Shown here: piece after piece, positions 1 to 42,117 of the stretch
Position numbering within the stretch: the first letter of the stretch is position 1
Layout of the letters: each line of letters starts with the position of its first letter
NCBI GenBank assembly: GCA_964510365.1
Contig: CAZEAR010000001.1
Coordinates: forward strand, 1-42,117
DNA from: an uncultured Dehalococcoidales bacterium
Lineage (GTDB): Bacteria; Chloroflexota; Dehalococcoidia; GIF9; UBA5629
Reading direction: 5' to 3'
DNA: 42,117 nucleotides
Made by a program: the position numbers and the translations under genes
Notes under the pieces: generated by a model
The model's database searches: none
The model's input: the letters and a program-made list of their open reading frames with translations, nothing else
Told to the model about the DNA's origin: nothing

Positions 1-55
1 GGACCGGCACCGGGATTATTATATCTTCGGCGCATCTTCCCGAGAAGGTCAAAGC
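1..55. repeat. Terminal direct repeat, copy 1 (identical to 42063..42117). An assembly-type overlap of a circular or circularly permuted molecule
   Basis: GGACCGGCACCGGGATTATTATATCTTCGGCGCATCTTCCCGAGAAGGTCAAAGC is present base-for-base at both window ends. The reading frame opened at 41509 runs through it without a stop. Confidence 0.95.
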
Positions 56-196
56 ACCGGCGCGAGCTCGCTGGTACTTTCAAAAGCAATTGTCCGGGAA
101 ACAGATCTAGTCGGTTGCAATAGTGAAAATGTCGGGCTTTTTAAAAGAGGCTTCGGCGGGGAGTTAAAGATATGTTTAGGTATAGAGCCGGGATAA
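2..196 (+). CDS. 3' part of the junction-spanning FemAB/BioF2-like (GNAT-fold) acyl/aminoacyl-transferase gene that starts at 41509. Positions 2..55 duplicate 42064..42117; the unique continuation is 56..196
   Basis: The frame of 41509..42117 (203 codons, no stop) continues at position 56 as TGASSLVLSKAIVRETDLVGCNSENVGLFKRGFGGELKICLGIEPG, ending at TAA 194-196. It is absent from the ORF track only because the window cuts it. Confidence 0.6.
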   Translation, partial: DRHRDYYIFGASSREGQSTGASSLVLSKAIVRETDLVGCNSENVGLFKRGFGGELKICLGIEPG

Positions 197-885
197 TAGG
201 AGCAGGCCGAGTCGGAGTAGAATTCGAAGATTGTCATGCCAGGGCATATACGGAAATAGAAGCTACTGAGTTATCGGCGATCATTGATACAGATATTGAT
301 AAAGCGATCGCCGGAGCTAGTAAATGGAAAGTTCATGTAGCCGGATCTGAATACTGGCAAGTTGGTGAGCTCGGGCTTGATATTATCAGCATATGTACGC
401 CGCCACAAACGCATTGCCGTGTATTGAAGGATATGCTCCTGGCTAATCCCGGATTAAGAGCGATCTATTGTGAAAAGCCGATCGCTATTAAATTGAGCGA
501 AGCGCGTGAAATGGTAGAATTATGCAAAGCCAATAATATTATTCTTCAGGTCAATCATCAGCGGCGTTTCGGGATTCCGACATTTTTCTATAGCCGGGGA
601 ATATTCAATACCGGAACACATATGATCGATATGCTCAGGATCTTCTTCGGGGATCCGGTAGAAATAAAAAGGGATGAATTGAAATTTGAGCGGCTTACCG
701 TAAAGCTAATGTGTATCGATACTGATAAGCATATTTTTGAATTCAAAATACCAACAGATAACCTTATAAAAAGAGGAGTCGAGCACCTGGTCAATTGTAT
801 TGACAATGACCGTCAAAGTCTATCGAGTGGTGAAGAAGCATTGAAGGACCTGGAAGTAATATGGGAACTGAGAAAGAAATCTTAA
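172..885 (+). CDS. Gfo/Idh/MocA-family NAD(P)-dependent oxidoreductase (short form, 237 aa)
   Basis: N-terminal Rossmann motif GIIGAGRVG (GxGxxG) and the family-diagnostic EKP motif in IYCEKPIA. It lies inside the sugar cassette. Confidence 0.7.
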   Translation: MFRYRAGIIGAGRVGVEFEDCHARAYTEIEATELSAIIDTDIDKAIAGASKWKVHVAGSEYWQVGELGLDIISICTPPQTHCRVLKDMLLANPGLRAIYCEKPIAIKLSEAREMVELCKANNIILQVNHQRRFGIPTFFYSRGIFNTGTHMIDMLRIFFGDPVEIKRDELKFERLTVKLMCIDTDKHIFEFKIPTDNLIKRGVEHLVNCIDNDRQSLSSGEEALKDLEVIWELRKKS

Positions 886-1394
886 TAAATCGCATATGGG
901 CTATGCCTAACAAGTGGACTTTCATCATAAAGCCTATAGCTGAATTACTCTCACGCTATGTAAGTGATGGTAAGGGATGGATTGATCCATTCGCTGGTAT
1001 GTATAGTCCGGCAGAATTTACTAATGATATCAATCCTGATAGTCCTTCTAAATGGCACATGAGAGCGTTAGACTTTATTAACGTACTTAATAACAATTAC
1101 AACGGTATATTATTTGACCCGCCATATTCTTTAAGACAAGTAAAAGAATGTTATGGAAATCATGGATTAGAATTATCATACGAAGAAACTATCACATACT
1201 TCTCTAAGTTAAAAACCATGTATGCTGAAAAAATAAAATCTACAGGAATTGCTATTACCTGCGGCTGGAATAGTTGTGGTTTCGGAAAAACCAATGGATT
1301 TAAATTGATTGAGATATTAATGGTCTGCCATGGTCGGGACCATAACGATACAATAGTTACAGTGGAACAAAAAATAAAAGGCAAATTATTTTAA
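861..1394 (+). CDS. Small DPPY-motif methyltransferase (N6-adenine/N4-cytosine DNA methyltransferase-like)
   Basis: IDPFAG (AdoMet-binding motif I-like) is followed by FDPPY (catalytic motif IV). An alternative non-overlapping start is ATG 903 (MPNKWTF...). The gene is very A+T-rich (19 G+C in 1081-1140 by hand count). Confidence 0.55.
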   Translation: MGTEKEILINRIWAMPNKWTFIIKPIAELLSRYVSDGKGWIDPFAGMYSPAEFTNDINPDSPSKWHMRALDFINVLNNNYNGILFDPPYSLRQVKECYGNHGLELSYEETITYFSKLKTMYAEKIKSTGIAITCGWNSCGFGKTNGFKLIEILMVCHGRDHNDTIVTVEQKIKGKLF

Positions 1395-1401
1395 TATCAA
1401 T

Positions 1402-2508
1402 ATGAATAAAGAAATCTTAAAAGAGATACAGCAAGTAATCAAAACGAATAAACTTTCAGGCTTCCGTGGTGATCTGGGATTAACCGAAGGCGGTCCATAT
1501 GTTCAAAGGCTCGAGCAGGCCTTTGTTGATTATTTCAAAGTAAAACATGCGATCGCATTTAATAGCGCGACGGCAGCATTGCATTCTGTTGTACCAGGAA
1601 ATACGATTGTTTCACCTTTTAGTTTTGTATCGTCCGCTTCTTGCGTATTACCTCATATTCCTATATTTGCTGATATAAATCCAATGACATATTGTGTATC
1701 TGTTGATTCAATTTTAAGTAAATTCAGATTGGATGCAGATATAAGAGCAATAATGCCGGTACATTTATTCGGCGGCGCGGCCGAAATGCTGAATATAAAA
1801 TGTATTGCCGAAGATTTCAAAATCATGGTAATTGAAGATGCAGCGCAGGCGATCGGCAGCAGGTACTACGGTAAATACCTGGGGACTTTTGGTGATTGCG
1901 GCGTTTTTTCATTTAATCAGAGCAAGCAGATCTCTTGTGGTGAAGGTGGTATGCTGATAACCAATAATGATGAAATAGCCTACAAAGCAAAGCTGAAGCG
2001 CAATCATGGCGAAGTCCTGGATCCTGATGCCCGGATTCCCGGATATAATTACCGAATGACCGAGATCGAATCGATTATTGCTTATCACCGTTTCTTGGAA
2101 CTGGACAAAATTAAATCCGAACGTCAGAAGATGGTTTTATATTTCAAGTCACTTCTTGATCAAATTCCGGGAATTTATCCGCAATGGATCAATCCAGATG
2201 TCGATTATAATTGGTATGTCTATTCTTTTACGAGTGATTTCAACAATCATGTAATAGCGGAAGCTATGACTCAGCGCGGCATACCTCTTCGCGGCGGCTA
2301 TATAACACAGCCTCTAAATACTTTGCCTATATTTGAATATCAGCCATGTATTAATTGCGAAGCGATTTGGCATGATAAAATTGTAGTAACAGATGTAATT
2401 AGTAAAAATATAACTGCAATAGATTATTTTGTCGATACGCTTGAATTGGTAATACAGGAATTAAAACATGGCAAAACTAACATCGGTACAAAGGAAAAGG
2501 CTGCCTGA
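1402..2508 (+). CDS. DegT/DnrJ/EryC1/StrS-family PLP-dependent nucleotide-sugar aminotransferase (PseC-like by context)
   Basis: VKHAIAFNSATAAL, FSFNQSKQISCGEGGMLITNN (Schiff-base Lys context, compare FSFHAIKPITTAEGG in PseC) and NYRMTEIESII. Confidence 0.85.
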   Translation: MNKEILKEIQQVIKTNKLSGFRGDLGLTEGGPYVQRLEQAFVDYFKVKHAIAFNSATAALHSVVPGNTIVSPFSFVSSASCVLPHIPIFADINPMTYCVSVDSILSKFRLDADIRAIMPVHLFGGAAEMLNIKCIAEDFKIMVIEDAAQAIGSRYYGKYLGTFGDCGVFSFNQSKQISCGEGGMLITNNDEIAYKAKLKRNHGEVLDPDARIPGYNYRMTEIESIIAYHRFLELDKIKSERQKMVLYFKSLLDQIPGIYPQWINPDVDYNWYVYSFTSDFNNHVIAEAMTQRGIPLRGGYITQPLNTLPIFEYQPCINCEAIWHDKIVVTDVISKNITAIDYFVDTLELVIQELKHGKTNIGTKEKAA

Positions 2509-2722
2509 TAGCTCATTCGCGATCGATGGAAAACAGCGGCGATATCCGATCAATGATAAATCACATGCCCGGAATGCACTTGCCAGAGTTTCACAGCATG
2601 GAACGCCTTCTGAAAAATCCAGAGTCCGCGCTGCAGTAAGGAAAAAATACCCGAGCATTGAAATTTCGCAAGACGCCGTACATGGCGCGAAGATGCAGCG
2701 GCACAGGAGAAGAGCCGGGTAA
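2468..2722 (+). CDS. Small basic phage protein (LPDSSFA...RRYPI...HARNALARV motif), function unknown
   Basis: 84-aa ORF with an AGGAA Shine-Dalgarno 7 nt upstream. From memory the motif recurs in small proteins of phage structural modules. It overlaps the aminotransferase 3' end by 41 nt. Confidence 0.55.
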   Translation: MAKLTSVQRKRLPDSSFAIDGKQRRYPINDKSHARNALARVSQHGTPSEKSRVRAAVRKKYPSIEISQDAVHGAKMQRHRRRAG

Positions 2723-2783
2723 CACCGTTAAACCCCTGTCAAAACAACCACAAGAGCTTATGGCAGGGCTGTAGGAGAAAGCG

Positions 2784-3062
2784 ATGGTTGATATTTACTT
2801 ACCAAAAAATAGAGCACTTCCGTACCGGGAGATCCCGGCACAATTTCCCGGAGATCATGCAACTATAGTAATGGATGGCGGATCACTCGATGGACACCAA
2901 TTTGAAGAGATTGAGCATAAAGTCAAGGAAGATGCAGCCGATCGATTTAAGCGTAGTGATGGCCGGTACCGCGGGCCGATTCGTGTAAGAATTACCAGGT
3001 ATATTTCCAGAACAACCGGCAAAATAGTACGCTATGTAATTGAACAAAAAAGAGAGGATTAG
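2784..3062 (+). CDS. Hypothetical protein (structural-module position)
   Basis: 92-aa ORF with an AGGAG Shine-Dalgarno upstream, tightly packed with the downstream gene. Confidence 0.5.
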   Translation: MVDIYLPKNRALPYREIPAQFPGDHATIVMDGGSLDGHQFEEIEHKVKEDAADRFKRSDGRYRGPIRVRITRYISRTTGKIVRYVIEQKRED

Positions 3063-3064
3063 AA

Positions 3065-4348
3065 ATGTCTGAAACTCAAACGCTATATGCAGTATACCGT
3101 TACGAGATCCGGCAATCTATTTCTTTAGCTGCAGGTGATCTAGTACTTGTTACCCCGGATTCCGGCGGAGCGGGAAAAACTGATCTGGTTGATGCAAATC
3201 TAGTAGAAGAAACGGATGATTATTACAAATATCACAGTCTGATCTTCTATGCCGGTGATAACATCGATCTCATTCGAACCGTTTCAGGATGGACCGCAGC
3301 TACACATACACTTGCTTTTGCTGCAGTAACCGCGCAGGTAGATACCGCGGATCTGGCGGAGCTCCACAGAAAATTCACTTCGGAACATTATAACGATTGT
3401 ATTAACCGGGCAATCAGGAGATCTTGGCGATTTTTCCATTACGCTAATGTAGATGAAACACTTCATTTGATGGCCTATAAAAAGGGCCAGGCCCGGTATA
3501 TGCAAAGAGAATATGATATTCCTTCGGGCTTCGATTACATAACAGATATATTATTTGAAAAAACTCAGCGATATGCTTTGATCGATTGTGATGAAGAATG
3601 GACCGGCGTTGATACCGATGTAACTCAGGCGGTCGATGATGATGATTATCAAGAAGGCGGCGGCTGTATAGTTTTCACAGCCGGAGCAGGGATCGGGAAC
3701 GGCGATGTAATTGCTTACAAAGATCTTTCCAGCGCGGAAGATCTTTCGATGTATAAAAAAATTAGCTTCTGGATCAAAGTAAGTACGGCCGTTGCTGCAG
3801 CGGATCTTTGCTTACTTCTTGATGATACTGCAGGATGCGTATCTGCAATTGAAACGATCAGCTTACCGGCGATAACGGCCGATACCTGGACCTTTGTTGA
3901 ATGCACTCTCGCGAGTCCGGCAGATGATACGGCGATCGCTTCTATGGGATTCGAATATAATGCGAATGCTGGCGCAAATGTGATAAAGGTCGATGATGTC
4001 CGGGCGGTATTGGATGGCCAGCCGCGTTTCGATATTCCACTTGATAAAAGATCCTGGGATATAGTTCATGCTTCGACTCCAAAAATAAAGTTCCATAATG
4101 AAGTCGGGATAACGCCTGGTAAAGCGATCAGGATAGAAGGATGGGCTCACCAGGATGTTCTCACTTCAGATGCTGATACTTGCGCGGTGCCGCCTGATTT
4201 CATAATCAACCAGGCACTCGCTTATCTATACCAAAAGACTCCTGAATATGCCGATGAACAAAAGATGGCGCAGGGATTTGCGGAAGAAGAAAGGAAGAAT
4301 ATAAAAATTTACATTCCTGCCGGTAGTAAAGCCGTTCACGAGAAGTAA
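3065..4348 (+). CDS. Putative tail/virion structural protein with a central jelly-roll/carbohydrate-binding-module-like segment
   Basis: 427 aa with a GAGAGGA Shine-Dalgarno. First large gene of the tail block; its stop overlaps the next start (TAATG at 4346-4350). Function is inferred from position only. Confidence 0.45.
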   Translation: MSETQTLYAVYRYEIRQSISLAAGDLVLVTPDSGGAGKTDLVDANLVEETDDYYKYHSLIFYAGDNIDLIRTVSGWTAATHTLAFAAVTAQVDTADLAELHRKFTSEHYNDCINRAIRRSWRFFHYANVDETLHLMAYKKGQARYMQREYDIPSGFDYITDILFEKTQRYALIDCDEEWTGVDTDVTQAVDDDDYQEGGGCIVFTAGAGIGNGDVIAYKDLSSAEDLSMYKKISFWIKVSTAVAAADLCLLLDDTAGCVSAIETISLPAITADTWTFVECTLASPADDTAIASMGFEYNANAGANVIKVDDVRAVLDGQPRFDIPLDKRSWDIVHASTPKIKFHNEVGITPGKAIRIEGWAHQDVLTSDADTCAVPPDFIINQALAYLYQKTPEYADEQKMAQGFAEEERKNIKIYIPAGSKAVHEK

Positions 4349-6141
4349 TGAGCAATAAGATCCTATTAAACGGTAAACCTATTCTCATTGATGGGAATGT
4401 TACAAAGGCTTATATCAATCCCTGGTCAACAAAACTTTCAATCGGATCCCAGGACTTCGCAGATTATCAACCGGCTTCCGTCCGGGAATATAAGGATGCT
4501 CGCGGCGGTATAGGTAAGGAATCTGAAGTAGAGGATACCGATCGGGTCGCCTGGTCCGAAAGCATGGAGCTCACGAAAGAAGGGTACTGGACTCTCGGCG
4601 CGCTCGTAACCCAGCTTGACGATTTCGAAACCCCGCCTTTGCTTATGATCGACTTCGAAGGCTATACCTATGTCTGGGGAAACAGCAAATCGGAATATAA
4701 CAACGCCGGATCCATGGCAACCGCAGATCCGAGTCCGCTGGCTAACCCGACAGATGTAATAGTCTTTCAGGATACAACCGATACATACCTGATCTACTGC
4801 AACGGAGCAGACATCCGGTACTGTACCGTTGGCTTCGGCGGGAGCCAGGACTGGGGAGCTTTATCCACGAGCAACGTCAAGTATATGTGCGCCTATGACA
4901 AAAGACTTCTCGGGGTGAACAGTACCGGTACCACGATCTATTATTCGGACCGGGATGATTGCGATAGTGCCGGCGGTGGCGCGATGGATTCCTTCAGCAT
5001 ATCCGGCCCATGGAGCGCGGCATATGATCTGTGGGCTGGAAGGGCTTTCACTTCCGATGATGATGTGATCTACATGGAAACAGATCTCGGGCTGGTTGTA
5101 ATCGATTTCTGGACTCGCGTTGCTTACCTCACCGATGTCACATGGAGCAAGACAGCCTACGCCATGCGGGGATGCTCGTGGAACGCTTCGGTTTATGCCA
5201 GCAACGGACCGGGCATTACAAAGGCGAGCCAGGGTACTTTTACTGATACCTGGGGACCGGATGCGGATGATGGTCTGCCGAGCGGATATACCGGCTATAT
5301 CTATGACATGAAAGGGCTCACCCACTGGCTGATCATCGCTGTAAGTGGCGGTACCTATTCATCGATATTGAAGAGACATAGTACTGTCGGTGGCTGGCAT
5401 CAGATCTATAGCTCCAGCAGTAATATACGTTGCATTCACCATTCGACTTTGACTTCGCCTAACCGGCTTTATTTCGGCGATGGGAATTATATCAAGTATT
5501 GCGACTTCCCGGATGTGACAAAAGATATCACTAAAGTTTCCGGATTCGATTTTGCAGCTCAGGGAGAGATCATATTACCCAGGCTGTCGAAGATTACCAC
5601 GCTTCCGAAGATCGCCGTAATGGTTGCCGCGACAACCAAAGATTGTGATATTGCCACTGAGAATCACAATGAAAAGGTCGAAATATATCTGCGCGTGAAT
5701 GAGACAGACAGCTGGGGATCCGCCGTGGGGACATTTTCTACCGATGGCAGGCCTACGCCTATCAAACTGGGGACAACTGCCGGCAAGGGTACCGCCTTCT
5801 ATGATGCTCAAATGAAACTGATATTCTATCGCGGTACAGCAGACGTGGAAGTTTCACCGGTTATTAAATCCATATGTCTTTATTTCAAGCCGAATCCCGA
5901 GCCGGTAATGTCCTATACATTCAACCTTGCAGCGCGAGGTCCAGAAGCGGCTCGGGTTATCACAAATCTTGAAACGGCTAAAAACTCGGGAACGCTGGTT
6001 AGCTTTTATCCTACAGGCGATACACGACAGACTCCCCGCTGGGTCGGAATAGAGTCCATGCCTTCGCGACAGGATCTCGATAATATCGGGAAGGAAGAGA
6101 AAATAACCGTTGTCGTTTCCGAGGTAGTCTATGCCAGTTAA
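4348..6141 (+). CDS. Putative tail (tubular/nozzle-like) structural protein
   Basis: 597 aa, translationally coupled to 3065..4348. No enzymatic motifs recognised; function inferred from position only. Confidence 0.45.
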   Translation: MSNKILLNGKPILIDGNVTKAYINPWSTKLSIGSQDFADYQPASVREYKDARGGIGKESEVEDTDRVAWSESMELTKEGYWTLGALVTQLDDFETPPLLMIDFEGYTYVWGNSKSEYNNAGSMATADPSPLANPTDVIVFQDTTDTYLIYCNGADIRYCTVGFGGSQDWGALSTSNVKYMCAYDKRLLGVNSTGTTIYYSDRDDCDSAGGGAMDSFSISGPWSAAYDLWAGRAFTSDDDVIYMETDLGLVVIDFWTRVAYLTDVTWSKTAYAMRGCSWNASVYASNGPGITKASQGTFTDTWGPDADDGLPSGYTGYIYDMKGLTHWLIIAVSGGTYSSILKRHSTVGGWHQIYSSSSNIRCIHHSTLTSPNRLYFGDGNYIKYCDFPDVTKDITKVSGFDFAAQGEIILPRLSKITTLPKIAVMVAATTKDCDIATENHNEKVEIYLRVNETDSWGSAVGTFSTDGRPTPIKLGTTAGKGTAFYDAQMKLIFYRGTADVEVSPVIKSICLYFKPNPEPVMSYTFNLAARGPEAARVITNLETAKNSGTLVSFYPTGDTRQTPRWVGIESMPSRQDLDNIGKEEKITVVVSEVVYAS

Positions 6142-6499
6142 AGAAATTGTCGGCTCAGATCTCGAAAAAAAAGTGTATGCCTGGCTTTTAAAAAGAGGTT
6201 ATCGGCCGAACATAGACTTCGCTTTTCAAACTCAACTTATCGGCCTCCGCGGTGTGCGCGAGCTCGGGGATGCGGTGGCGGATTTCCTGATCTTCAAACA
6301 AAGGCTGGTATGGCGCGTCCAGGGAGAATACTGGCATACCGGATCTCAGGAAGAAGCTCGGGATAAAATCCAGAAGGAACGGCTCGAAGGACTCGGGTAT
6401 ACCGTAATAGATCTGTGGGAACGAGATCTTACGAACAGGTTTGAATATACCATGAAACAGGCAATACAGGGAGTGCAATTGAAGCGCGATGGGTACTAG
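6131..6499 (+). CDS. Vsr/DUF559-like PD-(D/E)XK endonuclease (possible homing-type nuclease)
   Basis: ADFLIFKQRLVWRVQGEYWHT...RDKIQKERLEGLGYTVIDLWE parallels the E. coli Vsr pattern PDFV...IFxHGCFWH...RD...L...GWxVLxVWE. It is embedded between tail genes and overlaps both neighbours. Confidence 0.6.
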   Translation: MPVKEIVGSDLEKKVYAWLLKRGYRPNIDFAFQTQLIGLRGVRELGDAVADFLIFKQRLVWRVQGEYWHTGSQEEARDKIQKERLEGLGYTVIDLWERDLTNRFEYTMKQAIQGVQLKRDGY

Positions 6500-6884
6500 G
6501 ACTTACGATTGCGTTGTCGAGGATGATAAAGGCCGTCCGGTAGCCGAAGCATGGTGCCGGGCGTTCGATGTCACGGATCCGGCTAACCCTTCGCTGGTTG
6601 AAACGCAATACTCAGATGCAACCGGCACAGCTGCATTCGTGGCATTGCCGGATGATGCGCCGGTGGACATCCTGATCGTGTGGGGGAAGAATGTAAAATA
6701 CCAGCGCAATGTCTTCTCTTCCGGCGGTGAAGATATCGATGATGCCGTTGACAAAATGCACGATCAGAATACAGATCTTTATGCGAAGGGAGTTAGGACC
6801 GGCACATCTTTTCCTTCAAGTCCGATCGATGGCGAATTGTTTTACCGGACGGACACCGAAAGATTGTATAAGTACGAGGATTAA
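6489..6884 (+). CDS. Small tail-fibre-associated protein, a stand-alone paralogue of the C-terminal module of 6885..8279
   Basis: 131 aa that align end-to-end with aa 339-464 of the next protein (GRP...LP.D.PV...WG...H.QNTDLY..GV.T...LY). Confidence 0.6.
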   Translation: MGTRTYDCVVEDDKGRPVAEAWCRAFDVTDPANPSLVETQYSDATGTAAFVALPDDAPVDILIVWGKNVKYQRNVFSSGGEDIDDAVDKMHDQNTDLYAKGVRTGTSFPSSPIDGELFYRTDTERLYKYED

Positions 6885-8279
6885 ATGGCGATCACTGAGA
6901 ATGTAGCTTTAATACCGGGCTGTACGAGCGGAAGTTATTCTGATCGGAACGCAAATATAGTTTCAATCGGTAAATTCCAGGCGGATCATAACGGTACATT
7001 GCGAAAAATCAGGATGTATTCTGCTGTGGCATGTAGTGTAAAAGTGGCTATCTATTCTGATAATGCTGGATCTCCGCAAAATAGGCTTGCGAAACAGGAC
7101 TCGCCGATTGCGGTATCTGCCGGGTGGAATCAGATTGAGCTTGAAGATACATGCGGTATAACTCGCTTTACCGATTATTGGTTGGCATGTATTGTCAATA
7201 CTAATAGTGGATTCCGTATCGCTTCTACAGGCGGTACCAGGAAACGGAAGAGCGGTATAACTTTCAGTACCTGGACCTGGCCGACACCGTTCGATGCTGC
7301 AGGATATACAGATGATAATGGAAATATGTATATTCAGGGCCGCGGTGATTGGGACACATGGACTCAGGAACTTTACCCGATCACTTATATCCCGGATGAA
7401 AGCGGTCTTGATTTTATAATCAATGGTTATAGTGCGCCAAATGGAGCAGACACACAAGGGGATCCGGTAATGGCAATGAAGGAGCAAGATGCCGTCAATT
7501 ATGATGATGATTATATTCTGGGACATGGTGAAACATATTACGGATCCAGATATAGTAACGGTCGTTTCCAGATGAATAAACCTTCTTCTGATCGGGATAT
7601 TTATAGCGTTGCTTTTTGTTTTATATATTATCCGACAGGCTACGGTTATGAGCCATATTCCCGGATCTTGACACATGGATCACTTTATGGTGAATCCGGC
7701 GGATCTATTTCGAAAACTACTGAAGGGATCTGGACAACGAAAAAATATACCTGGCAGGCTAATCCTAATACCGGTACTTATTGGACTAAAGAAGAATTAG
7801 AGGATATGCTTTGCGGTTTTACCTGTCCGGGAACTTTCACCGGTCCTTATATCGATAAATTCTGGATCGAAATAATCTACGATGGCAGCGCAGCTTATAA
7901 CAGGGGATGGACCTTGATACAACAGGACCGGCGCGGACGGCCAATTTTCCTTGCTACAGCGAAAGCGAAAGATGCTGAAGATGATCAGTTATACGAAACT
8001 CGATACACTGATAATGGAATAGCTGTCTTCACTCAATTACCGAAGGATCGGCCTGTAAATGTTGAAGTGCGATGGGGATGCGGGACCGGAGCTCAATACC
8101 GGAAATATTTTAATGTCTTCGATGCTTCAGGATCCAGCCTTGCTTCGCTTGTCACCAAAGCGCATAATCAAAATACGGATCTATATAATAATGGAGTGAA
8201 GACATCAGAGCCGAGCGAGCCATTTATCGGGAATTGGTATGCCGACAGCGGCGATAAAAAATTGAGGTTGTATACATAA
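6885..8279 (+). CDS. Tail fibre/spike-like protein
   Basis: 464 aa in the tail block. The C-terminal module carries HNQNTDLY and GNWYADSGDKKLRLY motifs typical of phage fibre proteins. Confidence 0.55.
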   Translation: MAITENVALIPGCTSGSYSDRNANIVSIGKFQADHNGTLRKIRMYSAVACSVKVAIYSDNAGSPQNRLAKQDSPIAVSAGWNQIELEDTCGITRFTDYWLACIVNTNSGFRIASTGGTRKRKSGITFSTWTWPTPFDAAGYTDDNGNMYIQGRGDWDTWTQELYPITYIPDESGLDFIINGYSAPNGADTQGDPVMAMKEQDAVNYDDDYILGHGETYYGSRYSNGRFQMNKPSSDRDIYSVAFCFIYYPTGYGYEPYSRILTHGSLYGESGGSISKTTEGIWTTKKYTWQANPNTGTYWTKEELEDMLCGFTCPGTFTGPYIDKFWIEIIYDGSAAYNRGWTLIQQDRRGRPIFLATAKAKDAEDDQLYETRYTDNGIAVFTQLPKDRPVNVEVRWGCGTGAQYRKYFNVFDASGSSLASLVTKAHNQNTDLYNNGVKTSEPSEPFIGNWYADSGDKKLRLYT

Positions 8280-15126: not shown

Positions 15127-16538
15127 TGGCGCAACAAAAACAGGATCCGAAGCCAAATACTACAAAAGCAGTAGCAAAAAAAACCACTGATCAGGAAATG
15201 CAGGATATCGCCAGAGAAAAACAAGCGGTCCCTTTACCGGCGGAATTCCAGGCCTTAGAAGTCGTCCGGCAGCGTGTCCGGGAGATCCGGGAATTCATAG
15301 CTCATGGGCTCCTGGAAAAAGGCGTTGATTATGGCCGGATTCCCGGAGTAAATAAGGATATGCTATTCAAAGCAGGATGCGAAATGCTCCTGCTTAATTA
15401 TAAAATAGCGGTAGATCCGCCGGAGATCGAGGACCGAAGCGATTGGGATAGAGGTATCTTCCGGTATCGCATCATATTACGCGGTTATAACAAAGATGAT
15501 CGAACATATGTCGGTATGGGAGTGGCTTCATGTAGTTCATATGAAGCAAAGTATCGTTATCGCTGGTTAGCTTCTTATCAACTCACTGATAGTATGCGGA
15601 AACTCGGCTTTAATCCGAAGACAAGTAAATTCGATGCGGAGTTATTAAAAGATATATGGATCACTCAACACGGAGATAATGCTTTCCGATTTAAAATGAT
15701 CAACGGTAAAGCGACTCCGCAATGGCGGATCGAAAACCCGGACATTTATGATCTGGAAAATACCATATTAAAACAGTCTATTACCAGGGCATTAAGAGCA
15801 TTGACATTGAATGTAACCGGAGCGGATCGACTATTTGTAAATGAAAGAGATCTTGAAAATCTCGGATTATCGGAAATCGATGATTCCGATTTTGTTGATG
15901 GAGAATACAAGGAAATGCCTGCCGAAGAAGCACCGGCACCTGTAGCGGAACCTACACCGGAACCGGCACCGATCGAGCCTGAGCCTGAGCCTACACCGGC
16001 ACCTATAGAAACACCGGCACCGACACCGGCCAATGCACAGCAACAAACAGATGGACAAATAAAACCGTCCCCGGCTCCATTATCTAAGCCGTCCATGGAA
16101 GAGCCGCAGAAGAGAATGTGTAAGAAGCATGGCGGCTATGAATTCAAGCAATATAGAACTCAAAATGGCCGTGTAGTTTGGGCTCATAAAGTCGGTAAAG
16201 ATGGGGAAGGGAATGATGTATGGTGTATGGAAGAGGATGTTGAAAGAGAATTTGCACAGAAGCAGCAACCATTACCGGAAACAACAGCCGCTGCAGCCGC
16301 CGCTCCTGCAGGTGATATCGGCGATGTCGATGCTATAGATGTGAAGGATGATAACGAATTCATAAGGAATTTGAATGAAGTCCTGGGTAAATTAGGCTGG
16401 AAAGATGGTGAATTCAATGCGTTTATTAATACGCATTATCCTACTTCCGGTACTGATAAGAGCCAGTTCCCGGTCCCAGTCCGTAAGCCAATGCTTAAAG
16501 ATCTCTATAGCATTTTGAAATCAAAAACTAATTCGTAG
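15126..16538 (+). CDS. Putative ssDNA-binding/annealing (recombinase-like) protein with a proline-rich linker and a C-terminal Cys/His domain
   Basis: 470 aa next to the exonuclease. The N-terminal domain has GVDYGRIPGVNKDMLFKAGCEMLL. The linker is EEAPAPVAEPTPEPAPIEPEPEPTPAPIETPAPTPA. Function is inferred mainly from gene context. Confidence 0.35.
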   Translation: MAQQKQDPKPNTTKAVAKKTTDQEMQDIAREKQAVPLPAEFQALEVVRQRVREIREFIAHGLLEKGVDYGRIPGVNKDMLFKAGCEMLLLNYKIAVDPPEIEDRSDWDRGIFRYRIILRGYNKDDRTYVGMGVASCSSYEAKYRYRWLASYQLTDSMRKLGFNPKTSKFDAELLKDIWITQHGDNAFRFKMINGKATPQWRIENPDIYDLENTILKQSITRALRALTLNVTGADRLFVNERDLENLGLSEIDDSDFVDGEYKEMPAEEAPAPVAEPTPEPAPIEPEPEPTPAPIETPAPTPANAQQQTDGQIKPSPAPLSKPSMEEPQKRMCKKHGGYEFKQYRTQNGRVVWAHKVGKDGEGNDVWCMEEDVEREFAQKQQPLPETTAAAAAAPAGDIGDVDAIDVKDDNEFIRNLNEVLGKLGWKDGEFNAFINTHYPTSGTDKSQFPVPVRKPMLKDLYSILKSKTNS

Positions 16539-16576
16539 ATCCGGGGATTTTTATTAAAACAAAAAGGGGGTGAAAA

Positions 16577-16876
16577 ATGGCTAATACGACAACCAAAGCT
16601 AAAAAGCAAGAGCAGATTCACATGGAAGACAAGATCGTAACGGATCCCGAGCTCGAAGAGCTACTGGAAAGCCGGGAAGAATTACGCCAGGCACAGAAGG
16701 GATATCGCAAAGCTGATAAAAACGCGAAAAATAAGATCGCCGAAATGAAGAATCAGATCCCTTTCCGTTGCGGGCGATTCAAGATCGAAGAAGAGCCGGT
16801 AATGCCGAAGTCGGTATCATTCGAAACTTCCGGCGGTGTCCGCGTAAAGATCAAAGTCATTGAAGACGAATCATAG
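16577..16876 (+). CDS. Hypothetical protein
   Basis: 99-aa ORF with an AAGGGGGTG Shine-Dalgarno. Confidence 0.5.
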   Translation: MANTTTKAKKQEQIHMEDKIVTDPELEELLESREELRQAQKGYRKADKNAKNKIAEMKNQIPFRCGRFKIEEEPVMPKSVSFETSGGVRVKIKVIEDES

Positions 16877-16877
16877 G

Positions 16878-16912
16878 ATCTAATCTGCTATAACTACCAA
16901 TAGCAGTTAGAT
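16878..16912 (+). other. 13-bp interrupted hairpin immediately after a stop codon (terminator/processing/regulatory candidate; no T-tract)
   Basis: ATCTAATCTGCTAT (16878-91) pairs with ATAGCAGTTAGAT (16900-12), with one bulged T and an 8-nt loop. Confidence 0.5.
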
Positions 16913-17029
16913 TACCCTGGTGTCCCGAGTACAGCCGGAGCAGGAGTATATCTCGGCGAAGGTCAAGGCAAACCAATATCGGGAGTGCGGGCGAAATCGA
17001 ACCGAGCCAGGGGTATTTTTGGAGTTTAT

Positions 17030-17422
17030 ATGTCTGAATATTCCGAAAAATTAAAAGATCCTCGTTGGCAAAAAAAACGGTTAAAAATCCTTGAACGTGA
17101 TAAATGGACATGTCAATGTTGTGGTGATAAAAAATCCACCTTAGTTGTGCATCATCGTAGATATTTACCAGATCTTGATCCATGGGATTATTCAGATGAG
17201 TTATTGGTTACTCTCTGCGAATCATGCCATGTTGATGAAAGGGAAATCAGACCTGATTATGAGCGAGACTTGATTGAAATATTGAAACAAAATTTCTTTA
17301 GCGATGATATTCATATTCTTGCATCGGCATTTATGTTTACTAATCCCACTCTTAAAAGCAAAAATATAGCTCAAATTATAATATCGGCAATTAAAAGTCA
17401 TGGTGAAAAACAGGAGAAATAA
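17030..17422 (+). CDS. HNH endonuclease
   Basis: RWQKKRLKILERDKWTCQCCGDKKSTLVVHHRRY...LVTLCESCH. ATG 17030 is preferred (GGAG 17021-24) over the longer ORF-track start at 16985. Confidence 0.75.
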   Translation: MSEYSEKLKDPRWQKKRLKILERDKWTCQCCGDKKSTLVVHHRRYLPDLDPWDYSDELLVTLCESCHVDEREIRPDYERDLIEILKQNFFSDDIHILASAFMFTNPTLKSKNIAQIIISAIKSHGEKQEK

Positions 17423-18100
17423 TTGGCTAATATACAGCCAGATAAATATACCAGACTCCCGAATAACATTTATGATAAATTATGCCACTTCAGGATCCCA
17501 GGGGAAATACGGCAGGTATTTGATGTTATAGCAAGAAAAACATTTGGATGGAATAAAAAAAAGGATCGAATTTCATTGTCACAATTTGTTGAATTAACTG
17601 AAATAAAAAAGCCGAATATCACCAGAGCGTTATCAAAACTGATAACGAATAATATCGTTATCAAAACTGATAATAATTCGTATTCAATAAATGAAAATTA
17701 TGAAAACTGGAAGCCATTTGTTATCAAAACTGATAACGCAAAAAAGTTATCAAAACTGATAACGAATGTTATCAAAACTGATAATAAAACGTTATCAGAA
17801 CTGATACCCACAAAAGAAAAGAAAAACACTAAACAAAAGACAAGGATAAAAAATATTAAAATCCCTGATTTTATCAACCGAGAAGTATGGATCGCTTTTG
17901 TGGAAATGCGAAAAGAGATAAAACATCCTGTAACAGAATATGCTGCAAAGCTATTATTTAAAAAACTGGGGGATCTACGAGCTCAGGGGAATGATCCGAA
18001 TGAAGTATTAAACCAGTCTATCATGCACAGCTGGCGCGGAGTATTCGCTTTGAAAGATGATATAACTGAAAAAAAGCCAAGGATAAAAGAAATTGAGTAA
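17423..18100 (+). CDS. Replication initiator / replisome organiser (lambda O N-terminal-domain-like)
   Basis: TTG start 7 nt after AGGAG. YTRLPNNIYDKL...VFDVIARKTFGWNKKKDRISLSQFVELTEI matches the phage Rep-O N-domain pattern. The gene body contains the iteron array. Confidence 0.65.
   Translation: MANIQPDKYTRLPNNIYDKLCHFRIPGEIRQVFDVIARKTFGWNKKKDRISLSQFVELTEIKKPNITRALSKLITNNIVIKTDNNSYSINENYENWKPFVIKTDNAKKLSKLITNVIKTDNKTLSELIPTKEKKNTKQKTRIKNIKIPDFINREVWIAFVEMRKEIKHPVTEYAAKLLFKKLGDLRAQGNDPNEVLNQSIMHSWRGVFALKDDITEKKPRIKEIE
17629..17807. repeat. Origin-type iteron array: six copies of GTTATCAAAACTGATAA (each a TTATCA-N4-TGATAA palindrome)
   Basis: Copies at 17629-45, 17657-73, 17720-36, 17746-62 and 17768-84, plus a degenerate copy at 17791-807, followed by an A-rich tract at 17810-17860. 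Confidence 0.8.
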
Positions 18101-19430
18101 CGATCGTTTGCCTCCATACGATACAGATGCTGAAATGGCTGTCCTGGGATCTTTATTGATCGATGGCGAAGCTATACGGAAGATATCGCTGCAGGTAGAA
18201 GACTTTTTCATTATGCAGAATCAATCCATATTCGATTCCTGCCTTTCGATCAATGACCGGAATGAAACCATAAACCAAATAACCGTTGCTCAGGAGCTCG
18301 CGGGATCCGGGCGGCTGGAAGACATCGGCGGCGTTTCATATTTGAGTCAATTAATCGCAACTGTACCGACTTCATTACATATCGAATCATATGCTCAAAT
18401 AGTTTCCCGGTTATCTTTGATGCGTAAATTGATCAGCGCATCAGATCGGATCGCAGCTATTGGATATGAAGCCGATGGCGATATAAGCGAAGCAATAAGC
18501 AAGGCCCAGGAAATTATAGATAAAGTATTCGCGGCGGCACCGGTGAAAGCGAGCGGCGATATTAAAACCCTGGCCGTGGCGGCTTCGGATTATTACATGG
18601 CCAATTCCGGGCAGCGGCTCGGATTATCTACCGGCATTGAAAAGCTGGATAGCAAATTCGGCGGGCTCCTAAAAGGTGAAAGTATAGTATTTATGGGACC
18701 TACACATATCGGCAAAACGGAGCTCAGCCTGAAGATCTTGATGAATATCGGGATCCTTCACCGGGCGATCATGTTTAGTGAAGAAATGACTCAGGCTCAG
18801 GTAGTACATAGAATGGTTGCCAGGATCTCACAAGTGCCGACATGGGTAATATACCGCGGCGAGTATGATTCTGATACTGCTCATAAATTTTTCGAAGCAT
18901 GTTCATTCCTTTATGGCTTGAATCTTCGAATTGAAAGAGTCGGAACCGTGGAAATGATGCGCGTGTTCATAGAGCGTTATGAACCGGAATTTGTGGTGAT
19001 AGATCACATCCAGGAAGTAAAGAGCCGGGGTAACTCGGCATATGAGATTACCGGTAAAGTTGCCGGCGATATCGTTTCTCTGGCAAAGGACTATGACATA
19101 CCGGTACTGGCACTTTCCCAGATAAACCGGGATATCTACAAAGATAAAAAAGAGAGATTCCCGAGGTTAAACCAGGCGCGTAATAGCGGGCAGATTGAAG
19201 AGAAATTCGACTCCGTATGGTCCCTGTACCGTCCGGGATATTTCAAAAAGATGGACGGCGATGATGCTGAAGATAACACGACAGAATTATGGATCCTGAA
19301 AGATCGGCTCCGGGGAAAACTCGGGAAAATAACTCTTGAATGGGATCCTGATCACGAATGTTATAAGACTGAAGAATTACCGGAAGATAATAAGCAGGAG
19401 CTCATGGACCTGATCGGGAAGGAAAAATAA
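18093..19430 (+). CDS. dnaB: DnaB-family replicative DNA helicase
   Basis: The N-terminal LPPYDTDAEMAVLGSLLIDGEAI is a DnaB N-domain signature. Walker A is GPTHIGKT and the Walker B-like segment is FVVIDHIQ. Confidence 0.85.
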   Translation: MSNDRLPPYDTDAEMAVLGSLLIDGEAIRKISLQVEDFFIMQNQSIFDSCLSINDRNETINQITVAQELAGSGRLEDIGGVSYLSQLIATVPTSLHIESYAQIVSRLSLMRKLISASDRIAAIGYEADGDISEAISKAQEIIDKVFAAAPVKASGDIKTLAVAASDYYMANSGQRLGLSTGIEKLDSKFGGLLKGESIVFMGPTHIGKTELSLKILMNIGILHRAIMFSEEMTQAQVVHRMVARISQVPTWVIYRGEYDSDTAHKFFEACSFLYGLNLRIERVGTVEMMRVFIERYEPEFVVIDHIQEVKSRGNSAYEITGKVAGDIVSLAKDYDIPVLALSQINRDIYKDKKERFPRLNQARNSGQIEEKFDSVWSLYRPGYFKKMDGDDAEDNTTELWILKDRLRGKLGKITLEWDPDHECYKTEELPEDNKQELMDLIGKEK

Positions 19431-19873
19431 TGCTCGGCATAGTTGTAACGATATTAGTAGAACCTACAGCCAAAGGCAGACCGCGTACATTTGTCCGGCC
19501 GAAGAAAGACGGCAAAGGTTATTTTTCCGGTACCTATACACCGAAGGAAACTCGGGAAGCGGAGAATGATATAAAGATCGATATGCGCCGCCAGGTTATT
19601 GATCTATTGGACGAATCAACAGCCATGTTCAAGGATCCGAAAACACCGCTTTTCCTGCAGGCTATATTTTATCGAGCTCGGCCGAAGTCCCTGGCTAAAA
19701 AGGCTAAATTACCGGTATCTAAGCCGGACCTGGATAATTATACAAAGTTGCTCACTGATGCACTTGAAAAATATGTATATGCAAATGACAGCCAGATCAC
19801 AACCATGGTGATCGCGAAGCGTTACGGAGATCCGCCACGGATCGAATTATGGATAAAAGAGGATACACAATGA
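19430..19873 (+). CDS. rusA: RusA-family Holliday-junction resolvase
   Basis: PTAKGRPR...KPDLDNYTKLLTDAL...YANDSQI. ATGA-type coupling to dnaB. Confidence 0.8.
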   Translation: MLGIVVTILVEPTAKGRPRTFVRPKKDGKGYFSGTYTPKETREAENDIKIDMRRQVIDLLDESTAMFKDPKTPLFLQAIFYRARPKSLAKKAKLPVSKPDLDNYTKLLTDALEKYVYANDSQITTMVIAKRYGDPPRIELWIKEDTQ

Positions 19874-19910
19874 TTACTAAAGGGTTAGAATATATAAAAA
19901 GGAGTTGATT

Positions 19911-20285
19911 ATGTCGAAACAAATACATTTCCCGCTCAGATTCAAATGCCCGAATTGTAAAAGTGATATGCCGGTATTGAATATTGTAGCGGAAGAAGAA
20001 AAAAAGCGCGGAATAGTTGATAAAGAGCTCATTATCGGATTAGATCGCTTTCAATTCATATTCGCAGATGATAAAAAACTAGGATCCGGTGAACTGGACG
20101 GCAAACAGGTCCGCGGATTGAAGATCTATACCGATATATGCGGTAATTGCGGGACCAAATATATAAACCTGGTAACAATTAATGAGATCGATGTCCCGAG
20201 ATCCGAAAAGAATAAGGCACAGATCTTTACACCTGGAATGATTAAATTTGATAAGCCGCCGGGATTTATTCCAAAAGCTAATTAA
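19911..20285 (+). CDS. Hypothetical zinc-ribbon protein
   Basis: CPNCKS...CGNCGT. ATG 19911 lies 6 nt after GGAG (19901-04). Confidence 0.5.
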   Translation: MSKQIHFPLRFKCPNCKSDMPVLNIVAEEEKKRGIVDKELIIGLDRFQFIFADDKKLGSGELDGKQVRGLKIYTDICGNCGTKYINLVTINEIDVPRSEKNKAQIFTPGMIKFDKPPGFIPKAN

Positions 20286-20347
20286 ATGATTAATATCCTA
20301 GTGCCATGGCAGGAAGTGAGGTAGTCGGAAAAGTGCTGTAAGGTTAT

Positions 20348-20794
20348 GTGAAGGAAAGCACAGGAAGAATAAAGGCCATTGTAAAAGCCATGCCGAAAGT
20401 CAAGAATCAGTTACACGGAAAGAACTGGAAAATTGATTACCAGGCATACTCATTCTTCCGGGAAGCTGTTAAATACTTCCGGCAGTATACCGGCCGGGCC
20501 TTCGATAAAAAGCTGAAGGCTTGGCTTTTTTTTAACCAGGAAAGAAGGTTAAAAGCTAATGAGTACCTGCAGTTTGTAGAGTTATTCGATGCTTGCGCGG
20601 AGATCCGGAACATGGACTGTAAAAAAGAATGTCCGGACTATAAAACCTGTATGGATCTGTTCGAGATCATATCGAATAAGTCCGACTATTCACCGGCAAA
20701 AGTAAACGGCTATGGGAAAGAGATCTTCCCACAGCCGTTCGCTGTTCATGGCCAGGCTAAAGAAGTTTTAAAGTTATTGGATCTGAGATTCTGA
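20348..20794 (+). CDS. Hypothetical protein
   Basis: 148-aa ORF with a GTG start. Last plus-strand gene of the early module; its 3' end overlaps the convergent RHH gene by 21 nt. Confidence 0.4.
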   Translation: MKESTGRIKAIVKAMPKVKNQLHGKNWKIDYQAYSFFREAVKYFRQYTGRAFDKKLKAWLFFNQERRLKANEYLQFVELFDACAEIRNMDCKKECPDYKTCMDLFEIISNKSDYSPAKVNGYGKEIFPQPFAVHGQAKEVLKLLDLRF

Positions 20795-21010
20795 AGGCCC
20801 TGGGATAACTTCTAGATCTTCCTGATCCGGTGCCGTCCAGCCGAGCTCCGCGCATCTAGTCATTGCTACTTTATCGAGATCCAGGGCTATTTCGATCGCG
20901 GCCGTAACAAATCCCTTTAAAGTAGCATCTTGCTCAATACAAGCCAGCTTGACACGCTTCAATAGCTCGTTATCGATCCAGATATTAAGTTGTGTTTCGT
21001 TATCGCTCAT
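20774..21010 (-). CDS. Ribbon-helix-helix (CopG/Arc-like) DNA-binding protein
   Basis: MSDNETQLNIWIDNELLKRVKLACIEQDATLKGFVTAAIEIAL has a beta-strand-helix-helix pattern. ATG 21010-21008 overlaps the upstream stop (ATGA), so the longer ORF-track start at 21124 is not used. Confidence 0.6.
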   Translation of the reverse strand: MSDNETQLNIWIDNELLKRVKLACIEQDATLKGFVTAAIEIALDLDKVAMTRCAELGWTAPDQEDLEVIPGPSESQIQ

Positions 21011-21645
21011 GATTGTACACCTGTCATTATTTCTATAGCTTGCCGGACAGCCGGTAATAGGTGAGGATATGAAAGAACTTGTTTTGCATATTTTTTGGCT
21101 ATTGGTAATATCTGAGGCCAACAAGAACTGTCATTTTTTATTATGTTTCTAAGTTCATCAATGTCATTTATCGGCTCTAATTGAGCAAGCCAGAAGTTAC
21201 GCTCATGATAATAAGTTGGAGTAAATCGTATAATTTTAGTTTTGATTTTTTTAGTGTCTACTATCTGGAATGAAGCATTCTGATACTCGCCGACTTTCTG
21301 AGACCAGCCGACTTCCTGATACTCGCCGACTTTCTGATACTCGCCGACTTTCTGATACTCGCCGACTTCCTGATACCCGCCGACTTCCTGATACCCGCCG
21401 ACTTCCTGATACTCGCCGACTTTCTGATACCCGCCGACTTTCTGAGACTCGCCGACTTTCTGATACCCGCCGACTTTATCTATCCTTTCTATAATATATG
21501 ATTTATGTACGAAGATAGATTTCTTTGCATTTACTGAGATAGCTTTTAATGATCCTGTGATCTCAACTTCATTCTCGAATACAAGTTTGCCTTTAAATTC
21601 AAGATCGCCTTCTATTTTTGTTTCAGTTATTATTTTACTTTCCAT
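21007..21645 (-). CDS. Hexapeptide tandem-repeat protein (bactofilin/beta-helix-like N-terminal part, 11 x VG(G/E)YQ(K/E), unrelated C-terminal domain)
   Basis: 212 aa; the repeat block is VGGYQKVGESQKVGGYQKVGEYQEVGGYQEVGGYQEVGEYQKVGEYQKVGEYQEVGWSQKVGEYQ. Confidence 0.6.
   Translation of the reverse strand: MESKIITETKIEGDLEFKGKLVFENEVEITGSLKAISVNAKKSIFVHKSYIIERIDKVGGYQKVGESQKVGGYQKVGEYQEVGGYQEVGGYQEVGEYQKVGEYQKVGEYQEVGWSQKVGEYQNASFQIVDTKKIKTKIIRFTPTYYHERNFWLAQLEPINDIDELRNIIKNDSSCWPQILPIAKKYAKQVLSYPHLLPAVRQAIEIMTGVQS
21280..21477. repeat. 11 x 18-bp near-perfect tandem repeat (CTGATAC(T/C)CGCCGACTT(T/C) on the plus strand)
   Basis: Units start every 18 nt from 21280 and differ at only 1-4 positions. 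The repeat lies inside the minus-strand CDS 21007..21645. Confidence 0.95.
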
Positions 21646-21646
21646 A

Positions 21647-21997
21647 TTATCCCCTTTCTTCTTTGACAGTTACATCATGGCCACACATAGGACAAATCAG
21701 TATTATTGCATGATCGCCGCTGTACGCTTGCCAATCCGGGCCGAATTCATGGCCACATTCCCGGCAGGTTGTTATATGATTCCCCAGGATCAACCAGCCT
21801 TCCGGCGCGATGTATAAATGATCCGTCCGGGCCAGGTAATCATCAGCGGCTTTGTTGATCGCTTCCGGCGAAGCACAGCAGCCGAATACCCCGACAGTGG
21901 AACCTGTCCGGGAGTCAACAATCAATAGATTGTGATCATCTTCTTTGGTGATCAGTCCGGCCAGGATCTGTTTTTTAGTTAATATTGTTTTACTCAT
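21647..21997 (-). CDS. Hypothetical protein with a C-terminal zinc ribbon
   Basis: CRECGH...CPMCGH, preceded by the conserved CGAAAGGAAAGGGGAA leader. Confidence 0.5.
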   Translation of the reverse strand: MSKTILTKKQILAGLITKEDDHNLLIVDSRTGSTVGVFGCCASPEAINKAADDYLARTDHLYIAPEGWLILGNHITTCRECGHEFGPDWQAYSGDHAIILICPMCGHDVTVKEERG

Positions 21998-22085
21998 TTT
22001 TCCCCTTTCCTTTCGTTATTGAGCTTTGATCCGCTCATTTCCGGCCCGGAGCTCCGCGGATCCGCTCCGGGACAGAATGAATTGA

Positions 22086-22841
22086 TCACTTCCCGATCAT
22101 CTTTTTAAGCAATGTTTTGTATATACAGCATCCTTCCGCGAGTGTTAATCTTTTACCGGGATTATGGCCGTTATATGAGCATGTTAAATTATCAAAAAGC
22201 ATAAGCGGGATATTGTTCAAATTCGAATCTATTTCAAATCTAGCCTGTAAATCTTCAATCCCGCTCAGGCCGAATAACTTCAGATCACCTTCATTTATTG
22301 CTATATGATGGATCCCGGCCATGTAACGGTAATACTGATCATGCGATACTTTCCCGCTCATGTAGTCTTCCCGGGTAATAGGTGCCGCTTCTTCTTCATA
22401 GTTATATTCCGGGAGTGTCCACTTCTCAGGATCCATACCGGCCCGCTTGTAGAGATCCCCGGCCGCTTTGTATATATTGCTGTAATAGTGTCCCCAATAA
22501 GTAGACATGAAGTTGTCGGCCTGATGTGTAACGAACGGCTGCCCGCCGTCCGGGATCATTGAAAGTATAATCCAGGCTTCGGGATCCGTTTGATGTCCCA
22601 AACGAGCAATTAATATATTACCGTTTGGCATATGATCACCGATTTTATACTCCGGGACTGTCTTTTTATTCATTCCGGGGATCTTCTTTATTTTTTCCGG
22701 TAAACATTCTTTATGGTATTTAAAGCCTTCGAAGCAATACCATTTGTCGCCGGTGTCACTTCCGCAACCATTACACGTTCCCATACCCTTTTGAATTGTG
22801 ATGTCGCCGTATTCAGTTTTAATTTTTGTAATAGTTCTCAT
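22086..22841 (-). CDS. Hypothetical protein (N-terminal Cys cluster)
   Basis: 251 aa with CNGCGS...YCFEGFKYHKEC, preceded by a variant of the conserved purine-rich leader. Confidence 0.5.
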   Translation of the reverse strand: MRTITKIKTEYGDITIQKGMGTCNGCGSDTGDKWYCFEGFKYHKECLPEKIKKIPGMNKKTVPEYKIGDHMPNGNILIARLGHQTDPEAWIILSMIPDGGQPFVTHQADNFMSTYWGHYYSNIYKAAGDLYKRAGMDPEKWTLPEYNYEEEAAPITREDYMSGKVSHDQYYRYMAGIHHIAINEGDLKLFGLSGIEDLQARFEIDSNLNNIPLMLFDNLTCSYNGHNPGKRLTLAEGCCIYKTLLKKMIGK

Positions 22842-22904
22842 TTCTTCCCTTTCCTTTCAACGGATCCGGGCCAGGATCCCCGGCCCGGCCGCCGCTTTAT
22901 CGTT

Positions 22905-23255
22905 TTATGATACTGTTTCCGTTTGGGTAATATCGAATACAGTGGCAATATAGTATCGATCAACAGTAATAATATTTTCTTCTTCATCTTTATCGCCGAC
23001 CGGGAACCAAATAATCATGCCATGCTCGCCGCGCTTTACTTGCCGTTGAGCTCGTTTCCATTGTTGGTACCCGCCGACCACTGTCGGCGCATCCTGGGAT
23101 TGAAAATAGCAAAGGATTGTATTACCAGGTGATAATACATGACCGTCAATAGTTGAGATCATGCCGCGCTTAATGAATTGATTCCTTTGCTCCTGGGTAA
23201 GATTTTTTAGTTGTTCGCGAAGCTGTTTAACCTTCGCTTTCCGCTCGTGTGTCAT
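22905..23255 (-). CDS. ArdC N-terminal-domain-like (DUF1738-type) ssDNA-binding protein, an anti-restriction candidate
   Basis: LSPGNTILCYF...GGYQQWKRAQRQVKRGEHGMIIWFPV parallels the ArdC pattern YSGINVLLL...LTFKQA..LGG.VRKGEKG. First gene of the minus-strand operon. Confidence 0.5.
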   Translation of the reverse strand: MTHERKAKVKQLREQLKNLTQEQRNQFIKRGMISTIDGHVLSPGNTILCYFQSQDAPTVVGGYQQWKRAQRQVKRGEHGMIIWFPVGDKDEEENIITVDRYYIATVFDITQTETVS

Positions 23256-23301
23256 TGTTCCTTCCCCTTTCCTTTCGTGTATTCAATTGTAGATATCTAG
23301 A

Positions 23302-23331
23302 ATTATAAATCTATAAATCTAGATTTGTCAA
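23302..23331 (-). promoter_or_regulatory. Consensus sigma70 promoter for the minus-strand operon, overlapped by palindromic operators
   Basis: On the minus strand: TTGACA (23331-26), an 18-nt spacer, then TATAAT (23307-02). The spacer contains the 12-bp palindrome AAATCTAGATTT (23315-26). Confidence 0.65.
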
Positions 23332-23372
23332 TACCCTTTGCCGGTGATCCAGTACTAAAGTAATGCAGAAAA

Positions 23373-23403
23373 TTGAATCTATAGTACTAAAGTCCGATAT
23401 AAT
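23373..23403 (+). promoter_or_regulatory. Candidate plus-strand promoter placing the transcription start at or next to ATG 23410 (possible leaderless mRNA)
   Basis: TTGAAT (23373-78), a 19-nt spacer, then TATAAT (23398-403). There is no Shine-Dalgarno before ATG 23410. It is flanked by the AGTACTAAAGT direct repeats at 23351-61 and 23383-93. Confidence 0.4.
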
Positions 23404-23409
23404 AAAAGC

Positions 23410-24285
23410 ATGGTCAACGTTCGATCAGGCAAGAGATCCGGGCAGCCGGGACTATTAACACCGGCCAGGGCCGCTATTATCGTTTCAGCTTTAAAAAAAC
23501 ATAATTACATTTCAACAGCCTGCGAGCTCGTGGGGATCTCTAGATCTACTTATAACGACTGGATCCATAAAGGGAACGACTATAAATCTAGACTTCTAAA
23601 TAATGAAGACATTAACAAAGAAGACTATAAGTATATACACTTCGCCGAAGATTGCGAGCGAGCGCGGGCAGGATCCGAAAAAAATCTACTTGGCCGGATC
23701 GATTCAGCCGGATCAGATCGGCAGCTTATCGAGCGGCGAACGATCGTACATACTCTGAAAGATGGAACAGAAAAAAGCGAAACAATAGAACGATGGAAGC
23801 CTGCTGACTGGCAAGCTAATGCCTGGATCCTGGAGCGTACAAGATGGGAAAAATTCGGCCAGCATTCAAGCCTGGATATCCAAAGCGCGGGAGTGATATT
23901 TATCGAGCAATTACAGCGGGCCAGGGACTCAAAGATAATAGAGGGACAATTCCGGGAGATCGAATCTATACAGGATCAGGCAATACCGGAAGAGATCCCG
24001 CCGCCTGCAATAATCGCCATGGCTTCCCAGGCTGATATACACGAGCAAGAAGCGGCAAAACGGCCAATTATGGCCCTGGTATCTAAGAGTAAACAGGCAA
24101 AACAGGGTAATTATGTCAACCAATTGAAGCTAACTTCGCATATGCGCACTTATACGAAGTGTCACGATCAAAACGAAGCTAAAATACCCTTTAATCCGGC
24201 CATTGATCCGATTGTGGAAGAAGTAGATCCGGGAGATCAGATAATTGAAATACCTATCGATACAGATACAGATAACAGTAAGTAA
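23410..24285 (+). CDS. HTH-domain protein, small-terminase (TerS) candidate
   Basis: The N-terminal GQPGLLTPARAAIIVSALKKHNYISTACELVGISRSTYNDWIHKG resembles the TerS-type HTH. First gene of the packaging/head transcription unit. Confidence 0.45.
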   Translation: MVNVRSGKRSGQPGLLTPARAAIIVSALKKHNYISTACELVGISRSTYNDWIHKGNDYKSRLLNNEDINKEDYKYIHFAEDCERARAGSEKNLLGRIDSAGSDRQLIERRTIVHTLKDGTEKSETIERWKPADWQANAWILERTRWEKFGQHSSLDIQSAGVIFIEQLQRARDSKIIEGQFREIESIQDQAIPEEIPPPAIIAMASQADIHEQEAAKRPIMALVSKSKQAKQGNYVNQLKLTSHMRTYTKCHDQNEAKIPFNPAIDPIVEEVDPGDQIIEIPIDTDTDNSK

Positions 24286-24294
24286 TAGATCGGC

Positions 24295-24310
24295 GGCGGC
24301 TTCGGCCGCC
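24295..24310 (+). terminator. GC hairpin with a UUCG tetraloop just after the stop codon (stability or terminator element; no T-tract)
   Basis: GGCGGC-TTCG-GCCGCC. Confidence 0.4.
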
Positions 24311-24546
24311 ATGGCCCGGCTGTGTGGGTATAGGATCGCGTCCCCGGCCCGGATCGGCGAGTTGGCGGCTTTCGTGGCGGAACATGGTGATAGAGAAAGT
24401 AAGCGGTGTAGAAGAGGCCTAGGTCCCTTTTGATAGTCGGTGGTATGGGTGCCTACCCGGCGAGAAATTATAAATCAAAAAGGGGTCAAATAATAGAAAT
24501 CTAGAAAACACTATGAAAACCTAGAAATATAGAAGGGAGAGTGGAA

Positions 24547-24870
24547 ATGTCGAGATACAGAAAAATGAGTAAAAAGGCAAGAAGTCGCAGGCGGGAAGAG
24601 ATCGAAAGGCAGGTAAATGCGTGTGTGGACAGGCGAATAGATCAGATAGTGCGGGTAGGGGAAGCGACAACGATCCGCGGGAAGATCATAGAGATCCTGG
24701 AAAAAATGGCGCGTCCGCCGAGCTTTGTCGTGGGCGTGGATCCCGGCTATCCGGATGCGGAGCCGGTGCTATACGGCAATGGCCAAATCATAAAGATGCC
24801 TGCGGAAGAATCCCGGCTGATGCGATGGTGTAGAATAATAAAAAGTCTGGGGAGAGCGATATGCCGGTAA
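24547..24870 (+). CDS. Hypothetical basic protein
   Basis: The ORF is open from GTG 24541. ATG 24547 follows an AAGGGAGAG Shine-Dalgarno. Confidence 0.45.
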   Translation: MSRYRKMSKKARSRRREEIERQVNACVDRRIDQIVRVGEATTIRGKIIEILEKMARPPSFVVGVDPGYPDAEPVLYGNGQIIKMPAEESRLMRWCRIIKSLGRAICR

Positions 24871-25064
24871 AATTAAAAAGCGTGGGCCATGGGAAGGTCC
24901 AGGTAAGCACTCCGTCCGGCGTAAAGGCGAAGGCGACTACTCCGGCGAAGGCGAAAGCACAGGAACGGTTGCTGAACGCTATCGAGCATAATCCGAATTT
25001 TAAACCGCGGAAGGCGAGGAAAGGAAGAAAACGTGCCAGAGGTAAGGGACGACATAAGAAATAG
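24861..25064 (+). CDS. Small, highly basic K/A/R-rich protein (DNA-binding candidate)
   Basis: 67 aa: ...AKATTPAKAKAQ...KPRKARKGRKRARGKGRHKK. Confidence 0.45.
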   Translation: MPVKLKSVGHGKVQVSTPSGVKAKATTPAKAKAQERLLNAIEHNPNFKPRKARKGRKRARGKGRHKK

Positions 25065-25210
25065 GATGGAAGAGCTCGGGTACACGCGGGATCATGTAGG
25101 CCTATGCTGGCGGCGGCCGCCGTTATTATGCGTTGACGGCCTGCCGGAAGTCCTAACGGACTTGGAAGTGTACCTGAATATGTCAAAAATTATGCCAGAG
25201 GGAGAGTAAA

Positions 25211-25405
25211 ATGGCTGATAAAAAACGAGTAAGATGCCATGGCTGCGGCAATGAATTTGACACCGAAGCGGAAACTATTACTACGCCATGTCCGAATTGC
25301 GGCCTGAGTTTAAAAGTAAACAAGCGATGGGAACCGGAAGGTGCTCAATACGTGACTCCGGCGGATAATGACTATGCCAGAGAAGAAGCGGAAAAATCCC
25401 ATTAA
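25211..25405 (+). CDS. Small zinc-ribbon protein
   Basis: CHGCGNEF...CPNCG, with a GAGGGAGAG Shine-Dalgarno. Confidence 0.5.
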   Translation: MADKKRVRCHGCGNEFDTEAETITTPCPNCGLSLKVNKRWEPEGAQYVTPADNDYAREEAEKSH

Positions 25406-25676
25406 AAAAACGAAGCGCGTCCTGGATCTCGGTAAAATGCCGAACGGATTTGTTTCAGTCGATGATGTCATAGGAACAAATGATATCAACGATCTGCTTT
25501 CTATGATTGAAGAAAAGCGGGCAGATATCGATGGAATAGTTGTCGCATGGCGCGAAAGGAATAGCGGAGCGGTATGCTGGCGGTCCGCGAAAGCAACTGC
25601 TATCGCTATCGTGGCCATGTGCGAAATAGTAAAACAGCATTGCATAGATTTAACCTGGTTGGAGAAGCCTGAATAA
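25368..25676 (+). CDS. Hypothetical protein immediately upstream of TerL (alternative TerS candidate)
   Basis: 102 aa; its stop overlaps the TerL start (TAATG). Confidence 0.4.
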   Translation: MTMPEKKRKNPIKKTKRVLDLGKMPNGFVSVDDVIGTNDINDLLSMIEEKRADIDGIVVAWRERNSGAVCWRSAKATAIAIVAMCEIVKQHCIDLTWLEKPE

Positions 25677-27136
25677 TGCCAATATTATCATCAGATAATA
25701 GAATGGCCGTTCGGAAAGCGATATGGGATGCGCTCGGATGGAGCCCGAGAAGGCTGCAGGCACCGGTTATGTTCGCGAATAACCGGTTTATTGCTGTGTC
25801 CGGCGGTGAAGGATCCGGGAAATCATTCTGCTCGGCAATGCGCGGTATGGAATATGTCGATATAAGCAAATTGATCTGGATCTGCGGCCATGAATTTCTT
25901 GATTGCCGGAAAGAATTTCAATATATGTCTGAGTGGTGTAAAGCACTCGGATTAATCGAGGGTAACATATCCTTCCCGGAAGAAGGCCAATGCCACTTCA
26001 AAACGATCACAGGATGTCACGTATATACTGTAGCGACTAAGGACATTACTAAAATCGGCCGGGAATCCCCGGATCTTATCATTGTATGTGAAGCGGCTCG
26101 TGTGACCGTTGAAGCATACCGCAGGCTCCGCGGCCGTATTACCCGAGAAAAAGGCGACATGATCCTTTCCGGTACATATGAAGGATCTCTCGGCTGGTGG
26201 CCGGAGCTCATTGAAAAATGGAAAGGATATAATACCGAAGACGGATGGAGCTATGTAATGCCGACTTGGGCCAATACTGCAAAATATGAGCTTGGGGATT
26301 ATCAGATTGTGCTCACGGATGGCACTATTATTAAAAATGTCGGCAAAGAGCTTCACGATCTATGGTATAACAGTAATACGCCGCCGGATATTTGTATGGA
26401 ACGGTATGCCGGTCGCCGAGTTAAACCGGCCGGTATGGTCATTCCAGAATTTAATGTTGAGCTCCATGTCGGCGATTATCCTTATTTACCCGATTACCCG
26501 GTAGACATCGCCGTGGATCCTGGGTATGGCATACCAGGAGCTCACGCGATTATTGCGATTCAGATAATTGAAACTCAGATCCGGGTAGTTGACGAGATCT
26601 ATCTGCAGCATATTACTACTGAAGAAATAATCGAACGCATGTGGGCCGAAAAACCATGGGGACACGCATGGACGGCAGGCGCGATCGATATCGCTGCAAA
26701 AGCACATCCGGCAATGCCCGCGCCGATTGAAGTCTGGAAGAAAATGACCGGCGTAACGCTCCGGTGTAAAAAGATCACCGATCTTCAAGGCGGCATAGAG
26801 CTCATTCGCGGTTTGATGTTACCGGATCGCCGGACCGGCTTTTGCAAAGTAGTAATGAATTATAGTTGTCCGGGATTGATTTGTGAGCTCGGCGGCGGTC
26901 CTTCGCCGGTGATCGGCGGCGGTCCATGGCTCCGGGATATGGCCACAAATAAGCCAAAAGAAGAGAATTGCCATTCCATAAAAGCCTTTTTATATTACCT
27001 GGTAAGCCGTTTAGGGTATACTATTCGTAAGAGGGAAAGCAATTATGGAAGAGTTTATACGCCGAGAGGCAAAGCAGGTCGATTAGTCCCACTATCTGAA
27101 TTCGAGGATAAGCATTATGCCAACACAATACGCTGA
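25676..27136 (+). CDS. terL: Terminase large subunit
   Basis: Walker A is SGGEGSGKS, Walker B is PDLIIVCEA and the coupling motif is SGT. The C-terminal RNaseH-like nuclease segment is IAVDPGYGIPGAHAIIAIQ. Confidence 0.85.
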   Translation: MPILSSDNRMAVRKAIWDALGWSPRRLQAPVMFANNRFIAVSGGEGSGKSFCSAMRGMEYVDISKLIWICGHEFLDCRKEFQYMSEWCKALGLIEGNISFPEEGQCHFKTITGCHVYTVATKDITKIGRESPDLIIVCEAARVTVEAYRRLRGRITREKGDMILSGTYEGSLGWWPELIEKWKGYNTEDGWSYVMPTWANTAKYELGDYQIVLTDGTIIKNVGKELHDLWYNSNTPPDICMERYAGRRVKPAGMVIPEFNVELHVGDYPYLPDYPVDIAVDPGYGIPGAHAIIAIQIIETQIRVVDEIYLQHITTEEIIERMWAEKPWGHAWTAGAIDIAAKAHPAMPAPIEVWKKMTGVTLRCKKITDLQGGIELIRGLMLPDRRTGFCKVVMNYSCPGLICELGGGPSPVIGGGPWLRDMATNKPKEENCHSIKAFLYYLVSRLGYTIRKRESNYGRVYTPRGKAGRLVPLSEFEDKHYANTIR

Positions 27137-28931
27137 TTCGCAATTTAGTGCCACAAGTATCGGGGATGCGCCTGAAGCAGATATTATAGCGCGGGACGTT
27201 CAACAAACTGAAAATGAAGCGATCGCCGAAGGACTTAAAAAGGGCGAGTTTTCAGCCGCTACTATAAAAAAGCTGATCGAGAATTTTAATTCGACTCACC
27301 AGGAACTTCACAAGCGCATGGATGGGGATATGGCCCTTTATGAGCTCGAAGATTTTGAGCTCGATATCTATAGTGATTCAATGACGTTTAATGAACCGCG
27401 GCATATGGGAGATATGGTAGTACAGTTATGCAGCGGATCTATATTAAATCTCACGATCGAAACAGAAGAAAAAGATGAAGATATCAACACAATAATCGAG
27501 CAATTTCATCTTTCAATGATCAAATCAGCCGATGAATGGCTTTCTCAAATGCTTCTCGGTAGATTAAAAAGTGAACTTGCATTTTTCGGAGCGATCCGCG
27601 GCTGGATGGTTTTACGAGTAACGATATTCCGGGACAATGACGGGAATTTAGTCCCCTGTATAATGGTCCTTGATCCGCGACATATTAAATGGGGTGTCGG
27701 CATGGGCGGATTCGTATGGGTAGCATATGAAACCTGGCGAACCGCTGAAGAGATCCTGCTTGATTATGGCATAAAGCCAAAAGGCGATATCGGCAAGATC
27801 ACCGATTTTTGGAGCGGGACAGAAAATGTCATTTTATGCGATGATGTTGAAATTCCCGGAAAGCGGATTAAACATAATGTCGGCTGCCCGCCTTTCGTGA
27901 TACATCCTTGTTCCAATCAGCCGCGAGTTGTCGGCGATGATATAAGCAATGCCCGGAAACATTTGAGAGGATGGGGAGAATCAATATATGCGGCTAACCG
28001 GAAATTATACCCGGTCCTGAATAAAATACTCAGTATCTGGCTTTCACTGATCGTAAAAGGACATAATCCCGGCGGATTCATAATTACCGATGATGATCAA
28101 GTACAGATAGAATCGACTCCATGGGGGAAGGGCCAGGTCGAAAAATTACCGATCGGATCTGAATGGGTACCGGTGCAACCGGCAGATGTAGCAAAAACTA
28201 CCCCGGAACTTTTCGGGCAGCTTGCAGCGGCGATCCAGCGCGGCGGGATCTCCTGGGTAACATACGGACAGCTATGGAAAGGCCAGGAACTTTCCGGGAA
28301 CGCGCTTGAAGAATTACGGCAAGGTTTAAGCAAAATAGTACAGCCAATATTGGAAGCACTCGGGGTAACTTTTCAGAGAATGTCCCGGATGGTAGAAGAT
28401 CAGTTCATGTCATACGATACAGCCTGGAATGCGATCGGATGGGACACGAAGGGAGATCATTTCTTCCGGGCGATCGAGCCGGATGATATATCATCGAATC
28501 ACGAGATCCGCTTCGAATTCCTGTCAATAACTCCACAGGAAGAATCGGCGAATATAGCGAAAGCTCAGATGCTGAAGGAATCGGGTATCGGCGATGATGA
28601 ATTCATAAATAAAGAGATTATGAAATTCAAAGATCCGGCCGGAATTGAGGATCGGAAACTGATCCAGCAAGGAAAGGTATTAAGCCAGAAGATCAATTAT
28701 CTCGAAATGATAAAGGCATTCCGAAAGCGCGGCGAAACCATGTATGCCGATATACTATCTGCAGAGCTCGAAAAAATAATCATCATGGAGCAGATGCAAA
28801 CAGGAATGGTCCAGCAAGAAGCTCAACAGCAGCAATTAGCGGCTTTACCTGGTAATTTCCAGCCTAACGCTCCACAATTAACACAGGGCCAGGGACAGCC
28901 TAGAACATTATTGGCGGGACCGCCACAATAA
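27117..28931 (+). CDS. Portal protein
   Basis: 604 aa directly after, and overlapping, terL. It has a Q-rich C-terminus. The call rests on position and size. Confidence 0.65.
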   Translation: MPTQYADSQFSATSIGDAPEADIIARDVQQTENEAIAEGLKKGEFSAATIKKLIENFNSTHQELHKRMDGDMALYELEDFELDIYSDSMTFNEPRHMGDMVVQLCSGSILNLTIETEEKDEDINTIIEQFHLSMIKSADEWLSQMLLGRLKSELAFFGAIRGWMVLRVTIFRDNDGNLVPCIMVLDPRHIKWGVGMGGFVWVAYETWRTAEEILLDYGIKPKGDIGKITDFWSGTENVILCDDVEIPGKRIKHNVGCPPFVIHPCSNQPRVVGDDISNARKHLRGWGESIYAANRKLYPVLNKILSIWLSLIVKGHNPGGFIITDDDQVQIESTPWGKGQVEKLPIGSEWVPVQPADVAKTTPELFGQLAAAIQRGGISWVTYGQLWKGQELSGNALEELRQGLSKIVQPILEALGVTFQRMSRMVEDQFMSYDTAWNAIGWDTKGDHFFRAIEPDDISSNHEIRFEFLSITPQEESANIAKAQMLKESGIGDDEFINKEIMKFKDPAGIEDRKLIQQGKVLSQKINYLEMIKAFRKRGETMYADILSAELEKIIIMEQMQTGMVQQEAQQQQLAALPGNFQPNAPQLTQGQGQPRTLLAGPPQ

Positions 28932-28941
28932 GGAGTAGGAA

Positions 28942-31134
28942 ATGGGACTTTTAAGTAATTGGGCTAATAAAATTTCAAGCGCCTTCAGGCCGCGGCGGCC
29001 GAAAATTGCCACAGCTACGCCGCGAGCTCAGAGTCTGGCTTCTTCATTTGCTTCGCGGCGGCCACAAAGCGCGGCTGTCCAAAACTGGCGTAGAACGGCT
29101 ACTGCTTCCCGGCCGGGATTAGGATCTTCATTTTCAAATTGGAGTAGAAAATTAAGAACTAACCAGGCTCCGCGGATAGCGACAGTAACTAAAAGAGGTC
29201 AGGCTTTAGCACAGCAATTCGCTATTCAACAGCCGCAGAGCGCAGCAGTTCAAAGTTGGAAAAGGACATCAGGCCGCATAGGCGGCATAACCGCGACAGC
29301 GCAGGGAGCTCAGGCCAGGCCAGGGACCATGGCGCGAGTCGCTTTATCTTCCCTGGGCGATGCTTTAACATTCGGTAAAAAGCCGAAGATCGCGCAATCC
29401 ACTCCTGAAGCGGAAGCATTGGCTTTTCAATATGGGCTTGAAAATCCGTTTAGTCCAGCCGTTCAAAATTGGGCCAGGACTCAGAAACCAGGCGCGATCG
29501 CCGATTATACTCGCAGGGAATTGCAATCAAACGCATTATTGAATCAACTATTGGCGCAAAAGCAGGCTTTAGCCGGAGTTCAACAATTCTGGCCGCGTAA
29601 ATATGGTGAAACTGCAGGCGGGATCCCGAAGTTATATCAACCGGATCGGCCATTTGCTACGATCGATGAATTTAAAGAAAATCTCGCGCAGAAATTCCCG
29701 AATATCTTCGGCGAAAGCGGAGAGGTCCGGCCGGAAGCTCAGGCAGCAGGAACGGAAGCATATTGGAAGCCACAACAGGAGATCTTCGGCGGATCTGAAA
29801 CAGGATCTTCTTTGATGAATACGATTCAGAATTGGATGCAAAAGAGAGAAGGCCAGGCTCCGGGCCAGGCTCCGGGCCAGCAACCAGGCCAGGCAGCGGC
29901 ACAGGGATTTCAACCGTTTTTTAAGCCTGGCGCGGTACAGGCAAAGTCGCAGAAAGAAGAAACGGGCGTACCGGCTTATGCTCAACCGCCGCAGCCTGGA
30001 CAGGAAAATAAGATGTGGTGGGAAGGCGGCACATTGCAGGGACCGCCGACACCGGAGCAATTCAATACGCCGGAATATGTCGAAGGATATATGAACGTAT
30101 TAATCAATCCTGATCTGAAGCCGGATTTATATGATAACAACGGCAGGCTGAATGATGAAGGCATGTCAGCTATAACGAATGCCTGGGATCTTTTCACAGC
30201 CGATGCCGCTGAAGGGTATCTAACACCGGATAAAATCAGCGCGAATGAGCCGCTTCACGAGCAATTTAATATGAATATGCTACTCCGGGACCGGTATGAT
30301 CAAAATTGGTTTGAATCAATGCAAGACACCGGGCTTAGCACCGTTGTAAACCAGGTCGCATCCCTGGATCCGAGCAAATTACCGGCGGAGATCTCACAGG
30401 AACGGCTCGATGCCATGCAAAGAGGACCGGACTTCGCGACACTCTATGATATGGGATATCGATCGAAAGCATACCAGGACGAAGCGAGTCAGATCATACA
30501 AAATGCACAGGAGTTTCTGGAAGGTTCGGATGCTCAGATAATTTATGATCCGGCTGAATTAGATTCGTTGACATACGCCAATATCGAAGCATTAAAACAG
30601 GATATCGCTCAAACGAGTCCTGCCGACTGGCAAAGGATCGCTGAGGATGGCGGGCAGATAAATCTCAGGACCGAATTCTATGAATTCAATGAGCGCGGGG
30701 AAGCGATAAATCGGGCCTGGTGGGAAGTTGATTATCCGCCGCAGAGTGAAATGAGTAAAAGTGAAAAAGAGCTTTACATGGACCGGCAGCGATTTTACTA
30801 TGAATGGTATTGGAGCGATGAATCGATCGAACAAAGGCGTAAAGAACGCGAAGAATCATACCAATACTATCACGAAAAAGATCTCGAAGGATGGGGAGAT
30901 TACTACGATCTGCTTGAAACAATGAAATTATACGGAGAGCAGAATGATTATTGGAGTGCTCCGGGTAAATTCGAAGAGTTACGCCGGAAATGGGAAACTA
31001 CCGGCGGGGATCTTTCCTGGGAAGATTGGCTGAAACAATTCGACTTCGAAGGTGAGTGGGCCAGTTTGACACCGGAAGAAAGAGGCGAACGTAAATATAT
31101 ATACAGTCCGCGAATGCAGCGGCTGAATTACTAA
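28942..31134 (+). CDS. Large virion-associated (internal/ejection-type?) protein with three N-terminal sequence repeats and a Q/P/G-rich linker
   Basis: 730 aa. The repeat pattern is P(K/R)IA..T.....LA..(F/Y).....P.S.AVQ.W.RT. The linker is GQAPGQAPGQQPGQAAAQG. It lies between the portal and scaffold genes. Confidence 0.45.
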   Translation: MGLLSNWANKISSAFRPRRPKIATATPRAQSLASSFASRRPQSAAVQNWRRTATASRPGLGSSFSNWSRKLRTNQAPRIATVTKRGQALAQQFAIQQPQSAAVQSWKRTSGRIGGITATAQGAQARPGTMARVALSSLGDALTFGKKPKIAQSTPEAEALAFQYGLENPFSPAVQNWARTQKPGAIADYTRRELQSNALLNQLLAQKQALAGVQQFWPRKYGETAGGIPKLYQPDRPFATIDEFKENLAQKFPNIFGESGEVRPEAQAAGTEAYWKPQQEIFGGSETGSSLMNTIQNWMQKREGQAPGQAPGQQPGQAAAQGFQPFFKPGAVQAKSQKEETGVPAYAQPPQPGQENKMWWEGGTLQGPPTPEQFNTPEYVEGYMNVLINPDLKPDLYDNNGRLNDEGMSAITNAWDLFTADAAEGYLTPDKISANEPLHEQFNMNMLLRDRYDQNWFESMQDTGLSTVVNQVASLDPSKLPAEISQERLDAMQRGPDFATLYDMGYRSKAYQDEASQIIQNAQEFLEGSDAQIIYDPAELDSLTYANIEALKQDIAQTSPADWQRIAEDGGQINLRTEFYEFNERGEAINRAWWEVDYPPQSEMSKSEKELYMDRQRFYYEWYWSDESIEQRRKEREESYQYYHEKDLEGWGDYYDLLETMKLYGEQNDYWSAPGKFEELRRKWETTGGDLSWEDWLKQFDFEGEWASLTPEERGERKYIYSPRMQRLNY

Positions 31135-31135
31135 A

Positions 31136-34100
31136 ATGCCGATATGGTACAGAGATAAGGAAAAAAAGAAGCCGAAGGTCGGCGAGCTCCTAACCAAATA
31201 TGGACGATATGTGCCAGGTGTCGGCCGCATGGTCACTGATTGGCAAAGAGCGAAAAAAGCGGTCCAAACTGTTTCAAATATCAGAGAACGCGCTTCTCAA
31301 TCTCCGGGCTGGCAGCGTATATCACAAGAAGCTAAAAAAGGTTTATCGCAACCGCTCGGTATAAATCCTGTTCAACAATTTGCTAACGAGCGAGCGAAGA
31401 AAATTGCTTCTCAAATCAGTCAAGGCGGAAACGCTGAAGAGATATTACAATCTATCTTCGGCAAAAATCCTATGTACCCGGAAACGGCTGCCGAAGAAGC
31501 ATCCTATCAACAAAGAATGACTCGGGTAGCTCAGAATCCCCTTGTTGCAGCAGCCGAATTATCTATAATGGCCACAATGAAGCCTACACCTGGTCAAATT
31601 GCTCCTATGATTACCGCAGCAACCGCTAAATCGCCGAAGTTGGGATATGGTATTAGCACAGCTTTAAATCTGGCCGGAGCGGACACGCCGACAGGAATTG
31701 TCCCGAGTTATATGAGATCTGGCCTTGGCCGGTTGTTTGGTGGCGGGGTGAAAAGAAAGGCTGTGCAAAAAGCTACACAGGAAGCGGTCCCGGCCGTCAC
31801 AAAGGCCGCACAAGAAGAATTACCGGCAGTTAAAAAGGGATATACCCGGCTGTACCGTTATGGGATCCAGCAGGAAGACGAATTGGCCGAAGCGGGCCGA
31901 TGGTTTACCAGTGATCTAACAACGGCTGAAAGATTCGGGAAATCGACTCTCGGGAGTAAATTGCGTTATATCGATGTGCCGAATGCCGATATAGCAAAAT
32001 ACCAGCCGCCGGACAAAGGCAGTTATCTCTATTTACCGAAGGATATCGCGAGCTCCGCTAAATTTACTGAATCCGCAGGTCCGCGGGCAGCGGTCCCGCC
32101 TGGTCAACCGCCGCGGATCCCGCCGACTTCTACCGGCCCGGCTCCGGCTGCAGGCGGGGAAGAATTCGCGGGTAATATAAGATTGAGCAAGTACCCGGAA
32201 GAAATCCGGTCCATGATGAAAAATTGGGCCGATGCTAATCCGCGGGAAGTACAAAATGCCAGGCGGGGGATCAGATCTGATGCACAGGTGCTTGAAGATG
32301 CGAAAAAACTGGCTGAAGAAGTCGGAGCTCGCATAAGCGAATGGAAACCCGGTCAGGCCCGCAATGCCGAAGAGATCACCGTTTTGCGTGGCGTTTTAAG
32401 AAATAAATCCCAGGAAGTTTATGATCTGTCCAATAAGATCTCCATGGGTGAAGATACTTCCGGCAATATGACTAGACTTATTCTCGCTTTGGAAGAGCAA
32501 AACGCGGTCCAGCAGGCAGTAACCGGAGTAACCGCTGAAGCCGGTCGCGCGTTGAGATCTTTCCGAAATATGGCTTCAGATGCTATTAATACTCAAAATG
32601 CCGATAAAATGGCTGAAATATTAAAGCGACTCGGCGGAGCCGGTAAAACAAAGAAGATTGCTAAATTACTATCTCAGATAAATATTGATAATCCGGCCGA
32701 AGTAAATAATTTCATCCGCAATGTATTAAAACCGAAATGGGGAGATTACGTTGTTGAGATCTTCTATAATTCGATCCTTTCAAATCCGAAAACGCATTTA
32801 GTTAATTTTGGATCAAACATGCTATCTTCAACACTTCGGCCTTTCGAAACTACTACTGCAGCGGCGATCGAGGTCCCATTATCAATTCTCGGCCGAAGGC
32901 AAAGGCAGCGGTTTTTCGGTGAAGCGGCGCAGGAAGTATTCGGTGTGGTCCGCGGAGTCCCGGAAGGATTCCGGGGAGCCTGGCGCATAATAAAAACCGG
33001 GATCCCGGTAGAAGAAGCGGCGAAATGGGAACAAAAGACTCGGGCATTTAAAGGCAAAGCTGGATTAGCTGTCGGACTTCCGGGAAGAATGTTGGAAGCT
33101 GCAGATGCTTTCGGTTTTTCATTGAATCGCATGGCCACTTTAAGAAAAGAAGCCTATAGGGCGGCTTCGATTAAAAAATTAAAAGGCCAGGCATTCATTG
33201 ATGAATTGAATAATCTCATGGTCAATCCGACAAAGGAAATGCTTGAAAATGCGAGCAAAGAAGCAGAATACAGGCTTTTCCGGCAGGAACCGGGAGAATT
33301 CGTTAAAAAGTTGATCAAGCTCCGGGATGCTAACATATTCGGTATTGAACCACTTCGATTTGTGGTGCCTTTTTTACGGACTCCGGCGAATCTTGTGAAA
33401 TATGGATTAGAAAGATCTCCGCTGGCTATCTTCAATGTCCCGATGTGGAAGAATGTTATGCTCAGGAATCCTCATGCTTCGGATCAAATAGCGCGATGGG
33501 TTTTGGGATCCGGGATGGCCGCCGGACTTGCTTATTATGTAGCGGATGGGAAAATAACAGGCCCGGCACCGAGATATTCAGCGGAGCGTGATGCTTTTTA
33601 TCGAGAAGGCAAGCAGCCATATTCAATTAAAATTGGAGATAAATGGGTATCTTATCAGCGCATAGAGCCTTTCAACCAGGCTATATCGCAAGTCGCAGCC
33701 GTGATTGAAGCAATAAACGATGAAGAAACTGAAAATACAGTGATAGAAAAAGGAGCTCAGGCCGTGGCTACGATCATGCAGAATTTTATCAGCCAGACTT
33801 ATATGAGCGGTATAGCGAATATAATCCAAGCGATAGAAGATCCTGAAGGATCCGGTGCTTACATGCTACAGGGCCTGGCTTCCGGGCTCGTGCCTTATAG
33901 CGGCGCATTACGCGGTGTCACTCAGGCTATGGATCCTACGATTAGATCTGCCCGGAATATCCCGGAAGCGATCTATAAGGAAATACCAGGAATGACAGAG
34001 CGTGTCCGGGAAAAAAGAAATGTATTCGGTGAAGTCCAGGTCCGGGAAACGCCATTTTTCAGTCCTATAAATATCTCGATTGAAGATAAGGATCCAGTAA

Positions 34101-34483
34101 ATATCGAATTAAAACGCCTGGGGATTAATATCGGAAATCCGAGTAGAATGATCGGTACTACAAAGCTCGATGATAATCAATATTATAATTATCAGATCAT
34201 AGTTGGCCAGACTATTAAAAAGGCACTTGATGAAGCTATAAAGACTACTAAATACAAAAACATAAAAAAAGCCGAAGACAAAGCAGATTATCTCGATAAA
34301 ATCATCCGGGATTCTCGGGTTGAGGCCAGGGATGTTTACTCGGAAAAAATAGGCATTAAAACCGCTAAAAAATCGTCAACAACCGCGCCTTCTATTTATG
34401 AAATACCGATAACAACTTCTCCGGCAATTCCACAGGGCCAGAATAAAAAACCGGCCTGGATGGAAGTCTTGCCGAAGAAATAA
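31136..34483 (+). CDS. Very large (1115 aa) virion-associated, polyvalent-type protein
   Basis: It lies between the portal and scaffold genes. No tape-measure context. A possible enzymatic segment is KKGYTRLYRYG...GRWFTSDLTTAERFG. Function not established. Confidence 0.4.
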   Translation: MPIWYRDKEKKKPKVGELLTKYGRYVPGVGRMVTDWQRAKKAVQTVSNIRERASQSPGWQRISQEAKKGLSQPLGINPVQQFANERAKKIASQISQGGNAEEILQSIFGKNPMYPETAAEEASYQQRMTRVAQNPLVAAAELSIMATMKPTPGQIAPMITAATAKSPKLGYGISTALNLAGADTPTGIVPSYMRSGLGRLFGGGVKRKAVQKATQEAVPAVTKAAQEELPAVKKGYTRLYRYGIQQEDELAEAGRWFTSDLTTAERFGKSTLGSKLRYIDVPNADIAKYQPPDKGSYLYLPKDIASSAKFTESAGPRAAVPPGQPPRIPPTSTGPAPAAGGEEFAGNIRLSKYPEEIRSMMKNWADANPREVQNARRGIRSDAQVLEDAKKLAEEVGARISEWKPGQARNAEEITVLRGVLRNKSQEVYDLSNKISMGEDTSGNMTRLILALEEQNAVQQAVTGVTAEAGRALRSFRNMASDAINTQNADKMAEILKRLGGAGKTKKIAKLLSQINIDNPAEVNNFIRNVLKPKWGDYVVEIFYNSILSNPKTHLVNFGSNMLSSTLRPFETTTAAAIEVPLSILGRRQRQRFFGEAAQEVFGVVRGVPEGFRGAWRIIKTGIPVEEAAKWEQKTRAFKGKAGLAVGLPGRMLEAADAFGFSLNRMATLRKEAYRAASIKKLKGQAFIDELNNLMVNPTKEMLENASKEAEYRLFRQEPGEFVKKLIKLRDANIFGIEPLRFVVPFLRTPANLVKYGLERSPLAIFNVPMWKNVMLRNPHASDQIARWVLGSGMAAGLAYYVADGKITGPAPRYSAERDAFYREGKQPYSIKIGDKWVSYQRIEPFNQAISQVAAVIEAINDEETENTVIEKGAQAVATIMQNFISQTYMSGIANIIQAIEDPEGSGAYMLQGLASGLVPYSGALRGVTQAMDPTIRSARNIPEAIYKEIPGMTERVREKRNVFGEVQVRETPFFSPINISIEDKDPVNIELKRLGINIGNPSRMIGTTKLDDNQYYNYQIIVGQTIKKALDEAIKTTKYKNIKKAEDKADYLDKIIRDSRVEARDVYSEKIGIKTAKKSSTTAPSIYEIPITTSPAIPQGQNKKPAWMEVLPKK

Positions 34484-34539
34484 ATGTGTAAAATACTTTT
34501 ATGATATGCTATCTATAGTACAGGATTGAAGGGAGAATA

Positions 34540-35328
34540 ATGGTTACAGAAAAAGCTATAGGGGAAGATACTAATACTGATGTTGATCAGCAGGGAATTG
34601 ACGAGGGGAATAAATGGGATCGGGACACCGAAAATCAACTTTTCGGTGATGGATCCGAAGAAACTCCTGGTGAGGGACCTGAAGATCAGCCGTTAGATAT
34701 TTCGACTCTTACCTTAGAGCAAATACAAGCACATCCAGAATTCCAAAACCTGCAGGGCAGATTTGGTCGGCAGGGCAATGTTCTAAAATCCCTTACAGGC
34801 CAGGTGAAAGAACTTCAGGAACTGGTCAAAACTTTCAGGACCGCCGAAGCGCAGGCTATTATTAGCAAGCTAGGTGATACTCCTGAAGCGAGAGATCTTC
34901 TTGGAAGACTTGCTAACATGGATGAAAGGGAAGCGAATATCGCTTTGCGCGAGCAAACATTAGCTCCACTCGAAAAACAGCAAACTTGCTCCGAAATCAT
35001 GGCAGATTACGGTATACCTGAAACCAGTCCCGATGGGAAAATCGATTACCGGGCTCAATTGATGGGAGCGGAAGATGTTGACGAGATGGAAATGATGGGA
35101 AAAGCACTTCAGAAAATCCTGCCCGCGCTGCCACTAGATCAGCCGAAAGAAAAGAAAGGCGGAGATCTGAAACAGCGACAACCGGCTTTGACTCAACCGC
35201 CGGACAAAGCTCAGGGATCCGTTGCGCCGCAGAGTTTCGAGCAGATAGAGCAAGCCTATATTGACGGTAAAATTTCCTGGCAGCAATATCAACAGGCAGC
35301 GCAAAAGAGCGGCGTTAAATTACAATAA
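34540..35328 (+). CDS. Scaffolding protein
   Basis: Acidic N-terminus, coiled-coil-like and Q-rich; directly upstream of the capsid gene. Confidence 0.6.
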   Translation: MVTEKAIGEDTNTDVDQQGIDEGNKWDRDTENQLFGDGSEETPGEGPEDQPLDISTLTLEQIQAHPEFQNLQGRFGRQGNVLKSLTGQVKELQELVKTFRTAEAQAIISKLGDTPEARDLLGRLANMDEREANIALREQTLAPLEKQQTCSEIMADYGIPETSPDGKIDYRAQLMGAEDVDEMEMMGKALQKILPALPLDQPKEKKGGDLKQRQPALTQPPDKAQGSVAPQSFEQIEQAYIDGKISWQQYQQAAQKSGVKLQ

Positions 35329-35352
35329 CATCTTAATAAGGGGGACAATCAA

Positions 35353-36225
35353 ATGCCGACAGGTATCACTGGTTATTCAACCTCTGATCTTGAAAAGATG
35401 CAGAGAACGGTGATAGCGCAGGCTAGATTTACTCGGGAGCACAAGGGCTGTATGACCGCTGTTTCAGAGCGTTTTGATCTCGAAGCAGGCCAAAGCACTC
35501 TTACAGTCCCGAAGCTAAGTGCTTTCGATGATGCTCAGGATCTGCAAGACGGCGTGGATATGATCCAATCGCAGCAGATCGCGAACGCATATACCGATAT
35601 CACAACTGCAGAAATAGGCGTAAAAGCAATCATAACCGATAAATTAATTCGGCAGATGAATGAATCGGTATTTCGAATGTGCGGGAAATTACTCGGCGAT
35701 TCCATGAATAGAAAAATCGAGAGGGATGGGCTGGATCTGTGTGATGGCTTCTCGAATTCTCTTGGTGCCGCCGGTACTACAATGACAACCGGGTATCTAT
35801 CCGCGGCTATCACTCAACTTTACGGCCAGAGTGAACCGGCTCCTGATCCGATCGCCTACGTTGCACATCCATACCAGGTGAAAAAGATCATGGATTCGGT
35901 ATCGGTCGTAGGAACCTATCCCCTGCCTGAAGGGTTTTCTGCTCAATTACTGAAAAATTACTGGCGCGGGACCTTCGCGATTTTCGGGACTCCGGTATTA
36001 AGCAATGGTTTAATCACCGTTGATGGACTGGATGATGCGAAAGGCGCGGTCCTTTCTAAGAGTGCCATAGGCTATGTAGTGAGCAAGGATGCTTATACGG
36101 AACGGCAGAGGGATGCCAGTTTGAGAGCGTGGGAGATCGTCCATGTTCAGGATTCCGATTGGGTGGAACTGGATGATAATTACGGTCGGGAAATGTATTT
36201 CGACTGTGCCACTCCTACATCATAA
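35353..36225 (+). CDS. Major capsid protein (HK97-fold type)
   Basis: 290 aa with an AAGGGGGA Shine-Dalgarno. Positioned after the scaffold gene. The N-terminal MPTGITGYSTSDLEKMQRTVIAQARFT is typical of small HK97-like capsid proteins. Confidence 0.7.
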   Translation: MPTGITGYSTSDLEKMQRTVIAQARFTREHKGCMTAVSERFDLEAGQSTLTVPKLSAFDDAQDLQDGVDMIQSQQIANAYTDITTAEIGVKAIITDKLIRQMNESVFRMCGKLLGDSMNRKIERDGLDLCDGFSNSLGAAGTTMTTGYLSAAITQLYGQSEPAPDPIAYVAHPYQVKKIMDSVSVVGTYPLPEGFSAQLLKNYWRGTFAIFGTPVLSNGLITVDGLDDAKGAVLSKSAIGYVVSKDAYTERQRDASLRAWEIVHVQDSDWVELDDNYGREMYFDCATPTS

Positions 36226-36251
36226 TAAAAACTGAATAACAAAGGAGCGGA

Positions 36252-36716
36252 ATGCCGGAAATAAAAGTTACTCCACAGCAGGAGAAAGAACTTAAATCAA
36301 AAGGGTACGCGATTAAACCTGCTTACGATGAAGTGAGCAACCGCAGATATTATTGGGATCCGCGCAAGGACGAAAATGGAAATGCTATGGGATGGACCAG
36401 GCCTTTACCTGGCGATACATTGCGGATGAATTATTATCTACGGAAAGGGTTAAAATTAGAGGATCCTGAAGGTAATACCGCTCCGCCGCCAGGTTATTTC
36501 CGCAGGCGGACTCCGGCAATGCCGGTCCCGCAAGATACGGAAGGCCTGGCTGAAGTAAGCGTTACACATGATGAAGTTCCGCCACAGAATAAAAAGGATG
36601 CCGTTCTAAGGTGTCCGTTATGTGAGAAGGAGTTTCCTGATTCTGAAACGCTGTTGAAACACATGCGAAGGCATGAATCCCGGAAAAACAAATCTAAAAA
36701 GGGGGGTAAAAAATAA
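36252..36716 (+). CDS. Head-module protein with a C-terminal classical C2H2 zinc finger and a basic tail
   Basis: LRCPLCEKEFPDSETLLKHMRRH fits C-X2-C-X3-F-X5-L-X2-H-X3-H exactly, followed by ESRKNKSKKGGKK. Confidence 0.6.
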   Translation: MPEIKVTPQQEKELKSKGYAIKPAYDEVSNRRYYWDPRKDENGNAMGWTRPLPGDTLRMNYYLRKGLKLEDPEGNTAPPPGYFRRRTPAMPVPQDTEGLAEVSVTHDEVPPQNKKDAVLRCPLCEKEFPDSETLLKHMRRHESRKNKSKKGGKK

Positions 36717-37534
36717 TGTTCCCTACTACGCTTTATATCAGCGAAGAGCAGATCCGAACTGAAAAAGCAACACGGGGCGACATACCTCTCGGAACGCGCG
36801 GCGTTACTCCTGATGGCAGAGTTTTTCGGTGGGCTCAGGCAGGTGGAACGGCATTAAAAGCTCACAGGCTTATGATCCCTGTAGCTCAGGGACCATGGAG
36901 CACAGCTACAGATATCGCGCTGGCTACCGGTGTTACAGCCGGTGCGACTGGTGTTAAAATCTATCTGGGAGCTACCGATACCGAAGCTACCCGGCTGGTT
37001 GCGGATTTCTATAAAGACGGTTATATGATCGTACCTTCCACGGACGAAGATTATAACCAGATGGCTCCTATTCATTCGAATCCGGCCCTGGCTTCAAATA
37101 CCGCGCTGAATTCGGCTAACTGGTTTTACTTCAAAAATCCGCTGGCGAAAGCCGTTGCGACTTCAACCAGTTTACCGAAGTTTGTACCTAATCCTTATAA
37201 ATTCGTCCAGGTACTTACCGATAACAGAGGTATGCCACTCGGCGTTACTCCGATCGCAGTTACAGCTAATTACTTCTTCTGGCTCCAGACATGGGGTCCG
37301 GCACTTGTAAAAGCTGATACAGGAGCTCAGTCCTGTGCCGATCAACAGCCTGGATGGTTTGTTGTGGCGGCTACAGGCGGAACCGGTGCTATATGTATGC
37401 CCAGTACAAATGTCAGCATGTCATACGACACCGACTCCGGTGGAGCGATGGCCCTGGGTGCTATCGGTAATCTCATTACCGCACCGGCAGCCGACACGTT
37501 CCATGCACTTGTAGAACTGCGATTATCACCTTAA
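36716..37534 (+). CDS. Putative head-associated structural protein (decoration/cement candidate)
   Basis: 272 aa, T/A/G-rich, ATGT-coupled to the previous gene. Last gene before the sugar cassette. The call rests on position only. Confidence 0.4.
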   Translation: MFPTTLYISEEQIRTEKATRGDIPLGTRGVTPDGRVFRWAQAGGTALKAHRLMIPVAQGPWSTATDIALATGVTAGATGVKIYLGATDTEATRLVADFYKDGYMIVPSTDEDYNQMAPIHSNPALASNTALNSANWFYFKNPLAKAVATSTSLPKFVPNPYKFVQVLTDNRGMPLGVTPIAVTANYFFWLQTWGPALVKADTGAQSCADQQPGWFVVAATGGTGAICMPSTNVSMSYDTDSGGAMALGAIGNLITAPAADTFHALVELRLSP

Positions 37535-37607
37535 TCCTTCTACACTTTACGGCTCCGGGGATGTGCCATAAACGTCCCCTCAATGAACTTTTGATAGGGA
37601 GAATACC

Positions 37608-38849
37608 ATGGAGAAGTCTGCAAAGGGCGTGAAAACGTCCACAGGAAAAACTACACCTATTCCTGAAGCCTTGCCACCTAACAATATAATCATCCTCGGC
37701 ATGGGATCCACGCGCACAGAATGTCCCTTCGGTGAGTCCGGCGTTGAGATATGGGGAGTCAACAACGGATACCGGCAATCGAAAGATATGGGCGGGAAGA
37801 TCCATAAACTTCTGATAGCTCACCGGGGACAGGAGCACGATTATATGGAAGATCCTATCTTCGACTGGGAAGAGCTCAATAAACTGATCGATACTGGCGT
37901 TGAAATACTCACTTTATTCGATCTTCCGGAACTGAAGAGCTATAAAAAGATCGATTACCAGGCGATGGCTTCCCACTTTAACACAGATTATTTCTCGGAC
38001 TCGATCGCGTATATGCTCGCCTATGCCATATTTATCAATACCGAGAAGATCAACGATACCGGACAGCTTAAACTCATACAGCCACTCAGGATCCGGATGT
38101 ATGGCGTGGACATGCTCACAAAGGATGAATATGCCACCGAAAGAGGGGGGATCGAGTATTTTGTAGCTGTGGCGAAGACTGTCGGGATAGATTTCTGGAA
38201 TCATCCATTCTCGGCGGTTTGCAGGACCGACACCGGTATGCCTTACGGCTTCTTCCAGCTTGATAAATCGCTGATAGATCCGCACAACATTATGGAACGG
38301 CAGAAGACAGCTGCAGGCCTGAAAGAGCTCCTGGATGAAGGCGCGATCGATGAAGAGGATTACAATGAAATGATAGCCGGCTTGCTGAAACTTGAAACCG
38401 GTATCGAGCTCAAAGATGCCACTATGAACGATTTCGAACTGATGATGGCATGGCGATCGGATCCGGATATCTATCAGGGGTTTTACCAGCAGAATCAACC
38501 ACTCACCTATGAAGAACATTCCCAGTGGTTGCAATCCCGGCGCAACTGGTACCAGTACATCATATGGTACAAAGGTCGCCGGATCGGCGTTGTTTCCGTT
38601 GGACAGCTGGATCACTGGAACCCCGAGATCGGCTTTTATATCGGTGAAAAATCCCTGTGGGACCAGGGAATAGGTACCAACGCCGTCAAAGCTATCATGG
38701 ATCAGCTGAAGAGGGAAGGGAAGGAATATTGCCATACAACGGTTTTGAAGAGTAATGAACGCTCCATAAATCTTCTGAAAAAACTGGGATTCCGGCGCGG
38801 ATCCGAAGCGCGTCCCAGCGAGGTATGGATGTGGAAAAAGCTGTCTTAA
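37608..38849 (+). CDS. Two-domain protein: an N-terminal sialyltransferase/Maf(DUF115)-like candidate glycosyltransferase domain (37608-38423) fused to a C-terminal PseH-like GNAT N-acetyltransferase (38424-38846)
   Basis: GNAT part: MNDFELMMAWRSDP...RRIGVVSVGQL...IGFYIGEKSLWDQGIGTNAVKAIMD...LKSNERSINLLKKLGF. N-terminal part: IIILGMGSTR...IWGVNNGY...DSIAYMLAYAIF...IRMYGVDM resembles the GNGPS...N...SG.YM...AI...GID layout of Cst-II/Maf-type enzymes (weak, by eye). Confidence 0.6.
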   Translation: MEKSAKGVKTSTGKTTPIPEALPPNNIIILGMGSTRTECPFGESGVEIWGVNNGYRQSKDMGGKIHKLLIAHRGQEHDYMEDPIFDWEELNKLIDTGVEILTLFDLPELKSYKKIDYQAMASHFNTDYFSDSIAYMLAYAIFINTEKINDTGQLKLIQPLRIRMYGVDMLTKDEYATERGGIEYFVAVAKTVGIDFWNHPFSAVCRTDTGMPYGFFQLDKSLIDPHNIMERQKTAAGLKELLDEGAIDEEDYNEMIAGLLKLETGIELKDATMNDFELMMAWRSDPDIYQGFYQQNQPLTYEEHSQWLQSRRNWYQYIIWYKGRRIGVVSVGQLDHWNPEIGFYIGEKSLWDQGIGTNAVKAIMDQLKREGKEYCHTTVLKSNERSINLLKKLGFRRGSEARPSEVWMWKKLS

Positions 38850-39652
38850 TCACCGGCGGTACCGGATCTCTGGGTCGGGAAATAGTTAAACAGCTTCTTG
38901 AGTCCGGTTGCGAATCGATCCGGATCCTTTCCAGGAATGAAGCGAACCAGGTGATCATGCAACGTGAATTCAACAGTCCTTATTTACGCTTTTTCATCGG
39001 CGATATCCGGGATAAAGATCGACTGTGGAGATCCATGAAAAATGTCGATATCGTGATCCATACCGCGGCATTGAAGCATGTACCGGTATGTGAATACAAT
39101 CCTATCGAAGCCGTGAAGACTAACATCATGGGAGCGGTAAATATTGTAGAAGCTGCCCTGGATCGCAATATTGAAAAAGTGATGGCTATATCTTCAGATA
39201 AAGCGGTAAACCCGATCAATATATACGGTGCTACAAAGTTCGCTATGGAGAAATTATTCATTGATGCGAATGTATATGGCGGTAAGTTTTCTTGTGTCAG
39301 GATGGGGAATCTGGAAGGAAGTTCAGGAAGCGTTATACCGCTCTTCAAAGAGCAAGCTGAAAATGGAGAAGTTACAATGACCGATCCGAATATGCGGCGT
39401 TTATATTTGAAAATAGATGAAGCGGCAAGGTTTATATTGAACTGCATTCGGATAATGGAAGGCGGGGAAATATTCGTGCCGGAAATGCAGGAGATACCTC
39501 TTATTGAAACAGTGGCAAATGCTATCGGTGATAAGCCGGTGACTGTAAAAATCATCGGCAAAAGAGCCGGAGAGAAGCTGTTTGAATGTCCTTTTAATGA
39601 GGATGAATTTAACAGGATAAAGCGAATCGAAGGGGGGTATATCATAAAATGA
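38825..39652 (+). CDS. pseB: UDP-N-acetylglucosamine 4,6-dehydratase (inverting), PseB/FlaA1-type
   Basis: ITGGTGSLG, RFFIGDIRD, HTAALKHVPVCEYNPIEAVKTNIMGAVN, SSDKAVNPINIYGATK, GGEIFVP and AGEKL are collinear with H. pylori FlaA1 as recalled. The product is shorter (275 aa). Confidence 0.85.
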   Translation: MDVEKAVLITGGTGSLGREIVKQLLESGCESIRILSRNEANQVIMQREFNSPYLRFFIGDIRDKDRLWRSMKNVDIVIHTAALKHVPVCEYNPIEAVKTNIMGAVNIVEAALDRNIEKVMAISSDKAVNPINIYGATKFAMEKLFIDANVYGGKFSCVRMGNLEGSSGSVIPLFKEQAENGEVTMTDPNMRRLYLKIDEAARFILNCIRIMEGGEIFVPEMQEIPLIETVANAIGDKPVTVKIIGKRAGEKLFECPFNEDEFNRIKRIEGGYIIK

Positions 39653-40353
39653 TTATTGCAGAGATAGGGCAAAACCATATGGGGTCGATGTGGCTTGCGG
39701 AGCATCTTATTTTGCAGGCAAAAGATAATGGGGCTGACTTGGTTAAATTCCAGCTTTATGATTCCGAGAAGCTATACGGAGAAAAACAGGAAACAGAATT
39801 GAGCTTTGAGCAAGCAAAGCATTTATTTAACTTCGGCAAAAAAGCGGGGATTGAAATATTCTTTTCTGTATTTGATGAACTTCGGGTTCAATGGTGTGAG
39901 AATATAGGAGTGAAGCGATATAAAATAGCTGCTCGTAACGAAGATAAAAATCTATGGGATATTGTTGATAAAACAGAAAAACCTACCATAATTTCGTATG
40001 ATCCTGTTTTTGATAAATATGGTTGGCCTGATAAATGGGAAAGTCTTTATTGTGTTAGTGAATATCCAGCAAAATCGAAAAATATTAAATTTGAGGCTGG
40101 TGATTTTGAAGATACAGGAGATAGTCTGGGTTCAGGTGACGGCAGGGGTGAATATTGGAGAAGATATGAAGGTTTTTCAGATCATACAATAGGTCTTGAT
40201 TTCGCCATGATTGCGCTTTCGCGCGGAGCGCGGATAATTGAAAAGCATTTTGCTATAACGCATGAAATAGGCATTGATGCGCCCTGGTCCATGACACCGG
40301 ACGAGCTTCGGGAATTAAAAACTTTTGAAAGGAAGGTACAGGAAGTATTATGA
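39649..40353 (+). CDS. NeuB-family nonulosonic acid synthase (PseI-like), TIM-barrel domain only
   Basis: IIAEIGQNHMGS, GADLVKFQLY, YKIAARN, YCVSEYPA, GFSDHTIG and IIEKHF. It lacks the C-terminal SAF domain and carries a G/D-rich insertion (FEDTGDSLGSGDGRGEYW). Confidence 0.75.
   Translation: MIIAEIGQNHMGSMWLAEHLILQAKDNGADLVKFQLYDSEKLYGEKQETELSFEQAKHLFNFGKKAGIEIFFSVFDELRVQWCENIGVKRYKIAARNEDKNLWDIVDKTEKPTIISYDPVFDKYGWPDKWESLYCVSEYPAKSKNIKFEAGDFEDTGDSLGSGDGRGEYWRRYEGFSDHTIGLDFAMIALSRGARIIEKHFAITHEIGIDAPWSMTPDELRELKTFERKVQEVL

Positions 40354-42117: not shown

What the first reader, a model, noticed from the sequence alone, without database searches (positions are those of the whole stretch)
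21280..21477. Near-perfect 11 x 18-bp tandem repeat encoding VG(G/E)YQ(K/E) hexapeptides in a minus-strand early gene
Eleven head-to-tail 18-bp units differ by only 1-4 bases, so the array is evolutionarily young or homogenised and is prone to slippage (copy-number variation in 6-aa steps). The [V]-G-x-x-x-x periodicity is that of left-handed beta-helix hexapeptide repeats. The preceding segment (IEGDLEFKGKLVFENEVEITGSLKAISV) looks bactofilin/beta-helix-like, and the C-terminal 90 aa are unrelated. A length-variable beta-helical rod in the early operon, next to an RHH regulator and an ArdC-like protein, could be a spacer, decoy or filament-forming host-takeover factor.
Basis: partly seen in the sequence, partly recalled or inferred. 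Interest (0 to 1): 0.65.

Follow-up and report, generated by a model that had tools for sequence, protein, structure and literature searches.

The report
Length-variable beta-solenoid phage protein repeat
The 11 x 18-bp repeat is real and encodes the variable-length middle section of a beta-solenoid rod protein from a rare, unnamed, mostly phage-borne family, whose repeat number differs between near-identical assembled genomes; its function is unknown.

Summary
There are eleven in-frame 18-bp units at 21277-21474 (-), inside a 212-aa gene (21007-21645). The gene is third in a five-gene minus-strand cassette behind a perfect sigma-70 promoter.

It is a protein-level repeat. All 26 homologues first found carry the same N-terminal cap followed by 2 to about 25 hexapeptides. 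Over 230 units, position 1 is V or I in 100%, position 2 is G in 93%, and position 5 is Q in 99.6%. Positions 3, 4 and 6 vary.

AlphaFold2 (pLDDT 88) predicts a beta-solenoid of one short strand per unit, capped by a five-helix C-terminal domain. That domain alone models at pLDDT 95 and has no match in the PDB.

Genomes with 98.4-99.9% identical flanks carry 4/12/22, 10/18/19 or 6/23 units.

Relatives give weak bactofilin and FapA matches rather than left-handed hexapeptide-transferase matches. The window protein itself matches no family.

Within arrays, variation is almost entirely nonsynonymous, and codon choice is unusually conserved between lineages. That is unexplained.

Function is unknown. 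My best guess is a length-tolerant scaffold or display rod for an early protein that interacts with host or phage partners. The origin, centromere, enzyme and DNA-mimic readings are disfavoured.

The parts
21277..21474 (-). Eleven 18-bp units in codon register, encoding residues 58-123: V-G-[G/E/W]-[Y/S]-Q-[K/E/N]
21007..21645 (-). Gene for the 212-aa repeat protein. A Shine-Dalgarno-like AGGGG lies upstream. The start codon is 1 nt after the stop of the upstream gene, and the stop overlaps the downstream start (ATGA).
   Evidence: homologues
21475..21645 (-). N-terminal cap domain (residues 1-57, TKIEGDLEFKGKLVFENEVEITGSL...KSIFVHKSY) built of G-x-hydrophobic-x-hydrophobic-x hexads. It is conserved in both C-terminal types of the family.
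21010..21276 (-). C-terminal domain (residues ~124-212; as modelled it starts at the last unit, residue 118): one strand plus five helices. E148, R149 and W152 are invariant across the 27 C-domains in A2. YHERNFW, CW and PAVRQAIE are conserved among close relatives. No known relative.
23302..23331 (-). Perfect sigma-70 consensus promoter (TTGACA-18-TATAAT, 12/12) upstream of the five-gene minus-strand cassette
21647..21997 (-). Upstream cassette gene: 116-aa zinc-ribbon-like protein (two CxxC pairs)
20774..21010 (-). Downstream cassette gene: 78-aa ribbon-helix-helix-like protein (weak call)
22905..23255 (-). First cassette gene: 116-aa protein resembling the ArdC N-terminal domain
22086..22841 (-). 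Second cassette gene: 251-aa protein with no family match

Best explanation
The array is coding sequence. Each 18-bp unit adds one six-residue side to a single-chain beta-solenoid rod: a four-residue strand (x4-Q5-x6-V1) plus a G2-x3 corner.

Inferred structure:
- Val1 and Gln5 point into the core. Gln5 is replaced by Leu or Ile in variant subfamilies.
- Gly2 makes the turn.
- Residues 3, 4 and 6 (G/E/W/R, Y/S/F, E/K/T) are displayed on the surface.
- A conserved 57-residue bactofilin/FapA-like cap starts the rod, and a conserved five-helix domain of unknown fold ends it.

Evolution: the array changes by slippage or unequal recombination much faster than its flanks. Length therefore varies from 2 to about 25 units in any rotational phase, while the core residues stay fixed.

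Inferred expression: the gene is transcribed by host RNA polymerase from a consensus promoter, together with four other small accessory genes.

Most likely role (inference only): a rigid, length-tolerant scaffold or display rod. Its conserved end domains bind a host or phage partner, and its exposed face is free to diversify or is selected to do so.
For: Repeat and frame.

Family: all 26 homologues share the cap plus VGxxQx units, with two alternative C-termini. Residue frequencies over 230 units are V/I 100%, G 93% and Q 99.6%.

Protein-level constraint:
- Lineages switch synonymous codons (GTT, GGT, GGA, CAA, GAG/AAG) but keep V-G-x-x-Q-x.
- An AT-rich relative (L024) keeps the hexad with entirely different codons.
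- Q-to-L/I subfamilies exist.

Structure: AF2 gives pLDDT 88.3 with a strand every six residues and then helices. The C-domain alone gives pLDDT 95.3 and pTM 0.86.

Modularity: the same C-domain follows pentapeptide repeats or GxIxxx hexads in other proteins.

Length variation: flanks 98.4-99.9% identical, arrays differing by 3 to 18 units. Unit counts modulo 3 are 8/10/8 (counted).

Fold class: FapA and Bactofilin weak matches in 17 of 39 relatives each. Distant profile hits exceed the Bactofilin cut-off.

Promoter.
Against: - The window protein matches no Pfam, NCBIfam or PADLOC model. Its only PHROG match is weak (E 0.0078, unknown function).
- Foldseek found nothing significant in the PDB or BFVD.
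- No gene neighbour is conserved across lineages, so function has no contextual support.
- Charge is not conserved in the whole protein or in the C-domain.
- Third codon positions are the least variable sites within arrays, and whole 18-nt units are identical between lineages whose flanks have saturated synonymous sites. A purely protein-level account does not predict this.
- Copy numbers come from short-read assemblies.
Confidence: 0.7

Rival explanations
1. The length and surface variation is neutral. The array is a slippage-prone, low-complexity insert tolerated between two functional domains, and it has no role of its own.
For: Any unit number from 2 to ~25 and any rotational phase occurs. 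Differences between near-identical genomes mostly re-sort existing unit types. There is no charge periodicity at a three-unit lag. Some family members have almost no solenoid before the C-domain (P0028, P0033).
Against: No array has drifted to a single unit type despite fast turnover. The same alternatives (G/E/W/R, Y/S/F, K/E/T) persist in lineages only about 45% identical in their flanks. Gln5 is invariant in 229 of 230 units.
Confidence: 0.3
2. The rod polymerises end to end like a bactofilin, forming a phage cytoskeletal or positioning filament.
For: There are weak Bactofilin and FapA matches across the family. Bactofilin BacA is among the Foldseek hits, but not significantly (TM 0.40, E 3.1). 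One relative sits next to an actin-like segregation gene.
Against: The window protein does not match Bactofilin at E <= 1. The C-terminal end is capped by a helical domain, which would block one polymerisation interface. The actin-like neighbour is seen in only one lineage.
Confidence: 0.15
3. The rod is a DNA-mimic or anti-restriction factor, by analogy with pentapeptide-repeat proteins such as Qnr and MfpA.
For: The same C-domain is fused to genuine pentapeptide repeats in P0032 and P0034 (Pfam 1e-36 and 1.6e-26). An ArdC-N-like gene sits in the same cassette. The array segment is mildly acidic (pI 4.64).
Against: The whole protein has pI 6.85. Family pI values range from 4.6 to 9.5. There is no PADLOC match.
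Confidence: 0.08
4. The 18-bp units act at the DNA level, as iterons, a partition centromere, or an operator array for the adjacent RHH-like protein, and happen to lie in an open frame.
For: Unit length and tandem order resemble iterons or parC. Codon choice is unusually conserved: GTC is the Val codon in 10 of 13 lineages although it makes up only 7-24% of Val codons in those genomes. Array consensus codon identity is 0.63 against 0.42 in the flanks. An RHH-like gene overlaps the stop codon.
Against: Between lineages, the substitutions preserve the peptide, not the DNA. The variable nucleotides are first and second codon positions, and they yield a recurring set of residues. A better origin candidate exists: 22-bp repeats inside the O-like gene at 17720-17806. 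In L020 the actin-like gene has its own palindromic repeats. The RHH-like neighbour is absent from the other loci.
Confidence: 0.07
5. The array, or its copy number, is an assembly artefact.
For: Five of 14 related contigs end inside the array. The shortest alleles come from k141-named (MEGAHIT-style) contigs, where collapse is plausible.
Against: Arrays occur in more than 20 independent assemblies from several sources, and always in frame. Alleles differ in unit composition as well as number. The window array contains 7 distinct unit sequences.
Confidence: 0.05

Closest known systems
Bactofilin (PF04519), FapA beta-solenoid (PF03961) and MinC C-terminal domain (PF03775)
   Same: The cap domain is built of six-residue sides with a G-x-hydrophobic-x-hydrophobic-x pattern. 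Weak matches occur in 17 (Bactofilin), 17 (FapA) and 4 (MinC_C) of 39 relatives. More distant profile hits pass the Bactofilin cut-off.
   Different: The window protein gives no match. The repeat has a different register (V-G-x-x-Q-x) with an invariant Gln. It is a near-perfect variable-number repeat, is capped by an unrelated helical domain, and is found mostly in phage genomes.
Left-handed beta-helix hexapeptide transferases (PF00132; LpxA, LpxD, GlmU)
   Same: The hexad has an aliphatic residue followed by Gly. These proteins are the top Foldseek PDB hits, though not significantly. Two relatives give weak NCBIfam hits to LpxD or LpxA.
   Different: Hexapep matched only 1 of 39 relatives, at E 0.14. 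TM is about 0.2. Position i+4 is Gln rather than Ser, Thr, Ala or Val. There are no transferase features.
Pentapeptide-repeat proteins (PF00805; Qnr, MfpA)
   Same: They are repeat-built beta-solenoid rods. In P0032 and P0034 a pentapeptide rod replaces the hexapeptide rod in front of the same C-domain.
   Different: The unit is five residues and the helix is four-sided. The acidic DNA-like surface is not conserved here.
NeuO poly-psi repeat of prophage CUS-3 (PMC3046976)
   Same: It is a prophage gene for a beta-helix protein with a variable-number tandem repeat. The phase-variable, prophage-encoded enzyme is described in the abstract listed. The repeat details come from my own knowledge.
   Different: As I recall, the NeuO unit is 7 nt and switches the gene on and off. 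Here the unit is 18 nt, always in frame, and forms part of the solenoid itself.
Origin iterons inside lambda O-type genes, and plasmid parC or iteron arrays
   Same: They are tandem 18-22-bp units lying inside an open reading frame near the replication module.
   Different: Here the constraint follows the peptide across lineages. The window has a separate iteron-like array inside its O-like gene.

Membership tests
Bactofilin / FapA beta-solenoid superfamily | The query protein matches PF04519 or PF03961 at or above the gathering score | tested here: not met
   The window protein has no Pfam hit at E <= 1.
Bactofilin / FapA beta-solenoid superfamily | Homology traceable through intermediate sequences | tested here: inconclusive
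   17 of 39 relatives match Bactofilin and 17 match FapA at E <= 1, with best E 4.4e-6 and 3.4e-6. The scored matches seen in close relatives were below the cut-offs. Profile hits P0071, P0108, P0109, P0084 and P0105 exceed the 27.9-bit Bactofilin cut-off. A profile of the cap domain found no solved bactofilin.
Bactofilin / FapA beta-solenoid superfamily | Right-handed triangular beta-helix of about 18 residues per turn | tested here: inconclusive
   AF2 predicts one short strand per six residues. Foldseek to BacA 2n3d gives TM 0.40 and E 3.1.
Bactofilin / FapA beta-solenoid superfamily | End-to-end polymerisation into filaments | not testable with these tools
   This needs purified protein or imaging.
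Left-handed beta-helix hexapeptide transferases | [LIV]-[GAED]-X2-[STAV]-X hexad | tested here: not met
   Positions i and i+1 fit (V/I 100%, G 93%), but position i+4 is Gln in 229 of 230 units.
Left-handed beta-helix hexapeptide transferases | Match to PF00132, or a structural match to LpxA-type folds | tested here: not met
   Hexapep matched 1 of 39 relatives at E 0.14. The best Foldseek hit, LpxA, has E 0.22 and TM 0.20.
Pentapeptide-repeat proteins | Five-residue A(D/N)LXX period | tested here: not met
   The period is exactly six residues (18 nt).
Replication iterons / partition centromere | Sequence constraint acts on the DNA unit rather than on an encoded peptide | tested here: not met
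   Synonymous switches between lineages keep V-G-x-x-Q-x. The excess codon conservation remains unexplained.
Replication iterons / partition centromere | A cognate initiator or centromere-binding protein binds the units | not testable with these tools
   The RHH-like neighbour is a candidate only in this window and is absent from other loci.
Variable-number tandem repeat (contingency-type) coding locus | Copy number differs between otherwise near-identical genomes, in whole units | tested here: met
   L001 and L008 have flanks 99.94-99.95% identical and differ by 17 units. The L007/L012/L014 series carries 10/19/18 units, and P0004/L013/L015 carries 4/12/22, with flanks 98.4-99.6% identical. 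Caveat: these are short-read assemblies.

The most novel reading that the evidence does not exclude
The array may be a phage contingency locus with a dual role. First, as a hypermutable in-frame repeat, it would continually re-sort the length and displayed residues of an early host-interaction protein, helping it evade or engage variable host factors. Second, because its nucleotide sequence is kept nearly identical between distant phages, it would serve as a recombination joint that swaps N-terminal and C-terminal modules. This would explain the type A and type B C-termini behind the same cap, the cross-type similarity of cap domains, and the unusual conservation of codons.
Probability: 0.2. 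Interest if true: 0.75.

Novelty: new variant of a known kind. Interest (0 to 1): 0.55.

Why it matters
The finding defines an unannotated protein family that is rare: about 30 clusters among 5.8 billion. It is found mostly in phage genomes.

Four features stand out:
- a new solenoid repeat motif, V-G-x-x-Q-x, with an invariant and probably buried glutamine
- a confidently modelled C-terminal domain with no known structural relative
- extreme repeat-number variation between near-identical genomes
- an evolutionary signature that is the reverse of the usual one: within arrays third codon positions hardly vary, while first and second positions of three codons do.

If the variation is adaptive, this would be a phage counterpart of bacterial contingency loci, and a simple system for studying how solenoid length and surface evolve. 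If it is neutral, it is still a natural series of rods of graded length that could be useful for protein design.

Tried and rejected
- **Salt-bridge ladder.** In the window, position 6 reads KKK-EEE-KKE, which suggested salt bridges between turns at a three-unit period. Across 26 arrays there is no excess of opposite charges at lag 3 (z = 0.15). Rejected.
- **Fusion evidence for the zinc-ribbon neighbour.** P0010 carries N-terminal zinc ribbons, but they are not homologous to the upstream 116-aa protein (BLASTP E 0.38). Small Cys-rich genes are common nearby but are not orthologous. Rejected.
- **Replication origin.** The O-like gene at 17423-18100 carries its own 22-bp repeats in a low-GC block. 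Disfavoured.
- **Centromere for an actin-like segregation system.** This context is seen only in L020, where separate palindromic repeats lie directly upstream of the actin-like gene. Disfavoured.
- **Nucleic-acid binding by the C-domain.** It is basic in the window (pI 9.4), but the family ranges from 4.8 to 9.7. Not supported.
- **Acidic DNA mimic.** The protein's pI is 6.85. Not supported.
- **Overlapping gene.** Another frame (SAGIRK) or the antisense strand (RRLSDT) could in principle be read. These frames are open as a mechanical consequence of the repeat, and their peptides are not conserved where lineages switch codons, for example L005 and L013. Rejected.
- **Defence-system component.** No PADLOC match.
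- **Relatives among cultured phages.** None found by DNA or protein search. The large terminase is only about 24% identical to any phage in that collection.
- **Literature.** Three full-text searches found nothing on this family.

Full report
**Observation**

Tandem Repeats Finder reports one outstanding array in the window: 21278..21477, period 18, 11.1 copies, 90% matches, no indels, score 316. Read on the minus strand in codon register, the eleven units occupy 21277-21474. They encode VGGYQK, VGESQK, VGGYQK, VGEYQE, VGGYQE, VGGYQE, VGEYQK, VGEYQK, VGEYQE, VGWSQK and VGEYQN. A unit pattern with up to 3 mismatches finds 12 sites where shuffles give 0.10.

The array lies inside ORF 21007..21645 (-), 212 aa. 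The gene has a Shine-Dalgarno-like AGGGG. It starts one base after the stop of the upstream gene, and its stop overlaps the next start as ATGA. Units differ by 0-4 bases rather than 1-4, and S, W and N also occur.

**Setting**

The window looks like a tailed-phage genome read almost entirely on the plus strand. Assigned genes are:
- exonuclease-like genes (PHROG matches)
- a lambda O-type replication protein at 17423-18100
- a DnaB helicase
- RusA
- a small terminase at 23410-24285
- a large terminase only about 24% identical to any phage in the GenBank phage collection searched.

The repeat gene is the third gene of a five-gene minus-strand cassette at 20774-23255. In transcription order the cassette holds:
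- an ArdC-N-like protein (27.3 bits against a cut-off of 22.6)
- a 251-aa protein with no match
- a 116-aa zinc-ribbon-like protein
- the repeat protein
- a 78-aa protein that is only weakly RHH-like (Pfam E 0.027; PDB CopG E 0.83).

A perfect TTGACA-18-TATAAT promoter lies at 23331..23302 on the minus strand, just upstream of the cassette. This supports transcription by the host polymerase. 'Early' remains an inference.

**A protein repeat, not a DNA element**

The 212-aa protein has 26 homologues among 5.8 billion clustered proteins, all from metagenomes and all unnamed. Every one has the same N-terminal cap (TKIEGDxxFDGxxxFENDIEITGxL...KSIxVHxxY) followed by 2 to about 25 hexapeptides. They then carry one of two unrelated C-termini. 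Type A is the window's type. Type B is beta-rich.

Residue frequencies over 230 units from 26 arrays are:

| Position | Residues |
|---|---|
| 1 | V or I, 100% |
| 2 | G, 93% |
| 3 | G 46%, E 22%, W 15%, R 10% |
| 4 | Y 43%, S 38%, F 9% |
| 5 | Q, 229 of 230 |
| 6 | E 44%, K 33%, T 8% |

Several lineages use different synonymous codons for the fixed residues: GTT, GGT, GGA, CAA, and GAG/AAG. An AT-rich relative, L024, keeps an A/V-G-x-x-I-K hexad with entirely different codons. Sister subfamilies replace Gln5 with Leu or Ile. The constraint therefore follows the peptide in this frame.

The window also has a better origin candidate. A 22-bp repeat (3.7 copies) sits at 17720-17806, inside the O-like gene and in a low-GC block.

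**Structure**

AlphaFold2, run with a 12-sequence alignment, gives mean pLDDT 88.3. Residues 1-122 form short strands spaced every six residues. In the array each strand is x4-Q5-x6-V1 and each turn is G2-x3. One more strand follows at 134-140, then five helices at 145-208.

From strand alternation, and from the Q-to-L/I variants, I infer that Val1 and Gln5 face the core and that residues 3, 4 and 6 are exposed.

Foldseek finds nothing significant in the PDB or in BFVD. LpxA and LpxD lead the PDB list at E >= 0.2 and TM ~0.2. Bactofilin BacA has TM 0.40 at E 3.1.

The C-terminal domain modelled alone gives pLDDT 95.3 and pTM 0.86. It has no PDB fold match (best E 3.4) and no sequence match to solved structures. 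I therefore could not read handedness or residues per turn.

**Which solenoid class**

The window protein matches no Pfam model, even at E <= 1. Across 39 relatives, 17 give weak Bactofilin matches, 17 give weak FapA matches, and 4 give MinC_C matches. Hexapep appears once, at E 0.14.

More distant hits of the family profile exceed the Pfam Bactofilin cut-off. One of them also exceeds the FapA cut-off.

The cap domain follows the G-x-hydrophobic-x-hydrophobic-x register. The array follows V-G-x-x-Q-x. I therefore place the family beside the bactofilin/FapA solenoids rather than with the left-handed hexapeptide transferases. I do not file it as a member of either.

**Modularity**

An exhaustive profile search returned 99 proteins at E <= 0.001. 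The type A C-domain occurs in several arrangements:
- behind VGxxQx units
- behind GxIxxx-type hexads
- behind true pentapeptide repeats (P0032 at 1e-36 and P0034 at 1.6e-26)
- almost alone (P0028, P0033).

In the other direction, the same cap plus array precedes either type A or type B C-termini. The cap of the type B protein in L003 is 61-67% identical to caps of type A proteins, but only 54% identical to the type B cap in L005. Modules have evidently been exchanged at or near the array.

**Length variation**

| Allele series | Flank identity | Units |
|---|---|---|
| L001 / L008 | 99.94-99.95% over 12.6 kb | about 23 / 6 (differ by 17 units, 102 residues) |
| L007 / L014 / L012 | 98.7-99.6% outside the arrays | 10 / 18 / 19 |
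| P0004 / L013 / L015 | 98.4-98.6% (L013 against L015; no DNA was fetched for P0004) | 4 / 12 / 22 |
| P0009 / P0016 | 1 mismatch outside the indel (protein) | differ by 7 |
| P0018 / P0023 | identical outside the indel (protein) | differ by 3 |

Alleles differ in unit composition as well as number. The first and last units are stable and the interior changes.

Unit counts fall evenly into the three classes modulo 3 (8, 10 and 8; counted). Neither a whole number of turns nor a fixed orientation of the two end domains is required.

One caveat applies. These are short-read assemblies, and five of 14 related contigs end inside the array.

**An unusual evolutionary signature**

Within arrays, codons that deviate from the array majority are nonsynonymous 341 times and synonymous 33 times. 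Twelve of 18 arrays have no synonymous variant at all. The variable nucleotides are first and second positions of codons 3, 4 and 6.

Between lineages, codon identity at identical residues is 0.42 in the flanks but 0.63 for V1, G2 and Q5. GTC is the Val codon in 10 of 13 lineages, although it makes up only 7-24% of Val codons in those genomes. Whole 18-nt units are identical between the window, L007 and L001.

Concerted evolution explains the uniformity within arrays. The persistence of the same residue alternatives in all lineages suggests that a mixture of unit types is maintained.

The conservation of codons between lineages is not explained. Two candidates are recombination between phages inside the arrays and selection on the nucleotide sequence.

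**Function**

Nothing in the data assigns a function. Neighbouring genes are not conserved. Depending on the phage, the gene sits next to ERF and DnaB, a Prim-Pol primase, a methyltransferase and NinG, an actin-like protein, or a pentapeptide protein. One type B member lies among cellular housekeeping genes.

What the contexts share is the early replication and recombination region of phage genomes. There is no defence-system match. Neither the whole protein nor the C-domain has a conserved charge.

My best estimate is a rigid scaffold or display rod. Its conserved end domains would hold a partner, and its length and exposed face are tolerated or selected to vary. The neutral-insert, filament, DNA-mimic and DNA-element readings are ranked among the rival explanations.

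**Novelty**

Beta-solenoid repeat proteins and variable-number coding repeats are both known. Four things are new here: the V-G-x-x-Q-x motif, the C-terminal domain, the extent of length variation in a phage accessory gene, and the codon signature. I rate this a new variant of a known kind, of moderate interest.

Noticed in passing
window 17720-17806 (within 17423-18100, +): A 22-bp repeat, 3.7 copies (consensus GTTATCAAAACTGATAACGAAAAA, containing an inverted GTTATC/GATAAC pair), lies inside the gene matching phage replication protein O N-terminal domain (TIGR01610, 56.8 bits), in a block of GC 0.33. It is likely the replication origin.
   Followed up: partly
window 23302-23331 (-): A perfect sigma-70 consensus promoter (TTGACA, 18-nt spacer, TATAAT) reads into the minus-strand cassette and diverges from the small terminase gene. 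An 8-bp TATAAATC repeat overlaps it.
   Followed up: partly
window 23061-23078 (-): A twelfth, weak copy of the repeat unit (GTCGGCGGGTACCAACAA, 15 of 18 matches) lies inside the ArdC-N-like gene, where it encodes VGGYQQ. About 0.1 such matches are expected by chance in the whole window.
   Followed up: no
window 15930-16030 (within ORF 15126-16538, +): Short 6- and 12-bp repeats (GCACCGGAACCT and related) sit in a 470-aa ORF that matches only an unknown-function PHROG. This is probably a low-complexity linker.
   Followed up: no
L020 839-1834 and 752-822: In one relative the repeat gene is followed by an actin-like segregation protein (ALP_N, 67.8 bits). That gene has its own perfect 16-nt palindrome and direct repeats just upstream.
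   Followed up: partly
L005 5287-5988 and 6001-6789: A Pentapeptide_2 protein lies immediately upstream of a type B family member. The two share a near-identical C-terminal tail (MIEIDGxKxSxxTIKEALxExxN), which suggests a common short docking motif on different solenoids.
   Followed up: no
L003 / L004 (P0010 locus): A type B member with N-terminal zinc ribbons lies among cellular housekeeping genes (ribosomal protein L20, IF3, SmpB, adenylosuccinate synthase). The family is therefore not confined to phages.
   Followed up: no
L007 2905-5595 (also L012, L018): An 896-aa Prim-Pol primase carries LAGLIDADG / Hom_end homing-endonuclease (intein-type) matches and lies directly downstream of the repeat gene.
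   Followed up: no
L019 1-1192: This contig begins inside one array and ends inside another, read in a shifted frame. It reflects either two tandem repeat genes or an assembly wrap-around.
   Followed up: no
L011 (JBDRRI010000378.1): The only hit among 185,579 species-representative genomes is a 2-kb contig of a Candidatus Zixiibacteriota MAG, cut inside the array. It is a weak host clue or a mis-binned phage fragment.
   Followed up: no

Follow-up and report, generated by a model that had tools for sequence, protein, structure and literature searches.

The protein encoded at 37608–38849 of the window (the whole stretch of DNA that was analysed, 42,117 nt in length) carries an N-terminal domain belonging to a family that is, on the evidence of sequence profiles, distantly but significantly related to bacterial sialyltransferases. 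We observed this homology, conservation of the motifs on which it rests, and linkage of the gene to others for capsid and sugar biosynthesis. By analogy with the characterized enzymes, our working hypothesis, which we consider reasonably probable, is that approximately residues 25–215 form a minimal GT42/Maf-like transferase for a CMP-activated nonulosonic acid (NulO), with a virion protein as the favoured acceptor; the donor, the chemistry, the catalytic base, the acceptor and the activity itself are inferred.

Domain organization and predicted structure

The ORF is preceded by an AGGGAG-like ribosome-binding site. It comprises the following parts:

37608–38849, forward strand: whole ORF (ATG to stop in the ORF list), 413 aa, comprising a sialyltransferase-like domain, a helical linker and a GNAT domain
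37608–37679, forward strand: N-terminal extension, residues 1–24, probably disordered (pLDDT 53–60) and without an equivalent in homologues
37680–38252, forward strand: predicted GT42/DUF115-like catalytic core, residues 25–215, delimited from profile searches against the PDB, hhalign, conservation, the AlphaFold2 model and Foldseek
38253–38399, forward strand: helical linker, residues 216–264 (helices at 220–264 in the model), with a SHOCT-like motif at 238–259
38400–38849, forward strand: GNAT N-acetyltransferase domain, residues 265–413 (Pfam Acetyltransf_3, 8e-20, residues 265–409)

A record identical to the product of this ORF is P0001. Homologues begin at approximately residue 25 of the window protein, with MKDIIILGMG. 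The AlphaFold2 model of the protein (mean pLDDT 88.3, pTM 0.73) predicts the N-terminal domain to be a single α/β domain, in which strand 25–30 is followed by a glycine loop, helix 34–38, strand 46–51, helix 132–143 and strand 160–165. The four motif strings quoted in an earlier note on this DNA, namely NNIIILGMGSTR (25–36), EIWGVNNGY (47–55), DSIAYMLAYAI (131–141) and RIRMYGVDM (161–169), are all present, and the order of elements that had been guessed for them is that of the model. The features of the core are the G-x-G-(P/S)-(S/T) loop at 31–35, W49 and N52, the S130–A140 helix, G166-V-D168, Y175, E178 and E183. The domain end given in that note, 38423 (residue 272), falls a few residues into the GNAT domain, the core actually extending from about 25 to 215.

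The linker matches Pfam SHOCT only below threshold (E 1.2e-4; 22.2 bits against a cut-off of 27), and a tail of the same type also closes free-standing, unfused homologues. The C-terminal domain of the window protein is a GNAT, the substrate of which is not established; among PDB sequences it matches 3eo4 (MJ1062; 1.4e-30) and PseH (4xpk; 1.4e-3), and MJ1062, its best solved relative, is uncharacterized. Against the PseH model of NCBIfam (TIGR03585) the domain scores 41 bits, below the cut-off of 93.1, so that in the previous description of a ‘PseH-like GNAT’ the second term holds and the first was overstated.

Relationship to GT42 sialyltransferases

The family of the N-terminal domain comprises at least 3,164 representative clusters at 50 % identity, is unnamed and is known almost exclusively from viral sequence. 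The domain of the window protein, searched alone, found no match in Pfam, PHROG, NCBIfam or the PDB (phmmer), and a profile of its 50 closest homologues found none in the PDB. A family profile was then built from 150 diverse members and searched against all 177,635 PDB sequences, where it matched only proteins of GT42 (CAZy; PF06002), these being Campylobacter jejuni Cst-II (1RO7, 1RO8 and 2DRJ; 1.2e-8 to 1.7e-6), Cst-I (2P2V; 3.1e-5) and a Pasteurellaceae LOS α-2,3-sialyltransferase (9C08; 1.5e-3), with the first unrelated match at E 0.23. Cst-II scored 34 bits in a shuffle control in which none of 2,000 shuffles exceeded 21 bits. When the family was compared by hhalign with an alignment of 37 GT42 proteins, a probability of 94.7 % (E 6.2e-8) was obtained over 135 columns, covering residues 22–178. 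The GMGST loop was paired with GNGPS (G31/G8, G33/G10, T35/S12), N52 with N31 of the RCN motif, the YM-A-A helix (Y135-M136) with that of GT42, G166 with G152, D168 with D154, and Y175 with Y162; the likeness of the four motifs to Cst-II, which had first been judged by eye, was thus recovered with the same pairing. Reciprocally, of 22 matches to a GT42 HMM among 6,771 background ORFs, 21 were family ORFs.

Comparison with fewer sequences gave much less. A shallow alignment of the 50 closest homologues, set against the single Cst-II sequence in hhalign, reached a probability of 15 % and covered the first motif only. The window protein did not match PF06002 (CST-I) even at E 1, nor did it match PF01973 (DUF115/MptE-like), reaching the gathering score of neither model, and weak matches were confined to three (best E 0.034) and two (best E 0.038) of the 150 relatives, respectively; some GT42 proteins carry both labels. 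The window domain alone reaches no GT42 or DUF115 model; the link to GT42 depends on the family profile and emerged only from a deeper alignment.

Conservation within the family is highest in the columns of the four motif elements. None of N52, A140, G166 and D168 varies among the 50 close homologues, and in the diverse set of 150 representatives, which are only 21–52 % identical to the window domain, W49 is kept in 134/140, N52 in 121/140, Y135 in 126/148, M136 in 127/149, A140 in 147/149, G166 in 144/148 and D168 in 115/148. Residues E178, E183 and H/D72 are also conserved in the family, without a described role in GT42. As in GT42, the domain, which is predicted to be a single Rossmann-like one, is linked genetically to a NeuB/cytidylyltransferase donor pathway, and over the N-terminal 155 residues the order of the aligned elements is unchanged (GxGPS loop, Asn after strand 2, S/T...YM.A.A helix, G-x-D and the Tyr162 equivalent). 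However, the family core has approximately 190 residues rather than approximately 260 and lacks the lid of about 22 residues; Tyr156 and Asn9 of Cst-II are not kept, the latter being replaced (by Met in the window protein); and the family, known almost only from viral sequence, lies beside capsid genes and not LOS genes. The catalytic histidine of GT42, His188 in Cst-II and His202 in Cst-I, is located on a flexible lid (PMC4202792). No counterpart of it was found in the hhalign alignment or in the conservation columns, the confident alignment ending at residue 178, and beyond that residue neither an insertion of the length of the lid nor a conserved histidine was seen in the alignment or in column conservation.

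The missing His188 counterpart, together with the constant position of the gene near head genes, might suggest a catalytically dead or structural derivative, such as a sugar-binding protein or a head assembly factor. We find this scarcely credible, since the donor-site motifs are strongly conserved across the 150 divergent representatives, which argues for a retained active site, and since family members are fused to active-looking domains. Three of them (P0140, P0141 and P0148) carry GT2 glycosyltransferases, and a relative of 397 aa (P0051; 49 % identity in the N-terminal domain) has the same two-domain, GNAT-fused architecture as the window protein.

Fold comparisons

The Foldseek search against the PDB placed thiamin pyrophosphokinase first (3K94 and 3LM8; E 1.6e-3), followed by the MptE HPPK 8sd5 (E 1.3e-2; probability 0.98). 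These top matches had probabilities of 0.98–1.0, yet TM values of only about 0.3–0.45, and none was significant (all E > 1e-3); no GT42 or Maf structure was among the best 50 PDB matches. Outside the PDB, weak matches were obtained with a viral DUF115 protein (3.3e-4) and with phage proteins labelled ‘MptE-like’ (8e-3 to 6e-2; TM 0.3–0.45).

These results raise the question of whether the domain is an enzyme of the MptE/thiamin pyrophosphokinase type, or another nucleotide-binding enzyme, that has only its fold in common with glycosyltransferases. Two further observations could be read in this way: a DNA methylase forms part of one family member as a fusion, and in Microcystis phage Mvi-Yong1342-1, the only isolated phage with the family, the gene of the homologue is among early genes, adjoining the terminase gene. 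The window model may have a general α/β fold in common with thiamin pyrophosphokinase and with MptE, the archaeal 6-hydroxymethyl-dihydropterin pyrophosphokinase (8SD5), but the fold matches are weak (TM 0.35–0.44), the β-sandwich domain is missing, the chemistry is different and the genomic context is unrelated, with no pterin or thiamin genes nearby. Up to E 10, neither a pyrophosphokinase nor MptE is matched in the PDB by the family profile, which does find three different GT42 enzymes, and the Asp-rich motifs of pyrophosphokinases, GDxDS and KDxTD, are absent from the conserved columns. Since the sequence profile finds GT42 only, we judge a pyrophosphokinase to be most improbable.

A PseG-type UDP-sugar hydrolase of GT-B fold was also rejected: the model is a single α/β domain, and such a protein was matched neither in Pfam, in NCBIfam or among PDB sequences nor by fold. 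The earlier note had named assignment of the domain to PseG or to an unrelated fold as a result that would refute it. The checks favoured the note: in Foldseek, MptE/DUF115 and thiamin pyrophosphokinase were matched weakly, and no GT-B or PseG fold was matched.

DNA hypermodification, suggested by the methylase-fused relative, was likewise set aside; the window contains no hydroxymethylase, TET-type or other hypermodification enzymes. Other recognizable genes of the window are those for DnaB, Rep-O, RusA, DUF559 and ArdC-N.

Genomic context

The domain gene lies between structural genes and a cluster for sugar biosynthesis, of which the relevant members are as follows:

35353–36225, forward strand: major capsid protein, candidate acceptor (Phage_capsid_4, E 1.1e-5, 26.3 bits against a cut-off of 27; PHROG major head protein, 2e-3)
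36716–37534, forward strand: 272-aa A/T-rich all-β protein directly upstream of the domain gene, candidate acceptor and candidate virion-surface protein
38825–39652, forward strand: PseB-like UDP-GlcNAc 4,6-dehydratase, short, 275 aa (Polysacc_synt_2, 1.2e-85; TIGR03589, 319 bits, below the cut-off of 408)
39649–40353, forward strand: NeuB/PseI-like nonulosonic acid synthase, 234 aa (Pfam NeuB, 8.5e-30; NCBIfam PseI, 2.6e-31, and NeuB, 8.3e-31, both below cut-offs)
40350–40835, forward strand: HIT-family nucleotide hydrolase/transferase within the sugar cluster (HIT, 9.1e-11), present also in the related locus L010
40832–41512, forward strand: CMP-sugar cytidylyltransferase, the presumed source of the activated donor (CTP_transf_3, 4.7e-24; KdsB-type and PseF models below cut-offs)
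41509–42117 and across the circular junction to approximately 196, forward strand: weakly FemAB-like ORF, 249 aa (FemAB, E 2.9e-5, 23.5 bits against a cut-off of 24)
172–885, forward strand: GFO_IDH_MocA oxidoreductase of the sugar cluster (PF01408, 1.2e-17)
1402–2508, forward strand: DegT/PseC-type sugar aminotransferase of the sugar cluster (PF01041, 2.5e-68)

A 55-nt terminal repeat is present at the ends of the window, and the FemAB-like ORF was joined across the circular junction. The NeuB/PseI-like synthase is shorter than the PseI and NeuB models, which are of approximately 327 aa. The window gave no second candidate for a NulO transferase. The major capsid gene is two genes upstream of the domain gene, a position that is kept in relatives, and in all close relatives with enough flanking sequence the order is capsid, 272-aa protein, domain, NeuB, cytidylyltransferase, GFO and DegT. 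The proposal that the phage carries the donor pathway beside the transferase-like gene was therefore borne out both in the window and in every close relative in which it could be assessed. From its relation to GT42 and the location of its gene, with the capsid genes on one side and those for making a sialic-acid-like sugar on the other, the domain is probably what attaches that sugar.

The 272-aa protein has 58 homologues and no Pfam or PHROG match. Its AlphaFold2 model (pLDDT 85, pTM 0.84) is all-β, and its fold matches, to tailspike N-terminal domains, the base of the phi29 head fibre and a crAss001 capsid chain, are weak and in no case significant. It had been described as T/S/A-rich; with 14 % Ala, 11 % Thr and 5 % Ser, we refer to it as A/T-rich.

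Among more distant members of the family, NeuB or cytidylyltransferase genes were found near 12 of 48, and approximately two-thirds have no recognizable sugar-pathway gene nearby. The proteins flanking the domain in distant loci (n=147) include 15 capsid proteins, from three Pfam families, and nine connector or head-completion proteins; PHROG head-protein matches occur also where a locus has no sugar genes. Only two matches were obtained in 185,579 species genomes, both on short MAG contigs, and a collection of cultured phages gave one, the distant homologue in the Microcystis phage.

A further explanation to be considered is that the domain acts within the pathway rather than after it, either by hydrolysing or remodelling a nucleotide sugar and so supplying the missing step of the PseG/NeuC type, or as a CMP-NulO hydrolase only. 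The cluster has no gene recognizable as PseG-like in Pfam or NCBIfam, the domain is fused to the GNAT of the pathway, and GT42 enzymes have a donor-hydrolase side activity. We nevertheless hold such a role to be very unlikely. The fold is not GT-B, the conserved motifs fit the CMP-sugar site of Cst-II while the substrate of PseG is a UDP-sugar, and the HIT-family hydrolase of the cluster is an alternative candidate for the missing step; moreover, the family occurs in phages that have neither PseB nor the GNAT (L002 and L004) and in phages without any sugar genes (L008).

Proposed function and choice of acceptor

The reading as a NulO transferase of the GT42 or DUF115/Maf type, which the earlier note had put forward, is supported by the family profile, hhalign, the reciprocal HMM search and gene linkage, although no activity has been shown. 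In the mechanism that we propose, the donor would be made by the PseB-like dehydratase, the DegT aminotransferase, the fused GNAT, the NeuB-like synthase and the cytidylyltransferase, and the GNAT fusion would physically couple the last step to the pathway. The core is envisaged to bind the CMP-activated NulO, a sialic-acid-like sugar, by means of the G31-x-G33 loop, N52, the S130–A140 helix, G166-x-D168 and Y175, and to transfer the sugar with inversion onto a hydroxyl group of the acceptor. The role of base, which His188 has in Cst-II, may fall to one of the acidic residues E178 and E183 or to H72. As favoured acceptors, the major capsid protein and the 272-aa β protein encoded next to the domain gene would each lead to a particle bearing a sialic-acid-like sugar.

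For direct glycosylation of a protein, the best functional analogy is provided by the Maf enzymes (PF01973; Magnetospirillum magneticum 5MU5, Clostridium botulinum, Geobacillus kaustophilus), which we place in the same superfamily as the window domain, although the Foldseek links to DUF115/MptE-like proteins are weak. Maf proteins have several times the length, and their flanking helical domains are presumed to be what binds flagellin, whereas domains of the window type are small and stand alone or are fused to GNAT or GT2 domains, and the window yielded no flagellin gene. The substrate of Maf enzymes is a polymerizing structural protein, to the Ser/Thr of which they O-link Pse, Leg, Neu5Ac or Kdo; their genes adjoin those for donor synthesis, and their activity relies on acidic and Ser residues, with no described His base. 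The PF01973 domain has a modified GT-A fold with a donor site resembling that of Cst-II, and Asp, Ser and Asp/Glu/Asn residues are essential in it (10.1101/2020.06.03.131540).

The same chemistry could instead be directed at the host during infection, with LPS/LOS, capsule, S-layer, flagellin or pilin as acceptor, for example to block superinfection or change a receptor. The closest solved relatives sialylate lipooligosaccharide, Maf enzymes modify flagellin, and the literature, judged by titles, has phage enzymes that act on the nonulosonic acids of the host; furthermore, family members without a sugar pathway of their own could use host donors on host glycans. Although this alternative cannot be dismissed, we consider it unlikely. 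Neither a membrane anchor nor a signal sequence is present in the domain, the window ORFs that were scanned include no integrase, so that lysogenic conversion is not indicated, and the gene lies inside the head-to-tail structural block, adjoining capsid genes of three families, which is an unusual site for surface-conversion genes.

Since the domain gene directly follows head genes in many phage lineages, we favour a virion protein as the acceptor. Perhaps this is the capsid protein or the 272-aa protein, but there is no evidence for either, only gene position. A place in a late operon could reflect the timing of expression alone. Virion glycosylation in mycobacteriophages is said to extend to tail proteins, and those systems reportedly use other glycosyltransferase families and hexose-type sugars, with no GT42-like enzyme or nonulosonic acids. 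In PMC12691614, mycobacteriophages are cited (Freeman et al., 2023) as a precedent for phage-encoded glycosyltransferases that modify capsid proteins.

It is tempting to extend the transferase hypothesis to the whole family, although we can do so only tentatively. Capsid-adjacent in many unrelated tailed-phage lineages, its members would place sialic-acid-like sugars on the phage head or on some other surface protein of the virion, of Pse/Leg type or, in phages without their own pathway, as host-derived Kdo, and an acidic base would replace the histidine of GT42. Glycosylation of virions with NulO would then be widespread and hitherto unrecognized; in the literature searched, phage capsids bearing nonulosonic acid are nowhere reported.

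If the domain is active, these phages encode a complete donor pathway together with the enzyme that uses its product, within the block of head genes. Should the sugar indeed be attached to the virion, this would be the first indication of sialic-acid-like sugars on bacteriophage particles, where they could influence particle stability and adhesion, the way in which hosts or grazers recognize the particle, and immune recognition. A catalytic domain of the GT42/Maf type stripped down to approximately 190 residues could also reveal the minimal machinery for transfer of CMP-activated ulosonic acids, and could serve protein glyco-engineering. The hypothesis provides a testable function for a very large, uncharacterized family of phage proteins that current Pfam, PHROG and NCBIfam models miss.

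Gene neighbourhood of the fusion ORF

The window carries a 55-nt terminal direct repeat (1-55 and 42063-42117) and is therefore a circularly assembled complete genome. The ORF under study, which is preceded by a purine-rich ribosome-binding site, is listed here with the neighbouring and other relevant genes.

6131-6499, DUF559/Vsr-like endonuclease-fold protein (E 2e-6)
28942-31134, 730-aa protein without family assignment, between a portal-like gene and a 1,115-aa virion-protein-like gene
35353-36225, major capsid protein, preceded by a scaffold-like protein
36252-36716, 154-aa zinc-finger-like protein (C2H2, PF00096, E 9.4e-6)
36716-37534, 272-aa protein
37608-38849, + strand, 413-aa ORF under study (ATG to stop, from the ORF list), with a C-terminal GNAT acetyltransferase at residues 265-409
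38825-39652, PseB-like dehydratase, 275 aa, spanning model positions 4-279 of 324
39649-40353, NeuB-like synthase, 234 aa against models of about 327
40350-40835, HIT-family protein within the sugar cluster, followed by a cytidylyltransferase
41509-42117 and on to about 196 across the junction, weakly FemAB-like ORF, 249 aa (E 2.9e-5; 23.5 bits against a cut-off of 24)
Past the junction, GFO/IDH/MocA oxidoreductase, 177-aa unknown protein, DegT aminotransferase, then ORFs without assigned function

Judged by family assignments only, with several enzymes short or below equivalog cut-offs, the product of the cluster would be a CMP-activated 5,7-diamino-type nonulosonic acid (NulO). The PseB-like and NeuB-like proteins fall well short of the length of their bacterial counterparts and do not reach those cut-offs, so the exact sugar made is uncertain. 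The sugar cluster contains no PseG-type UDP-sugar hydrolase, a step for which the HIT protein may stand in as a non-orthologous replacement; the FemAB-like protein could attach an aminoacyl or acyl group to the sugar. Among fetched loci of relatives, the HIT gene is present in L010 and absent in L001 and L011, and the FemAB-like ORF keeps its position after the cytidylyltransferase gene.

The zinc-finger match is unusual in a phage head module. At its N terminus the 730-aa protein carries a unit of about 60 aa three times over (…P(K/R)IA…(S/P)(A/P)AVQ(N/S)W(R/K/A)RT…), and it also has an APGQ stretch rich in Gln, Pro and Ala. Other ORFs scanned (6131-35328) contain DnaB helicase, Rep-O, RusA and ArdC-N domains; neither integrase nor DNA hypermodification genes were found among the window ORFs scanned.

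The motif strings quoted in the earlier note lie in the 413-aa protein where it had placed them. Of its description of the fused domain as a PseH-like GNAT, the GNAT part stands (Pfam Acetyltransf_3, 8e-20; best solved relative PDB 3eo4, the uncharacterized MJ1062, 1.4e-30), and the PseH part, at 41 bits on the equivalog model against a cut-off of 93, is plausible but not established. For the first 272 residues no match came from Pfam, PHROGs, NCBIfam or PDB sequences; a sub-threshold SHOCT motif at residues 238-259 was the sole signal.

The N-terminal domain belongs to a large family

An initial homologue search with the window protein found 49 proteins, all free-standing and 181-283 aa long, which begin near position 25 of the window protein and end in the same helical tail. 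The homologue profile, run against 1.84 billion representative proteins, gave 3,164 clusters at E <= 1e-3, many of them cores of about 180 aa. In the AlphaFold2 model, built from a 50-sequence alignment (mean pLDDT 88.3, pTM 0.73), the N-terminal domain (N-domain) is predicted to be Rossmann-like alpha/beta, starting with strand 25-30, a glycine loop and helix 34-38; residues 1-24 are of low confidence and residues 216-264 are helical. The N-domain is thus a real, conserved and foldable unit. Because only two matches, both on short MAG contigs, came from a scan of 185,579 species at one genome per species, the family looks virus-specific.

Relatives at 31-63% identity keep the gene order of the window, and in them the domain is free-standing or fused either to a GNAT (member P0051, as in the window protein) or, once, to an N6/N4 DNA methylase (P0070, L010 8001-9506). 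Three distant members (P0140, L007 5287-6885; P0141; P0148) are fused to GT2 glycosyltransferases. The GNAT and GT2 fusions are 'Rosetta-stone' evidence for the N-domain acting in the same glycan pathway.

Relationship to GT42 sialyltransferases

The window protein alone reached no GT42 model, so the inference for it goes via the family; a shallow profile of 50 close homologues likewise had no match in the PDB. Alignment A2 combined the window domain with 149 diverse representatives, each of which the first profile had matched at E <= 5e-22. Searched against the full set of 177,635 distinct PDB sequences, the A2 profile matched only GT42 sialyltransferases, namely several Cst-II entries at 31-38 bits (E 1.2e-8 to 1.7e-6), Cst-I 2p2v (3.1e-5) and, at 1.5e-3, the LOS alpha-2,3-sialyltransferase 9c08; the next match (E 0.23) is unrelated. 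The Cst-II matches comprise two stretches in the same order, one from the glycine loop to strand 4 and the other YF...YMCAVAIALGYKEIYLSGIDFY, and in a shuffle control Cst-II scored 34 bits against 21 for the best of 2,000 shuffled copies.

From a Cst-II query (sequence checked against 1RO7) 294 GT42 proteins were gathered, of which 37 were aligned as A3. Comparison of A2 with A3 by hhalign gave 94.7% probability (E 6.2e-8, 135 columns; a second run was similar) over window residues 22-178 and Cst-II residues 2-165, pairing G31-M32-G33-S34-T35 with G8-N9-G10-P11-S12, N52 with N31, Y135-M136 with Y135-M136, G166 and D168 with G152 and D154, and Y175 with Y162. The reading of the domain by eye as Cst-II/DUF115-type has therefore passed its own tests, in the exclusively GT42 matches and in the hhalign probability, and the four-motif correspondence with Cst-II was recovered in the pairing. 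Reciprocally, a GT42 HMM run on 6,771 six-frame ORFs from all fetched loci gave 22 matches at E <= 10, 21 of them family ORFs. The remaining ORF (L022 3258-3956, E 0.002) lies in a locus that also has a family member and a NeuB gene.

Weak Pfam matches among 150 members recur for the two families that the earlier note had named, CST-I in three members and MptE-like (DUF115) in two, and several true GT42 proteins bear both labels together. Foldseek with the N-domain model found no significant match in the PDB and no GT42 or Maf chain among the top 50; thiamin pyrophosphokinases led the ranking at E 1.6e-3, together with the MptE kinase 8sd5 at 1.3e-2, and TM scores for these were 0.35-0.44. These weak fold matches are the sole basis for a pyrophosphokinase role, which the sequence profile contradicts and which we regard as highly improbable. 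In a viral structure library, the matches ranked below uncharacterized phage proteins included a DUF115 protein at 3.3e-4 along with several phage proteins labelled 'MptE-like'. The Foldseek results and recurrent Pfam matches are supporting but weak evidence for the superfamily. On profile evidence, the N-domain is a member of the GT42/DUF115 superfamily, nearest to GT42 by sequence, and joins neither Pfam family (CST-I, DUF115) by their own thresholds.

Conserved residues and differences from Cst-II

The four elements that the earlier note had chosen by eye are the family's most conserved columns. The first motif has the consensus G-x-G-P-S/T, followed by W49 (134/140), N52 (121/140), Y135-M136, A138, A140 (147/149), G166 (144/148) and D168 (115/148). 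Apart from these elements, Y175 is kept in 113/149, position 72 is His in 81 and Asp in 60 of 146 sequences, position 178 is Glu in 104 and Gln in 25 of 149, and E183 is kept in 143/149; W185, G193, S202 and Y213 are also conserved. This conservation of donor-site motifs speaks against an inactive structural role, which we consider extremely unlikely.

The confident alignment with Cst-II stops at window residue 178. Cst-II has a lid of about 22 residues bearing the catalytic His188 (PMC4202792); an insertion as long as this is missing from the phage family, as is any conserved His at that place. Judging by hand and not from the result of any tool, we infer that E178-x4-E183 can be matched to His188-x4-Asp193 of Cst-II if the lid is deleted, and that H/D72 comes to lie no more than one residue from Asn51 of the acceptor site. 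The PF01973 domain of Maf has a modified GT-A fold with a Cst-II-like donor site, in which Asp, Ser and Asp/Glu/Asn residues are essential (10.1101/2020.06.03.131540). An acidic catalytic base would be more in keeping with the Maf data than with those on Cst-II.

Proposed role and acceptor

We think it reasonably probable that the N-domain is a CMP-ulosonic acid transferase. It would bind CMP-NulO as Cst-II binds CMP-Neu5Ac and pass the sugar to an acceptor hydroxyl. No search assigned the domain to PseG, an outcome that the earlier note had named as a refutation of its reading. The fold is not GT-B, and the family is present both in phages that have no sugar genes at all and in phages that lack PseB and GNAT, among them a clade at about 40% identity in which the domain's neighbour is a GT2 glycosyltransferase. 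The hydrolase role is accordingly quite unlikely.

In 48 distant viral loci (21-30% identity), NeuB or cytidylyltransferase genes occur in the fetched flanks of 12, and about two thirds have no recognizable sugar gene. In distant loci, 147 proteins are encoded no more than two genes away from the domain. Of these, capsid families account for 15 (Phage_capsid_4, 8; P22 coat, 5; HK97-type, 2), connector, head-completion or adaptor families for 9, NeuB for 5, CTP_transf_3 for 3 and Epimerase_2 for 2; head-protein PHROGs are present also in loci without sugar genes. That adjacency to capsid genes recurs although the capsid families are unrelated suggests a head protein as acceptor. That the acceptor is a virion protein remains a tentative proposal, and a host-surface structure, though rather unlikely, cannot be excluded.

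Members without recognizable sugar-pathway genes in their flanks (L008 8001-8570, L021, L025-L028, L038, L039, L041, L049 and L066) are often still near head genes, and their donor source is unexplained. Phages that lack a pathway of their own might draw on host CMP-Kdo or host CMP-NulO; Kdo and Neu5Ac are both accepted by Maf enzymes. In GT2-bearing loci the acceptor may be a GT2-laid sugar, as in LOS sialylation; for loci without GT2, such as the window, direct Maf-like O-glycosylation of Ser/Thr would be the simplest model. The 272-aa protein is A/T-rich (A 14%, T 11%, S 5%) and confidently modelled as all-beta (pLDDT 85, pTM 0.84), with a single disordered loop (SMSYDTDSGG) and weak resemblance to tailspike N-domains, the phi29 head-fibre base and a crAss001 capsid chain (best E 0.06); neither composition, fold nor loop proves it to be a glycosylation target.

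A GT42/Maf-like ulosonic acid transferase is already known as a kind of enzyme. What is new is the stripped-down core without lid and His, its systematic placement beside capsid genes, and a very large, unannotated family that appears restricted to viruses. Literature searches found no report of NulO glycosylation of phage virions; the known precedent for virion glycosylation is that of mycobacteriophages, cited in PMC12691614.

Among deposited phage genomes (50,697 records) the only match is in an isolated phage, Microcystis phage Mvi-Yong1342-1 (L006, PP496355.1 34781-35584). The homologue is 27% identical and directly precedes the small terminase gene, in surroundings free of sugar genes; its annotation as a 'type 11 methyltransferase' is probably wrong. 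Mvi-Yong1342-1 is a possible experimental system for the family.
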